Shown here in pieces: positions 1-56,832 of a stretch of DNA of 56,832 bases. The translations under genes were made by a program, and so were the position numbers. Origin of the DNA: a virus (taxonomy: Duplodnaviria; Caudoviricetes); the IMG/VR virus record IMGVR_UViG_3300027899_000015, positions 1 to 56,832 of that record; one strand, written 5' to 3'. The notes below the pieces were generated by a model that had not been told where the DNA came from, did no database searches, and was given only the letters and a program-made list of their open reading frames with translations. The number at the start of each line of letters is the position of its first letter. Positions within the stretch are counted from its first letter, which is position 1.

Positions 1-1356
1 TAATTCACTGTATAAATCACTATCCTCTCCCCACTCATCTGCTACAGCGTTTAATAAACTACCAATTTTATTTTCTTCTATTTTAGCTTCCATCATATCA
101 TCTTTGCCTGGAAATTCATCTGGTTTGGAAAATAAATAATAACTCATTTCCATTTTAGCCCAATCTTCAACATCTTTTTCAGTTGGATCTCCTTCACCAT
201 CAAAGAAGTAACTTGATGATTCATCAAATCCTTCATCATCGTTCATAAATGCGTCTACAGATTCAATTTCTTCAGGATCAATTACTGATTTAAGATAATC
301 AGAAATTAATACTTTATTTAATGTAGGAAATTGTTCGTTACCTTCAATTTCAACACTAACATATTTATTTGCTTTACCTTCTTCAACTGTATCTTCAGAT
401 AAACTAATACCAGGAAGACCAGCCATTAATGCTATCAAAGATGTTGAATCACCTTTCATAGCTTTTTCAGCTGCTGCTTTTACTTCTTCTGGTTTTAATT
501 TACCAGATTTAATCATGTCATCTACTTTATTACCAGCACTTTCGTTAGTGTTCAGTGGATCAAGAGCTTTTAAAGAAATTGAAAATGGTGAACCATCTTT
601 CTTTTTAAATTGAGCGCGTTGTTTTTCTTTATCAATAGCTATAATTGTACCAATATCTCCATTAAAAAAATCATGTGCTTGATTATCAAATTGAGTTACA
701 TTTTTATTAATTTTAGCTTTATCTCCTACTTCTAAACCTTCTTTAATAGTTTTCTCAGATCCAGTTACACCTTTATCGGGCATTACTTTAACACCTTTTG
801 GTTTAGCTGTACCTTCTTCTTTTTTACCTAAATTATCTTTAACATTAGATTTTTCGTCTTTCTTAGTTTCTTTTTTTAAATAACCATCAGCTTTAGCTTG
901 CATACCAGGAGCATCTGTTTCAGGTGCTTTAAAAGTATATGGTGATTGTTCTTGATTTAATAAACTAGAATAAAAATTAGCATCTTTAGCTAGATTTTTT
1001 AGTACAGTAGTTTTAGCTTTTTCTAAAGCCTCGTCTGTGTATTCACCTAACTCATTTAATTCATGAGCTAAACCATGACGATATTCGTATGGGTTAGCAT
1101 AATCAATATGAAGTTCTTTTAACTTAGATTCTGTAGCTTTTTTAGGTTTAACTTCGGCTTTAACAGCTTCATCAGCTTTAGATTCTTTAGTTTCTTCAGT
1201 TACAATACCTTTGTTTTTAAGGATTTGAACAGCGTCAGTGTATGAGGTTAAGTTGGTAATATACGGTAAATTGTTATCACGTCTTACTTCATATAAGAAT
1301 TTCTCGCGACTAACACCGCCAGACTTATGTTTTCTATATAATTCTAATGTTGTCAT
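1..1356 (-). CDS. Acidic modular head-region protein, truncated by the left window edge (not in ORF track)
   Basis: ATG at 1356 preceded by an ATATTTAT motif; reads MTTLELYRKHKSGGVSREKFLYEVRRD...; includes a DUF5661-like segment (EYRHGLAHELNELGEYTDEALEKAKTTVLKNLAKDANFYSSL) and an SH3/KOW-like segment (GLEVGDKAKIN...GDIGTIIAID); frame appears open to position 1. Confidence 0.8.
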   Translation of the reverse strand, partial: MTTLELYRKHKSGGVSREKFLYEVRRDNNLPYITNLTSYTDAVQILKNKGIVTEETKESKADEAVKAEVKPKKATESKLKELHIDYANPYEYRHGLAHELNELGEYTDEALEKAKTTVLKNLAKDANFYSSLLNQEQSPYTFKAPETDAPGMQAKADGYLKKETKKDEKSNVKDNLGKKEEGTAKPKGVKVMPDKGVTGSEKTIKEGLEVGDKAKINKNVTQFDNQAHDFFNGDIGTIIAIDKEKQRAQFKKKDGSPFSISLKALDPLNTNESAGNKVDDMIKSGKLKPEEVKAAAEKAMKGDSTSLIALMAGLPGISLSEDTVEEGKANKYVSVEIEGNEQFPTLNKVLISDYLKSVIDPEEIESVDAFMNDDEGFDESSSYFFDGEGDPTEKDVEDWAKMEMSYYLFSKPDEFPGKDDMMEAKIEENKIGSLLNAVADEWGEDSDLYSEL

Positions 1357-1367
1357 ATGTATAAATA

Positions 1368-1496
1368 TTAATGTCCTTGACCACGATAATTTCTTTCAGA
1401 ACGATCGTGTTTGTTATATGATTTTTTTGCTTTACCTGTTTTACGTTTACCAAATGATAATTTTTTAGAATCACCACCGCGTGTTGCCTTTGCCAT
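1368..1496 (-). CDS. Small basic 42-aa protein ending in YRGQG motif (not in ORF track)
   Basis: Hand translation MAKATRGGDSKKLSFGKRKTGKAKKSYNKHDRSERNYRGQGH*; fills the gap between two co-oriented genes. Confidence 0.75.
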   Translation of the reverse strand: MAKATRGGDSKKLSFGKRKTGKAKKSYNKHDRSERNYRGQGH

Positions 1497-1497
1497 A

Positions 1498-1791
1498 TTA
1501 AATATCGTTTACTATAATTTGATTAATATAAGCGCGAATATCTTCAACTTCAAATCCATCAGCTTCTAAATCTCCCATTATACCTTCAGCGGCTGCTAAT
1601 AAACTTAAGATATGATTTCTATTAACTAAACTATTCATTCTTTCAAACGCTCCACCTTCTAAATCTCCCATTATATCTTTAGCGGCATCACTTATTTCTT
1701 CTACGTTTGCTACTTCTTCTTGGTATTCACTTTCAGTGATTAAGCCAGCTAAGCGTTTTAATTTTGCTATTTCGTTTATTGGTTTTTTCAT
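1498..1791 (-). CDS. Hypothetical acidic protein, probable head-internal protein
   Basis: N-terminus MKKPINEIAKLKRLAGLITESE is shared with ORF 13575..13901. Confidence 0.6.
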   Translation of the reverse strand: MKKPINEIAKLKRLAGLITESEYQEEVANVEEISDAAKDIMGDLEGGAFERMNSLVNRNHILSLLAAAEGIMGDLEADGFEVEDIRAYINQIIVNDI

Positions 1792-1801
1792 TATCTTAAT
1801 T

Positions 1802-2806
1802 TTAGTATCCTAATTTTTTAATTCTTTCTTTAACAAATAAAGCTGCTTGTTGTACTGGGTAATCAAATTTCTTAGCAATACCTTTTAAGAATTGTAATAC
1901 TAATTTATCACCTTCTGGATTATCTGATTTAAACATACGAACAGATTCTTCATTTACATTTTCATATTTAAAAGTACCTCCATCTTCTGGATCTTCCATA
2001 CTTAAATCACCGTTTATTATTCTTTCAATTCTATCCATAGCTGGGTCAGCATAAATTCCTCCATCAGAGTAATTATCAATAATATTTTGAATCAGTTGAA
2101 TATGATCTGAAGATAAAGTTTGAACATTATTTGAAGATAAATTTTCACTTAATTCATTTTGTCTACGTCTTGAGTAGTCACTAACTGGTTCTTCGTCTTG
2201 TCCTACTTCAGCATCAAATCCTACTTCATCAACAAAATCTTGTAATTCACTTAAAGCATCTAATAAACCTTCTTTATCAGCGGTTGGAATATTAGAGTTA
2301 GTAGATATATTACTAATTAATCTACGAAGTTTATCATCAGCACTTGCTATTTTATTAATATCCATTGATTCTTCAACTGGTTTTTTAGTTTCAAATAATT
2401 TGTTGAAGAATGATTTTAATTTATCATGTAAAGCAGAAGCATCATCGTCAGATAATTTTTTAGCTGCTTTAGAAATTACAGCGGTAATTTTATCATACAT
2501 TTCCTGTACTTTAGCTTGGTCAACTGTTTCGTTAACACCACCAAATTGTTCTTCTTCTTTAGCTTCATTAGCGTATTTCTTACAATAAGAATAATCAACT
2601 TCATCTTGATTACCTTCATCATCTACACGATAGCATTTACCATCATTCACAGTGTATATTACTTCACGCTCAGCTAAGAAATCCATTTGTTTTTCAGCTT
2701 CAGCATCTTCAATATCATGACCCATGTCTTCTTTTACTTTAGCTTTAGCGTAAGGTCCTAACTTATTTTCTGTTAGGAATTTTTTCATATCAAAATTGTC
2801 TGCCAT
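1802..2806 (-). CDS. Hypothetical acidic modular protein, probable head-internal protein
   Basis: N-terminus MADNFDMKKFLTENKL is shared with ORF 9746..10717; many [LIV]xE sites; head gene neighbourhood. Confidence 0.6.
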   Translation of the reverse strand: MADNFDMKKFLTENKLGPYAKAKVKEDMGHDIEDAEAEKQMDFLAEREVIYTVNDGKCYRVDDEGNQDEVDYSYCKKYANEAKEEEQFGGVNETVDQAKVQEMYDKITAVISKAAKKLSDDDASALHDKLKSFFNKLFETKKPVEESMDINKIASADDKLRRLISNISTNSNIPTADKEGLLDALSELQDFVDEVGFDAEVGQDEEPVSDYSRRRQNELSENLSSNNVQTLSSDHIQLIQNIIDNYSDGGIYADPAMDRIERIINGDLSMEDPEDGGTFKYENVNEESVRMFKSDNPEGDKLVLQFLKGIAKKFDYPVQQAALFVKERIKKLGY

Positions 2807-2808
2807 TT

Positions 2809-4569
2809 TTATTTTAGTTTTGTCGATTTAAAAAATAAGGATTTTGTTGATTCTTTAATTTGTTGAATTGATTTTTCAGTATATTTTTTATATTTCAATC
2901 CACCTTCACTTTCGCTTAATTCACTCTGTAAGCGATTCATATATTCAAATAAACGATTAATTTCATTTACTTTTTGTTTTACTTGTTTAACAGCTGAATG
3001 GAATTGTTCTGGTTTAGTGCGTGTTTTAGATTCGTTTCTAAACTGAGAGTATCCTTCTAATAATGATTCTTCACTTATTGGTGATTCAAATGAAGCATTA
3101 TTGAAGAAATCAAAAATCCATTCAGCCATATCCATTGTAAAGTTATTTTCACCTATCATACTGATTAGGTTATTTACTTTAGCTAATGCTTTAGGATATC
3201 TTTGTAACTTTATATTGATAAATTCCTTACCTGATTTAAATCCAGATGCTTCTTTTAGATTTTTATTAACATCATCCATATCAATATCAATTTCTAAGCT
3301 AATGTTATTTTCTTTAGCTTTTTCATTATGAGGTTTGATGACAAGTTTATTAACCTTATCTTTTACTTTCATCACTATCCAATCCTCACCATCTTTAAAA
3401 TGAATTATATCATCTACTTTATATCCTTCTTTTAAATACATACCAGTTAACTTTCTTAGTACTTTAACAATTTCTTCTCTTGAAGCACCTGGAGTGTTCA
3501 TCCATTGTAAAAATACTTCTTGAGCGTCTGGAGATAATTTACCTTGTTGTTTCGCGGCTTGTAGGTAAGTTAAAATTTTATCAGTACTATTGTCTTCTTT
3601 TATATTTTTATTGGTGAACCAATCATAAGTACCTTCATCATTATCTTGTTCTTCAGGTTGAAATTCAATTTCACCTTCTTTTGTCCATTTCCAATTTGGA
3701 AATTTAGCTAATACATCATCGATAGTATTAACTTGTAATTTATTGGTTCTGTTTCCAGCAGCATCAATTACATTAATAGAGAAAGTACCTGTTGAAGGTT
3801 CAAAATAAACATCAGAATCAGTTTTAAGATCTGTACCGATATGAATTGCTTCATTCATCATCGCCGCTCTTCTGTCAATTTCTCCTTTATCCATATAAGG
3901 ATTAGTTTCGCTTTGTCCTCTTAACTTAGAAATTGCGGCATCAATTTTATTTAACATATCTCCATATCTATCAGCTACAGGGCCACCTTCTGGTTCTGCT
4001 TCTTGTTCCATATCTTTTTCTATCTCAGCTCTTTTTTTAAGAAGCATGCTGATTTTAGCTTGATTTGGATTTGTTTTTTGAGCTTGAGTATTTGGAATAT
4101 CTTTTTTAGTTTGAGTATTTAGAGCATCTTTTTTAGCTCTCATAGCCATTAAAACACGATCATTAATATCTATTTCTTTTAATGGCTTAATTTCACCACC
4201 TTTATTCCATACGTTTGTTACTTTGGTTTTACCTGTTCCTTTATCATAAAGAACATTATAAGTAATATCACCTGTCATTTCTTTATTAACAGCGGTAATT
4301 TCACCTGGATGTCCTAAGTAAGTTACTTTGTCTCCTACTTTAAAATCTTCCCATAATTCTTTATAGTCCATAGCTTTAGATGGACGATTTGGGATTGATG
4401 GAGCAGATTTCCAATCTTTAGGAGTACCTTTGTTATTACTTTTACCAAAAGCATATTTTGTAGCTACACCTTCACCAGCGCCAGCAGTAACAGAAGCGCC
4501 AGTACCAGTACCAGACATTTCTTTTCTAAGAGCGGTGGCTAATTCCTGTTTTAATTTATTTTTATCCAT
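2809..4569 (-). CDS. Modular head-region protein with two SH3/Tudor-like modules and C-terminal coiled coil
   Basis: FKVGDKVTYLGHPGEITAV and YKVDDIIHFKDGEDWIVMKV modules separated by LKE/IKE/MNE sites. Confidence 0.6.
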   Translation of the reverse strand: MDKNKLKQELATALRKEMSGTGTGASVTAGAGEGVATKYAFGKSNNKGTPKDWKSAPSIPNRPSKAMDYKELWEDFKVGDKVTYLGHPGEITAVNKEMTGDITYNVLYDKGTGKTKVTNVWNKGGEIKPLKEIDINDRVLMAMRAKKDALNTQTKKDIPNTQAQKTNPNQAKISMLLKKRAEIEKDMEQEAEPEGGPVADRYGDMLNKIDAAISKLRGQSETNPYMDKGEIDRRAAMMNEAIHIGTDLKTDSDVYFEPSTGTFSINVIDAAGNRTNKLQVNTIDDVLAKFPNWKWTKEGEIEFQPEEQDNDEGTYDWFTNKNIKEDNSTDKILTYLQAAKQQGKLSPDAQEVFLQWMNTPGASREEIVKVLRKLTGMYLKEGYKVDDIIHFKDGEDWIVMKVKDKVNKLVIKPHNEKAKENNISLEIDIDMDDVNKNLKEASGFKSGKEFINIKLQRYPKALAKVNNLISMIGENNFTMDMAEWIFDFFNNASFESPISEESLLEGYSQFRNESKTRTKPEQFHSAVKQVKQKVNEINRLFEYMNRLQSELSESEGGLKYKKYTEKSIQQIKESTKSLFFKSTKLK

Positions 4570-5416
4570 TTACTTTTTTGATTTCTTCAGCTAACTGCTG
4601 ATATTGAAGTAAGGTTACTAAATGATCATCTTTTACAGATGATTTAGTAGATATCGGTTTAATCAACGTTATAACTTCGTTTAACTTAATTTCAATTGTC
4701 TTATCATTAACTTGTTTAACTAAATCAGTTAGTTCTTGTTTAACTTTATTTAGGTTTTCGTTGATGAATACTTTAAGATGTTCAGGATTAGAAATATTAT
4801 TGATAAATTCTTTAAGAACTAATTTTTGTCTATCACTTAAGTCAGAATATTTAGAATTGAATTTTTCAATTAGCATCCTGTACGCCAATATGCGTATATT
4901 TTTATCTTCTTTATTGAAACTTTTAAGTTCATCCGAATCAGTATTTTCAATTAACTGTTTTTTCGTGATGTGTTCCATGATAGCAAGTTTATTGATTACG
5001 ATTTGTTTCGGTTCAACAAACTTATTTTCCATTGCTGATTCAAATAGTGTATAAGCGGCAGCTAATGTTTTATAGTTATTTACTTTTGACTTGAAGAAGC
5101 TTTCTAAGTTATAATGTTTCTTAATTTCTTTAATTAAGTTGTATTTTTCCTTAAGTAATTCTTCTTTTTTTAATTTTTTAGCTAGATCAACAGTAGTATT
5201 GATTAAAGATTCAGCTTTACCTTCACTTAAACGGGGTGCGGTTAAGATAGTGTGGTAAAGTTTATGTTCTTTTGCTAATTCACTGTTAGTAAAAAATTTT
5301 TTTACAATTTTTACAGCCTTAGAATCAGTGTTTGCTAACGTATCAGATGCAATTTGACGCACTAATAGTTCAAATAATACACCTGTGTTACGAAATTTGT
5401 TATGTTTAATACGCAT
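4562..5416 (-). CDS. Helical hypothetical protein immediately downstream of portal (head assembly candidate)
   Basis: 284-aa ORF with its own ATATTTAT motif at 5440..5447; function inferred from position only. Confidence 0.55.
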   Translation of the reverse strand: MRIKHNKFRNTGVLFELLVRQIASDTLANTDSKAVKIVKKFFTNSELAKEHKLYHTILTAPRLSEGKAESLINTTVDLAKKLKKEELLKEKYNLIKEIKKHYNLESFFKSKVNNYKTLAAAYTLFESAMENKFVEPKQIVINKLAIMEHITKKQLIENTDSDELKSFNKEDKNIRILAYRMLIEKFNSKYSDLSDRQKLVLKEFINNISNPEHLKVFINENLNKVKQELTDLVKQVNDKTIEIKLNEVITLIKPISTKSSVKDDHLVTLLQYQQLAEEIKKVNG

Positions 5417-5452
5417 AATTTAGTATAATGATACTACCTATAAATATGTAGT

Positions 5453-7342
5453 TTATTTAATTTCATCGCGAATATTATCTTCATTTAACATATCACTTTC
5501 AAATAATGTTGTTTTACGACTTACTGGTAGTTTTTCAAACATTGCTTTGTTTTTTAAATATGTTTCTAACGCTAAAGGTGAACCACCTTTCCATTGGGTT
5601 TTAGATAAAACATCTTCTTGGTCTGCGCCTGCAGCGCGATATGTTTTAGCCCCAATACGATCTTTACCAAAAGCATTATCTTGTCTATTAATATTTGATA
5701 CTGATTTTTCAGGACGACCAACTAAATGTACTGGTTCATTTGGATTTTTCTCATTATATCCTGTTGGTACTTCACCATCATTTCTACCTTTACCATAAGC
5801 TGTTGCTAATTGGTGTGGTGTACCATATACCTGACCTGTTTCTGATGGGTCATTTCCTTCTTCTTCGATTTGGTTTAATCTAAACTTACGTTTTTTATCT
5901 TCAGCTATTAAATCACGATATTCATCATATTGATCTTCACTAAAGTGGAATATACTATCGTAAATCCAATCTGTTGGTAACAAATTGTTTTCCATTATTT
6001 GTGAAGCTAAATCAACTTTTTCTTTCATTAGTGCTATACGTTCTTGATCATAAATGATAGAAGGTGTTGTTAATGATAAATCAAAATTTGTTAAAGATTC
6101 ACCATCATATCCTTGACTATATAAATGTACTAAGGCAATTTTGGTTAATTCTGATAATAATATTCTTTGGATACGTTCAACTGTACGAGCAAATCTGATA
6201 TCTTCAGCTGCTAATGTAGCTTTACCAGTTAAATCTTTTTCATATCCCATGAATGCTTTAGGTATCTTAAGAGCAGCAAATAATTTGTCTCTTAAGTAAG
6301 CAACGTCTTCAATACCGTTATATTCTAATCCTTTTGCTGTGTCAATACGAGTTGATTGGTCATTTCCTCTTACAGGTATGTAAAAGTCTTCCATCATATT
6401 CATCATATTGTACTTAAGATTATATTGACCAGTTTGTGGGTCGACATAAGGTACTTTCTTAAGTTTTTGTACTGTTTTCTGCATAAATGCTTCTACCTCA
6501 TTTGGAGGAATAGCTCCTACGTTCATATAAAATATTCTCTTTTCAGGAGCACGAACAATACGATGTATTAACATCGCATCTTCCATTAATATCATTTGTT
6601 TAAAAATTTTACGACCTGGTTCTAGATAACTTCTACCATAAGGTAAATAGTTAACGTCACTTATTAATCTAAAGTGAGCCATTTCGTAATTTTCAAAGTA
6701 AATATCTGATGTAGATGTACCCAAAGCGTATTGTGTTTGTGGTGATGTAATACCAGATACACTTGTTGGATCGTATTTGAATCTTACATAAGTAGGATTT
6801 TTAACATCAGTTCCTTCTTCACGTATAATTGAATAAGCTGAAAATGGTATTACATTATATACACCAAATTTTTCAGCTATTTCTAATTTAAGATAAAAAT
6901 CTCCATACTTACACATATTACGAGCCCAACTCCATAAATTAAATTCAAGATTCAATACATCATAAAATAAATTATAAAGTATTTTCTGAATATTTTCATC
7001 ACTTGAACGAATATGAAGCATTTCTCCATGTTCATTTTTTAAAGTACATTCATCTGCTATAATATCAAGTGCAGAAGCTACAATAGCGTCTGTATCCATT
7101 GATTCATAATCAGTATAAAGTTGTACTCTTAATGTTTGATAGTTGTAAACGTTGTTTACATTGTAAATTCCAGCTCCAGATGTTGTATATATTTTAGTGA
7201 ATCTATCAACTAACGCGTTAGTCTGTAAAGTACCTAATGATTGGATACGATCTGTGTCTATTACTCTTAACTCATCTCCACCTATATTCCTAATAACGAC
7301 GTCTGAAGAGAATAAACGTTTAAGATTTTGAAATAATCCCAT
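5453..7342 (-). CDS. gp20: Portal vertex protein (T4 gp20-like)
   Basis: LMEDAMLIHRIVRAPEKRIFYMNVG, MEDFYIPVRG and YLRDKLFAALKIPK motifs typical of T4-like portals; adjacent to terminase. Confidence 0.95.
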   Translation of the reverse strand: MGLFQNLKRLFSSDVVIRNIGGDELRVIDTDRIQSLGTLQTNALVDRFTKIYTTSGAGIYNVNNVYNYQTLRVQLYTDYESMDTDAIVASALDIIADECTLKNEHGEMLHIRSSDENIQKILYNLFYDVLNLEFNLWSWARNMCKYGDFYLKLEIAEKFGVYNVIPFSAYSIIREEGTDVKNPTYVRFKYDPTSVSGITSPQTQYALGTSTSDIYFENYEMAHFRLISDVNYLPYGRSYLEPGRKIFKQMILMEDAMLIHRIVRAPEKRIFYMNVGAIPPNEVEAFMQKTVQKLKKVPYVDPQTGQYNLKYNMMNMMEDFYIPVRGNDQSTRIDTAKGLEYNGIEDVAYLRDKLFAALKIPKAFMGYEKDLTGKATLAAEDIRFARTVERIQRILLSELTKIALVHLYSQGYDGESLTNFDLSLTTPSIIYDQERIALMKEKVDLASQIMENNLLPTDWIYDSIFHFSEDQYDEYRDLIAEDKKRKFRLNQIEEEGNDPSETGQVYGTPHQLATAYGKGRNDGEVPTGYNEKNPNEPVHLVGRPEKSVSNINRQDNAFGKDRIGAKTYRAAGADQEDVLSKTQWKGGSPLALETYLKNKAMFEKLPVSRKTTLFESDMLNEDNIRDEIK

Positions 7343-7359
7343 AATAATTTGTATATGTT

Positions 7360-7367
7360 ATAAATAT
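7360..7367 (-). promoter_or_regulatory. Class B (late-type) motif upstream of portal; representative of 15 intergenic copies
   Basis: Sense-strand ATATTTAT; also at 1361, 5440, 8963, 10738, 11291, 13919, 18742, 22432, 30376, 35252, 41633, 45226, 48792, 51239. Confidence 0.65.
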
Positions 7368-7371
7368 TTGT

Positions 7372-8958
7372 TTATATCAGCCAGCTAATATCTTCCATAC
7401 CTCCATTACCTGTATCCATTTGCCATGGATTTTGTTGTATTGGGGAGTGAGGATTATATGTAATTGGACCGCTAAGATATGATACTTTTCCTATTCCTCC
7501 AAGCGAAGCTCTAGTTAAATCCATTCCTGTTTGCTGAAAACGTAAAGCTGTATCTCTTAAAAACATACCTATACCAAATGCCATTACAAGATCATCATTG
7601 TATCCATCTGTAGATTGTGCTTTACCATTTTTCCAAATAAATGTTCGTAATTCTTCAAGTAATCTACGTGATTGTATTATACAAGCTCTGTCTCTCATGT
7701 ATGCCTCTAATTTAGAAACAACTAATGGACGTGTTTTGATTGTATTTGAGAAACCAGGTACTAAATTATTTTCATTTCTATTTAAAAAATTATCCATACT
7801 TATATTTGTAGTATCTGATTTAGATGAATAGTACATATTTCTGTATCCTCTATCTACAACTGTTTGTACTGTGTCCCATCCTATATTAGCATTTTCAATT
7901 ACAAGTAAAGCTTCATTATACTCAGTAGCTAATGCTACCAACATATGTCCATAATCTCTAGTTCCAACCTGACCCTTATATTCTGCTACTTGTTTTGCTT
8001 CTAGTACATCAATAACATGACAAGCTGAATAGTCTTTTCCATCTCCTCTTGCTACGTCAGCCACTACAACATAGTTTTTTGAATAATCAGGATATTCCCA
8101 TTTCCATAAATTACCATCAAATCCACCCTTAGCAATAGGCTCTGCTTGAAATGTTTGAATATACCAATTTAAAATATCTGGTTCAATAACAGTATCACCT
8201 GAAGTACTAAAGTCACAATCACATTCTTGGGCCGCATTTCTAAGACCTAAAATAGCATCTTGTTCATCTCTCCATTTTTGAGTTCGTTCAGGATGTACAG
8301 TCCAAGGTAATTTAATAGAAATAAATCCGTTTTTACCTTCTTCTCCACCAATAAAAGTTCTATGGAACCAATTACCTGTACCATATGGAGTTGAAATAGC
8401 TATACATTGTCCTCCAGTGGCCAACGTTTGTTGAGCAGAAGCGAATATCTCATCTATACCTTCAATAAACGCTGCTTCATCTAATAACAATAATGATACT
8501 GCTTCAGATCTACCAGCGTCACCTGTCGCACCAATTGCTTTAATTTGAGATCCATTTGCTAATTTTAGACTTAATTTATTATTTTCTATTGCTTTTAATT
8601 GTAACCAACTTGGTAAATTATCATAAGCAAATTTTACTTTAGTAACCATGTTTTTAGCAGTTTCCTGCTTAGTGGCTATACAAAGTATATTTTTGTCCTT
8701 ATTAAATAACATTAACCATAATGAGTAGGCAGATACTAGAGTAGATATACCTAATTGTCTTGATTTATTTACAATACTATATTTATTCTTTTTAAATTGG
8801 TTTAGCACTCCTTCTTGGAAAGGATATAAATTAAATTGGATACGACCACGTTGTGGATGTTGAATCCAATAATATTTTTTCATAAAGTAGACAGGATCTT
8901 GAGCACATTTAACAAATTCCTGTTTAATTATTTCCTTAATATTTTGTTGTTCACTCAT
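7372..8958 (-). CDS. gp17: Terminase large subunit (T4 gp17-like)
   Basis: LYPFQ adenine motif, KSRQLGIST Walker A, LLLLDEAAF Walker B, IST coupling motif, VADVARGDGKDYS and NDDLVMA nuclease motifs. Confidence 0.97.
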   Translation of the reverse strand: MSEQQNIKEIIKQEFVKCAQDPVYFMKKYYWIQHPQRGRIQFNLYPFQEGVLNQFKKNKYSIVNKSRQLGISTLVSAYSLWLMLFNKDKNILCIATKQETAKNMVTKVKFAYDNLPSWLQLKAIENNKLSLKLANGSQIKAIGATGDAGRSEAVSLLLLDEAAFIEGIDEIFASAQQTLATGGQCIAISTPYGTGNWFHRTFIGGEEGKNGFISIKLPWTVHPERTQKWRDEQDAILGLRNAAQECDCDFSTSGDTVIEPDILNWYIQTFQAEPIAKGGFDGNLWKWEYPDYSKNYVVVADVARGDGKDYSACHVIDVLEAKQVAEYKGQVGTRDYGHMLVALATEYNEALLVIENANIGWDTVQTVVDRGYRNMYYSSKSDTTNISMDNFLNRNENNLVPGFSNTIKTRPLVVSKLEAYMRDRACIIQSRRLLEELRTFIWKNGKAQSTDGYNDDLVMAFGIGMFLRDTALRFQQTGMDLTRASLGGIGKVSYLSGPITYNPHSPIQQNPWQMDTGNGGMEDISWLI

Positions 8959-8971
8959 GTATATAAATATA

Positions 8972-9003
8972 TAAAAGGAACCCGACCTTACGGGGTCGGG
9001 TTC
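8972..9003 (-). terminator. Intrinsic terminator
   Basis: Minus strand GAACCCGACC-CCGTAA-GGTCGGGTTC (10-bp perfect stem) followed by CTTTTAT. Confidence 0.8.
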
Positions 9004-9053
9004 AGAACTATAATACTGAGACTATAGCGGGGATTGTTCCTAAGGTAGAACTA
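8978..9053 (-). ncRNA. Candidate structured RNA (two hairpins plus terminator)
   Basis: GUUC-UACCUUAG-GAAC and GCUAUAGU-CUCAGU-AUUAUAGU hairpins directly upstream of the terminator. Confidence 0.3.
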
Positions 9054-9722
9054 TTTTACAAGTAAAAATGTCAAACCAGCTATTATTAATCCGGCTCCAA
9101 TTTTACCTACTTTGGCTTGTATTTTAAGTTTATGATTTTTCAATTGAAGAGCATTATATTGAACTTTCCAATCTTTAATTTGAGTTTCTTGATTAACTAC
9201 TATATTATTGTAGTTTAATTCTTTTTTATTAGCGATATCTATAACACTATCTTTATTTGCTATTCTTTCTTCATTTAGAACTATAATACTATCTTTAATA
9301 ATTAATTGTTCTTTAGCACCATCTAATTCTACTAAATCTTTAGCAGCTGATATTAGTACTGGTTGTGCTAATGGAAGTGGATTGGTTACTGTGTCTGCGG
9401 GGTAGCGTTGGTTAAAGGATGATATTAATTCTTTTTCAGAATAGATATCAACTTTATCTTTAGACGAATCAACCCATTTATTAACAATAATCACTTTTGC
9501 TTTAGCATTATCTAATTTAACTTGTAAATCATAATCTAATTCATTTAAAGCACTTATTTCTAAATCTTTTTGATGAATGTCTTTTTGTAATGAATCTACA
9601 GTTTGTACTAAGCTATCTTGTTTTACTTTAAAATCACTAGATAAACTTGAGTAATTACATTTATCAGCAAATATCCAAAACAATAAAACAACGATAACCA
9701 GAGGAAAAATTAATTTTTTCAT
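9051..9722 (-). CDS. Membrane-anchored coiled-coil protein, possible spanin-like lysis protein
   Basis: Hydrophobic N-terminus followed by Cys22, long heptad-rich middle, C-terminal hydrophobic helix IGAGLIIAGLTFLLV. Confidence 0.45.
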   Translation of the reverse strand: MKKLIFPLVIVVLLFWIFADKCNYSSLSSDFKVKQDSLVQTVDSLQKDIHQKDLEISALNELDYDLQVKLDNAKAKVIIVNKWVDSSKDKVDIYSEKELISSFNQRYPADTVTNPLPLAQPVLISAAKDLVELDGAKEQLIIKDSIIVLNEERIANKDSVIDIANKKELNYNNIVVNQETQIKDWKVQYNALQLKNHKLKIQAKVGKIGAGLIIAGLTFLLVK

Positions 9723-9745
9723 TTTTTTTTTATTTTTATTTAATA

Positions 9746-10717
9746 TTAAATATCTTCTTCATCACCTAAATCAATTGGTTCATCATCAATGCCTAATTTT
9801 TTTAATTCAGCATCATCATCTGTTTTACGTTTTGAACCAATAGCAGGTAATGTATCTTCACCTAACGCTTTAAGAATTTGTTTCATAACAACTTTAGTAT
9901 TAGTAGCTCCAAACTTATATTTGTCTAGATCATTTAATACTTTAATATAAGCTGTATAATCATCATTTTTTAATTCTTCTAATTTATCAACAAGTTGTTT
10001 AATTAAACTTGGTAATGCTGCTTTAGCTGTTTCTTTAGATTTTTGTTGAGATACTTTATAATCAGTGCTTGATAAACCTCCATCTTCAGCTTCTGCTACA
10101 GTTTTACCTGTTTTGATAGTTGATGTGGCGTATTGTTTAATAATTTTATCAATCAAATCTCCATTATCAACTAACCATTCTCCAGCTTTTGAACCAGCAG
10201 CTGTTATTTTAGGTTTTTTAAGTTTAGCTATATCTTTTTCAGATGGTTCTTTTTCTTCTTCATCGCCTTTTTCAGGTGATTTTTTAGATTTCATCTTTTT
10301 CTTACCAATAAATAGATCTTCAGCGTCATCAGGACTTACATATAAATCACCTTCTTCTGGTTCTTCTTCAGATGATGAAGCTGGTTTAGCAGTTGTTGTT
10401 TGTAATAATTGATTCCTAATATCGGGAGTAAAAGACCAGTTAACACCAGGAGCTGCATTTTTTTCAATTTCACTCTTTAATAATTCAACATCCATTGGTT
10501 TAACACCTTGTTCTTTCGCTTGAGCGATAAAATAATTAACAACCTGTTGTTTTCTATCTACTTTAAAAGTATCAGGTTTACTAATTCTATCTTTTATACC
10601 AGGAAAATCTGGATTTAATTTGTATTTTTCTTTAGCTGGGCGAGCCATTTCTTTAACTGGTACTCTAATTTTGAGTTTATTCTCAACTATAAATTTTTTA
10701 AAATCGAAATCCGCCAT
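9746..10717 (-). CDS. Hypothetical highly charged protein, probable head-internal protein
   Basis: MADFDFKKFIVENKL N-terminus shared with 1802..2806; ATATTTAT motif upstream. Confidence 0.55.
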   Translation of the reverse strand: MADFDFKKFIVENKLKIRVPVKEMARPAKEKYKLNPDFPGIKDRISKPDTFKVDRKQQVVNYFIAQAKEQGVKPMDVELLKSEIEKNAAPGVNWSFTPDIRNQLLQTTTAKPASSSEEEPEEGDLYVSPDDAEDLFIGKKKMKSKKSPEKGDEEEKEPSEKDIAKLKKPKITAAGSKAGEWLVDNGDLIDKIIKQYATSTIKTGKTVAEAEDGGLSSTDYKVSQQKSKETAKAALPSLIKQLVDKLEELKNDDYTAYIKVLNDLDKYKFGATNTKVVMKQILKALGEDTLPAIGSKRKTDDDAELKKLGIDDEPIDLGDEEDI

Positions 10718-10746
10718 GGTTTGTGTTTGTTGTGTTAATAAATATT

Positions 10747-11268
10747 TTAATTTATGTTATCTAACATAGTATTCATACGATCAGCTGTAGATCCACTAAG
10801 TATTATCATCTTTTTAGGTGGATAAAGCGCTAGTAAACGTAAAATTTCTTGATTTATATTAGCTCTATATTCAAGATCTGTTTCTCTTACGCCATTATCT
10901 TCCATGTTAGTACCAATAGGATCAATATAAAATACAATATCATATTGATCTCTTAATGTCATAGCTGTGTTTAAAAAATGAGATTTTTCATGCATTGCTA
11001 TTGATTTAGCTAACATTGTAAACGCAGATACATCCCATATAGTTCTATCAGTTATAAGATCTTTATGTAATAGTTCACTAGCTCTTTCAGCTAAAAATAC
11101 TAATTGGCCATTAATTGATGAATCTGTGTTAAGAGGAATACCTAAATCGCGTAAGTATTTACTACGCTCAGTAGCTATTTTATATTTTTTGAACAATTTC
11201 AATTCAGATAACGCTTTAACTAACGTTGTTTTACCTACTGACATTGTTCCGCATAATCCTATTTTCAT
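10747..11268 (-). CDS. P-loop nucleotide kinase/ATPase (AAA_28, NadR-kinase-like)
   Basis: IGLCGTMSVGKTT Walker A, ITDRTIWD motif, YDIVFYI and EDNGVRETD. Confidence 0.8.
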   Translation of the reverse strand: MKIGLCGTMSVGKTTLVKALSELKLFKKYKIATERSKYLRDLGIPLNTDSSINGQLVFLAERASELLHKDLITDRTIWDVSAFTMLAKSIAMHEKSHFLNTAMTLRDQYDIVFYIDPIGTNMEDNGVRETDLEYRANINQEILRLLALYPPKKMIILSGSTADRMNTMLDNIN

Positions 11269-11301
11269 ATTGGGGTGGGTATAGTTTAATATAAATATTG
11301 A

Positions 11302-11535
11302 TCAGAGACGTGTATCGAATCTAGGATCTTTAGCTGGTGGTATACCATTTACGTCACGCTTACGGTCTAACCATTCATCTTTAGTATATTCAAATCCAAA
11401 TAACCAATACTCTTTTTTACCGTTTGGGTGAATTACAGCCGCGTCTTCCCAATTATGTATTTTTCCATTTAAAGCATACACAATTGTGCCGTCAGGTTTT
11501 TTTAATCTTTTTGTTGGTTCTAATTTTTCTGCCAT
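11302..11535 (-). CDS. Small hypothetical protein with one MORN-variant-like repeat
   Basis: GKIHNWEDAAVIHPNGKKEYWLFG resembles the LHRxDGPA...G.KEW...G repeat. Confidence 0.55.
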   Translation of the reverse strand: MAEKLEPTKRLKKPDGTIVYALNGKIHNWEDAAVIHPNGKKEYWLFGFEYTKDEWLDRKRDVNGIPPAKDPRFDTRL

Positions 11536-11551
11536 ATTAATTTGATTTTAA

Positions 11552-11578
11552 TAAAGATAGTTAATTAATTAAGGTCAT
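11552..11578 (-). promoter_or_regulatory. Class A promoter-like motif
   Basis: ATGACC-N13-TATCTTTA. Confidence 0.6.
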
Positions 11579-12978
11579 TAAAATGACTGTTGTGTTAATT
11601 CAATAAGTGATTTTTTTCTAATTAATTTTTCAGCTACATAAATACCATGAGCTCCACTAACTGTAATACCACGAGCTGATAAAGCATCGCCTACAAAATG
11701 AACATTATTATATTCTGTTAATGATAAGTTATGATAATTAACTAATGGTTCAGGAGATAAATACTTTACTTCAGGAATGTACATACCCCAATCATCACCA
11801 AAGTTAAATACTTTATTCATTTGATCAATAAAATTAAGAATATGTTGAGCGTATTCTCCAAAAGCAGCATTAAATGAATCTAATGATGGTAACATAAAAG
11901 CATCAACATAGTTTCCTTCACTTGTTTTACTTATTGTACGTGATGGTGAATAATATAAACCAATGTTTTTATCATATTTTTTAATAACTACAGCATCATT
12001 TTCATCTGTTTCAAATTCATCTGCTATTTGAGCCTGGCATTGTTTTACAACATTTCTACTCCAAGTGAATGGATCTTCAATACCTTTAATTTCCATTAAT
12101 ATACCAAAATTGGTCATATCATTTCTATATTGTTCACCTTTTTTAGCGTGACCATTATAAGTTATATCCCCATACGTTTCCTCAACTGCCACATAAGCAG
12201 CGTTATTATTCGTGCAGAAACTGCGAATGGATATGTTATCGAATTTTTGATAGAGTTTAAAGTCATAACTGATATCTATTAATTTTTGAAAATATTTTTG
12301 TGGTGCTTCAAATCGAACACCAATTTGTACTGATTTAGGTTCATTAGGTAATTTATAACTATCTGCTAGTTGTTGAGCAAAATCAATACCTGATTTACCT
12401 ACTGCAAATATGAGTGTATCATATTTTACTGAGTGGGTATCTGTATAGCCTAGTATACTTAGTGGGTTAAATAATACATTATTATTGGCAAAATCAATAT
12501 TAGTTACTTCAGTATTCCACCAAAATTTAACACCTTTATCAACTAAATATTGATACCACGCTTTAGCAATTTCATGTAAGAAATTACTTCCAATGTGCCA
12601 TACAGGAAACATTCTCAAACCAAAATATGGTTTAATAAATTCAGGTTCTTCCTGTGGATCAGACATGAATATTTCGTCTGGTTTGGGGTGAAAGCGAGTA
12701 AAATTATCTACTACTTGTTTCATTAATTCCATAGCTTTTTCTTCACCACAATACTTAGATAATTGACCACCAATTGCTGTATGGTAAGTTAATTTACCAT
12801 CAGACCAACCACCAGCACCTAACATCCCTGTCATTACTTCTTCAGGTAAACGATTAATAGGATCATTTCCTTTATCTATGATTGTGATTAGACTACCATC
12901 ATATCCATTATCTACTAATTTAGTAGCAGCGTTTATACCAGCTACACCTGCTCCTACAATTACTATTTTTTTATCCAT
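11578..12978 (-). CDS. FAD-dependent oxidoreductase (uncharacterised COG2509-like family)
   Basis: IVIVGAGVAG Rossmann motif, GAGGWSDGKL, HIG, IGVRFE, RSFC, NGHA, TNFGIL, PEVKY, FVGD motifs. Confidence 0.85.
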   Translation of the reverse strand: MDKKIVIVGAGVAGINAATKLVDNGYDGSLITIIDKGNDPINRLPEEVMTGMLGAGGWSDGKLTYHTAIGGQLSKYCGEEKAMELMKQVVDNFTRFHPKPDEIFMSDPQEEPEFIKPYFGLRMFPVWHIGSNFLHEIAKAWYQYLVDKGVKFWWNTEVTNIDFANNNVLFNPLSILGYTDTHSVKYDTLIFAVGKSGIDFAQQLADSYKLPNEPKSVQIGVRFEAPQKYFQKLIDISYDFKLYQKFDNISIRSFCTNNNAAYVAVEETYGDITYNGHAKKGEQYRNDMTNFGILMEIKGIEDPFTWSRNVVKQCQAQIADEFETDENDAVVIKKYDKNIGLYYSPSRTISKTSEGNYVDAFMLPSLDSFNAAFGEYAQHILNFIDQMNKVFNFGDDWGMYIPEVKYLSPEPLVNYHNLSLTEYNNVHFVGDALSARGITVSGAHGIYVAEKLIRKKSLIELTQQSF

Positions 12979-13448
12979 TCAGGTACGTTATTTAGTTTGT
13001 TATAATTTAATTTTTTAATTCCAATTTTATCATTAATATAGAAGTTTCTATATGCTTCTATTGTGTTATTTGATTTATATTCATCAGGCATACATTGTGG
13101 TGGATCCCTAAATTCAGTAGATGGTATTTTATCTTCTAATAAAGATAAGTTATCTTTTACCCAAAGCAAAACTTTCTCTGTAGCGTGTTGTTTACCATAT
13201 CTAATAACAAATTCATTACATATTTCTAAACCATGTTCAAGTAACCATTTAGCATGATGAATTGATTCACGAACCCATTTTGTTGATGGATGGTTATAAT
13301 GAGCTTTTTTATATGGTGCTTCTATCCCATAATGATGAAATGTTGTACATAGCATTTGAGCAGACTCAATTTGCATTTTACGAATATGATCATCACATAA
13401 CTGTTTAGCAGCTATTTTTGGATCAGGATGTATATAAAATATATTCAT
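12963..13448 (-). CDS. Pyrimidine-dimer DNA glycosylase / endonuclease V-like family protein
   Basis: MNIFY...CDDHIRKMQIESAQML...HYNHPSTKW...PPQCMPDEYK...AYRNFY; start re-assigned to ATG 13448 because the longer start lies inside the promoter motif. Confidence 0.75.
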   Translation of the reverse strand: MNIFYIHPDPKIAAKQLCDDHIRKMQIESAQMLCTTFHHYGIEAPYKKAHYNHPSTKWVRESIHHAKWLLEHGLEICNEFVIRYGKQHATEKVLLWVKDNLSLLEDKIPSTEFRDPPQCMPDEYKSNNTIEAYRNFYINDKIGIKKLNYNKLNNVPEWIKK

Positions 13449-13452
13449 AAAA

Positions 13453-13479
13453 TTAATATAAGTTATTTGCATAGGTCAA
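13453..13479 (-). promoter_or_regulatory. Class A promoter-like motif
   Basis: TTGACC-N13-TATATTAA, directly after terminator. Confidence 0.65.
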
Positions 13480-13510
13480 ATAAAAGTGGCGCCCTTTTTA
13501 GGGGCGCCAC
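13478..13510 (-). terminator. Intrinsic terminator
   Basis: Minus strand GTGGCGCCC-CTAAAAA-GGGCGCCAC (9-bp stem) followed by TTTTATTT. Confidence 0.85.
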
Positions 13511-13568
13511 AGCTGCCATATTTTATCTCTTTTGAGCGACAGGCTATGAATCTGTCTATATGTTAATA
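13486..13568 (-). ncRNA. Candidate three-way-junction/pseudoknot RNA fused to terminator
   Basis: CAUAU/AUAUG closing stem encloses GACAG-AUUCAUAGC-CUGUC and CUC-AAAA-GAG hairpins; loop CAUAGC can pair with downstream GCUGUG. Confidence 0.5.
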
Positions 13569-13574
13569 AAAATA

Positions 13575-13901
13575 TTAATAACTAAAACCTTCTCCATCAA
13601 TTATTACACCAGAACCATACTCTTCTTCTACTGCTTTTTTAATATCTTCACGATATTTTTTTAATCCCTTCACTCTAATTCTTTGATTACGGGTCCATCC
13701 AGGAAATTCAGTGTCCATATAATCAGCAAAAGCATCACCATCCATATCCATCATAAATGTATTAGTTGCTGGTTGAAATTGACCAAATTCTTTAATGTCC
13801 CAACTCCAAACATTGCTTGGGAATTTTTCAGATACTTGTGATTCATTTATGATACCAGCTAATTGCTGCATTCTTTTAATTTCGTTAATTTGCTTTTTCA
13901 T
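13575..13901 (-). CDS. Hypothetical protein, probable head-internal protein
   Basis: MKKQINEIKRMQQLAGIINES N-terminus shared with 1498..1791; ATATTTAT motif upstream. Confidence 0.6.
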   Translation of the reverse strand: MKKQINEIKRMQQLAGIINESQVSEKFPSNVWSWDIKEFGQFQPATNTFMMDMDGDAFADYMDTEFPGWTRNQRIRVKGLKKYREDIKKAVEEEYGSGVIIDGEGFSY

Positions 13902-13925
13902 TTTTTTTTATTGTAGCTATAAATA

Positions 13926-15449
13926 TTATATTTTATCAAATGGTAATTCTATTTTATTACCTTTCAATGTATTATCTTCTTTATAAGCAAAGTCTTTATT
14001 GTAAACAATTGGTCTTAAACCGTTTGTAGCTGTTCTAGTTGAATCATGTCTGATAATTAATACAGGTTCATATTTTGTTCCTTCAACATCTGATATATTA
14101 GTTAATAAATCATGAACAGTGACTGTTAATGTAGTTCCAGTTAATGAGAAATCACTTTCATCAAATGTTTCTTTAACAACAACAGTTTTAGGAGTATCTG
14201 ATCCAAATACAATTGAATTCAAATCAGCTTTATCTAGACCTGTTATAATAATACCTCCGTATTCTTCATCAGTTTGTGGATTATATAATCTATAAATATC
14301 TTTTTTATCAGATTGAGCTAAACCTAAATTTTTAAATGGATTATTTATTAATCTATCTACAAGTTTAGTCATTAAATCCTTATAACGCTTATCAGCGCTT
14401 TCCCACATTCCAGCATTTTCTTGCTTTAATGATAAATTACCAATAACTTTATCTCCTGAAGAGGTTGAAGTATATAATCTAACATCTGATTTTCTATTTC
14501 CTGATGTCTCACGACCTGCTTCTTCAGCTTTAGTTACCTTATTATATCTAACTGTTTTTCCTTTTGATTTAAAGACAACTGTAATATCACTAAATACTTC
14601 ATCTATTGTTGAATTAATTTTATTAACTAAAAATGATTCATTTCCTAAACCAGCACTACCTCCACCTTGACTTTCTTTAGGTTTTGGTATAATAACAGTA
14701 CCATCTGGGGCTATTATACCACCAATAGATGAACCTTTAATATTATTATCCCATTTATAACCAGCCTTTACAAATTTATCAAGAGTAGCTTGTCTTTCTT
14801 TTTTAGGTACTAATAATTTAATTTTATTTTTACTTTTAGTTAATGGAATGATATCTTCATCTTTATATCCTAATTTCTTAAGATCAGATATGGTATCTTC
14901 TTTAATTAATCTGATACCTGTTTTCTTTGATTCAGCTAATTCTTCAGGTGTTTCTTCTTCAGCTGGTGTTTCAGTAGGAGTTTCTTCTGGTGTTTCAGAT
15001 GGTGGTTCTTCTGGTGTTGAAGCCATTTCAGTTTCAGGACCTTCAGCTTGTGGTGGTGTACCTAACATTAATAAATCAGCAATAGCTATGGTAGCTAATT
15101 CTAATTCACTTATACGAGCTAACCAATATTTTTTACCTGTTACTTTTGCTTCATATAATTCACCCATCCATATTAAATGGAAATAACGATTATTATGTAA
15201 AACAATTTTAAATATAGTTGGTTTAGGAGCCATTATATAGACACCTGATATATAGTCTCTAAAGTCTACAGTTAATAATTCAATTAATTGTTTATTTAAT
15301 GAAGGATATTTTTGTAATATGAATTCTAATGGGTTAGATTCATAAGTAATTTCTTGAGGAGCAGGAGCAGCAGTAACATCTAATTGTTGGTCTATTACTT
15401 CGTCTTCTACTTCTTTAAGCGACTTACTTCTTAATATTTTAATCTTCAT
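13926..15449 (-). CDS. Two-part protein: unknown N-terminal domain, acidic Pro/Glu/Thr linker, C-terminal PD-(D/E)XK-like nuclease domain
   Basis: GLGNE...RKSDVRLY...NLSLKQ resembles the E...D...SxK variant restriction-nuclease core. Confidence 0.5.
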   Translation of the reverse strand: MKIKILRSKSLKEVEDEVIDQQLDVTAAPAPQEITYESNPLEFILQKYPSLNKQLIELLTVDFRDYISGVYIMAPKPTIFKIVLHNNRYFHLIWMGELYEAKVTGKKYWLARISELELATIAIADLLMLGTPPQAEGPETEMASTPEEPPSETPEETPTETPAEEETPEELAESKKTGIRLIKEDTISDLKKLGYKDEDIIPLTKSKNKIKLLVPKKERQATLDKFVKAGYKWDNNIKGSSIGGIIAPDGTVIIPKPKESQGGGSAGLGNESFLVNKINSTIDEVFSDITVVFKSKGKTVRYNKVTKAEEAGRETSGNRKSDVRLYTSTSSGDKVIGNLSLKQENAGMWESADKRYKDLMTKLVDRLINNPFKNLGLAQSDKKDIYRLYNPQTDEEYGGIIITGLDKADLNSIVFGSDTPKTVVVKETFDESDFSLTGTTLTVTVHDLLTNISDVEGTKYEPVLIIRHDSTRTATNGLRPIVYNKDFAYKEDNTLKGNKIELPFDKI

Positions 15450-15468
15450 ATTCGTTATCTAATTTGTT

Positions 15469-16149
15469 TTAATACGCATTATCATCTCTACATTCATCAT
15501 ATCCTTCTTGGCGAGAGGCTTGTTTAATATCTAATACATAAGATTTAATTTTAGAATAATTAAGTCCTTTTACTTCTCCTTTTAGATAAGTGTATAATGC
15601 TTGTTCAGCTTTGTCCGCTTCAGATATACCTTCTTGTAATTCACTAGTATTAAATGATGGTTCTAATTTATGATATCCTTTATTAGCTTGTGAAATATAG
15701 TTTTCAGCGTTAGTTATATGATCTTGAATCCAACCAGGAATATCAAATTCCTCATCTCCTATTTTAGATATTAATTCGGAAGCAGCAGCTACAATAGATT
15801 TTAAACTATGTTGTGCCATTGATACTTCATGATCTGCACCTTCTTTCTTAATAACACCTTTACCAATTAAAATATCTTTTTGTGTAATTTTTCCATCACC
15901 ACTTAAATCAGGAAATCCTTCTTCCATATAACCACACTCCATACACTGTCCTTCTTCCATATATCCAGCGCCACATTCTTTACAAAGTTGTTTTCCTTCT
16001 TTTACAGGTATACATTTGTCTTTACCATTTTCAGTACCAGCATATCTATATCCTTTCCAACAGCCTTTACCATCTTTACCTTTTATCTTTTCTGTTTCTT
16101 GAAGGGATTGCTTAAGACGCCATCCATGTATGCTAAAATTGTCTTGCAT
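15469..16149 (-). CDS. Mosaic small-motif protein, probable head-internal protein
   Basis: CWKGY...C motif, CKEC...CMEC zinc-ribbon, DLSGDGKITQKD EF-hand-like loop, DHEVSMA...PGWIQDHIT helical module. Confidence 0.6.
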   Translation of the reverse strand: MQDNFSIHGWRLKQSLQETEKIKGKDGKGCWKGYRYAGTENGKDKCIPVKEGKQLCKECGAGYMEEGQCMECGYMEEGFPDLSGDGKITQKDILIGKGVIKKEGADHEVSMAQHSLKSIVAAASELISKIGDEEFDIPGWIQDHITNAENYISQANKGYHKLEPSFNTSELQEGISEADKAEQALYTYLKGEVKGLNYSKIKSYVLDIKQASRQEGYDECRDDNAY

Positions 16150-16155
16150 TGTGTT

Positions 16156-16443
16156 TTATTTAATTAAACGAGCGGTTCTATTCTTTAAATTTTTAAGTAT
16201 GTCTCTATATTGAGCTAGTTCAGATCCTTTTTCAACATTATTTAAATACTTAACTAAGTCTTCAAGTTTATTATATAAAAACTTTGGATCTACATCATAT
16301 TTAATATCCCATTCGTGTCTGCCTGTCTCAGGATCAATTTTAGTTAAAGTAGACTTAATACCAGTCTCAGGATCTGTTTCGGTTTTACCGACTTCAGCTT
16401 CAGCTATTTCTCTAACTATCTTTTTTAAATCTGATTTTTTCAT
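16156..16443 (-). CDS. Hypothetical protein
   Basis: MKKSDLKKIVRE N-terminus; internal DPETG duplication. Confidence 0.6.
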   Translation of the reverse strand: MKKSDLKKIVREIAEAEVGKTETDPETGIKSTLTKIDPETGRHEWDIKYDVDPKFLYNKLEDLVKYLNNVEKGSELAQYRDILKNLKNRTARLIK

Positions 16444-16886
16444 TAGTCTTTGGTTACATCTTTTAATTCGTCAACTACAGCTTTAGTATCTTTTTTATTT
16501 TTCATGTACTCTTGTACCTTAGCTAAAGTTTCTTCTTTCATTTTCTTGTAAGCATCAGCCGCTATTTTAACTTCATCTTTTCTTTTATCACGCTCAGCAA
16601 GTAATTTTTCAGCTAATTTTTTAGCTTTAGCTTCTTTAGTAAATACACCTTTAACATCTTCTATATTTAAACCGCCTTTAACTTGATTAGCAAAATAAGC
16701 GACATCTTTGCATTCAAAGCAAATATCGTCTATAGTAGCGCTGGTAGTTGGTTTTTCAACGATCCAAAATGCACCTACTTCGTCAGTTTCAGGAGCGAAT
16801 GCTTCATTTAATTGATCTTCATTAACTTGTGGTTGAATTTCTTCAATCGCTTCTTTAATTAATTTTTTTAAATCTGAACGTTTCAT
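16443..16886 (-). CDS. Hypothetical protein
   Basis: MKRSDLKKLIKEAIEE N-terminus similar to neighbour; overlaps neighbours at start/stop. Confidence 0.6.
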   Translation of the reverse strand: MKRSDLKKLIKEAIEEIQPQVNEDQLNEAFAPETDEVGAFWIVEKPTTSATIDDICFECKDVAYFANQVKGGLNIEDVKGVFTKEAKAKKLAEKLLAERDKRKDEVKIAADAYKKMKEETLAKVQEYMKNKKDTKAVVDELKDVTKD

Positions 16887-17152
16887 TTTTTATATATTTT
16901 CAATTTTAGTTTTCCTGTACCTTTTATAGCTCTATGCCATGTATGTCGTGGTATAAATATTGGCTCGTTCAACGAAGTTGGTAAACAATTTTCTAATTGT
17001 AATTTCCAATCCGTTTCACCAATTATTTCAACAATACGACCTTCATCATCTCTATGCCATAATAATTCAATAGGATCTATGTTCTCATCAAATTCACGAA
17101 TGATATAAAAATCATTATTTTCTAGATCTGTATATGGTCTACCAATATCCAC
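16883..17152 (-). CDS. Cupin-like (double-stranded beta-helix) small protein
   Basis: WHRDDE and IFIPRHTWHRAIKG metal-binding cupin motifs. Confidence 0.65.
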   Translation of the reverse strand: MDIGRPYTDLENNDFYIIREFDENIDPIELLWHRDDEGRIVEIIGETDWKLQLENCLPTSLNEPIFIPRHTWHRAIKGTGKLKLKIYKK

Positions 17153-17789
17153 TGAATGTTGTTTTAAAACCTAATAATTTAGCGTAGCGAGGTAAACGAC
17201 ATGACCAATAGCGTGCTGTTGTTCTGTCGGTTGCTTTAGGGCAATTCATTCTTTTTGAAAATGCCTGTCTTGCTTTAGGATTATTAAGTTTTGCTCTTAA
17301 TCCTCCACCTGCCATTCCAAATGATACTTTTTTAATTTTATCTTTGTCTTTAACGTATACATAGAATTTTTTAGCACCACCACGTTTAGGTTTACCTATA
17401 GCGGGTTGCTTTTTATCTTCTTCATTTAATGCTTCGTTTAAGAATTCCTCAGTCAGAGGTAAATCTAGTGGAACCATTATATCATTATATATTCCAAATC
17501 TACCAATATCTGTATTATCAAAATAATACTTATCTGCTTCACATAATTGTAAACGTTTAGATTCATATAATCCTCTTGCTTCAACAAATAATTTTAAAAA
17601 CATTGATGATTGAGGACGATAAATAGATTCATGAAGAGGTAAATCATTTTCTATATGATAGAACATACCTTCAGAAATAAAGACAGGTTCTTTAGATTCA
17701 TTCATAACTAATTTAGGACCATGATTATATTCTTGACTCACATAATCAATAATTTTAGCTATATGTTCTGATAACTGAATAGTGTTCAT
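17139..17789 (-). CDS. Two-domain phage protein with basic C-terminal domain (DUF6321-like)
   Basis: Acidic N-half, LNEALNEE junction, then KKFYVYVK...KVSFG...AFSKRMNC...ARYWSC. Confidence 0.55.
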   Translation of the reverse strand: MNTIQLSEHIAKIIDYVSQEYNHGPKLVMNESKEPVFISEGMFYHIENDLPLHESIYRPQSSMFLKLFVEARGLYESKRLQLCEADKYYFDNTDIGRFGIYNDIMVPLDLPLTEEFLNEALNEEDKKQPAIGKPKRGGAKKFYVYVKDKDKIKKVSFGMAGGGLRAKLNNPKARQAFSKRMNCPKATDRTTARYWSCRLPRYAKLLGFKTTFSGYW

Positions 17790-17791
17790 AA

Positions 17792-18169
17792 TTAATATGG
17801 GGTTGTTTCTTTTGCTTTAGGTGCTACTTTAAACTCAACTACACCAGGTATTTCTTTAATATCACTAATAATTTTTTTAATAGCTTCTTTAATGTCACCT
17901 TCTATAGCATGAGTGTCAATCTTAATATCAACATTTGTTTGATATCTTAATTGTCCTTCTGAATTAGATCCTGGAGTAGCTGCTTGTGAATTTACAATAG
18001 TCACGCCAGGTAGGGCTCGCATAGCTGATAGAATGTTTGTTTGATCATTAACTTTAGTGTTAGTGACCATTGAAGCTAAAATTTGAAATTGTTTAGCTAC
18101 GGGTACTTTTTCTTTTGGATCAGCTATTGGAGTAAAATCTTCCTCAGCTTCAATTATGCGAATTCTCAT
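17792..18169 (-). CDS. Hypothetical protein (possible ferredoxin-like alpha/beta fold)
   Basis: Duplicated MRALPGVTIV / IKEIPGVVEF elements. Confidence 0.5.
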   Translation of the reverse strand: MRIRIIEAEEDFTPIADPKEKVPVAKQFQILASMVTNTKVNDQTNILSAMRALPGVTIVNSQAATPGSNSEGQLRYQTNVDIKIDTHAIEGDIKEAIKKIISDIKEIPGVVEFKVAPKAKETTPY

Positions 18170-18720
18170 TAATGTAAAAATTTAAGTTTATATTTAGTTG
18201 ATTCAAGTAGTGCTACTACTTCATCAACTTGGTTTTGTATGTATGAATCTTGTGGTAATACATTACGATTCTTTTCTACATACATGCATAATGCTTCAAA
18301 ATATTTTACAACACTACCTTCATCTTCTATCCACGCACCTTCACTTTTATATCCTCTCAAAATACCATAACGACCTTGATATGATTCAATAATACCGTCT
18401 ACTAAATCTACAATTTCATCATAATATTCATTTAACGCTTTATGAGCAGCAAATGATGGTGTTTGTAGATGAAATATATGGGCTTGTGTACGAGAAGCAA
18501 AAAGTGTTGACACAAAATTAGCCATTGTGTTTGACGGTTCTGGAATTTCAATAGAAATTTCTGGTTGGTCAGGATTAATTGTGTTGATGTCGAATCCTTC
18601 TTTTAATTCAGCGGCGTATAACGCTTTCATGTATTTTTCAGCAGCATCTGCATCTTTAGAACAGCCAACTTTAGCGCCTGTTTCTTTGTATACGCAATTT
18701 CCTTTACGTTTATATGGCAT
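18169..18720 (-). CDS. Ferritin/Dps-like four-helix protein (DUF5856-like) with basic N-terminal extension
   Basis: AHIFHLQT-SFAAHKALNEYYDEIVDLVDGIIESYQG...STKYKLKFL. Confidence 0.75.
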   Translation of the reverse strand: MPYKRKGNCVYKETGAKVGCSKDADAAEKYMKALYAAELKEGFDINTINPDQPEISIEIPEPSNTMANFVSTLFASRTQAHIFHLQTPSFAAHKALNEYYDEIVDLVDGIIESYQGRYGILRGYKSEGAWIEDEGSVVKYFEALCMYVEKNRNVLPQDSYIQNQVDEVVALLESTKYKLKFLH

Positions 18721-18750
18721 TTTATATAGATTTTATCCTATATAAATATA

Positions 18751-19326
18751 TTACAATTGCTGTTCGCGTAATTTTTTAATATATTCTTTAACGTTTTTTA
18801 TTTCGTCTTCATTAATTTTACCACCTCCCCAATCTTCAACTACACCTTGTTCACTTATATATGATTCATTCTTAGATGCTAAAAAATTATTAATAGATGC
18901 TTCAAAATCATCAACCATAGAATTTTTATTAAGATTCATCATTGATTTTTCATATTCATCCCATTTACCATCAAGTTTAATTTTAGCCTCCATATTAACA
19001 ACACAATCAAAACACATTTTATGTATAGTCCACATTTTTTTATTCAAATCATTCAATTTCATTGGATTATTACAATGAGGACATGATATAGGTATAGCAA
19101 CTAATTTTTTAAATCTATCTAATTTGGTTATTGTTTGTTTAATACCATTTTTAATAGTCCATTGTTTACCATTTTCTTCCCAAACGTCTCCTTCTTGGTA
19201 ATCTTGTTGTTGTTTTGAATAGCCTATTTGTGTACCTGTAGAATTACCCGCATTATTTGTGATAATATTTCTCATTCTCTGAACATCACGTTTAGAGAAT
19301 TCTTTTTTTAGTTGATTTTCACTCAT
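18751..19326 (-). CDS. Hypothetical zinc-binding protein
   Basis: GDVWEENGKQWTIKNG beta motif; CPHC and HxxCFDC ligands. Confidence 0.6.
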   Translation of the reverse strand: MSENQLKKEFSKRDVQRMRNIITNNAGNSTGTQIGYSKQQQDYQEGDVWEENGKQWTIKNGIKQTITKLDRFKKLVAIPISCPHCNNPMKLNDLNKKMWTIHKMCFDCVVNMEAKIKLDGKWDEYEKSMMNLNKNSMVDDFEASINNFLASKNESYISEQGVVEDWGGGKINEDEIKNVKEYIKKLREQQL

Positions 19327-19335
19327 AACTTTATT

Positions 19336-19479
19336 TTATTTGTCTTTACATTTGCAATTTTTACACTTACATGAAGTGTATTTTGATTTTAACCATTTAT
19401 ATATTCCTACAATACCAAATGCTCCTGCTAACCACATTAATCCTTCTATTATCATAGCTGACCAGCATATTGGACACAT
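19336..19479 (-). CDS. Small Cys-rich membrane peptide (47 aa)
   Basis: MCPICW-hydrophobic helix-CKCKNCKC; start re-assigned to ATG 19479 to avoid overlap with 19491..19715. Confidence 0.5.
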   Translation of the reverse strand: MCPICWSAMIIEGLMWLAGAFGIVGIYKWLKSKYTSCKCKNCKCKDK

Positions 19480-19490
19480 ATTTTTAGTTT

Positions 19491-19715
19491 TTAGATTATA
19501 CTTGCGTATTGTATTCCGTCTTGTTCTATTATTTGGTATTCTACTCGTAATCCTTCTTTTAATATCCAGCAACCACATAATTCTTTACCACAAGTTTTCA
19601 TTTCTTTATAAAAAGTAACTACATCATTTTGAAGAATAGGTAATTCTACTCCATTATCTAATTCTATAGTCCAATTATCTTCAGTTTGTTTATGTACTGT
19701 CCCTTGTGGTGCCAT
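19491..19715 (-). CDS. Hypothetical protein
   Basis: Tightly packed 74-aa ORF in operon orientation. Confidence 0.55.
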   Translation of the reverse strand: MAPQGTVHKQTEDNWTIELDNGVELPILQNDVVTFYKEMKTCGKELCGCWILKEGLRVEYQIIEQDGIQYASII

Positions 19716-19716
19716 A

Positions 19717-21702
19717 TTATTTAAATATATCTTGTAATTGTTTTATTGTGTCAGTAGTTGATGTGTGATGTATTCCAATACCACCTGCATCTTTCCATCT
19801 TTGAATATTATCTGCTCTATCGTCTATTAATATAGCGTTTGGTTTTGCAAATTGTTGTTTTTGATCAGCTGGTCTTAATATAAGTTTAGTACCAGGTAGA
19901 TTTCTTTTTACCCAAACAAACTTACCTATTTTAGATGATTCATCTCTTGAGGGTGCTGATAATAATTCTGGATTGTATTTTTGGATATAACTCCATAATT
20001 GTTTTCCATCAGGCATCCATTTTAGTTTAATCCAAAATGCAGCACCCATTTTATGGATTGGAGCCCAAAATTCTTTAGGATCAGTGCTAAAACTAGCGTC
20101 TGTACCTGTTAATTCTTTATATCCTTTATCAAAATCAACTAATACACCATCCATATCACAATATATCTTATATTGTTCTTGTTTATCTTCATTTAATGTC
20201 TCAAATATTTCAGGATGATATTCACCAAATTTTCTTAACAAAATACCAGCAGCAGCATTTGCTTCATTTTCAACAGGTGAACCTGTAGCTCCATCACCCA
20301 TTCCTAGTTTTTTAATTTCATCTTGTTTACGATGAACTAATTCATGAGCTAGTGTTCTTAAAATATCAGCTGCTAATCTTGGACCTTTAACAACAAGTAA
20401 TTTGCCTGTTTCTGGATTATAAGAGCCTAATGAATGCATATTTCGAGCTAACTCTTCATCATCAGTGAATTCTATTTCGGGTATATTATTTAACTCAAGT
20501 GCTTTAACGGCAAACTCAATAAAATCATCTAATACATTACCGCTACCTGTTCCAACTATTGTTTCTTCTAAACCTGCTTTACTTAGTTTAGAATAATATT
20601 TTGGATCTTCACCTAAATGAGCTAGTGCTATTTTTTTAGCTGCTTCTTCATCAGTGGTATGTTCTTTTTTTTCTGTCTCAATTCCTTTCTTTAATTGTTC
20701 AGGATCAACATCTTTTTCATCTACTGTAGGAACATCAAGTTGAAGTTCAGTTAATGATTTTTTCCACCACCCTATAGTGAATAAATCTTCTTCAACATTA
20801 ACAGGTATATTATGTTTAGTTAAATATTTAAGTACTTGCTCACGTTGTGTTGAGCTATCTCCTAAATTAGGAATTAACATACGTCTTTCCTGTCCATCAA
20901 ATGCATATTGAGAGTATTCAAATGGTATTAACAATGTGTTAAGAAAATTTTCTATTTTTGGAGTTAATTTATAAGGTATTCTTATAATCAACTGACCATC
21001 TTTTTGATTTTCTTGAAGTTGATCTAAATTTAAAACAGGAATACCTAATATATTAAGTATATCATCAAAATCACCTTTTTGAATTACTACATCAGGAAAA
21101 CAACCTTTAAGTAATTCAATATTATTTAAATATTCATTTTTAGCTTTAGAATACTCAGTTGAATTTGTGTCAGATATAGATCTTAAAGTTAATACTGATT
21201 GTTTTATTTTGTCTATTGTTTCACGAACTTGAGTACCAGATAATCTTTTATTTTGTGATACTACTTTTTCATCAATAGCTAAAGGCATCACTCTTGTACT
21301 AAATGCTTTTTGTAATGAAGCAAAATATTCTTGGTCTTCAACTTCTTCTTTAGCACCAGCTACATATGCTATTAATTCTAAATCATTATCCATTCTAGAG
21401 AAAATATCTTTAATTGGAGAAGCATTTTTAGATACTTCAACAGATACTTTAGCCATAGGAGAGGCAGCTAGATATAAATCCCAAATGCGCTTACTCATAC
21501 TCACTGTTATACCATCACGTTCTTTTTGTCCAATTAATACTATAACTTTAGTAATATATGGTCTTGAAGCTAAATCTTTCATAGCTTCATAGTGTCCTTC
21601 ATGTGGTGGTTTAAAACCCCCTGGGTAGAAACAAATAGCAGGTGGAGTTGAACTTTCACCTTCTTCGTTTAATTCACTTAATATTGTATTTAAATCAATC
21701 AT
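19717..21702 (-). CDS. Multidomain enzyme: HxGH nucleotidyltransferase + DUF5661-like + zincin HExxH + HAD 5'(3')-nucleotidase
   Basis: FYPGGFKPPHEGH...LSGTQVR; KGIETEKKEHTTD...IALAHLGEDPKYYSKL; LRTLAHELVHRKQ...ENEANA; IYCDMDGVLVDF...LIDDR...GGIGIHH. Confidence 0.85.
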   Translation of the reverse strand: MIDLNTILSELNEEGESSTPPAICFYPGGFKPPHEGHYEAMKDLASRPYITKVIVLIGQKERDGITVSMSKRIWDLYLAASPMAKVSVEVSKNASPIKDIFSRMDNDLELIAYVAGAKEEVEDQEYFASLQKAFSTRVMPLAIDEKVVSQNKRLSGTQVRETIDKIKQSVLTLRSISDTNSTEYSKAKNEYLNNIELLKGCFPDVVIQKGDFDDILNILGIPVLNLDQLQENQKDGQLIIRIPYKLTPKIENFLNTLLIPFEYSQYAFDGQERRMLIPNLGDSSTQREQVLKYLTKHNIPVNVEEDLFTIGWWKKSLTELQLDVPTVDEKDVDPEQLKKGIETEKKEHTTDEEAAKKIALAHLGEDPKYYSKLSKAGLEETIVGTGSGNVLDDFIEFAVKALELNNIPEIEFTDDEELARNMHSLGSYNPETGKLLVVKGPRLAADILRTLAHELVHRKQDEIKKLGMGDGATGSPVENEANAAAGILLRKFGEYHPEIFETLNEDKQEQYKIYCDMDGVLVDFDKGYKELTGTDASFSTDPKEFWAPIHKMGAAFWIKLKWMPDGKQLWSYIQKYNPELLSAPSRDESSKIGKFVWVKRNLPGTKLILRPADQKQQFAKPNAILIDDRADNIQRWKDAGGIGIHHTSTTDTIKQLQDIFK

Positions 21703-22424
21703 TTAATAAATTCTTTTACTTTAGCAACAGCAACAGATGCTGGTGTAAATTTTGGTTTTTGTTTCAGATGTGATTTAATATCTCTGTTGAGTTTTTCAAC
21801 ATCTGCTTTTGTTTTAGCTTGTTCTTCAGGTGTTTTTGGTTTGCCTTTTGCTTTTGATGTGTCAAAAAATCTACGTTTTATTTCATTTTCATCAAAATCA
21901 GTTTCAGCATCTTTAGGATCATTATTAATGATAACTAAATTATCACCAAATGCCTGTTGATATGTTTCAATACTGTCATTAATATCTCTCCATGTTCTTA
22001 AAACAATACTAGGCATCAATGAACGTTCTCTATTAGCATTACGTTCAAGTGATGTTATGGGAGATACATAAATCATAATCATCATAGTCTCATATCCTAA
22101 CGCTTCTAGTTCTTCTTTCTTTTTGAGAAGTGGTCTAGAAGCCGCTCCAGTACCGTCAATAATAACATCGTTAAGATTAGATAATGCATTTATATATTTT
22201 TCTTTTGTTGATTTTTGAGCCTGTCCCATTAATTTAGCTGCTTGAGATAACTGTTCAGGATCAAAATCCCTTTGCTTCATACCTAATCCAGATGCTTTTA
22301 ATAATTCTTCATAAGTATCATCAACATTTATTATATGAAATTTTGATAATGGCAAAGATTTAGCAATAAATGACTTACCAGCACCAGCAGGGCCGGCTAA
22401 AAATATTGCTTGTGGTGTACTCAT
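21699..22424 (-). CDS. P-loop kinase (zeta-toxin / AAA_33-like)
   Basis: AIFLAGPAGAGKS, INVDD, IIDGTG, SLERNANRER lid. Confidence 0.8.
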   Translation of the reverse strand: MSTPQAIFLAGPAGAGKSFIAKSLPLSKFHIINVDDTYEELLKASGLGMKQRDFDPEQLSQAAKLMGQAQKSTKEKYINALSNLNDVIIDGTGAASRPLLKKKEELEALGYETMMIMIYVSPITSLERNANRERSLMPSIVLRTWRDINDSIETYQQAFGDNLVIINNDPKDAETDFDENEIKRRFFDTSKAKGKPKTPEEQAKTKADVEKLNRDIKSHLKQKPKFTPASVAVAKVKEFIK

Positions 22425-22438
22425 ATTACCAATAAATA

Positions 22439-22921
22439 TTAATTATCTTTCCTTGGGCGCCCACGTTTACCGCCTGTCTTAACGTATACAATTGATTTTT
22501 TCTGTGTTGGGTCCATTTTTGGTCGACCACGTTTACCACCAGTTTTAACATAAACTGTAACCTCTTTTTTAAGTGATGGGTCCATTTTTGGCCTACCACG
22601 TTTACCTGTACCTGTACTTGTACGTATTTTTTCAGCTTTAGCTTTACGTTCAAAATATCTAGGATGAACAATAAGTGAATCAAGAAAAAACGCGCGTCTA
22701 GCTCCACCTTCATCTACACATTCATATCCACCACCTTTCCATCCTGGTGTGCCATCTTGATGTGTACGAACATAATAAAACTTACCACCATTATCATTTT
22801 CATAATAAGTAGCTGGTAATACTTCAATGCCTGATGTAAAATTTAGATATTCTTGTTCATTTTCTTCTACCACATAGGCTTTACGTGGATAGATAGATGC
22901 TTCTACTTCGATTATTCTCAT
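22439..22921 (-). CDS. AT-hook DNA-binding protein
   Basis: Three KRGRP[KR] motifs in 22-23-aa tandem repeats at the C-terminus. Confidence 0.75.
   Translation of the reverse strand: MRIIEVEASIYPRKAYVVEENEQEYLNFTSGIEVLPATYYENDNGGKFYYVRTHQDGTPGWKGGGYECVDEGGARRAFFLDSLIVHPRYFERKAKAEKIRTSTGTGKRGRPKMDPSLKKEVTVYVKTGGKRGRPKMDPTQKKSIVYVKTGGKRGRPRKDN
22450..22606 (-). repeat. Coding tandem repeat (about 66-69 nt unit, 2.3 copies)
   Basis: KRGRPKMDPSLKKEVTVYVKTGG / KRGRPKMDPTQKKSIVYVKTGG / KRGRPRK. Confidence 0.8.
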
Positions 22922-22938
22922 AACTTTTATTTATATAT

Positions 22939-22965
22939 TAAATATAGTAAAAAAACCGCGGTCAA
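22939..22965 (-). promoter_or_regulatory. Class A promoter-like motif
   Basis: TTGACC-N13-TATATTTA. Confidence 0.7.
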
Positions 22966-23181
22966 TCAATTTATACTTACAACATTAATTGTTTCTGATA
23001 TTAATTTAACCGCTGATCTATATCTATCTAATTCACTCTCAGTCATTTGTTCAAATAATTTATATATTTGACACTCTTTTTCATATAATTCTACAAATCG
23101 TGGATTTTCAACGTCTATTGTATCTAATTCTATTGTTTCTACAAACAAATTCACGGCTTTCTGTACTAATTGTGTGTTCAT
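22966..23181 (-). CDS. Hypothetical protein with own promoter motif
   Basis: 71-aa ORF downstream of motif 23204..23230. Confidence 0.6.
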   Translation of the reverse strand: MNTQLVQKAVNLFVETIELDTIDVENPRFVELYEKECQIYKLFEQMTESELDRYRSAVKLISETINVVSIN

Positions 23182-23203
23182 AACCTTAATTTTTTATTAT
23201 AAC

Positions 23204-23230
23204 TAAATATAACGAATAAGTCGCGGTCAA
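23204..23230 (-). promoter_or_regulatory. Class A promoter-like motif
   Basis: TTGACC-N13-TATATTTA. Confidence 0.7.
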
Positions 23231-23234
23231 TCAA

Positions 23235-23438
23235 TTAAAACCCACGTTCCATTCTCCATACTCTTTCATGATGTTCATGTTCAGAGTATACATTAATATT
23301 CAACCATCCCCTATCACCGTATAAATTATTTAAATATTTACGATCTAATTCCGGGTCAAACGCTAATACTATTTCACGTTCTTCGTTAGTTAAAATCTCT
23401 TTTGTGTTAATTAATTCTTGTGCGTTCATATCTTTCAA
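23235..23438 (-). CDS. Hypothetical protein with own promoter motif
   Basis: Short ORF downstream of motif 23452..23478; true start may be the internal ATG (MNAQELIN). Confidence 0.55.
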   Translation of the reverse strand: MKDMNAQELINTKEILTNEEREIVLAFDPELDRKYLNNLYGDRGWLNINVYSEHEHHERVWRMERGF

Positions 23439-23451
23439 TTTTCTTATAGAA

Positions 23452-23478
23452 TAAAGATACGTTAAGAGTTGCGGTCAG
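23452..23478 (-). promoter_or_regulatory. Class A promoter-like motif
   Basis: CTGACC-N13-TATCTTTA. Confidence 0.65.
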
Positions 23479-23479
23479 T

Positions 23480-26440
23480 CTAAAAATTATACCTGATTCC
23501 TAATTGCGCTTGCCAATTTGAATTAACCACATCAACTGAATAGGGTAATTGAGTTGGTTGTTTAAATGTAAATGTTTCACCAGATGCTTTAGTTAGTCCT
23601 ACTGATGATGTAGAATTAAATGTGTTAGATATAAAATATATTTTACCACTATTGATATTAAATATATCAGCAGTTAATTGTAAATGTTTACCTATGTTTT
23701 GGATTAATTTAAAATCCATTGTTGTTGACCATGGTGTTCTACCACCATTACGTTCTGTAAATTGACCCTTTCTACTAGTTAAATATTTATTATTATTTAC
23801 AAAATCCATAAAATCTTGTGCTTGATTTAAATCTAAAATATATTTAGATGCTTCATTTAAATCTTTAAAGATATAAACTAAACCAGCGGCTTGTGGATTA
23901 TTTTGTAATGTTCCATTAACTAATCCCCATGTGAATGGTACTCCACTTTGTGAGTTTATAACTACACCAAATTGTGTTTTCTTTATTTTATAAATAAATT
24001 GAGATATAATTCTATGTCTAATATCAAAGTTTGAATATGCTAATTTAGGATCATTTGGAGTTAGAGATTGATTTAGCTGCCAGTTACTTTCCATTGAATT
24101 GCGGATACCATTTGTGATGTCTTTAGAAACACCATAAGTGTAGGCAGCGTAAACATCTAATCCCCATTTATATTTTTTATTAATTGATGTTGTTAATTGA
24201 TATCTATATCCTTTATCAGTATTAGATAATAAGTAAGCATTTGATAAATTTGAATTTACCTTAACACCACTATATATAGGCATTTGATTTTGAGTATCAA
24301 AGCTATAATATGTTGGGTTATCAGTTACAATATTAATTTGCTGGAATTTAAGATCTGTAAGTACATCTGTGTAAATACCTTCAATTGTTAATTTATAGCC
24401 ATTAATTGTTTTATCAATTGCTAAATTACTTCTCCATATTTTAGGCATTTTAAAACCATTATCAAGTAAATCTACTTGTACTAGATTTTTCTGTCCATTA
24501 TTAAAGGCAAATGTTTTAGAACCATCTGTAATTGGATCACCATTATTTACTAAATCTTTTCTATTGTTTAAATCAAATGAACCAAATCCAATGCCATCAT
24601 TATAATAAGCATATCCTAACCAAGCAAATGGAATACGACCTACAAACACACCCGAACCACCTCTAAATGTCCATGAATTTGATTTATATGTAAAACCTAA
24701 TCTTGGAGATACATTTAAATTATTAAAATAATCATTAGTATATTTAGTTGGTGCTTGGACATTAATTGATGGTTTGTTAGGTAAATCTGTATAGTCAAAC
24801 CTTATACCAGGAGATAATTTTAATTTACCAAATGTAATTTCATCTTGTAAATAACTACTTAATAAATTTATGTTAAAATTAGCATACGGGTTATTAAAAA
24901 TGTGGTCTCTATCATTATTATCAAAGCTATAAAATCCTCTTACTCGGTTTACTTTACCTGTTAAATAATCAGCTAATGATTTGTAAGAAATTCTACCATT
25001 CCAACTATTAACAAACCCATATCCAATATTGTAGAACTCATTATGTGTACCTAATAGGAATGAATGATTACCAATTGAAAAGTTAAAATTATCAGTAAAT
25101 TCAAATGTATTTTGTTTTAAATTAAATACAGTAGCTTCTCTTTCATTACCTATGAATATTGTTCCTCCATTATAAGCAATCTCTGTTTGTGGAAATGATA
25201 CTCTTTCACTTAATGGAGTTCTATAATCGTGAATATTTGTATAGCCTAAAATTAATGAATTTGAAGATTTGTGAAATTGAGATTTAAGTTCTAATACAGA
25301 TGAATTTTGGTTGCTGGTTTGTTTAAAATCCATTGAACCAAATCTGAAATTAGCTGCATCACGTTCTAAGTTAGTAGCACTAGAAAACACTGTGTTATTA
25401 CGAAGTGTTAGCTGATTTTTAGAATTTATATTCCAATCTAAACGGTTGAATAGTTTTTTAGAATCAGAATAAATACTATATGATTGATAATCACCAATAT
25501 TATAGTTATATTTTGTTTTAGTAAAATCAGTTATAACTTTAGCTATACTATCATTAATTAAACCATTTGAATTTGCACCATATAAAATAGGATCAATACG
25601 ATGAGTTGCTTCCTCTGATGTAAAGAAAAATAATTTGTCTTTTATAATTGGAAATCCGATTCTAAATCCACCTTGAATATCTTTAATATTATGTAAATCT
25701 CTCCCAAATGTATAAATAGATCCTTGTACTTTATTTGTTCCGCTTCTTGTGATAGCATTAATCGATCCACCTAAAAAGTTACCAATTTTAACATCAAATG
25801 GAGCAACATATACTTGAATATCTTTAATTGCATCTGCTGATATAGGAGACGTTCTTGTAGATGAACCAGGCATACCTGATGTCCCAGCTTGTCCTCCTAA
25901 TGATGGACTGAATCCAATTGCATCATTATTAATTGTGCCATCAATAGTAACGTTATTGTATCTAAAATTTGTTCCAGCGATTGAGTTATTGATTGATTGA
26001 GGAACTAATTTTGTAAAGTCAGTGATTGACCTGTTTAGTGATGGAGTTGCTTTTAATTTATCTTCATTAATTAATAAACCAGAAGCATTTTTAATAGCAT
26101 TCTTATTAATAACAACTGTTACTGTTTGTAATTGTTTATTATCTTGTTCTAATTTAACATCTAAATCATTATTACCTAAAGTAAAATAGATTTCTGTTTT
26201 TTCATATGGTTTATAACCAACAGAAGTAACCTTAATAATATAAGGACCACCCACGTTTGCATTATAAACATGAAAAAAACCGCTACCATCAGCAGCGGTT
26301 TTATATTTTGTACTTGTTGGAGTATAAATTAATTCAATACTAGAGTTTGCTTCTGTTTTTCCATTAACTGTTGATGTTGTAATTTGAGAAAACGAAACTA
26401 AAGAAATAAGCGTAAATAATGATAACAATAATTTTTTCAT
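23480..26440 (-). CDS. TonB-dependent outer-membrane receptor (Oar-like, N-terminal carboxypeptidase-regulatory-like domain)
   Basis: Signal peptide MKKLLLSLFTLISLVSFSQ; GGPYIIKVTSVGY; plug NNVTIDG...DAIKDIQV...GGSINAITRSGTN; barrel YLQDE, PGIRFD, SPRLGFTY; C-terminal QLGIRYNF. Confidence 0.93.
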   Translation of the reverse strand: MKKLLLSLFTLISLVSFSQITTSTVNGKTEANSSIELIYTPTSTKYKTAADGSGFFHVYNANVGGPYIIKVTSVGYKPYEKTEIYFTLGNNDLDVKLEQDNKQLQTVTVVINKNAIKNASGLLINEDKLKATPSLNRSITDFTKLVPQSINNSIAGTNFRYNNVTIDGTINNDAIGFSPSLGGQAGTSGMPGSSTRTSPISADAIKDIQVYVAPFDVKIGNFLGGSINAITRSGTNKVQGSIYTFGRDLHNIKDIQGGFRIGFPIIKDKLFFFTSEEATHRIDPILYGANSNGLINDSIAKVITDFTKTKYNYNIGDYQSYSIYSDSKKLFNRLDWNINSKNQLTLRNNTVFSSATNLERDAANFRFGSMDFKQTSNQNSSVLELKSQFHKSSNSLILGYTNIHDYRTPLSERVSFPQTEIAYNGGTIFIGNEREATVFNLKQNTFEFTDNFNFSIGNHSFLLGTHNEFYNIGYGFVNSWNGRISYKSLADYLTGKVNRVRGFYSFDNNDRDHIFNNPYANFNINLLSSYLQDEITFGKLKLSPGIRFDYTDLPNKPSINVQAPTKYTNDYFNNLNVSPRLGFTYKSNSWTFRGGSGVFVGRIPFAWLGYAYYNDGIGFGSFDLNNRKDLVNNGDPITDGSKTFAFNNGQKNLVQVDLLDNGFKMPKIWRSNLAIDKTINGYKLTIEGIYTDVLTDLKFQQINIVTDNPTYYSFDTQNQMPIYSGVKVNSNLSNAYLLSNTDKGYRYQLTTSINKKYKWGLDVYAAYTYGVSKDITNGIRNSMESNWQLNQSLTPNDPKLAYSNFDIRHRIISQFIYKIKKTQFGVVINSQSGVPFTWGLVNGTLQNNPQAAGLVYIFKDLNEASKYILDLNQAQDFMDFVNNNKYLTSRKGQFTERNGGRTPWSTTMDFKLIQNIGKHLQLTADIFNINSGKIYFISNTFNSTSSVGLTKASGETFTFKQPTQLPYSVDVVNSNWQAQLGIRYNF

Positions 26441-26479
26441 AAAGTGAATTTAGATTCACTAATAATTATTTACCAAATA

Positions 26480-27265
26480 TTACTCAGTTATCTTAATACT
26501 AATAGGTAATGATTCAGTCATAGGCTTGAAATTTGGATTTTCAAGTTTATATATTTTATATATATTCATGAACATTTCAAAATTAGCATCAATATTACTT
26601 ATATGTTTTAATTCCCATCCTTTACCTTGTATTTTATCTCCTTTACCTTCACTACGTGTTGAAGCTTTAAGCCATAGAATACCTGTTTCTTCAATTTTAG
26701 CATCATGAGTTTCATCCCACGCTTTAGCGTAGGCGGCTAATTGTAAATTATGTGATGTGTGAAGTGAATTGGATGTTTTAATATCTAATAACCATAATTT
26801 ACCATCTATTTTACAAATTATATCTGTTGTACCAGCGTACTTATGCTCATCTGAGAATACATGATATTCAGTTGCTACTAATTCTGGTTTATGTGTATTC
26901 CAAAAATCAGCAAATTTAAGAATCATTTTCCATGTATCTAAACTATATAGAGCTTTTCCATATTCATCTAACCATTGGATTTCTTCTCCATTTAAAAAAG
27001 CATCAATAGCGTTATGTACTTGAGTACCTTCTGCTGCTGCTTTAGACGCAATAATATCACTATTATGTCCTACGTCCTTAAGCCAATTATGAAAAAATTG
27101 ATTTTTAGGAAAGAAATTTAATACTGATGTTACAGATGGATAATATTCTTCTCCACGTCTGTAAAATCTACTATCTAAAACATTTACTTGCCTATCTCCC
27201 TCATTGTACTCTACAATGCGTTTGATTTTTGGGTCTTTAATGATGTTGACGTTTCTATCAATCAT
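26480..27265 (-). CDS. PD-(D/E)XK (Cas4/RecB-like) exonuclease
   Basis: YPSVTSVL, GTQVH, YAGTTD...LLDIKTS, QLAAYA. Confidence 0.88.
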   Translation of the reverse strand: MIDRNVNIIKDPKIKRIVEYNEGDRQVNVLDSRFYRRGEEYYPSVTSVLNFFPKNQFFHNWLKDVGHNSDIIASKAAAEGTQVHNAIDAFLNGEEIQWLDEYGKALYSLDTWKMILKFADFWNTHKPELVATEYHVFSDEHKYAGTTDIICKIDGKLWLLDIKTSNSLHTSHNLQLAAYAKAWDETHDAKIEETGILWLKASTRSEGKGDKIQGKGWELKHISNIDANFEMFMNIYKIYKLENPNFKPMTESLPISIKITE

Positions 27266-28200
27266 GCTAATTCTAGTTTTTTGTAAATTAGTTCACCTAG
27301 AGACAATTGCTCAGCTTCATGAACTAACTTGGTAAATTTTTCGAAGCCCATATCAGATGGATCTTTATCTTGTAAATCAATTAAGTAAACGTCTTTACCT
27401 AAATTGAGTAATTGTTCTGCATATTGTAAAGCATCTTTTAAGGCGTCCCTATCTAAAGATACGTATACTGTTTTAACTTGTGGATCAATAAGTTTCATCA
27501 TTAATGCTCTAGGTATTGTTTTTCCCAATAATGGTACTGCATTACGTTTAATAGCAATAGCATCAAAAATACCTTCACATAATATAACAGGAACATTCCA
27601 GTTAATGAAATATTCTAATCCAATCATTTCGTTTTTATTACATTTAGGAGCATCATATTTTTTTGTTGAGTCAGGATCTAAAGATCTGGCTATGAAATAA
27701 TTTATGCTTCCGTCTTTGTCATAAGATGGTATAATAACTCTGTTGGCATATCTGCCTTCTTCACAATACCCTATATTATACTTCAATATATCTGACTTAG
27801 TAATACCTCGTTTTTTTAAATACATTAAAGCGTGTTTAGCGACGATATCTGTACGGTGTAGATTAACAAGTGGTTTATATTCTTTAGGTAATTGTACTTT
27901 ATTAATAATAATTTCTTTTTCCTCTTGTGTAGGAGTGAAATTCAACATTGATTTCAACTCAGCTATTTTATCAGAGGATACTTTTGCTTTTTTAAATAAA
28001 CCTAATAATGTTTTTCCCTTAGCATTACAAACCCAACAATGCCAAAAATTTTCTCCTTTAGAGTTTGGTACTACATTTACCTCTAATTTAAGTTTCTGAT
28101 GAGTACAGAATGGACATTTATAAGCGTAGTTGTTATTACTGGTTTTTTTACCAGGACCTAACACATTGTTTATTGTATGTAATAATGCTGTATTAATCAT
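27262..28200 (-). CDS. DNA primase (zinc ribbon + TOPRIM)
   Basis: CPFC...HCWVC, YLKKRGI, RVIIP, LCEGIFDA, LDRD, DPSD. Confidence 0.9.
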   Translation of the reverse strand: MINTALLHTINNVLGPGKKTSNNNYAYKCPFCTHQKLKLEVNVVPNSKGENFWHCWVCNAKGKTLLGLFKKAKVSSDKIAELKSMLNFTPTQEEKEIIINKVQLPKEYKPLVNLHRTDIVAKHALMYLKKRGITKSDILKYNIGYCEEGRYANRVIIPSYDKDGSINYFIARSLDPDSTKKYDAPKCNKNEMIGLEYFINWNVPVILCEGIFDAIAIKRNAVPLLGKTIPRALMMKLIDPQVKTVYVSLDRDALKDALQYAEQLLNLGKDVYLIDLQDKDPSDMGFEKFTKLVHEAEQLSLGELIYKKLELA

Positions 28201-28205
28201 AACGG

Positions 28206-28236
28206 ATAATATAGTAAAATATTTTTACTAAGCAAA
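28206..28236 (-). promoter_or_regulatory. Possible Bacteroidota sigma-A-type promoter for primase
   Basis: TTTG-N19-TATATTAT, resembling the -33 TTTG / -7 TAnnTTTG consensus; ends 5 nt before the ATG. Confidence 0.35.
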
Positions 28237-28680
28237 ATCTTTACGGAAGTATTTTCCTGCTATATTATCATTGTAACTATTATCAGTAAATAATACATTG
28301 TGTACTATTTGTTCTTCTAGTTCAAAAAATGTAAGTTGTTTTTTATTTTTAGCAAATTTACGTATAACACGTTCAAATTTATCCTCACCTAATGCTTTAA
28401 CATCTGCGAGTAATTCTTTAGATGAACCATAATATGTTTTCCATCCACTATCTACTTTATCAACTCGAGTTGTAGATCGACGTCCTGGTCCTGATTGTTC
28501 AGCAATTTCTTTTTTAGTGAGTTTTTTCTTTTTATTATGAATAAATGCTTTTTTACCTATATAAAATTTGCCTGTTTCTAGATTAGTAATTATATAAACA
28601 AAACCATAATACTCATTAATTTGCTCTTCAGGAAATACTTCTAGACTTCCATCATCAAGATGCCATAACCAATTATTCAT
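28228..28680 (-). CDS. GIY-YIG nuclease family protein
   Basis: GFVYIITNLETGKFYIGKK, YYGSS, FER, YN motifs. Confidence 0.85.
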   Translation of the reverse strand: MNNWLWHLDDGSLEVFPEEQINEYYGFVYIITNLETGKFYIGKKAFIHNKKKKLTKKEIAEQSGPGRRSTTRVDKVDSGWKTYYGSSKELLADVKALGEDKFERVIRKFAKNKKQLTFFELEEQIVHNVLFTDNSYNDNIAGKYFRKDFA

Positions 28681-28694
28681 AAACTTATTTTATT

Positions 28695-29726
28695 TTAACA
28701 TATTTCTATTATATTATAGTAAGTAACACCTACATTTATATAATACGTTGTATCAGCATTCGGAATATTTATATATGATTCAAGTTTTCCACAATATCCT
28801 GTAAATGTATTGGTGTCTGATTTTGCTACATAAAATACAGCATCGTCTTCTTTAGCATAAGTATCTCTTCTTACAGCTGCTATTTCTATTGATAATCCTA
28901 CAGGCACATCTATTGAAGCTCCTGCTGCTGTTGAAGTAGTTGTTAAAGTATATGGACTTCCATTTTGTAAAACCCAATCTCCTCCTTCAATTCTATAATA
29001 TAACATAAGAGTATTGGAGGTATTTGTATTATAATGTCCTTTTATTCTAAGATTAACAGTATAAGTTGTAGGAGAAGATGTAGATGGAGTAAGTGTTATA
29101 CTTGGAGTTAATGATGGTGTGGGTGATGGAGTATAAGATGGAGTTGCTGAGAGTCCAAAACTCACTGGTGGAGTATTACTAGGAGAAATACTTGGAGTAG
29201 TACTTGGTGTTTTACTAATACTTGGTGTTTTACTAATACTTGGTGTTCTACTAATTGAAGCTGGTATACTTGGAGTAACAGAGATAGAAGGCGTACGGCT
29301 AGGGGATGGAGTAAAATAAGGTTTTTCAACCCATTGTGTATCCCATTTTACCAAAAATGTCATATCAGTATTATCTGATATAGGCATAGGAGCCGCCATT
29401 TTAGCTATCGCTAATAAATCTTGAGCATCATTATATAATCCAACTGTTGTAACATATGGAGAAAATTCAGATCCAGATATAGAACCAGTAGCAAAATCTT
29501 TTAATATTCCAAAATTTCGAGAACCAGAAATATTCCAAAATATACTTCCACTATCTGAACTACTATAAGGTAATAAAGCAGCTTGACTTCCTGATAATAA
29601 AGATGGGTTATAACTTAAATTGAATTCATAATCTTTTATAGTACATTTTACAAAATTTTCATAAACAACGTGACTGTTTTGAAATTTTATTTTTGTAATA
29701 TTTGTATTTAATGATCTTAAATTCAT
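28695..29726 (-). CDS. Tail/baseplate fibre-attachment protein (C-half paralogue) with Ser/Thr/Pro repeats
   Basis: EFNLSYNPS...YVTTVGLYNDAQDLLAIAK matches the C-half of 33486..34556; followed by TPSI repeats. Confidence 0.7.
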   Translation of the reverse strand: MNLRSLNTNITKIKFQNSHVVYENFVKCTIKDYEFNLSYNPSLLSGSQAALLPYSSSDSGSIFWNISGSRNFGILKDFATGSISGSEFSPYVTTVGLYNDAQDLLAIAKMAAPMPISDNTDMTFLVKWDTQWVEKPYFTPSPSRTPSISVTPSIPASISRTPSISKTPSISKTPSTTPSISPSNTPPVSFGLSATPSYTPSPTPSLTPSITLTPSTSSPTTYTVNLRIKGHYNTNTSNTLMLYYRIEGGDWVLQNGSPYTLTTTSTAAGASIDVPVGLSIEIAAVRRDTYAKEDDAVFYVAKSDTNTFTGYCGKLESYINIPNADTTYYINVGVTYYNIIEIC

Positions 29727-29740
29727 TTTTTTATTTTAAA

Positions 29741-30367
29741 TTATATTGTACATAGATAACTACAATCATTATATCCTACACTTGCTACAGCTGGAAGGGT
29801 TGAATATGGTCCTGAAGAAGTAGTACTAGAAACATAAATTAATGTGTATGTTTGATTATTTACTAAATAGAACTTATTAACAGTTAAAGCATCAGTAGTT
29901 TTAACAAATATTGTGTCAATATAATTACAAGTTCCAATTATACCACATTCATATGTATCAATTATATAATAATTGTAACCAGAAGTAACTGAAGGTGTTA
30001 TACTAGGTGTAGCACTAATTGATTTAGTTATACTAGGTGTAATACTAGGTGTAGCACTAATTGTTCTAGTAACACTAGGAGTTATACTAGGTGTAACACT
30101 GGTTGTTCTAGTAATACTTGGTGTTTTTGTAATACTAGGTGTTACACTAGGTGTTCTAGTGATACTAACTGTTCTACTAGGTGTTCTAGTAATACTAGGT
30201 GTAGCTGAAGGGGATAATGAAGGTAATGGACAGTATGTATAGTCTAATACAGGTGATATATAATCAGGATCACTTATACTATTAGTTTTAGTCACACCTG
30301 TAGCCATATTATTATCTAAATAATATTCTTCTAAATTTCCATATGCTTTATATCCTGTATTGGGCAT
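29741..30367 (-). CDS. Virion fibre-like protein with Ser/Thr/Pro repeats and Cys-containing C-terminal domain
   Basis: TGVTKTN...DPDYISP...CP N-domain, TPS[IV]T repeats. Confidence 0.65.
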   Translation of the reverse strand: MPNTGYKAYGNLEEYYLDNNMATGVTKTNSISDPDYISPVLDYTYCPLPSLSPSATPSITRTPSRTVSITRTPSVTPSITKTPSITRTTSVTPSITPSVTRTISATPSITPSITKSISATPSITPSVTSGYNYYIIDTYECGIIGTCNYIDTIFVKTTDALTVNKFYLVNNQTYTLIYVSSTTSSGPYSTLPAVASVGYNDCSYLCTI

Positions 30368-30385
30368 GATTTAATATAAATATTA

Positions 30386-33300
30386 TTAAAGTTGAGTACA
30401 GTTTGTACTAGTACAATCTGGAACTGACGCGTATAATGTTGTTATAGGATATCCTGTACCTACATACTGATAGAAAGAATCTAAAGTATAACAATCAGAT
30501 GTTGTGTTAGTTGATGTTCTATAAGTACCTAATGTTTTTGTTGATGTTAAAGTTAATATAACTGAAGAACCATCTAAACATTTTGTAGCGTTATATTGAT
30601 AATAAGTTAACGCAGCCCCAGATACTGATGGTGTTACACTAGGTGTGGTACTAACAGGACGTGTTGTACTAACACTAGGTGTAATACTAACAGGACGTGT
30701 TGTACTAACACTAGGTGTTACACTAGGTGTGGTACTAACAGGACGTGTTGTACTAACACTAGGTGTAATACTAACAGGACGTGTTGTACTAACACTAGGT
30801 GTAATACTAACAGGACGTGTTCTACTAGGTGTTAAACTTACACTAGGGACAGTACAAGATACTGGGTTTTGTAATTTTCCAGCAGCACTAGCATCAGTAT
30901 TCCAATAAGTAGTTCCATTAGAATAAAATCCATTAGGTGCTGCTATAGTACACGCTGAGTTAGTATATATGAAAGTTCCTGTTTGTAATGTACTACCTAC
31001 AGGCATAAAATATACATTTGTATTGACTGTTGGATAATTTGAACACGCTGTATATCCACTAACTGTATCATAAGCTAAAGATACTGGATTAGTTCCTGAT
31101 GTGCTAGGTGTTATACTTGGTGTTGTACTAATACTAGGTGTTTTAGTAATACTAGGTGTCATACTAACACTAGGACTAGGAGCGGTACAAACAGAATCAA
31201 CATATATTCTAGCATTACTACTTGAATCTACACCTCCACTTCCAAGCCATTGGTAAGTACTTGTAAATGCTACATTATAGCTTCCAGTTTGAGAAAGAGT
31301 AATAAATGATCCACTAGTAGCAGGTGTTAAACCTTTAAGAGAATATTGATTTACTGTATATGTTCCTTGTCCTTGATTTCCAGTGACAGTCATTTCAAAT
31401 GATCCTGTTTGGTTGGTGATATTATAATTAGTTAATTGATAATATAATTTAGCACCTTCAAATCCTGAGGCTAAGGTTATATTTCCAACAGCTGTACTTG
31501 TTTGAGTATTGTCTCCATTAACTGGATGTAATTGAATATCAGTAGCTGTTATTCTTAAATCAGTACTATAACTACCTGCTTCAACTATAAAATCACTAAA
31601 TGTTATACATTGATTAATTCCAGCAGGAGATTTACTAGGCGTTACACTAGGTGTTCTAGTGATACTAGGTGTAAGAGTTAATGATACAGAAGGAGGAGGT
31701 GTACAAAGTACATCTATTTCATAATTATCATTTCCTGGATTATTTGGATTTTGTGGCGCTACGTCTACTATTAATTTATAAGTACTACTTGCATCATAAG
31801 TAAAAGTTAAAGACCCATCAGGACTATATGGACATTGGTTACTAGAGTATGGAGCCATACACGTTGGGTATGTTCCACTTTGCCATGGATATCCAGTATT
31901 TGGATAAGATTGATCAGATCCAACCCATAATGAATCTTGTATTATTGTTGATGATCCTCCTGTTGTTTTTTGGATAGAAAATCTATTAGGTCTATCTTCA
32001 GCTCTATAAGTAACTTGTATTGAGCTTCCATTAGCGGTAGATGATAAATCTAAAACATAATAATCAGTAGAATATCCTGTAGTAAGAGTATCTTTACTAA
32101 ATGCTGTTGTTGAACAATTTAAACTAATTAAATATGAAGCACTAGGTGTAATACTTGGTGTAATACTAATACTAGCTGTTCTAGTAATACTAGGTGTAAT
32201 ACTAGGTGTAGTACTGATGCTAGCTGTTCTTGTAATGCTTGGAGTTGATGTAATACTAGGTGTTAATGTGATACTAGGTGTTATACTAGGCGTTTGAGTA
32301 ATACTTGGAGTAGTACTAATACTTGGTGTTCTAGTAATACTTGGAGTAGTACTAATACTTGGAGTTAAGGTAACACTTGGTGTAGTACTAATACTTGGGG
32401 TTGTGCTAGGTGTTTGAGTAATACTTGGAGTAATACTAATACTTGGTGTTCTAGTAACACTAGGTGTTCTACTTGATGTTAATGTAATACTTGGTGTGGC
32501 TGTTTCACTAGGCGTTAAGGTAACGCTAGGTGTAGTACTAGGCGTTCTAGTAATACTTGGTGTAGCTGTTTCACTAGGTGTTAATGTAACGCTAGGTGTA
32601 GTACTAACACTAGGTGTCATACTAGGTGTCACACTAGGTGTTTGAGTAATACTTGGAGTAGCACTAACACTAGCTGTTCTTGTAATACTTGGTGTAGCAC
32701 TAACTGATTTACTTAAAGTGACACTAGGTGTAGTACTAGGTGTTTTAGTAACACTAGGTGTAGCACTAGGTGTTAATGTAATACTAGGAGTAAGAGATAC
32801 AGCGCTGGCTAAACAATAAGGATCGATTCCTCTCCATCCTTTTAGTCTTACACTATCAGGTATAATAGTTAATACAGCTACATTTTGTTCATAAAATACA
32901 TTACCAACATAAGAATCTTGAGTCAATAATGTTCCTATAGAAGAACTTACATCGCTTCCACTATAAAGTAAGTTATAATTTCCATCATCATATATTTTAG
33001 ACTCTGATATTCCACTATTGAAATATATTTCAAATGTAGTTGGAAGAATTTTTTCACTAGTTAAATTTCTAGGTACATTTAATACATAAATAATACTTCC
33101 TGTATCTGTTGGAAAATATTTATATGTGTTTGTATTACCTAATTCAACATGACCTCTATAATAAGAAGATGTTGATAAAGTACCATCATTATAGATAGTA
33201 TTTCTTTTCTCAATATATTGTAATAATGAGCTTGTAGATAAAAATTTCGGATAATAAGTTAAATTAGTAGAATCATAAACTAATCTATCATATTGACCAT

Positions 33301-33475
33301 TAGTATAATATTCAGTAGTAGGATCAAAAATAGATCCACTATGATTAATACCAATATTAGTTACAATTCTGTTTTCAGCAAATGAAGAGGAGGTGATTTC
33401 CCAACTTTTATTTGCAGTATATGGTACTACAAAAGTATCAGGTACACTAAGTCTTTTAAAAGTATTTGCCGACAT
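30386..33475 (-). CDS. Large tail/baseplate fibre-like protein with mucin-like repeats
   Basis: N-domain IYDDGNYNL...VGNVFYEQNVAVLT; over 200 aa of TPS[IV] repeats separating Cys-flanked beta-rich domains. Confidence 0.7.
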   Translation of the reverse strand: MSANTFKRLSVPDTFVVPYTANKSWEITSSSFAENRIVTNIGINHSGSIFDPTTEYYTNGQYDRLVYDSTNLTYYPKFLSTSSLLQYIEKRNTIYNDGTLSTSSYYRGHVELGNTNTYKYFPTDTGSIIYVLNVPRNLTSEKILPTTFEIYFNSGISESKIYDDGNYNLLYSGSDVSSSIGTLLTQDSYVGNVFYEQNVAVLTIIPDSVRLKGWRGIDPYCLASAVSLTPSITLTPSATPSVTKTPSTTPSVTLSKSVSATPSITRTASVSATPSITQTPSVTPSMTPSVSTTPSVTLTPSETATPSITRTPSTTPSVTLTPSETATPSITLTSSRTPSVTRTPSISITPSITQTPSTTPSISTTPSVTLTPSISTTPSITRTPSISTTPSITQTPSITPSITLTPSITSTPSITRTASISTTPSITPSITRTASISITPSITPSASYLISLNCSTTAFSKDTLTTGYSTDYYVLDLSSTANGSSIQVTYRAEDRPNRFSIQKTTGGSSTIIQDSLWVGSDQSYPNTGYPWQSGTYPTCMAPYSSNQCPYSPDGSLTFTYDASSTYKLIVDVAPQNPNNPGNDNYEIDVLCTPPPSVSLTLTPSITRTPSVTPSKSPAGINQCITFSDFIVEAGSYSTDLRITATDIQLHPVNGDNTQTSTAVGNITLASGFEGAKLYYQLTNYNITNQTGSFEMTVTGNQGQGTYTVNQYSLKGLTPATSGSFITLSQTGSYNVAFTSTYQWLGSGGVDSSSNARIYVDSVCTAPSPSVSMTPSITKTPSISTTPSITPSTSGTNPVSLAYDTVSGYTACSNYPTVNTNVYFMPVGSTLQTGTFIYTNSACTIAAPNGFYSNGTTYWNTDASAAGKLQNPVSCTVPSVSLTPSRTRPVSITPSVSTTRPVSITPSVSTTRPVSTTPSVTPSVSTTRPVSITPSVSTTRPVSTTPSVTPSVSGAALTYYQYNATKCLDGSSVILTLTSTKTLGTYRTSTNTTSDCYTLDSFYQYVGTGYPITTLYASVPDCTSTNCTQL
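30625..30846 (-). repeat. Near-perfect coding tandem repeat (36-nt unit; 84-nt duplication)
   Basis: SVSTTRPVSITPSVSTTRPVSTTPSVTP occurs twice; ACTAACAGGACGTGTT recurs five times on the plus strand. Confidence 0.85.
32140..32800 (-). repeat. Degenerate 12/18-nt coding repeat array (TPS[IV]xx)
   Basis: Dozens of ACTAGGTGT / ACTTGGTGT / ACTTGGAGT units. Confidence 0.85.
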
Positions 33476-33485
33476 ATGCGTAACA

Positions 33486-34556
33486 TTAGAAATCTAGTTT
33501 AACTCTTAATAATAATTCTTTAGTAAAATCTTTAACTAATGGTTTATTTAATTTAGCTACAGCTAATAAATCACCACTGTTATTATATAAACCAACTGTT
33601 GTAATATAAGTTTGTGGATTATATATTAATTGAGTATATAATAAATTACCATTTGAATCAATTACTGTTGGATTTGTTGTATAATTAAATTCTGCATTTT
33701 TTACACGAGTGAAAAAATAACGAGAAGATAAAGTTTCATAGCTTTGCAAACTAAATGTTGGTTGTAATTTAATCATATCAAACACCATACGATTATTGAT
33801 GTTGTATGTATTACCTCCTGCTGTGAAGAAAGCATCAGCTTGAGATGAACTAAATTCATTAAATATAGCACCAATCCCACCTAATGGACCTACTGGTAAA
33901 GCTAAAGCTCTTGGGTTTAATATTATTAAACCTTCATCAGGTAATAATAAACCATAGCTACCACTAACAGTGTAAGCAGAAGATGAAGGATATGTTGTTT
34001 GAGTACTTGAATTATATGATCCAGTTAATAACTGATAAGCACGAGTTGAACCAAGATATGTAGATACTGATGTTACTGTTGAGTCATCAACTAAACCAAT
34101 AGAGTTACTACCACTTGATATTTTTAAGAAGAAAGAACCTTGATTAAAAGATTCTTTAAAACGAGATCTATTAATAGATAATACTATAATATCTTTTGAC
34201 GCGTAATTTGCTCCACCAAATTGAAATGATGAATTTTCATCACCATATATTAATGATCTAAATTGACCATAAACATCTCTAGTTGGTGTTTTATCAGGTA
34301 CTAAAGCATTGAAATAAGATGAACCTGAACCACTTACGTGTCCATAAGCTATTGTAAATTGAGATTCAAGAGATTGAGTTGCTGCTACATCTCCTTGAAA
34401 TACATTAAGGAAAAAAGTACCAGCTGGGTTGTTTAGTTCTTGTGATGACCAACTGTAAAAAGTAGTTAATGTGGTTAGATTATTACTCCACATTGGTGAC
34501 ACTATAGCATCTGAACTAAGTACCTGATCTTCCGTTTGATAAGCTCCAAAAGACAT
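33486..34556 (-). CDS. Tail/baseplate structural protein (tail-collar/fibre-attachment-like C-terminus)
   Basis: EFNYTTNPT...YITTVGLYNNSGDLLAVAKLNKPLVK...VKLDF. Confidence 0.65.
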   Translation of the reverse strand: MSFGAYQTEDQVLSSDAIVSPMWSNNLTTLTTFYSWSSQELNNPAGTFFLNVFQGDVAATQSLESQFTIAYGHVSGSGSSYFNALVPDKTPTRDVYGQFRSLIYGDENSSFQFGGANYASKDIIVLSINRSRFKESFNQGSFFLKISSGSNSIGLVDDSTVTSVSTYLGSTRAYQLLTGSYNSSTQTTYPSSSAYTVSGSYGLLLPDEGLIILNPRALALPVGPLGGIGAIFNEFSSSQADAFFTAGGNTYNINNRMVFDMIKLQPTFSLQSYETLSSRYFFTRVKNAEFNYTTNPTVIDSNGNLLYTQLIYNPQTYITTVGLYNNSGDLLAVAKLNKPLVKDFTKELLLRVKLDF

Positions 34557-34563
34557 ATGTTAA

Positions 34564-35232
34564 TTATGTTTTAATTATTGTTAAAGGTATAGTGATTCTA
34601 GCGCCGCTATCTCTACCAGTTACTGTAATAGTTGTTGTAATAGTAGCACCCGCTACTGCTGTTGAACTATATAAAGTATTAATAGTAGTTGCTATTAAAG
34701 TAAATGAAGTACCAATTTGACTAGCTGATAAGCTGGCACCACTCGCATTTGGAGTTGGTGAAGTAATATTTAAACCAGTGGTGTCAATTCCTGTACCTGT
34801 AAATGTACTTAAGAATCTTGAGTCAGCCACAGTCATTAAATATCCTGATGGTTCAAATGTTGAAACAGCACCTAGATAATTTAATGTTTGAGGAGTGACA
34901 TTAATAGAAGCAGCTTGACGTAATGATATAGCACTATATCCAAGATTAAGAACAGGTAATTTGCTTGTTCCGCGAGGTAAAGTTACTAATTTGTATTTCA
35001 TCATTTGTGTTTCATCCACAAATGCTTCTAATAAAGGCATTGCTTCTATTGCCTCACCAAAAAAGGCAGAACCTGATGGATGGTTTGGATTATATAAAGT
35101 ATAATCAATTTCATCATCGGCTAAAGCAAATTGAGTGATTTGGAATGATCCATCATTACGTGCTAACAATTCACGGCCTTTTTTTGTTAGGACCGCATCA
35201 ATTGTTACATATTGGTTATTTAAATAAGCCAT
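34564..35232 (-). CDS. Tail/baseplate structural protein
   Basis: AVLTKKGRELLA...ITQFALADDEIDY resembles the N-terminal motif of tail-collar fibre proteins; ATATTTAT motif upstream. Confidence 0.6.
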   Translation of the reverse strand: MAYLNNQYVTIDAVLTKKGRELLARNDGSFQITQFALADDEIDYTLYNPNHPSGSAFFGEAIEAMPLLEAFVDETQMMKYKLVTLPRGTSKLPVLNLGYSAISLRQAASINVTPQTLNYLGAVSTFEPSGYLMTVADSRFLSTFTGTGIDTTGLNITSPTPNASGASLSASQIGTSFTLIATTINTLYSSTAVAGATITTTITVTGRDSGARITIPLTIIKT

Positions 35233-35260
35233 TGTCTAAATGTTGTTTTATATAAATATA

Positions 35261-38200
35261 TTAATTAGTTAAAACTGTGCTAAATATCTTACTTTTAAGT
35301 TCACTTACTATATTAGCTACTTTATCATCAATAGATAATAGTAAGTTTTGATTTTTTATTATACCAGGAGATGTTGGGCCAATATTTTTTCTATGCTCAA
35401 TAATAATATTAGTTTCATCTTCTATTTTTTTAGAAAATACATATCTATCAATATTATATGGAGTACTACTCATTGTTACAGCATTATTCACTACTCTATC
35501 TACTTTAAAAGTTAAGGTTGGAGGTGAAGGTAATGAGTTATAATTAACTTCAAGAATAGTATATTCATTAGCAGCTCTAAATGTAGAACCTGTTGTACTA
35601 GAACCGGATTCAAATCTTACTATATCTCCCGGATTAAGATAAAATGGATAATCTGGAGGGCAATAGGTATTATATTGGCGAATAGAAGATGTAAGAGGAC
35701 CAGGAAGAGATGTATCTAAAACACTGCCTGAAAAATAAATTCCTTCATTATTTCCATAATAAAGTGCTAATCCAGCTGAACAGGATATTATGTCAGTTGG
35801 TTGACCACTTTCATCATGTACTATTAATTCAGGGCTAGCATCTGTATAATTATATAAAAAACTAGGTGCTACATTAGCGGCAGGTCTTACACTTACTATA
35901 TCAGGAACATTACTTTGTAAAATATCAATACCACTTCTATCAACTCTATAAGTACCTGTGTAATTAGCGGTGATACCATCGGTTCCATATCTAGGTATAA
36001 GTACATCTACATAACTTGGTGTACCTAAAACTACATTAATTCTAATACGTACTATAACATCATAAGGTAACAATGAAGCAGGAGTATATGTTACTGTACC
36101 TGTTAAACTAGTTGTAAACCATCCAAAGTGAGTTATTACTCTATATTTAATACTACTAGGAGTATAATTACTTGCATTTAAAGCAGACACACCAATAGAT
36201 GAATATCCACTAGGCACATAGTAATTCTGGTCAGTATCAGCTATTCTCCATAATACAGGATAATATTTGTATCCACTACTATGTATAAATTGATTACCAT
36301 CTAATGTTTTTTGCAATGATGGACTTTGATTATTAAATAAAGCTACATTTAATTGTTCACCTGTTTTAAATATATTTTGTACTTGATATAAGTTATACAA
36401 TTGATTACTTCTAACATTTGCATAATCACGTTGAGCTAATTCAGTTAAAGAACCTGTTTCATCAATTAAATACTTTATATAAAGATTTGTACGTTCTGGC
36501 ATAGATATTTGGAAAGAACCTGTACAAGTAGCTTCAGAGAAATAAGCAAACTGAATTGTGTTTTTATCAATAACTGCATTTCTACCATAAGGTCCTATTC
36601 CATTTTTCCATGTATTAAAATCATTATTATTAAAGAAATTATAGTTAGAACTATTAGTTTGTGAACCAATATATCTAGGTCTAGCATGACGAAGATATTG
36701 ATAAGTAAAATCTTGTAATTCTATAGGTTCTAATACTTCAGTTAATACACTAGCACTAGTTATATAAGTTAGTTTTTGTCTAATACTTGAAGTAACAGAA
36801 TTAGGAACGTTATTAATTAAAGGATCATATTCGTATTTAAATATAGATTCTGAATACGGACTTGTATTATATGGATTGAAATATATGAATGGATTAGATT
36901 GAGTAGCTACACATTCAATAGAAGCACTAGGTAATTCTCCTGTATAAAAATCACTAGCATCTGATAATTTATCTAATGGTCCAAATGGTGTTTGATGAGT
37001 TATTATATATAAAGATTGACTATAATTTCCTCCATTACTAGCTGTAAAAAATGCTGTATCAATAGATTGACTATATTCAAGATGTGTTATTGTAGGTTCA
37101 TATCTTTGAATAACAGGTCTTTCAAGAAGGTGTGGTTTAATAACAATACCTGTGGATAAATTGGTTCTAGCAGGAGTAAAATCTTTAAGTGTTCTAAATA
37201 ATGAATTATGAAAGAAAGATATTAAACGAATATAATCTTTATAATTGTATTTATTATTAAATTTCTTAAAGAAATCATTTTGTAATACTTGGAATTGTTG
37301 ATAAGATCCTGTAGCAGGATTACCAATAATATCATCTAAATTATATGTTGAACCAAATTGAGCAATAATAGCTCTATCTATTTCATCTTGTGGAGATAAA
37401 CTAGCATCAAGTAAATGTATATCTTTAGTAAGAGGAATAATAGGTTGTGCCTCAATACTTTTATTAGGCATTAATTGGTTACCATAAGTACTTCCACTTA
37501 CTATTCTAATTTTATCTGTTACTGGATTGGCATATCCTGAGTTAGCGACATCAGCGTAATAGGTTTCGGTAAAAGAAACATAACTATTTTGGTTAGGAAA
37601 CCCAATAAATGAAGCAGTTAATATTTGAGTTTTTTGGTCTGGATGAGTTGAATATACTTTTGTAGTTATACTATGATTATAAGTGTATAAGTTATTACCC
37701 AAAGTAAATCTAGCTGCTAAGTCCCCAAATGAAGATGTTGTAAAATTACCTTCAATTGATTCAGGATTTAATACATGAGAATCAAAAACAGATTCAGATA
37801 TATAGTTAGACCATAATCTTACTTCTTGATATGAACCAGTAAATGGAGTTGCTGATGAACCATTTCCTAAAAGTAAATTATTATCATCTATATACCAACT
37901 AGCATTTTGAGTAGTTGTATATAAACTAGCACTTGTTTTATGTCCTACTTCACCATATATATTATTTTTAACATATAAATCATAATATTGAGGATCAGAA
38001 GTTTGTGTTGATCTTTTATTAGGATATCTTCTTTGAAGTAAAACACTATACCAACTAGTATCATCATTTGAACCTGTTGTAAACACAGGTATAGTAGATG
38101 AAGTAATTGAAGTACTACCTAATGTAAATTGAAAATATCCAAAATCTCCAGTTGTTCCAGCATATATAGAATCATTAGATCCAGTTTGAGTATATATTAA

Positions 38201-40150
38201 ATCAAGTTTAAAATTTGTTGGACTAAGTAGTAATGATTGAGTTGGATAAGTGGATAATATTATGTTTGATGATGGGAAGTATGTTTTAAATCTGAATTCT
38301 ATACCGTTAGGTGCTATATCATTATATCCGGTTTTGTTAAGATTTTGATCTAAATAAACCCATGGTACAACAATTTCACCAGAGTAAGATGTATCAATAG
38401 CATAAGTAAATCTATCATATTCATATTCAAATGAAGATGTTACTTTATCAACACCACCATATTCTATAGCACCCATTATTGTGGGTGGTATTCCAAATAT
38501 AGTATTTAAATATTGATTAAAACGATTTGTACCTTTTGATTTAAGTAATAAAGGTAAGTTATGGTATAAACGTTTATAAATTCCTTTTTGTTGGTCTTGT
38601 CCTGATATTTGATATTGAGATGCTGTTATTAAGGTATCATATGATCCAGTATTAGGTAAGTAATTGCCATTTTCATCTACACCATACAAATATTTAAATA
38701 CATTAGTACCATCTTCATCTGTATAGGTAGTAATACCCATTGATTGTAAAGCAAAGTATACTAAATCTTTAGATATACCTTGGTTTAAAGCATTTTTAGA
38801 TTGATATAAATCAGATATAGCTTTAATATGAATCCAAATATCATCAAACATTTGTCCTATAGATGCTACAAATTCAAATGCTAATTCATTATCATTATTT
38901 TCAGCTATATAACCAGGTAAAGTATATAATAAATAATTTTGGTTATTATCATCATATAATGAAGCAGAGTCGTGATTACCACTATACCAAGAAACAGATT
39001 CTGAAGAAGTTATTGATTGGTTTATATATGGTTTAGTATAATTTTGTTTAGGCCATGAAAATGATGTTGATTCAAAATAAAGATATTGTTCCCAACCATC
39101 AAAACTTTGAATAGTTTTATTTATATTATTTTGATACTTTTGAGCATCTAATAATGATGATGGTGAAGTACTAGATGCTGCTGAGGCACTAGAAGAGGTA
39201 AATAATTCAATATTAGATAATTTATATTGAAATCCTTCTAGTCTGCGAGCTGCTGATGAGAAATGAACAAAGTTTTTATACTCAGTATAATCAACATTGA
39301 TTGAAAAATTAGAAGCACTTAATTGACCAAGTAATTGTTGTAATTGAGGAGCAAAATCACCTTGAAAATTAGTTACTTGATTAAAATTATAATAAGGTGT
39401 TGGTCCTACTCTTAGTTGATCTAAATCTAAATCAAAATTAGGCCCACGTAATGTAGGATAAACTACAGGAATTGTATCTGGAGTGATAACTGCTTCAAAT
39501 ATCTGTGGATTTGAAATTTCATCAACAACATTAACTAAATTATTTGTCCTATATTTTACAGGTAATGGGTTTAGTAATTTAATTAAAACTGTTGGTACAT
39601 CAACTGATGGATTTTTGCCTAAATCTAAAGCTACATTAACAGCAGGCAATAATTGGTTTTTACCAAAATTTAAATAAAATTCTTTAAAATAAGGAGTACT
39701 TTGAAATGATTGAATAAATTCATTAGTATTAGTAATAATTTCATCATTAGGAATATTATTAGTACTTAATCTTATTTCTGTTCTATCACCAGATATTTCT
39801 TTAATGAATAAACTTGGATTATAACTTTTAACTATAACAGGTCTTAAAATATTATATGTTACAACATAATCACCAAATTGTATACCTGCATTTTTTAAAT
39901 CTAAAGCAGGATCAAAATTTAATTCTTGTATAGTATATGTTGTAGAAGGCTGAAAAGTACCTGGTATTGTATATCCAGTAAATGGTACTATTGAATATAT
40001 ATTTTTTCCTGAAGGATCAGATATATTCATTTCAACATAATCTTCAGCAGATCCAAAATTACGGACCATGTCTCTTGTCACAACTAGTTGAGACGCAGAA
40101 CCCGTTAATATGTTGTTGCTTGTAGGTATTTTTTTAATAGTAGTACTCAT
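35261..40150 (-). CDS. Large baseplate wedge-like structural protein (1629 aa)
   Basis: LPGYI...IGQMFDDIW, LYHNLPLLLKSKGT...IFGIP and LKDFTPAR motifs of wedge/tail-I-like proteins; LamG-like segment (FTGSYQEVRLW). Confidence 0.6.
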   Translation of the reverse strand: MSTTIKKIPTSNNILTGSASQLVVTRDMVRNFGSAEDYVEMNISDPSGKNIYSIVPFTGYTIPGTFQPSTTYTIQELNFDPALDLKNAGIQFGDYVVTYNILRPVIVKSYNPSLFIKEISGDRTEIRLSTNNIPNDEIITNTNEFIQSFQSTPYFKEFYLNFGKNQLLPAVNVALDLGKNPSVDVPTVLIKLLNPLPVKYRTNNLVNVVDEISNPQIFEAVITPDTIPVVYPTLRGPNFDLDLDQLRVGPTPYYNFNQVTNFQGDFAPQLQQLLGQLSASNFSINVDYTEYKNFVHFSSAARRLEGFQYKLSNIELFTSSSASAASSTSPSSLLDAQKYQNNINKTIQSFDGWEQYLYFESTSFSWPKQNYTKPYINQSITSSESVSWYSGNHDSASLYDDNNQNYLLYTLPGYIAENNDNELAFEFVASIGQMFDDIWIHIKAISDLYQSKNALNQGISKDLVYFALQSMGITTYTDEDGTNVFKYLYGVDENGNYLPNTGSYDTLITASQYQISGQDQQKGIYKRLYHNLPLLLKSKGTNRFNQYLNTIFGIPPTIMGAIEYGGVDKVTSSFEYEYDRFTYAIDTSYSGEIVVPWVYLDQNLNKTGYNDIAPNGIEFRFKTYFPSSNIILSTYPTQSLLLSPTNFKLDLIYTQTGSNDSIYAGTTGDFGYFQFTLGSTSITSSTIPVFTTGSNDDTSWYSVLLQRRYPNKRSTQTSDPQYYDLYVKNNIYGEVGHKTSASLYTTTQNASWYIDDNNLLLGNGSSATPFTGSYQEVRLWSNYISESVFDSHVLNPESIEGNFTTSSFGDLAARFTLGNNLYTYNHSITTKVYSTHPDQKTQILTASFIGFPNQNSYVSFTETYYADVANSGYANPVTDKIRIVSGSTYGNQLMPNKSIEAQPIIPLTKDIHLLDASLSPQDEIDRAIIAQFGSTYNLDDIIGNPATGSYQQFQVLQNDFFKKFNNKYNYKDYIRLISFFHNSLFRTLKDFTPARTNLSTGIVIKPHLLERPVIQRYEPTITHLEYSQSIDTAFFTASNGGNYSQSLYIITHQTPFGPLDKLSDASDFYTGELPSASIECVATQSNPFIYFNPYNTSPYSESIFKYEYDPLINNVPNSVTSSIRQKLTYITSASVLTEVLEPIELQDFTYQYLRHARPRYIGSQTNSSNYNFFNNNDFNTWKNGIGPYGRNAVIDKNTIQFAYFSEATCTGSFQISMPERTNLYIKYLIDETGSLTELAQRDYANVRSNQLYNLYQVQNIFKTGEQLNVALFNNQSPSLQKTLDGNQFIHSSGYKYYPVLWRIADTDQNYYVPSGYSSIGVSALNASNYTPSSIKYRVITHFGWFTTSLTGTVTYTPASLLPYDVIVRIRINVVLGTPSYVDVLIPRYGTDGITANYTGTYRVDRSGIDILQSNVPDIVSVRPAANVAPSFLYNYTDASPELIVHDESGQPTDIISCSAGLALYYGNNEGIYFSGSVLDTSLPGPLTSSIRQYNTYCPPDYPFYLNPGDIVRFESGSSTTGSTFRAANEYTILEVNYNSLPSPPTLTFKVDRVVNNAVTMSSTPYNIDRYVFSKKIEDETNIIIEHRKNIGPTSPGIIKNQNLLLSIDDKVANIVSELKSKIFSTVLTN

Positions 40151-40151
40151 G

Positions 40152-40499
40152 TTATACTAAAGTTCCTGGGTTTATTTGAGAAGTTAATAGTATTTGATTT
40201 TTTAGATTAATATTTTCTTCTCTTAATTCAGTAATTTCGTTTTGTAAATCTTCTAAAGATATACCTAAATAATCTAAACTTCTTGTTGCTAATGCTAAAT
40301 GTGATTCATCAGAACCTGAAGGAGGAATATCGTAAAATAAAACATCATATTCATTAAAAAATTGAGACACAGTCATATCTGGTTGGACTGCTTTTTCATT
40401 TGATAATGAAGTAGCTAGTTGTGAAAAACTAGTATTAACTGTATTATTGAAACTTTGTAAACTATAAATAGTTTTCTGTATTTTTATTTGTTCACTCAT
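40152..40499 (-). CDS. Hypothetical structural-region protein with C-terminal coiled coil
   Basis: LEDLQNEITELREENINLKNQIL; overlaps upstream gene stop. Confidence 0.6.
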   Translation of the reverse strand: MSEQIKIQKTIYSLQSFNNTVNTSFSQLATSLSNEKAVQPDMTVSQFFNEYDVLFYDIPPSGSDESHLALATRSLDYLGISLEDLQNEITELREENINLKNQILLTSQINPGTLV

Positions 40500-41611
40500 T
40501 ATTCAACAGTTTGTAATACTTTGAAATAATAATCATCATCATAAATGTAAGTACCACCGTCAATAGTAGTTTTAATTTGTATTTTATAATAACGATCAGG
40601 CTCTAAACCATTCATATATAATCTAAAATAACTACTAGTTGTATCAGCACTTAATTTAGTTGCTACATTATCAAAATCAATTACTTTTAAATTTGAATTT
40701 AAATCTATAATTGAATAATAAGAAGATATTGGTAATAATTTATTGTATATATATAATGATTGTTGAGAGTAATTACGTTGTGGATATTTTTCTCTAGCAT
40801 ACACTCTAAACTTTACATATTCATTATCATAAAAAATATTCTTATTATTAGAAACAGATATATTTATTTCTTCGTTGGATACAAAAGGAGTAGAACCAGT
40901 ATTAAATGTACTATCATCCCATTTAAATTCCAAACATGGAGGATAAATAGTGTTAGTATCTCTAGAAAAGAAATTAAATGTGTAAATGTAATTATAGTTA
41001 AATTCAAATGAACCAGTATTTGCTGAGGTTGAGGTATCATTCATTATAATGAATCCATTATTTTGAATAACACTAGATGTATACCATCCTATAAATTTAG
41101 TAACATCAAGATTAATATCTTTAGTTGAAAAGTAATCAAATGATTGAGTTACTGAAGAAGTATACCAGTTAGCTCCTCCGTAGTTAGATCCATAAAAAGA
41201 TGAGGTTACGTTTGTTGGTAAACCATACATAGTCCAAGAATCTGTTTGGTTTGAATTTCTATATTTCCAACTCGCACCATCACTAGTTTCAGGAATGTTA
41301 TTAAAACGTCCTGTACCCATATCCCAACTTTCGTATACTGGGTGTAATTCAATATTAAAATCAGCTGGTATACCTTCTACGTGGGCATTATATACTTTTA
41401 AAGAAGCAGTGAAGTTAGCGCCTGATTTGGATACAGCTTCTGCTATATCAGCATTGTCAAATTTAATTAATATACGACTAGTTGAAGATGAGGGATAAAG
41501 ATATGGAGCGTTTTTAGATAAATCTAAAATTGAGTCCAACCCTGCGTTTAAGGTCTCATAGTCTGTATAAATTGTAGTATCCTGTGATGGAAATATTTTA
41601 AAAACACCCAT
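40499..41611 (-). CDS. Virion beta-sandwich protein (DNRLRE/CBM96-like N-domain)
   Basis: SQDTTIY...SRILIKFD...ASLKVY...ESWDMGTG...SW...NNGFII...FFSRD...PCLE pattern. Confidence 0.6.
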   Translation of the reverse strand: MGVFKIFPSQDTTIYTDYETLNAGLDSILDLSKNAPYLYPSSSTSRILIKFDNADIAEAVSKSGANFTASLKVYNAHVEGIPADFNIELHPVYESWDMGTGRFNNIPETSDGASWKYRNSNQTDSWTMYGLPTNVTSSFYGSNYGGANWYTSSVTQSFDYFSTKDINLDVTKFIGWYTSSVIQNNGFIIMNDTSTSANTGSFEFNYNYIYTFNFFSRDTNTIYPPCLEFKWDDSTFNTGSTPFVSNEEINISVSNNKNIFYDNEYVKFRVYAREKYPQRNYSQQSLYIYNKLLPISSYYSIIDLNSNLKVIDFDNVATKLSADTTSSYFRLYMNGLEPDRYYKIQIKTTIDGGTYIYDDDYYFKVLQTVE

Positions 41612-41656
41612 TTATATTAGTATTATTCTAGTATAAATATGGAATGTTTATAAAAT

Positions 41657-42256
41657 TTAAGCTAGTAAAGCGTAGTATTCCTTAAAATGTTTAGTACGAT
41701 CAGCTAAACCAATAGTACCGCCATTAACACGTTTAGTTATTTCGGTAACAACAGCATCAGTAGCACCTTTATCAGCAATTTTATGTAAATTATTTTTATG
41801 AAAAAACCAACCAGCTGACATTAATGGATATTTAGTAGCTACTAAGTCTGGATTTTCGAGAATATTTTCAGTTACAACAGTATCAAATGCTTTATAATTA
41901 TCTTTACCTGTTAATTGAATATATCCACGTCCTCTAAATTTCCATCCTTCACCTGATGTTTTATCACCATTACCCATACGACCAGCATATACTATGTTAG
42001 CTATTTTTTCTGGTTTACGCTCATATAAAAGAGCTATTTCGTTTGTTGGGAAATATTTTTTAAAGATGCTATTTAAACCTTTAGCACCATAATTTAAATT
42101 TTCATTTACTAATTTGAATCCACCGGATTCATGTCCTGCTTGAGCAAGAAAATGAGCTAAACGTAATGGTGTGTTTAACTCGAATTTATTAATTGTATCT
42201 GGAAGTTGTGTGATTACTGATTCAGGAATGTGTCCTTTTAATTTGTCTAGATTCAT
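41657..42256 (-). CDS. Glycoside hydrolase family 19 endolysin
   Basis: LAHFLAQAGHESGGF, ENLNY, FRGRGYIQLTGKDNY, ITKRVNGGTIGLADR. Confidence 0.93.
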   Translation of the reverse strand: MNLDKLKGHIPESVITQLPDTINKFELNTPLRLAHFLAQAGHESGGFKLVNENLNYGAKGLNSIFKKYFPTNEIALLYERKPEKIANIVYAGRMGNGDKTSGEGWKFRGRGYIQLTGKDNYKAFDTVVTENILENPDLVATKYPLMSAGWFFHKNNLHKIADKGATDAVVTEITKRVNGGTIGLADRTKHFKEYYALLA

Positions 42257-42444
42257 TACTTTTTAGTTTTTAATTTATAATAAATTTGAACACATAACCA
42301 AACTATAGAAGCTATATAAAAAACACCTGTAATCACAGGATTAAAAACTTGGAAAAAGCTATTTAAAGCGGCTAAACATGTTGTTACTAAACCAAGTGTA
42401 TTAGCTTCGGGAGAGTTTACCATAGTTGTGATAAATTTAGGCAT
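42256..42444 (-). CDS. Putative holin
   Basis: 62 aa, hydrophobic segments, basic C-tail KLKTKK, stop overlaps endolysin start. Confidence 0.6.
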   Translation of the reverse strand: MPKFITTMVNSPEANTLGLVTTCLAALNSFFQVFNPVITGVFYIASIVWLCVQIYYKLKTKK

Positions 42445-42448
42445 ACTT

Positions 42449-44323
42449 TTAATAAGTTACTATGCGGCCATAAATATCTGTATCTGGGTATCTCACTTCA
42501 AAAATACATGGATCTATTGAAGGGTATATAACTCCTTGTTTTGTTGCGGCTTGAATATCATACCCATATGAAGAATAATTACCACTAGCTAAATTAATAA
42601 TATTAACGTTAATTACTGATTGGACTCCTTTAATAGCTCCTATTAGATTATATATATCCGAATATATTATTGGTTGGTTGATTTGCCATTTAGATATATC
42701 AAAATAATCTTTTAGAGCACTAATACAACTAGTTAATACATCTTGTGAGTTATAAGCTGGTAAAACTGATATGTCAAAATTTACTTTTATATTAACATAG
42801 TATGCATCCTTAATTAATACTGCATCACTCATCATTTTATTATATGATAAGTATGTTTTTAAATTTTGTTTAATTACATTAGAAGCTGTAGTTAATTTAC
42901 CATCAATATTAGTTGATAAAATATATACTGAAAGTGCTAATGGGTTATTATTTATAAAATTTTGTTTGTCTATATCATTAGCTACTAAATAATCTTGTGT
43001 TACATAAGCTTTACTTATATAACCAAATTTAGCAGGCATAGAAAGTGTTCTAACTAAATAATCAGCCTTAGTTACATTTCTATTTTGAGTTGGAAAATTA
43101 GCTAATGCTTGTAAACGAATTTGTTCTGTTGTTTCTCCAGGTCCACCTCCTGATGAAGGAGTATCATTATTAAATCTAACTGATCCTGATATTAAATTAA
43201 CAAGTGTAGTATTTAAATTATATGAATTTATTGTTGTAGGAACATTTACATTTAATCCAATATCGTCTGTTGGTAAATTTGCTTCAATACCTCCACCTAC
43301 TAAATAAGTTACGGTCAGAGTAGTATTTGAAGGTGCTATACCATATTCATTTGTATATTGAAAGTTAGATGGATCATAAGCCATATTTAATTTACTAATT
43401 CCATCTACTAAACCTAAACCAACATTATCAGGATTTGGAATAATAACTTCATCAGGTGATGAAGAAACACCACTACCAAATTCTAACATTAAATTATTAT
43501 CATCATCAAAACGAGTAGCAAAACGTCTTTGTACTTTTTTTACACGTAATAAAAAACGAGCACTATCATCATCATTATAATAATTAGGTTCGTTTGTTGG
43601 TATATTTAAAGATTCATCAAATATTGTATCTTGAGCTAAATAAGGAACTTCATACCATTGATTATTATCACTATCAACAACATCAATTACTTCAATAATA
43701 TTTGAATCATTAATTGTAACCACAGGAAACTGTTCAGGAATAGAAAAAGTAAAAGATGCAGTTTTCATTTGTCCTGATATAGCTTCTACTTGTTTTTTAA
43801 GTAGATAATATTGTGGATTAGAGGTATTAGTATAGTATTGATATATAGTAACATCTGTTGGGTCAAATGAAGATGAATGATGAAAATCAACTGAATCTTG
43901 AGTAACAAATGTTATGTTTGGTTTTGATATTGATTTAACAGTAGCATTTTTTTCAATTCTTAAAGCATATCTATAGTCTGGATTGTAATTAGGAAAACCA
44001 TCAGATGGTACTAATTGATAAGAGTTTAATGTTACTGATGATGCTGTTATTACTTTTGGTCTATATCCTAAAGCATAAGCTAAAGCTATAATGTTTTTTC
44101 TCTCTTGGGCATATAATAATAATGTCTCTTGTAATTGAGTATCAGTATAAAATGATAAAACATCACCTACATAAGCAGCCATTTCAATAAACATATTACC
44201 AGGAGCAGATGGACTGAAATCCATATAGCTGTTTTGGAAATAGGTTCTAGCATAATTAATTAAGTCTGACTTTAATGTGCTAAAGTCTTTATCGAAATAT
44301 TTTATATCGGGTGTATTTGCCAT
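42449..44323 (-). CDS. gp6: Baseplate wedge subunit (T4 gp6-like)
   Basis: DFSTLKSDLINY, MFIEMAAYVGDVLSFY, LEFGSG, TYLVGGG, GGGPGET, TQNRNVTKADY. Confidence 0.9.
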   Translation of the reverse strand: MANTPDIKYFDKDFSTLKSDLINYARTYFQNSYMDFSPSAPGNMFIEMAAYVGDVLSFYTDTQLQETLLLYAQERKNIIALAYALGYRPKVITASSVTLNSYQLVPSDGFPNYNPDYRYALRIEKNATVKSISKPNITFVTQDSVDFHHSSSFDPTDVTIYQYYTNTSNPQYYLLKKQVEAISGQMKTASFTFSIPEQFPVVTINDSNIIEVIDVVDSDNNQWYEVPYLAQDTIFDESLNIPTNEPNYYNDDDSARFLLRVKKVQRRFATRFDDDNNLMLEFGSGVSSSPDEVIIPNPDNVGLGLVDGISKLNMAYDPSNFQYTNEYGIAPSNTTLTVTYLVGGGIEANLPTDDIGLNVNVPTTINSYNLNTTLVNLISGSVRFNNDTPSSGGGPGETTEQIRLQALANFPTQNRNVTKADYLVRTLSMPAKFGYISKAYVTQDYLVANDIDKQNFINNNPLALSVYILSTNIDGKLTTASNVIKQNLKTYLSYNKMMSDAVLIKDAYYVNIKVNFDISVLPAYNSQDVLTSCISALKDYFDISKWQINQPIIYSDIYNLIGAIKGVQSVINVNIINLASGNYSSYGYDIQAATKQGVIYPSIDPCIFEVRYPDTDIYGRIVTY

Positions 44324-44745
44324 TATTGTTTGGTTAAGTCATTTGTTGAAACATTTATAACTAAATTATCATCTTGATTATTTATAGAATAATCTAAAAC
44401 TATATTAACTGCATTTTCATCAGAAAATTTTTTAACTCCTATATTCTTAATAATAATATTAGGTACATAAGCGTATATTTCTTGCTCTAATCTAGCTGCT
44501 ACATTATCAAAATCTGTGTCTGGTTGGAAAAGAGATGCTCTTAAGTTTCCACCAAATGTAGGATTAAAAAGACGCTCACCTTTATCAGTTAATATATAAT
44601 TGATTAAATTTGATTTTACTTGGTCTTTAGTAGTGAATGTTTGATTAAAAACATTAGTACCATTATTAAATAAAACACTAATACCTATACCTCTAGGTTG
44701 TCCTACATCTTGAGGATTAAGTTTATATGTTGGTCTATTTAACAT
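44323..44745 (-). CDS. gp25: Baseplate wedge subunit (T4 gp25-like)
   Basis: VKSNLINYILTDKGERLFNPTFGGNLRASLF. Confidence 0.9.
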   Translation of the reverse strand: MLNRPTYKLNPQDVGQPRGIGISVLFNNGTNVFNQTFTTKDQVKSNLINYILTDKGERLFNPTFGGNLRASLFQPDTDFDNVAARLEQEIYAYVPNIIIKNIGVKKFSDENAVNIVLDYSINNQDDNLVINVSTNDLTKQ

Positions 44746-45221
44746 TATATTTGTCCTTTTTCTTTCATTGTTTTCATTAATCCACTAAAGTTAGGTACTA
44801 CATCAATTTTAACAGCGTTAATATCTCCTGCGGGTCTAGTATTAGCTAACATTTGATCTACACTTTCAACTACCATAGGTTCAGTTGAGTGACCATATTC
44901 TCCCATTGATGGGTTGAAGCCTTGAGCCATATGTGATTGACCATCAAGTACTGAACGCCATTCTCCACCCTGTGCTGTTTCATTTAATATATCATTTAAT
45001 ACACTATTATTAGTAAATGATGAAGGTTTAACAGGTTGTTTATAAGCAGCTGGTTTGATTGAATCAACTAGTGAATTTTTCATAGTAGGTTTTTTAGTTT
45101 CTACTACAGTTTGTTTAGGAGTTGGTGCTTCAAGCAATAATCCTAACTCTTCTCTTACCACTTGTTGTACTTCTTCGCGTACAACTTTACGTAGTAATTT
45201 AATAAATGTATCCGCTTTCAT
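44745..45221 (-). CDS. Hypothetical protein
   Basis: LRKVVREEVQQVVREE N-terminal helix; ATATTTAT motif upstream. Confidence 0.6.
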   Translation of the reverse strand: MKADTFIKLLRKVVREEVQQVVREELGLLLEAPTPKQTVVETKKPTMKNSLVDSIKPAAYKQPVKPSSFTNNSVLNDILNETAQGGEWRSVLDGQSHMAQGFNPSMGEYGHSTEPMVVESVDQMLANTRPAGDINAVKIDVVPNFSGLMKTMKEKGQI

Positions 45222-45237
45222 AGTTATAAATATTTTA

Positions 45238-46194
45238 TTATCCTAATATTTGTTTAAGTTCATTAATTAATTCATCAGCTTTGCGAGTTTTACTAGGAGC
45301 TGTTTGAGTTATTTTAAGTTTAGTAAATTTATCATAAGCTATAGCTTGTAATGCTCCTGAAAGTGTAGTTTCTACTTTAATTATATATTCTTTATTTCCG
45401 TCAGTATATTCAATTTCTGAAGGAATTATTGATTCTTTTATGGTTGTACTTAATGAAATTAATGGAGTTTGAGAAGTATTAGATATTGTTAGACTTAATG
45501 TATCTAATTTAATCTTAATAGCGTTAATCATTTTTTGGAATATACCTAATATAGTTTGGATAAATCCAATCATTAATATATAATTATTTATTTTATCTTC
45601 CAACTCTTTTCCATAATCACTATCAATTCTATCAGCTACTGTGTATGTTGATGCTGCTGGTTTAGCAGGAGAAGGGCTAGCTAGATCTGCTGATGCGGCT
45701 AATGCTTGGGCTTGTAATTTCTTTTTATTAATGGCTAATTTTAATTTAAGAGCAACTAAACCTGTTTTAAGTATTTTAAGTACTACAAGTATAGAATCAA
45801 CTATTGTTTTAAGTATTTTGATAAGTTTTTTTAAATTACTAACTTTACGATCAAAATCTTTTTTAAATTGATCATAATTACCAGGATTTCTAGGAACAAA
45901 AGTTATAGCACCATTTACTACTTCAACTCGGCCTTTATCTTTTAATTTACGTTTTGTATCGTTTATTATTTTATTTAATATAGCGTTGGCTGATTTTTCA
46001 GCTTTGATAAATTTAGTTAATAGAGGTAAAATTATACCTACTATAGCTTTTTTAGCATCTGATGGACTAGTATTAGCTTCTTCTTTTATAAAGTTAGTTT
46101 TATCATCAAGTGATTTTTTTAAATTATCAGCTTTAGCTTGTTGTTGACCTTTAATTTTATCTATACTGGATGATATTTTTGTTTGATCGACCAT
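45238..46194 (-). CDS. Hypothetical helical baseplate-region protein
   Basis: Amphipathic/hydrophobic helices; overlaps stop of the upstream gene. Confidence 0.55.
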   Translation of the reverse strand: MVDQTKISSSIDKIKGQQQAKADNLKKSLDDKTNFIKEEANTSPSDAKKAIVGIILPLLTKFIKAEKSANAILNKIINDTKRKLKDKGRVEVVNGAITFVPRNPGNYDQFKKDFDRKVSNLKKLIKILKTIVDSILVVLKILKTGLVALKLKLAINKKKLQAQALAASADLASPSPAKPAASTYTVADRIDSDYGKELEDKINNYILMIGFIQTILGIFQKMINAIKIKLDTLSLTISNTSQTPLISLSTTIKESIIPSEIEYTDGNKEYIIKVETTLSGALQAIAYDKFTKLKITQTAPSKTRKADELINELKQILG

Positions 46195-46646
46195 TATATT
46201 GTAAATGATTTTTCTGATTTGAAATTATCAATATTAATCTTAATTTGTTGTATTCTTCCTTTTAAATAAGCAGTTGCCGGTTGTAACATTACAGCCATTA
46301 ATGGTCCAGGTACAACAGCTGCTGCTTGAACTAAATCACTATATGTAGATAAAGTATCTAACAAATCAGTTAGTAATAAATCTAATTGTTCTCCTTTTAC
46401 TATAGGTTCAGGTACTCCATATCTTTCTAATCCAAGTTGTATTTTAGGAGCATTAACTAAAAACATATTTTGCTCATTATCACTATCTATACTACCAACA
46501 TCAATAGTTACTTTATCACCTGCTGATAGATTAATATAACGTTGAGAATTAAGATATATATCATTAGAACGAGCATTAAGTACTAATCGTCCTGATGATA
46601 ATACAACTTGTTCTCCTTTATATGTTTTTATATCGTTTGTAGCCAT
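46194..46646 (-). CDS. Baseplate spike (gp5 C-terminal-like) protein
   Basis: QVVLSSGRLVLNARSNDIYLNS beta-repeat strands, KIQLG...EPIVKGEQL; position upstream of gp25/gp6. Confidence 0.55.
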   Translation of the reverse strand: MATNDIKTYKGEQVVLSSGRLVLNARSNDIYLNSQRYINLSAGDKVTIDVGSIDSDNEQNMFLVNAPKIQLGLERYGVPEPIVKGEQLDLLLTDLLDTLSTYSDLVQAAAVVPGPLMAVMLQPATAYLKGRIQQIKINIDNFKSEKSFTI

Positions 46647-47644
46647 TATTTATTAATATTACTTACATGAAGATGATTGTAGTGATCTTTTGTTTGCCAT
46701 AATACAGCTTTGCTAAAACCACTTTCTGTATTCCATTTATAACCTAATTGTACAAGAGCATCTTTAAGTTTATCTCCTAATTTCCTAAACTCAGGACTAC
46801 CATAACTAAATCCTAAATTAAGTATAGCTATATCAACTCCTGTACCATTCATATGTCTACTTGTAGTACCAGATTTTGTGGTTTCATTATGTCCTGTTTT
46901 AGCGGTAGTTATAGTAATTACTATTCCTACTGCTTTAGAAGCGGTAGCTAAATCTTTTACTAAACCAGGATTAATGTAACCATTTTTCCAATCATTTAAA
47001 GCACCACCTGATGAGAATTTAACGTATGTAGAAATTTCATTAAGACTAACATCTGATAAATTATATACTGTTGGAGTATCATTAGTTGTAATAGTTGTAG
47101 ATTTGATAATTCCTTTATTAGTTAAATCAACAATATTTTCATTTAATCTTGGATCTTCAGCATATATAGCTTCAAAAATTTGTAAACCAGTATCTTCAAC
47201 AGCTGGTAAGAAATTGGCTTCATAAATATCTTCTTCTATTTCTTTAAATGTTTTAGATACAGGAGGAGTTGGTTGAGGTGTAGTTGAAGGAGTAGGAGTT
47301 ATATTTATTAAAGTTTGAGATAATGTAGGAGATGGTGTATTATTTTGATTTGGTTGTATAATATTTGAATCTTGAGGTTGGAATATTGAATACTGATTAG
47401 TATTAGGTATGTTAACTTCAACAGGTTCACTATTTTCATTCATTATACCTATAAATGATGAGTTGGTATTAGGATTTATATCAACGTTTCCGGTATATCC
47501 ATCTTCATTAAGTTGTTTAGTAATGTCTTCTTGTTTAGATCCAAAAATATATTTTCCAGTTTTAGTAAGTAAAATACCTCCTCCATCCTCAGATTGTATT
47601 GAGAAATCAGTTAGATCTTGTTTTGAAAAATATTTATTATCCAT
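46646..47644 (-). CDS. Baseplate-region protein with C-terminal M15/LAS-type zinc peptidase
   Basis: SRHMNGTGVDI (H-x6-D) and HYNHLHVS (HxH). Confidence 0.7.
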   Translation of the reverse strand: MDNKYFSKQDLTDFSIQSEDGGGILLTKTGKYIFGSKQEDITKQLNEDGYTGNVDINPNTNSSFIGIMNENSEPVEVNIPNTNQYSIFQPQDSNIIQPNQNNTPSPTLSQTLINITPTPSTTPQPTPPVSKTFKEIEEDIYEANFLPAVEDTGLQIFEAIYAEDPRLNENIVDLTNKGIIKSTTITTNDTPTVYNLSDVSLNEISTYVKFSSGGALNDWKNGYINPGLVKDLATASKAVGIVITITTAKTGHNETTKSGTTSRHMNGTGVDIAILNLGFSYGSPEFRKLGDKLKDALVQLGYKWNTESGFSKAVLWQTKDHYNHLHVSNINK

Positions 47645-47645
47645 A

Positions 47646-48431
47646 TTATACTAAATCAGGTTGTGGTGGATAAAATTGATGACCATCATAAAAACCAAAA
47701 TATTTACCTTCATATACTAAATTTTCTCTTATAGATTCTTGAGTATAATTAACAAATACATATTTTTTTGTATATATTAAAACATTATTGTTATATATAT
47801 CTGCTTCCCAAGTTTCATAATTTAATGAAATTTTAAATGTATAATTAGAAAGAGGAGGAGATTGAGGAGCAGGTGAAGGTTGGGGTGTTATAGAAGTAGG
47901 AACTATAACTACTGAAGGTGAAGGTAAAGGTCGTTGAGCTGCATCAACTGTTGTTTGTTCTAACACAGGTGAATTAAATGGTATTCCTACTTCAGCCTTA
48001 TTAATATTAATATTAGTAACATTATCTTCAGGTGGGTTACTAAATTCATAAGCTGTTTTTTCAATTTTATTTTGTTCAACAGTTTGCCAAATACCTATCG
48101 GATCTAAATAATAAGCTGTCTTAGCATATTGTCCACCATTAACACTAATATCAGTATTTGGTCCTCTTAATAAAGGAACTATATAATCAATACCAGGTAG
48201 TTGTATTTTATTTTTATATAAAGGAAGTGCTTTACCTGGATGGTTTACAACTACATTATCTTCAATAATATTATATATTATTTCTTTAGTTGTTGGATTA
48301 ACAGCCGCTACAACACCATATTGAAATACAGATGATGGAGCTAGACTAGATAAACTATTTGAGTTTATTGATAACCCATTATGTGTTTTTTTAGTGGTAG
48401 TACCTGTCCGTATAGTATTTTCCTTACCCAT
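47646..48431 (-). CDS. Baseplate hub/gp5 N-terminal (OB-fold-like) protein
   Basis: GVVAAVN...ALPLYKNKIQLPGIDYIVPLL...YYLDPIGIW pattern; synteny. Confidence 0.45.
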   Translation of the reverse strand: MGKENTIRTGTTTKKTHNGLSINSNSLSSLAPSSVFQYGVVAAVNPTTKEIIYNIIEDNVVVNHPGKALPLYKNKIQLPGIDYIVPLLRGPNTDISVNGGQYAKTAYYLDPIGIWQTVEQNKIEKTAYEFSNPPEDNVTNININKAEVGIPFNSPVLEQTTVDAAQRPLPSPSVVIVPTSITPQPSPAPQSPPLSNYTFKISLNYETWEADIYNNNVLIYTKKYVFVNYTQESIRENLVYEGKYFGFYDGHQFYPPQPDLV

Positions 48432-48778
48432 TATTTATTTTCAATTTGTTTAACACTAACAGCGTTTATTTCTTGAAATAATAATTCTTTATCACGTTCA
48501 CTCAACATACCATCATCGCCTCCTTGATTAGGAGCTGTCATAGCACGTTGAACAATACCTGCCATTTTAATTAAAGCGTCATCATTTTTGATAGCTAATT
48601 CCATATATTCTTTTAATAAAGGAACAAGCATCATTGCGTCACCTGGTTCCTGTATCATAGGTTTCAGTTGGTCAATTAATGCTTTAATTTCTTTCTCCTT
48701 ACGGCCTGCGTTCTTATATATATCTTCAAGTAGGCTTGAGAAAGTCTTGTCCTTAAATAAAACTTGATTAAAATCCAT
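48431..48778 (-). CDS. Helical hypothetical protein (possible small-terminase-like)
   Basis: 115-aa helical ORF with ATATTTAT motif, downstream of the sigma factor; function is a guess. Confidence 0.4.
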   Translation of the reverse strand: MDFNQVLFKDKTFSSLLEDIYKNAGRKEKEIKALIDQLKPMIQEPGDAMMLVPLLKEYMELAIKNDDALIKMAGIVQRAMTAPNQGGDDGMLSERDKELLFQEINAVSVKQIENK

Positions 48779-48814
48779 ATTGGGGTTTGATATAAATATG
48801 GAAGGTAGAAAGAG

Positions 48815-49570
48815 TTAGATTGATAACGTTATACGTCCGTGTTCATAATATTCGTTATATTTTTTAACATATATTATTTTCAAACGTTTAATTATCTTAG
48901 TTATCTGAGGTGTAGATGATTCTGTCATTTCTTTAACGTAGATATATAGTGCTTTTTTATTAAATATATCTAAATTTTCACTTTTACGAAATAATTCTAT
49001 TATTGCATCTGCTATACGAGCATCATTTGCTTTAGGAAATAATTCAAATAAATTAGCGTCTACATACTTAGTAAATTGCTTCATATATGAAGGCATTTCA
49101 TCAACATACACTTCTTTACCATTATTAGTTAAATCTATGAATATTGATTTATCTTCATCTATTGCTTCAACAGGTGCTTTATCTTTTAGTTTCTTATAGT
49201 TCGCATTATTATATAAAATAAGGTAACGTTTAGCAATAGTACCAAAATAAGAAAAAGCTTTTCCTTTGTTTTGGTTATATAAGTGTAATTTTTCGAGGAG
49301 GAAAGCGACAACTTCATGCTGTAACTCAGGGATTGTATCGACCTCTGTATAATAAAACTTAAAAGTATGAATGATATTTTCAGCCAGTTTATGAAATGAA
49401 TAATTAATTTTTTCATTGAATATCTGATTTCGTTTAGTCGGATCTTTAGTTATTAAATACTCAATAATAGCATCCTCAGTTTCCTGAGTGAAGTATATAT
49501 TGGCTTTTTTTGGTTTACGTTTACGTACAGTACCTTTCTTAGTCAGTTCAATTACTTCTTCTTCTTTCAT
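48815..49570 (-). CDS. gp55: Phage RNA polymerase sigma factor (T4 gp55-like)
   Basis: YFT...EY, KLAENIIHTFKF, KLHLYNQNKGKAFSYFGTIAKRYLI sigma region-2-like motif. Confidence 0.75.
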   Translation of the reverse strand: MKEEEVIELTKKGTVRKRKPKKANIYFTQETEDAIIEYLITKDPTKRNQIFNEKINYSFHKLAENIIHTFKFYYTEVDTIPELQHEVVAFLLEKLHLYNQNKGKAFSYFGTIAKRYLILYNNANYKKLKDKAPVEAIDEDKSIFIDLTNNGKEVYVDEMPSYMKQFTKYVDANLFELFPKANDARIADAIIELFRKSENLDIFNKKALYIYVKEMTESSTPQITKIIKRLKIIYVKKYNEYYEHGRITLSI

Positions 49571-49575
49571 TATGT

Positions 49576-49848
49576 CTAATTCTTAAGGTAATGGTTTAAT
49601 GAGTCTTGTATAGCCTTTAAACTCTTAAAAAAGAATCCAATTTGATCATCAGATTTAAAAGCTTCAGTTAATTCAACTGCATTAAGTTGTTTATTTGATT
49701 CATCAACAATAGCGGCTACACTATCAATAATTATTTTTTGTTGAGTAGCTATTTGTTCTAATCTAACTACTTTTTGATTTAAATTCCAAATGATGTAACC
49801 AACTATAGTGGCTACCCATAAAACGATTGATATAATTCCTAGTATCAT
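49576..49848 (-). CDS. Small membrane-anchored coiled-coil protein
   Basis: N-terminal TM helix ILGIISIVLWVATIVGYIIW. Confidence 0.65.
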   Translation of the reverse strand: MILGIISIVLWVATIVGYIIWNLNQKVVRLEQIATQQKIIIDSVAAIVDESNKQLNAVELTEAFKSDDQIGFFFKSLKAIQDSLNHYLKN

Positions 49849-50618
49849 ATATTTTTCATTAGTTCGGCTAAAGCAGGATTAGTCATTTTCTTTAATGCTT
49901 TTTGCTTAATAGCCGAGTTATTTTTATTTAAATTAAATGTTGATTCTTTTTTAACTTCGGTTTTTTTTTCACCGGTTAATTTAGGTAACCATTCTCTTTC
50001 AAATTCAACTCTAGCAGCCAACATATCAGCCTGATGTAATACTAACATAATTGCTGTTCTAGGTTTAGTTTCTGGAGCGAATGAGTGTAAGTATGATTTG
50101 TTAGCTTCATCATATAAACCATCATGAGTTCTGATAGCTAAGAATTCATTTTTAGTATATGGAATACCATTTTCTTGTAATAGAAATAAACCGCGATCAG
50201 GTACAGTCATGTATTCAAGACGATCATTAAACATATAAGTTTCATTTAACTTATCTCGTCTCCATTGATCAGTTTGTTCAATATATGAAGCATGTTGTTC
50301 ATCTCCGAATTTGCCTAAGTCATGATTGATAGCTGAGAATATGAGTTCTTCAGTTGTATAAGTATCAGTCATTCCAAATCCACGCCACACAGCGTCTAAT
50401 TGTAAAGCAGCCTCAACAACTCGATTCACATGGTCAATATAACCACCTGGGAAGCAATTATGATATTGAGATTTATGAGATGCAGGCATCATCATAAAAC
50501 GTTCTTCATGTCTAAGATAGAATTCTTTAAGATTTTCACCTCGTTCACCTGGAATGTAGGTATCAATGTTATGTAAAAACTTAGTCCAATTTGATTGAAT
50601 CATTTCAGCTACCAGCAT
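49845..50618 (-). CDS. HD-domain phosphohydrolase (YhaM-like)
   Basis: PAS...HNCFPGGYIDHV, NHDLGK, AIRTHDG, LHQAD. Confidence 0.88.
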   Translation of the reverse strand: MLVAEMIQSNWTKFLHNIDTYIPGERGENLKEFYLRHEERFMMMPASHKSQYHNCFPGGYIDHVNRVVEAALQLDAVWRGFGMTDTYTTEELIFSAINHDLGKFGDEQHASYIEQTDQWRRDKLNETYMFNDRLEYMTVPDRGLFLLQENGIPYTKNEFLAIRTHDGLYDEANKSYLHSFAPETKPRTAIMLVLHQADMLAARVEFEREWLPKLTGEKKTEVKKESTFNLNKNNSAIKQKALKKMTNPALAELMKNI

Positions 50619-50620
50619 AA

Positions 50621-50800
50621 TTAATCTTGTTGTTCGTTATTTATTAATTGTCTAATTTCTTCAACTTTTTCTTTCATTACAACTACCATGTCTTTAGCAA
50701 CATTAATATTAAAAGCAGGATCTAGAAATCTAGATGCAAATCCAGTTAACATATTCTCTAATTGATCTAATTTTTTGTCTGCGGCTTGTTTATATCTCAT
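50621..50800 (-). CDS. Hypothetical 59-aa protein (not in ORF track)
   Basis: Hand translation MRYKQAADKKLDQLENMLTGFASRFLDPAFNINVAKDMVVVMKEKVEEIRQLINNEQQD*; ATGA overlap with glutaredoxin. Confidence 0.7.
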   Translation of the reverse strand: MRYKQAADKKLDQLENMLTGFASRFLDPAFNINVAKDMVVVMKEKVEEIRQLINNEQQD

Positions 50801-51114
50801 TTTATATATTGTTTTATGATACCTACTAAATGTGGTATGGTATCGAATGTACGTAATGTATCTGACGTTTCCAACTTTGTCTCTCCAACTATAGTAATAA
50901 CTTTTTTTCCTAAATCAATAAACACTATTGGATATAGGTCTGTTTTAAATTTTTGTTCTACAGCTGTTGAGAAATCATTATGCTCATCAGCATCAATATT
51001 AGTATAGGTTATTCCTTTCCCGTCTAACTCGCTCTTCAACCAACTGCAATAATCACAGTCACGTAATGTCAATAACCTAACTCCTACTTCCTCCTTTTCT
51101 CCTATTTCACTCAT
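50797..51114 (-). CDS. Glutaredoxin/thioredoxin-fold protein
   Basis: CDYC motif, LKSELDGKGITY, YPIVFI cis-Pro motif. Confidence 0.8.
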   Translation of the reverse strand: MSEIGEKEEVGVRLLTLRDCDYCSWLKSELDGKGITYTNIDADEHNDFSTAVEQKFKTDLYPIVFIDLGKKVITIVGETKLETSDTLRTFDTIPHLVGIIKQYIK

Positions 51115-51270
51115 TATTTACTTATTTAGTGCTTCAAAAAAATATGGAAAAAATCTTGGGATTCCAAACTCCTTATAGCGGTCATCCAAATTATTCCAAC
51201 GGCCTTTACCCGGGCTTTAACGGTTAAATTGTCACTATATAAATATATATAACTCATAAGAGATAGCCGT

Positions 51271-51765
51271 TTAAAGCGGTGATATGGTGTATTTATCGCC
51301 CAATTTTTTCACAGTGTCGATAGCATCTTTGGAGTGCATATAAAACATTTCTCTATTGTTCGCGACTCGAACAGCATCTAAATGTTCATGAAGTTCTTGT
51401 TCAAGTTTATAAGAGTTAAAACATTTAAAAGAAAAAACAGGTACCCATGGTGTAGGAACACCTGTTGCACCTGAAATTTCTTTTGCTCGTTCTTCTACTT
51501 CACGAATTGTCATTCCTATTTTAACCATATCTGGCATTGACTTATTTACAAGAACATAAACATACTCGGTAGGAACCATATTGCCATCTCTATCTAAGGG
51601 GCTATCCTGGTAATAATTTACTAACTCCCAACCCGGACTATCCGGATCAGGAGTTAAAGTAAAGGCAACTGCTTTTCTACAAACTTGCTCTGAGGTTAAC
51701 ATACTTGGATCTAACCATTTATAAAAGTGAGCATCTTCTGTTGTTATTCTTTTTAAGGATTGCAT
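51271..51765 (-). CDS. T5orf172-type GIY-YIG domain protein
   Basis: YVYVLVNKSMPDMVKIGMT...RAKEISGATGVPTP...LEQELH...REMF. Confidence 0.85.
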   Translation of the reverse strand: MQSLKRITTEDAHFYKWLDPSMLTSEQVCRKAVAFTLTPDPDSPGWELVNYYQDSPLDRDGNMVPTEYVYVLVNKSMPDMVKIGMTIREVEERAKEISGATGVPTPWVPVFSFKCFNSYKLEQELHEHLDAVRVANNREMFYMHSKDAIDTVKKLGDKYTISPL

Positions 51766-51971
51766 GGTTTAAGTTTTTCTCCTGTAGTTGGATTACCATA
51801 TATCTTAATATCATTTTGATCAACCGTTCTAACTTCTCCTGTGTTATAAAATCTAATTATAAATTGTGGGTTTGAATGAATTGAACCTGCAACCATAAAC
51901 AACGCTACTCCATAACCTAAAGGTGTTTCAACATCGAACGGGTTTTCAATTTCATGAATTGTCTGTGTCAT
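51753..51971 (-). CDS. Hypothetical protein
   Basis: 72-aa ORF in operon orientation. Confidence 0.6.
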   Translation of the reverse strand: MTQTIHEIENPFDVETPLGYGVALFMVAGSIHSNPQFIIRFYNTGEVRTVDQNDIKIYGNPTTGEKLKPCNP

Positions 51972-51973
51972 AA

Positions 51974-53167
51974 TTATTTAGTTATATATTTAACTAATTC
52001 TTTATTCAACATCATCAATTTAAATTTGTTTGGATTACTATTATAAATCGATTTAACCATATTATAACTTACATCCGTAGCAAATATTTTCTCGGTAACA
52101 ATCTTACTTATACGTTCTATAAGTGGTTTTTCAATCGCATTTTCTTTAGAATAGAACTCTAAATAGTTAGACAATCTAGTACCTAATGTAGCGGCAATAT
52201 CGGCTCTATATTCTTTATCTTTACCAACTAAACTCTTAAGTGTATTAGTTACATACTGTTCATCTTGTGTTAAGATATTTTCTGGTGAAATCATCTTATC
52301 CAATTTATTATTAATGAACATTGTAAACAAAGTACTAAACTCATTACCAACACTACCTTCTCCAATCATCTGAATCAACGGTAACGATTCTTCAAAACTT
52401 TTAATTGAACTAATACTATTAAAGAACATACTAACACTTCTACTATTAACTTGTTTAGTAACTAGTTCTGGATGCATCAACATAAAGTTAATACAACGAC
52501 CATCTAACTTATTTTCTTCAGCCCACTTACCCCAACATTTAAGATCAAACTTTAAATTAACACTAATGAACCTTGTTTTTTGAGCGTTATCAATACTATT
52601 AACTAAATAATCTCCATTATCAGGATTTGATGTAAGAATAATATGCCAATCTTTAGGTAGTTTCCAACTTATATATTGTTGTCTATCTATTAACTCCATT
52701 ACAGCTTGAATAAACCTCATATCAGCTCTATTCCAGTCATCCAATAATAGAATACCACCATTTGTTTTACCACTAATCCATTCAGGTGGACAATAACTCA
52801 TACGATTCAAACCAGTTGATTCAAATCCTTTCTTACGGTAGTCTTCAACTGAATTCTCATCTACCCATTCAGATGTTTTTTTATCTTTCATTTCAAATTG
52901 ACGGATTGGAAAACCAACCAAGTCACCTATTTCTTCAATTTGTGCTAAGTTCAATTTAACAAAATTTAAACCTAACTCATCTGCTAATTGAATAATAGAT
53001 GATGTTTTACCAATACCCGAATCACCTACTACCTCGGTACTAACCATAGGCTTTTTATTTTCTTGTAGGTAACGGTTGTTGTCAATAATGTGTTTTAGAA
53101 AATCTTTTAATTCATGTACATTCAATGATACTGATGCGTTTGTGGTTGTTGTTTTACTTTTTGCCAT
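51974..53167 (-). CDS. MoxR-like AAA+ ATPase
   Basis: GDSGIGKT Walker A, DLVGFP, ILLLDDWNRA Walker B variant, TSNP sensor, DNAQKTRF Arg finger. Confidence 0.88.
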   Translation of the reverse strand: MAKSKTTTTNASVSLNVHELKDFLKHIIDNNRYLQENKKPMVSTEVVGDSGIGKTSSIIQLADELGLNFVKLNLAQIEEIGDLVGFPIRQFEMKDKKTSEWVDENSVEDYRKKGFESTGLNRMSYCPPEWISGKTNGGILLLDDWNRADMRFIQAVMELIDRQQYISWKLPKDWHIILTSNPDNGDYLVNSIDNAQKTRFISVNLKFDLKCWGKWAEENKLDGRCINFMLMHPELVTKQVNSRSVSMFFNSISSIKSFEESLPLIQMIGEGSVGNEFSTLFTMFINNKLDKMISPENILTQDEQYVTNTLKSLVGKDKEYRADIAATLGTRLSNYLEFYSKENAIEKPLIERISKIVTEKIFATDVSYNMVKSIYNSNPNKFKLMMLNKELVKYITK

Positions 53168-53189
53168 TACTTTATTTTTTATTTATACT

Positions 53190-53216
53190 TTAATTTAGTT
53201 TATTTATTGAGGTCAC
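53190..53216 (-). promoter_or_regulatory. Class A promoter-like motif
   Basis: GTGACC-N13-TAAATTAA. Confidence 0.6.
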
Positions 53217-54458
53217 TTATGAATTAATTTGTATTTTAGCTCCAGGCAATTCATTATTAATACTTCGTCCTGAACAATGAACCCATAATGTAGGCTTACA
53301 AGGTGTTGATCTAACTGAACACTCCCCATCTGTTAAATAAATTAAGTTTTGATATTTATCTTTATTATCCCATAAATAATCAAGTACTGGTTCATAACTT
53401 GTTCCACCTCTACCTGTTACTTCTAAAGCCTCTTCAATTTTACCTTTATATTCATAAACACGACCAATTGAAGCATCACATTCAACAACAGTTACTTGTG
53501 TACCTGTCTTCCAAATATGATATATTTCACTTAAAAATTCCTTCAAATCATCTTTACTAACTGATCCTGATGTGTCAATAGCAACTAATGTATTTTTCTT
53601 TTGTTTAATCTTAAGAGCTGGATTACCATAAAAACGTTTATTTGGTTTACGTCTTGTTTTCTTAGTATATACTTTAGATGCCATACCATTAAAACGTCTT
53701 AGATAAGCTCTCCAATCAATAACTGCTTCTTCACTTACATATAAGCTATCAATTAATTCTTTTAATTCACCTGGTATATGTCCTCTTTGTTTTTGTACTT
53801 GTTCAGCAACGTCTTTAAGTTGATATTCAATTTGCTTCTCCATTAACTTCTTTTCTGCTTCATCCATACCCTCAAATTGTTTCCAAAACTCATGAGACGC
53901 TTTAATAGTTACTTTAGTACCATCCCCTAATGTTATTTCTCCTTGCATACCACCATTATTAGCTTCTTTCATAGCATCTAACATTTTACAAACATCTCCA
54001 TCTGGGTTGTCTTTACATTCTTTTAAAAGTAATTCATAATACTTTCTAGTACCTGCTTTTAAAGGCATTTTCAATTCTTTAAATGGAGAGTTAGTTATTT
54101 CTAAACCATCCCATGTTTCATCTTTGTATTCGTCTTGAATATATTGATTTATTTCAATATCAGCAGCTACATTCAATAATGTTTTGTCTTCAAACTCATC
54201 AAACATATAAAGGTGTTTAAATGCAATATGTAACAATTCATGTTTCAAAACAGCTACTTTACATTTATCACTTATTGTATCCCAAAATTTAGGACTAATA
54301 ACTAACTTAGTATTAATACCATCTCTAGCTACACATGCAGTTGAAACAGCATCATTTATTTCTTTATTAAGACCAATTAAAAACAAACCATAAAACGGTT
54401 CTTTAAACATTAATGTTTTTGAGTGTTTTGCTATTTCACTGTGCATGTCTGATATCAT
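53217..54458 (-). CDS. DUF2201-like metallopeptidase + VWA domain protein
   Basis: HELLH...NVAADIEIN; AIDTSGSVS MIDAS, GRGGT, YLTDGE. Confidence 0.88.
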   Translation of the reverse strand: MISDMHSEIAKHSKTLMFKEPFYGLFLIGLNKEINDAVSTACVARDGINTKLVISPKFWDTISDKCKVAVLKHELLHIAFKHLYMFDEFEDKTLLNVAADIEINQYIQDEYKDETWDGLEITNSPFKELKMPLKAGTRKYYELLLKECKDNPDGDVCKMLDAMKEANNGGMQGEITLGDGTKVTIKASHEFWKQFEGMDEAEKKLMEKQIEYQLKDVAEQVQKQRGHIPGELKELIDSLYVSEEAVIDWRAYLRRFNGMASKVYTKKTRRKPNKRFYGNPALKIKQKKNTLVAIDTSGSVSKDDLKEFLSEIYHIWKTGTQVTVVECDASIGRVYEYKGKIEEALEVTGRGGTSYEPVLDYLWDNKDKYQNLIYLTDGECSVRSTPCKPTLWVHCSGRSINNELPGAKIQINS

Positions 54459-54474
54459 ATATTATAATTTTATT

Positions 54475-54501
54475 TTAAATTAATTATTTAACCTCGGTCG
54501 A
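54475..54501 (-). promoter_or_regulatory. Class A promoter-like motif
   Basis: TCGACC-N13-TAATTTAA, overlapping the end of the upstream gene. Confidence 0.5.
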
Positions 54502-55626
54502 GAAAACAACATCCACAATTGCTTCAGCGGCTGAATTGCTTAATTTGAATTCACGATTAATATTATCCAATAAAAACTTTCTAACAATATCACCTTCTTT
54601 ACCCGTTTTAAAATTCAGTCTCAACCCAGTACCAAACGACTTCCAATCACGTTCCCACACTATACCCTTAGTTCTTAGTAGTTTTAAAAGTCCTTTAAGG
54701 TTGGAATTATTATTTGTGTAATAACTAGGTCTGAACTTAGTTGTATGAAACATTTCATTTAATAAAAATGCTATTGTTAATAATGTTGATTGATTTAAAA
54801 CCAAATTAGACATCATTTCAAAACCTAACTTAACATTAGATTCATCTTTACTAAATAACATATCACGAAGTGTTTGAAGATATTCATCATCCAATTCAAT
54901 TCCTTCTTTATTTAATTCAACAAACAATTCTTCATCAAAAATAAATTTGACATCACCATTAATAATCCTATCAACTTGTTTATCTATTAATGTTACTAAT
55001 TCAACTAATTTATTTTCTCTATATGTTTGAAAAATAATCCCTTCAGTTGTATGTGTATTACTATCAAATAAATCTTTACTTCCTGGTTGTTTTTTATTTA
55101 ATGAATTCCAATCAACAATTTTCATTCTACTTTCATCTATATAAGCAACATTGTTTTTATCAGTACTACTATATATAATATTTTCATTTGCTGGGCTATT
55201 ATTATTTAATTCAAAAATTGTTTTAGCGTGTTTAACAATAAAATCTTCATTAATAAATAAGTGGTTACTAAAATGTAATTTTTTAACTATATCATTAAAG
55301 TATCCTTTATTTATTATAATAATATCCGCACTATCTACTTTAGACGTTTTCTTAAAATTATTGTCTTTAATATATTCTTTTAATTTGAATCGTGGTATTT
55401 CACTTGCTCTAGATGCATATACAATACTATTCTTCTTTATATTTTCGGGTTTACTATTATTAATTACTTTAAAAGCTTTTTTAAATTTAACACTGTCTGT
55501 ACTATTAATGAAAAAATCATCATTTCCCCAATATTGTGCTGGTTTAAACCCTACACCATTTGTAGTTTTATTTGGTTTATAACTACTCCATTCTCCAAAA
55601 TAAACTGATGTTATTCTATTTAACAT
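54484..55626 (-). CDS. Hypothetical protein
   Basis: 380-aa ORF; no confident family. Confidence 0.6.
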   Translation of the reverse strand: MLNRITSVYFGEWSSYKPNKTTNGVGFKPAQYWGNDDFFINSTDSVKFKKAFKVINNSKPENIKKNSIVYASRASEIPRFKLKEYIKDNNFKKTSKVDSADIIIINKGYFNDIVKKLHFSNHLFINEDFIVKHAKTIFELNNNSPANENIIYSSTDKNNVAYIDESRMKIVDWNSLNKKQPGSKDLFDSNTHTTEGIIFQTYRENKLVELVTLIDKQVDRIINGDVKFIFDEELFVELNKEGIELDDEYLQTLRDMLFSKDESNVKLGFEMMSNLVLNQSTLLTIAFLLNEMFHTTKFRPSYYTNNNSNLKGLLKLLRTKGIVWERDWKSFGTGLRLNFKTGKEGDIVRKFLLDNINREFKLSNSAAEAIVDVVFSTEVK

Positions 55627-55627
55627 A

Positions 55628-55822
55628 TTAATTATTTTTTATAGTTGAGTGATTAAAAAGTATACTTGATAAAATATTCAATCCTATTGCTTGCCAAAAA
55701 CTAATTGTTGGCAAATGAAATAATTCAGGTATCAACCAATTCCAAAGTAACATAAGTGGATAACCTAAAATAACTGCTATTATACAAAGTAAACCTATAA
55801 ATTCTATTATTGTCTTAATCAT
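55628..55822 (-). CDS. Small membrane protein
   Basis: Two hydrophobic segments, LWNWLIPELFHLPTISFWQAIGL. Confidence 0.65.
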   Translation of the reverse strand: MIKTIIEFIGLLCIIAVILGYPLMLLWNWLIPELFHLPTISFWQAIGLNILSSILFNHSTIKNN

Positions 55823-55836
55823 ATCTTTTATTTTAT

Positions 55837-55863
55837 TTAATTTAATTAATTAATTGAGGTTAA
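55837..55863 (-). promoter_or_regulatory. Class A promoter-like motif (variant)
   Basis: TTAACC-N13-TAAATTAA. Confidence 0.5.
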
Positions 55864-55865
55864 AA

Positions 55866-56693
55866 TTATTCGGCATCATCATCTTCTGCCCTTGTAATTG
55901 TGCCGTAATATATTCCGTCGTTTTGTAATTCATAATTGAATTGCATATTCACATCCCCATTTCTATTCTTAATGAAATTCATATATGTGCCACCACCATC
56001 ACGATCACTTCTTCTTCTCATTTCCATCATTGCGTCTGTCATGTGTTTCAATTTATTTGAACCTACAAACTCACCTGATTTAGTTACTTGTTGAATTAAT
56101 AAAAACGATGTGAACAAATCTTTATCATTTTCACCTTTATTATTCTTGATACACATATCAACTAACCATGATTCGGCTTGTTTTCTATCCCATTTATTGT
56201 CGTCACGTACACCTTCTATTATTTCAGCAATTGAATCTATTAATATACAATCCCAACCCATAGTCATAACTTTTTCAATTACGTCCTTTGTGTTGTGTTC
56301 TAAATAATCAGCCATAAACAATGTCTGAATGTTTCCGAATTGTGGAAAACGTTGTGTGTATTTGAACATTTGTTTTTTACCCATTTCACCTGAAATGAAT
56401 AAACATTTTCTACCTTTATTATTAATTGAAGCTAATAAATCTAATAGTACAGTTGTTTTACCTACACCTGGATCACCTATACACATAATATTAGTTGCAC
56501 ATGGAACACCACCTTCGTGTGAAATTAAATCATCAATTGCCATTCCACTTTTCATAGTTTCCATCATCCTAGGATCAATATCCAAACGATTCAACTTAAC
56601 GATGTCTAAACTAAGTGGAGTTGAAATAGAAACATTAAAATTAGCTACTTGATTTTTTGATGGTCTACCTCTTTTTTTCTTAATTGTGTTCAT
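55866..56693 (-). CDS. RecA-superfamily ATPase (RadA/Sms-like) with N-terminal AT-hook
   Basis: KKKRGRPSK; GDPGVGKTT, FISGEM, ILIDSI, QVTKSGEFVGSNKLKHMTDA, KNRNG. Confidence 0.85.
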   Translation of the reverse strand: MNTIKKKRGRPSKNQVANFNVSISTPLSLDIVKLNRLDIDPRMMETMKSGMAIDDLISHEGGVPCATNIMCIGDPGVGKTTVLLDLLASINNKGRKCLFISGEMGKKQMFKYTQRFPQFGNIQTLFMADYLEHNTKDVIEKVMTMGWDCILIDSIAEIIEGVRDDNKWDRKQAESWLVDMCIKNNKGENDKDLFTSFLLIQQVTKSGEFVGSNKLKHMTDAMMEMRRRSDRDGGGTYMNFIKNRNGDVNMQFNYELQNDGIYYGTITRAEDDDAE

Positions 56694-56715
56694 ATACTTA
56701 ATTTTTATTTATATC

Positions 56716-56742
56716 TAAATTTATTAAACTAATCGCGGTCAA
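56716..56742 (-). promoter_or_regulatory. Class A promoter-like motif
   Basis: TTGACC-N13-TAAATTTA. Confidence 0.7.
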
Positions 56743-56802
56743 TTATTTCTTTTTACTTAACAAACTATACATTAACAAAATCCATAATATTATAATCACC
56801 AT
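56743..56802 (-). CDS. Possible 19-aa hydrophobic micropeptide
   Basis: MVIIILWILLMYSLLSKKK*; a TATCTTTA box lies upstream at the window edge. Confidence 0.3.
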   Translation of the reverse strand: MVIIILWILLMYSLLSKKK

Positions 56803-56832
56803 ATATCTTAATTTCTTATATAATAAAGATAG

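What the first reader, a model, noticed from the sequence alone, without database searches (positions are those of the whole stretch)
13478..13568. Candidate riboswitch- or ribozyme-like RNA whose pseudoknot overlaps an intrinsic terminator
Seen (minus strand): UUAA CAUAU A GACAG AUUCAUAGC CUGUC G CUC AAAA GAG AUAAA AUAUG GCA GCUGUG GCGCCC CUAAAAA GGGCGCCAC UUUUAUUU. This folds as a three-way junction (CAUAU/AUAUG, GACAG/CUGUC, CUC/GAG). The loop CAUAGC can make 6 bp (one G-U) with GCUGUG, whose GUG is the base of the terminator stem, so pseudoknot and full terminator compete. Established: competing structures of this kind are typical riboswitch expression platforms. The UAA-stem...loop ending AGC...A-rich linker layout is reminiscent of twister/twister-sister ribozymes, but the twister P1 stem and GAGGG segment are missing. 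Downstream genes are the glycosylase and the FAD oxidoreductase. Inference: an unnamed phage cis-regulatory or catalytic RNA. Caveat: a separate promoter motif follows the terminator, so it could instead be a 3'-end small RNA.
Basis: partly seen in the sequence, partly recalled or inferred. Interest (0 to 1): 0.75.

Follow-up and report, generated by a model that had tools for sequence, protein, structure and literature searches.

The report
Phage kissing-loop switch over a terminator
A short RNA element conserved in hundreds of uncultured aquatic phages can fold either into two hairpins whose loops pair with each other or into a transcription terminator, so it looks like a new on/off switch in front of a flavoenzyme gene, with an unknown trigger.

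Summary
The exact 19-base hairpin occurs in at least 119 IMG/VR stretches but only in 2 unrelated places among 185,579 prokaryote species genomes.

Three helices covary on 74 diverse copies:
- P1: 5 of 5 pairs covary.
- Loop pairing CAUAGC/GCUGUG: 3 of 6 pairs have compensatory changes.
- P2: a 3-bp helix I found that encloses GCUGUG (3 of 3 pairs). The "pseudoknot" is therefore a kissing loop between two 9-nt loops.

P2's 3' strand and the kissing strand form the 5' half of the terminator, so the two folds exclude each other. The terminator is far more stable (-19.6 kcal/mol against about -9). Read-through should therefore need a stabilising factor.

Other findings:
- The element is single-copy.
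- It lies 8-21 nt after the upstream stop codon.
- It sits upstream of a conserved flavoprotein gene, which also has a promoter-like motif overlapping the terminator.
- No Rfam family matches.

Verdict: a new phage RNA family, most likely a conditional terminator. The trigger is unknown.

The parts
13557..13565 (-). Conserved 5' flank UAACAUAUA. Its UAA is often the stop codon of the upstream gene in relatives (not in this window, where the stop is at 13575-13577).
   Evidence: conserved A-C/U-A/U-U-A-U/C-A; the upstream stop begins 9 nt before P1 in 45 of 134 copies; the 10-mer is not enriched in the window (12 matches against 15.2 expected), so it is not a repeated promoter word.
13538..13556 (-). 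P1 hairpin: 5-bp stem GACAG/CUGUC (13552-13556 with 13538-13542) and 9-nt loop AUUCAUAGC (13543-13551).
   Evidence: 100% of cells paired, 5 of 5 pairs with changes on both sides; exact 19-mer in at least 119 viral stretches. The loop's AUU is invariant in the 74-sequence alignments.
13543..13548 (-). Kissing strand 1 (CAUAGC), the 3' two-thirds of the P1 loop.
   Evidence: pairs with 13508-13513. Compensatory sets seen: UAUAGC/GCUGUA, CAUUAC/GUAGUG, CAUUGC/GUAGUG, CAUAUC/GAUGUG, CACGGC/GUUGUG, UAUAUC/GAUGUA.
13527..13536 (-). Optional mini-hairpin P1a (CUC-AAAA-GAG) inside the A-rich linker (13518-13537).
   Evidence: present in a subclass only, and replaced elsewhere by GCAU...AUGC or by plain A-rich sequence. 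The gap from the end of P1 to the motif [CU]UGUGG in the second kissing strand is 19-30 nt in the exact-19-mer set.
13515..13517 (-). P2 5' strand (GGC).
   Evidence: position -2/+3 has MI 1.38 bits, 99% paired, with GC 67, CG 37, AU 10, UG 6, UA 6; helix 3 has 3 of 3 pairs covarying and 93.7% paired.
13508..13513 (-). Kissing strand 2 (GCUGUG), in the 9-nt P2 loop A-GCUGUG-GC (13506-13514). Its GUG is also the base of the terminator stem.
   Evidence: A-U and U.G at the two central positions are invariant in 74 of 74 sequences. The flanking A (13514) is invariant, and the GC (13506-13507) is invariant in the 74-sequence alignment, with one A-for-G variant (L227) in the distant clade.
13503..13505 (-). 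P2 3' strand (GCC). It is also part of the terminator's 5' strand.
   Evidence: these 3 nt are paired in the terminator hairpin in 102 of 106 non-redundant copies.
13486..13510 (-). Intrinsic terminator hairpin GUGGCGCCC-CUAAAAA-GGGCGCCAC (9 bp, 8 G-C).
   Evidence: scan. (-19.6 kcal/mol); a hairpin of -10.8 to -23.1 kcal/mol in 106 of 106 copies.
13478..13485 (-). U-run UUUUAUUU of the terminator.
   Evidence: at least 5 U in the 9 nt after the hairpin in 86 of 106 copies (crude measure; some of the rest were mis-measured because a second hairpin was included).
13455..13479 (-). Promoter-like motif: TTGACC (13474-13479) and TATATT (13455-13460), just before the probable start ATG at 13446-13448. 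The spacing in this window (13 nt) is poor. In most relatives it is TTGGNN-17-TATATT, with the first hexamer inside the terminator loop.
   Evidence: 105 of 130 copies score at least 8 of 12 (shuffled mean best 4.9). (sequences). Inferred, not shown.
13575..13901 (-). Upstream gene (108 aa, no family) with N-terminal KRMQQLAGII motif.
12963..13472 (-). Downstream gene 1: Pyr_excise-like glycosylase. The family match starts at residue 9, so the start is probably the ATG at 13448.
   Evidence: PF03013 E 2.9e-6; phrog_624 E 1.8e-52.
11578..12978 (-). Downstream gene 2: FAD/NAD(P) Rossmann flavoprotein of unknown function. This is the gene the element travels with.
   Evidence: Fold nearest to the uncharacterised flavoprotein 3nlc. 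Atlas neighbours carry PF21688 FAD-depend_C.

Best explanation
This is a cis-acting conditional terminator of about 90 nt, transcribed as the tail of the upstream gene.

How it would work:
1. Hairpin P1 forms first.
2. When the next segment emerges it can form a tiny hairpin, P2 (3 bp), whose 9-nt loop pairs over 6 bp with the P1 loop (a kissing loop).
3. P2's 3' strand, the two loop bases GC and the GUG of the kissing strand are together the 5' half of the intrinsic terminator. While the kissing complex holds, the terminator cannot form and RNA polymerase reads on into the glycosylase and flavoprotein genes.
4. If the complex is not held, the much more stable terminator displaces it and transcription stops.

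Because the terminator wins on energy alone, I infer that something must stabilise the kissing complex to switch read-through ON. My split of that inference: a small molecule or ion about 0.3, a protein about 0.15, ribosome position or kinetics about 0.15.

The flavoprotein gene also seems to have its own sigma-70-like promoter overlapping the terminator. The switch would then add or time read-through transcription rather than be the gene's only control.

Shown: the three covarying helices, their mutual exclusivity with the terminator, single copy, phage specificity and gene context. Inferred: transcription of the element, the direction of the switch, the existence of a trigger, and the promoter.
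For: Conservation:
- It has 2 unrelated GC-rich hits among 185,579 prokaryote species genomes.

Covariation on 74 diverse copies:
- P1: 5 of 5 pairs.
- Kissing helix: 3 of 6 pairs.
- P2: 3 of 3 pairs.
- Overall 97.7% of cells paired, against 83.4% in shuffles (0 of 500 reach it) and 26-53% when partners are slid.

Further support for the helices:
- P2 was found blind as the top three mutual-information pairs among all column pairs.
- More compensatory variants appear in a distant clade.
- G.U pairs are tolerated and one U.G is invariant. These would be A.C on the other strand, so the structure belongs to the gene-sense RNA.

Mutual exclusivity and energy:
- The terminator hairpin contains all 3 nt of the P2 3' strand in 102 of 106 copies. 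It contains the whole GUG in 74 of 106 and part of it in 31 more.
- Terminator -19.6 kcal/mol, P2 -2.6, kissing duplex -5.9 to -7.4.

Context:
- Of 117 downstream ORFs found by the gene-blind 19-mer search, 87 are the flavoprotein. Another 14 are a Pyr_excise gene, which in the window overlaps the start of the flavoprotein gene. Another 6 are a GIY-YIG gene.
- 60 of 80 loci chosen only by flavoprotein homology carry the element upstream on the same strand.
- One copy in the window (76.4 bits; next hit 12.8). One full copy in 4 of 5 complete 171-183 kb genomes.

Precedent: in the guanidine-IV riboswitch a ligand-stabilised kissing loop prevents the terminator and turns transcription on (PMC11611296, passages read).
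Against: - No experiment shows transcription, termination or switching. The only RNA-library trace is one 153-nt contig over 13456-13604, and it may be DNA carry-over.
- A promoter-like motif between the terminator and the gene in 105 of 130 copies means the gene may not depend on read-through.
- The element starts 8-21 nt after the upstream stop codon in 108 of 134 copies. It is therefore equally a 3' end of the upstream transcript.
- About half of the upstream ORFs fall in one loose family (64 of 128 by single linkage), so the link is not only to the downstream gene.
- 9 loci with the full 1500-nt upstream flank, and one complete genome, have the flavoprotein gene without the element. It is dispensable.
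- P2 has only 3 bp, and in 13 of 74 sequences its outer pair is not standard (12 A.A, 1 U.U).
- The flavoprotein's function is unknown, so nothing points to a ligand.
Confidence: 0.6

Rival explanations
1. It is a stable small RNA, either the processed 3' end of the upstream mRNA or a tiny gene of its own. It would act in trans through the invariant P1 loop. The internal kissing pairing would only mask or shape that seed, and the terminator would simply be its 3' end.
For: - The element begins right after the upstream stop codon and ends at a strong terminator.
- The loop is almost invariant while the stems vary.
- In one metatranscriptome run the only contig on the 1.2-kb stretch covers just 13456-13604.
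- A promoter-like motif downstream would make read-through unnecessary.
Against: - A trans-acting RNA has no need for a P2 that covaries with the terminator's 5' strand and is mutually exclusive with the terminator.
- Loop changes are always matched by changes in the nearby partner strand, so the loop's partner is internal.
- There is no conserved -35 upstream, and the flank word is not a repeated promoter.
- The RNA contig runs 30 nt past the terminator and may be DNA.
Confidence: 0.15
2. It is a translation-coupled attenuator. A ribosome stopping at the upstream stop codon, typically 9 nt before P1, covers the 5' strand of P1. The kissing complex then cannot form and the terminator acts. Without a closely following ribosome, P1 folds and polymerase reads through. 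No ligand is needed.
For: - The stop codon's first base is exactly 9 nt before P1 in 45 of 134 copies, 10 nt in 11, and within 8-21 nt in 108.
- The -9/-10 position is used by members of 16 of 32 unrelated upstream protein clusters.
- Where UAA stands at -9..-7 (75 of 134 copies) it is the stop codon of the upstream ORF in most cases (45 stops begin at -9).
- From general knowledge, not a call: a terminating ribosome shields roughly 12 nt beyond the stop codon's first base.
Against: - The spacing is not fixed (2 to 89 nt). In this window the stop is 21 nt upstream.
- Tight packing of genes against a conserved element is expected in phages anyway.
- It does not explain the invariant unpaired bases in both loops.
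Confidence: 0.1
3. It is a DNA-level recombination cassette, like the composite terminator-promoter PeSL elements of T4-type phages. It would be conserved because it mediates gene shuffling, and the RNA pairings would be incidental.
For: - A terminator fused to a promoter-like motif.
- It sits at the border between variable upstream genes (27 clusters) and a conserved gene.
- P1-only partial copies flank inserted genes (L150 951-1010 with the full copy at 1367-1433; L019, L052/L106 and L114; a second weaker hit in G001).
- PeSLs are described as terminator/promoter elements driving indels (PMC4122927, abstract and introduction read).
Against: - Compensatory base changes in three helices, with G.U tolerated on one strand only, are selection on RNA folding and not on DNA identity.
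- The element is single-copy per genome, whereas PeSLs are described as a series of elements per genome.
- Recombination could be a side effect of conservation.
Confidence: 0.05
4. It is a self-cleaving ribozyme of the twister, twister-sister or pistol kind, or of a new class.
For: A hairpin loop pairing with a downstream strand next to a second hairpin is topologically like pistol (recalled, not tested by any search). Phage context is common for small ribozymes (recalled).
Against: - No ribozyme family of Rfam 15 matches the window region at E up to 10, or 8 homologous loci at E up to 5. None reaches gathering score in the window or in 15 loci.
- The conserved alternative pairing with a terminator has no role in a ribozyme.
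Confidence: 0.03

Closest known systems
Guanidine-IV (mepA motif) riboswitch
   Same: Two hairpins joined by a linker. A kissing loop between them forms the antiterminator and hinders the complete terminator stem. Read-through is switched ON when the kissing loop is stabilised (PMC11611296, passages read). Here too the kissing loop and the terminator are exclusive, and the terminator is the more stable fold.
   Different: - No sequence or covariance-model likeness. Rfam 15 gives no match at gathering score or at permissive E-values.
- Different loop sequences, and a P2 of only 3 bp.
- Found only in phage contigs.
- The downstream gene is a flavoprotein, not an exporter.
- It sits directly behind an upstream stop codon, and a promoter-like motif follows it.
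- No ligand is known.
PeSL composite terminator-promoter cassettes of T4-type phages
   Same: An intergenic stem-loop terminator joined to an early-type promoter, at the edges of variable gene regions, implicated in gene swapping (PMC4122927, abstract and introduction; PMC2839356, search listing only). Here there is a terminator with an overlapping TTGGNN-17-TATATT motif, and partial copies beside inserted genes.
   Different: PeSLs are described as a series of elements within one genome, whereas this element is single-copy. The parts of those papers I read describe no upstream hairpin or kissing loop. The covarying P1, kissing-loop and P2 module is the new part.
H-type pseudoknot riboswitches (preQ1-I, SAM-II/V, fluoride); recalled from general knowledge
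   Same: A short hairpin whose loop pairs with a strand downstream of an A-rich linker, and a structure that decides the fate of an adjacent terminator.
   Different: The downstream partner here lies in the loop of its own covarying hairpin. The linker is long and variable: about 18-29 nt lie between P1 and the second kissing strand in the exact-19-mer set (derived). No Rfam model of these classes matches.
Phage antitermination RNAs (lambda nut, HK022 put); recalled from general knowledge
   Same: A phage-encoded RNA element just upstream of terminators that lets polymerase read through at a chosen time.
   Different: Those elements modify the polymerase and work on distant terminators. This element base-pairs with the terminator's own 5' strand, which is attenuation, not processive antitermination.
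Catalogue of 10,006 candidate structured RNAs in viruses and phages (Fremin et al. 2023)
   Same: It was mined from IMG/VR. [quoted passage not shown] This element could be one of them.
   Different: The main text has no occurrence of 'oxidoreductase', 'FAD' or 'kissing'.

Membership tests
Twister / twister-sister / pistol / hatchet self-cleaving ribozymes | Match to the family covariance model (conserved core and helices) | tested here: not met
   Rfam 15 cmscan gave 0 gathering hits in the window and in 15 homologous loci. No ribozyme family is listed at E up to 10 over 13300-13750 or at E up to 5 in 8 loci.
Twister / twister-sister / pistol / hatchet self-cleaving ribozymes | Site-specific self-cleavage | not testable with these tools
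   Needs an in vitro transcription or cleavage assay.
Guanidine-IV (mepA) riboswitch | Match to the Rfam model or conserved loop sequences | tested here: not met
   No match.
Guanidine-IV (mepA) riboswitch | Two hairpins whose loops kiss, the kissing complex being exclusive with a terminator | tested here: met
   P1, kissing helix and P2 covary. The terminator uses the P2 3' strand in 102 of 106 copies. This shows that it works like this family, not that it is a member.
Guanidine-IV (mepA) riboswitch | Binds guanidine and sits before guanidine exporter genes | tested here: not met
   Gene context part: the downstream genes are a flavoprotein, Pyr_excise, GIY-YIG and carbamoyltransferase, and none is an exporter. 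Binding is not testable here.
Riboswitch (general) | Conserved structured aptamer with covarying helices and invariant unpaired bases | tested here: met
   Invariant unpaired bases in the 74-sequence alignment: AUU in the P1 loop, and A and GC in the P2 loop.
Riboswitch (general) | Expression platform with mutually exclusive folds | tested here: met
Riboswitch (general) | Direct binding of a small-molecule ligand that changes the fold | not testable with these tools
   Needs in-line probing, ITC or termination assays.
Riboswitch (general) | Lies in the 5' leader of the regulated gene, with the promoter upstream of the aptamer | tested here: inconclusive
   It is upstream of the flavoprotein gene in 60 of 80 homology-chosen loci. 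However, it follows an upstream stop codon, has no conserved promoter before it, and a promoter-like motif lies after it.
PeSL terminator-promoter cassette | Stem-loop terminator joined to a sigma-70-type early promoter in an intergenic region | tested here: met
   (the promoter is by consensus only).
PeSL terminator-promoter cassette | A series of similar copies within one genome | tested here: not met
   One hit in the window. One full copy in 4 of 5 complete genomes and none in the fifth.
Intrinsic (Rho-independent) terminator | G+C-rich hairpin followed directly by a U-run | tested here: met
   (9 bp, 8 G-C, then TTTTATTT); hairpin in 106 of 106 copies, and at least 5 U of 9 in 86.

The most novel reading that the evidence does not exclude
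A new riboswitch class found only in uncultured ~175-kb aquatic myophages. In this reading a metabolite or ion binds at the junctions of a 6-bp kissing complex, at the invariant AUU, A, GC and U.G wobble. It holds the complex against a terminator that is about 10 kcal/mol more stable, and so turns on read-through into a flavoenzyme of unknown function and UV-repair glycosylase genes. The ligand would then also point to what that widespread, unstudied flavoprotein family does.
Probability: 0.3. Interest if true: 0.85.

Novelty: new variant of a known kind. Interest (0 to 1): 0.72.

Why it matters
- Phage-specific regulatory RNAs with solid covariation are few, and riboswitch-like switches that belong to phages rather than to their hosts are rarer still.
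- This one is short (about 90 nt), single-copy and present in hundreds of lake and sea phage contigs. All three of its helices, plus the competing terminator, are supported by natural compensatory mutations, so it can be tested directly with synthetic templates.
- If a ligand exists, it would give a first functional handle on a viral flavoprotein family (COG2509-like, fold of PDB 3nlc) that nobody has characterised.
- If the trigger is a protein or the ribosome, it would be a compact example of timed antitermination in large phages. How early transcripts pass terminators in such phages is still poorly understood.
- The kissing-loop module could also serve as a small designable transcription switch.

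Tried and rejected
- Rfam at gathering and at permissive thresholds, on the window and on homologous loci: nothing at the element. The weak hits (snoRNAs, STnc300, manA-II at 16.6 of 100 bits) are chance.
- The idea that UAACAUAUAG is a repeated phage promoter word: rejected. There are 12 matches against 15.2 expected in the window.
- More copies in the window or genome: none.
- Cellular genomes: 2 exact 19-mer hits with unrelated GC-rich flanks, at chance level.
- Cultured relatives:
  - blastn of the region finds only a 63.5% partial match in a Pseudoalteromonas phage.
  - The flavoprotein has only 23-26% identical relatives in Campylobacter phages and gut phage contigs. No isolate is at hand for experiments.
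- Function of the flavoprotein:
  - Pfam and NCBIfam give only the Rossmann fold.
  - No PDB sequence match.
  - The AlphaFold model (pLDDT 79.8) is nearest to the uncharacterised 3nlc.
  - Atlas neighbours are unnamed or carry FAD-depend_C.
  - No clue to a ligand came from any of this.
- Expression: one RNA run among 24 listed held a small share. Laid, it gave one 153-nt contig at 13456-13604. This is too little to show transcription or ends. Parts of the stretch without cover in that run mean nothing.
- Earlier findings of this scan: three look-ups, nothing on record.
- Literature: searches for a kissing-loop phage riboswitch, PeSL and structured phage RNAs found no description of this motif. 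The supplements of PMC10690425 could not be opened.
Full report
**What is at the site**

It fills the gap between a 108-aa ORF (13575..13901) and a Pyr_excise-like glycosylase ORF (12963..13472; its family match starts at residue 9). That ORF overlaps the start of a 466-aa FAD/NAD(P) Rossmann protein (11578..12978). The consensus scan finds one strong terminator here: GTGGCGCCC-CTAAAAA-GGGCGCCAC followed by TTTTATTT, at 13510..13486. The plain MFE fold of the 111-nt gap gives z = -3.3, but it is dominated by the terminator.

The window is a virus record of 56.8 kb (CheckV completeness 37%), about 30% G+C. It carries portal, large terminase and baseplate genes and no tRNA.

**Conservation**

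- The 19-base hairpin GACAGATTCATAGCCTGTC occurs once in the window.
- The same exact search over one genome for each of 185,579 prokaryote species gave 2 hits, in GC-rich MAG contigs with no flank likeness. That is what chance would give.
- Around the hairpin the copies share a 5' flank (U)AACAUAUA, a variable A-rich linker, the block (A/G)AGCUGUGGC, a variable G+C-rich hairpin and a U-rich run.
- Of 100 distinct sequences, 97 have [CU]UGUGG 19-30 nt after the hairpin. The other 3 (from 4 loci) are hairpin-only copies followed by a gene.

**Gene context**

For the 122 copies found by the gene-blind 19-mer search, a downstream ORF was called for 117:

| Downstream ORF | Copies |
|---|---|
| Homologue of the window's flavoprotein (45-93% identity over the aligned part) | 87 |
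| Pyr_excise-like gene as in the window | 14 |
| GIY-YIG endonuclease gene | 6 |
| Other genes (among them a DenV-like Pyr_excise gene and a carbamoyltransferase) | 10 |

Upstream ORFs (112 called) fall into 27 clusters, the largest with 36 members. With stop-to-stop ORFs and single linkage, 64 of 128 join one loose family that shares an N-terminal KRMQ(Q/K)LAGI motif.

Of the best 80 loci, 60 carry the element upstream on the same strand. Of the 20 without it, 11 have less than 530 nt of upstream DNA in the locus, and 9 have the full 1500 nt and truly lack it. In a more distant protein clade, 22 of 40 loci have it.

**Structure**

The protein-selected loci supplied variants, so pairing could be tested.

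On 74 diverse copies (alignment A3):

| Helix | Cells paired | Pairs with changes on both sides |
|---|---|---|
| P1 | 100% | 5 of 5 |
| Loop pairing CAUAGC/GCUGUG | 97.7% | 3 of 6 |

- Compensatory sets for the loop pairing are UAUAGC/GCUGUA, CAUUAC/GUAGUG, CAUUGC/GUAGUG and CAUAUC/GAUGUG.
- An A-U pair and a U.G pair in the loop pairing are invariant in 74 of 74.
- The distant clade adds CACGGC/GUUGUG, UAUAUC/GAUGUA and CAUGGC/GCUGUG.

An all-against-all mutual-information scan on 127 non-redundant copies, anchored on the two conserved blocks, put three unexpected column pairs on top. The three bases at -4..-2 before GCUGUG pair with the bases at +5..+3 after it. Position -2/+3 has 1.38 bits, is 99% paired, and shows GC 67, CG 37, AU 10, UG 6, UA 6. 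On A3 this helix P2 has 3 of 3 pairs covarying and is 93.7% paired.

For the whole three-helix structure, 0 of 500 shuffles reach any of the five measures. Sliding the partners by 1-3 columns drops pairing to 26-53%. RNAalifold on its own recovers P1 and P2.

- AUU-CAUAGC in P1;
- A-GCUGUG-GC in P2.

The unpaired AUU and A are invariant. The unpaired GC is invariant in the 74 sequences, with one A-for-G variant (L227) in the distant clade. G.U pairs are tolerated, which assigns the structure to the gene-sense RNA.

Native 5' flank/linker duplexes are no better than flank and linker taken from different sequences (-0.66 against -0.82 kcal/mol; 197 of 200 permutations as good or better). The CUC/GAG mini-hairpin is an optional insert of a subclass.

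**The switch**

In the window, P2's 3' strand (13503-13505), the loop bases GC and the GUG of the kissing strand make up 8 of the 9 bases of the terminator's 5' strand.

Across 106 non-redundant copies:
- a hairpin of -10.8 to -23.1 kcal/mol follows in all 106;
- it contains all three P2 3'-strand bases in 102;
- it contains the GC in 103;
- it contains the whole GUG in 74, and part of it in 31 more.

The same bases are thus kept complementary to two different partners, which is the signature of an antiterminator/terminator pair.

Energies for the window:

| Fold | kcal/mol |
|---|---|
| Terminator | -19.6 |
| P2 | -2.6 |
| 6-7-bp kissing duplex | -5.9 to -7.4 |

Left alone, the terminator should win. 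Read-through therefore needs the kissing complex to be held, by a ligand, a protein or timing. This is inference.

The nearest described mechanism is the guanidine-IV riboswitch, where a guanidine-stabilised kissing loop hinders the complete terminator stem and turns transcription on (PMC11611296, passages). There is no model-level likeness to it or to any Rfam 15 family:
- 0 gathering hits in the window and in 15 homologous loci;
- nothing at the element at permissive E-values in the window region or in 8 loci.

**Surroundings that complicate the picture**

- *Upstream stop codon.* The element starts right behind the upstream gene. The stop codon's first base is 9 nt before P1 in 45 of 134 copies, 10 nt in 11, and within 8-21 nt in 108. 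The -9/-10 position is used in 16 of 32 unrelated upstream clusters. This may be plain compaction, or it may couple the switch to the terminating ribosome.
- *Promoter-like motif.* A sigma-70-like motif follows or overlaps the terminator. 105 of 130 copies score at least 8 of 12 under a strict pattern, against a shuffled mean best of 4.9. The commonest form is TTTGGA/TTGGNN-17/18-TATATT, with the first hexamer inside the terminator loop. This is the composite terminator-promoter design described as PeSL in T4-type phages (PMC4122927, abstract and introduction). PeSLs, however, come as a series per genome.
- *Copy number.* This element is single-copy. There is one hit in the window (76.4 bits; next 12.8). 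Four of 5 complete 171-183 kb genomes with terminal repeats have one full copy, one of these also has a partial copy, and the fifth has none.
- *Partial copies.* P1-only copies beside inserted genes (L150, L019, L052/L106, L114) suggest that the conserved element is also a recombination site.

**Expression**

Of 24 listed runs only one is an RNA library. Its single contig on the 1.2-kb stretch is 153 nt long and covers 13456-13604, which is the element and little else. This is a weak hint at best, since DNA can sit in RNA libraries and contigs show no ends.

In DNA runs, contig depth peaks over 13515-13596, because the element is more conserved than its flanks. Some contigs join the terminator directly to the flavoprotein gene, skipping the glycosylase. 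That matches the commoner gene order.

**The regulated gene**

The flavoprotein has only generic Rossmann matches and no PDB relative by sequence. Its AlphaFold model (pLDDT 79.8) is closest to 3nlc, an uncharacterised Vibrio flavoprotein (E 4e-19, TM 0.63/0.56). Atlas neighbours are viral 'hypothetical' clusters and bacterial FAD-depend_C proteins. Cultured-phage relatives are only 23-26% identical. Nothing here names a ligand.

**Verdict**

- A real, conserved, phage-specific structured RNA (I put this at about 0.95).
- Most likely it works as a conditional terminator whose antiterminator is a kissing-loop complex (0.6). The trigger is unknown.
- It is a new RNA family working by a known kind of mechanism.
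- Print check: four literature searches found no description of it. A 2023 catalogue of 8,495 IMG/VR candidates, of which 1,241 contain terminators, may list it in supplements I could not open.

Noticed in passing
window 13843-13901 (-); also L150, L019 and many upstream ORFs of related loci: Many otherwise different small proteins next to the element begin with the same motif, MKKQINEIKRMQ(Q/K)LAGII. By single linkage, 64 of 128 upstream ORFs join through it. Metagenome contig depth peaks over this stretch (13843-13924). It looks like a shared N-terminal module on variable C-termini.
   Followed up: partly
L150:951-1010 and 1367-1433; L019:4594 and 5900; L114:1137 and 1717; G001:C1:124060-124114: Partial copies (P1 plus the start of the linker, with no P2 or terminator) stand just before an inserted gene, and a full copy follows that gene. 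It looks as if genes were inserted by recombination within the element.
   Followed up: partly
window 12963-13472 (-); L025:13430-13837; L140, L149, L170 upstream of the flavoprotein gene: Two different Pyr_excise (pyrimidine-dimer glycosylase) forms occupy the same slot between the element and the flavoprotein gene. One is a 136-aa DenV-like form (PF03013 E 1.3e-14). The other is the 160-aa 'MNIFYIHPDP' form of the window (E 2.9e-6). The slot seems to collect UV-repair genes.
   Followed up: partly
L061:4224-4904; L161, L189, L197 upstream of the flavoprotein gene: Homing-endonuclease-type genes are inserted between the element and the flavoprotein gene in several phages. GIY-YIG was confirmed by Pfam in L061. 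The others I judged only by eye.
   Followed up: partly
window 13446-13460 (-): The glycosylase's likely start ATG (13446-13448) lies only 6 nt after a TATATT hexamer, with no Shine-Dalgarno-like bases. If that hexamer is a -10 element, the mRNA would be leaderless or nearly so.
   Followed up: no
window 13545-13547 with 13509-13511 (-): Inside the kissing helix an A-U pair and a U.G wobble never vary (74 of 74), although neighbouring pairs change freely. The paired triplets read CAU and GUG, like an initiator anticodon on a GUG start codon. This may be coincidence. It is unexplained.
   Followed up: no
L168 / G005 and L172, upstream of the flavoprotein gene: In a complete 176-kb genome that lacks the element, the flavoprotein gene is still preceded by TTTGGT-18-TATAAT. 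The promoter-like motif therefore persists without the switch.
   Followed up: no
Campylobacter phage records (e.g. NC_015464.1 3932-5092): The only cultured-phage relatives of the flavoprotein (23-24% identity, annotated NAD(FAD)-utilizing dehydrogenase) are in T4-like Campylobacter phages. I did not check whether they have any upstream RNA element.
   Followed up: no
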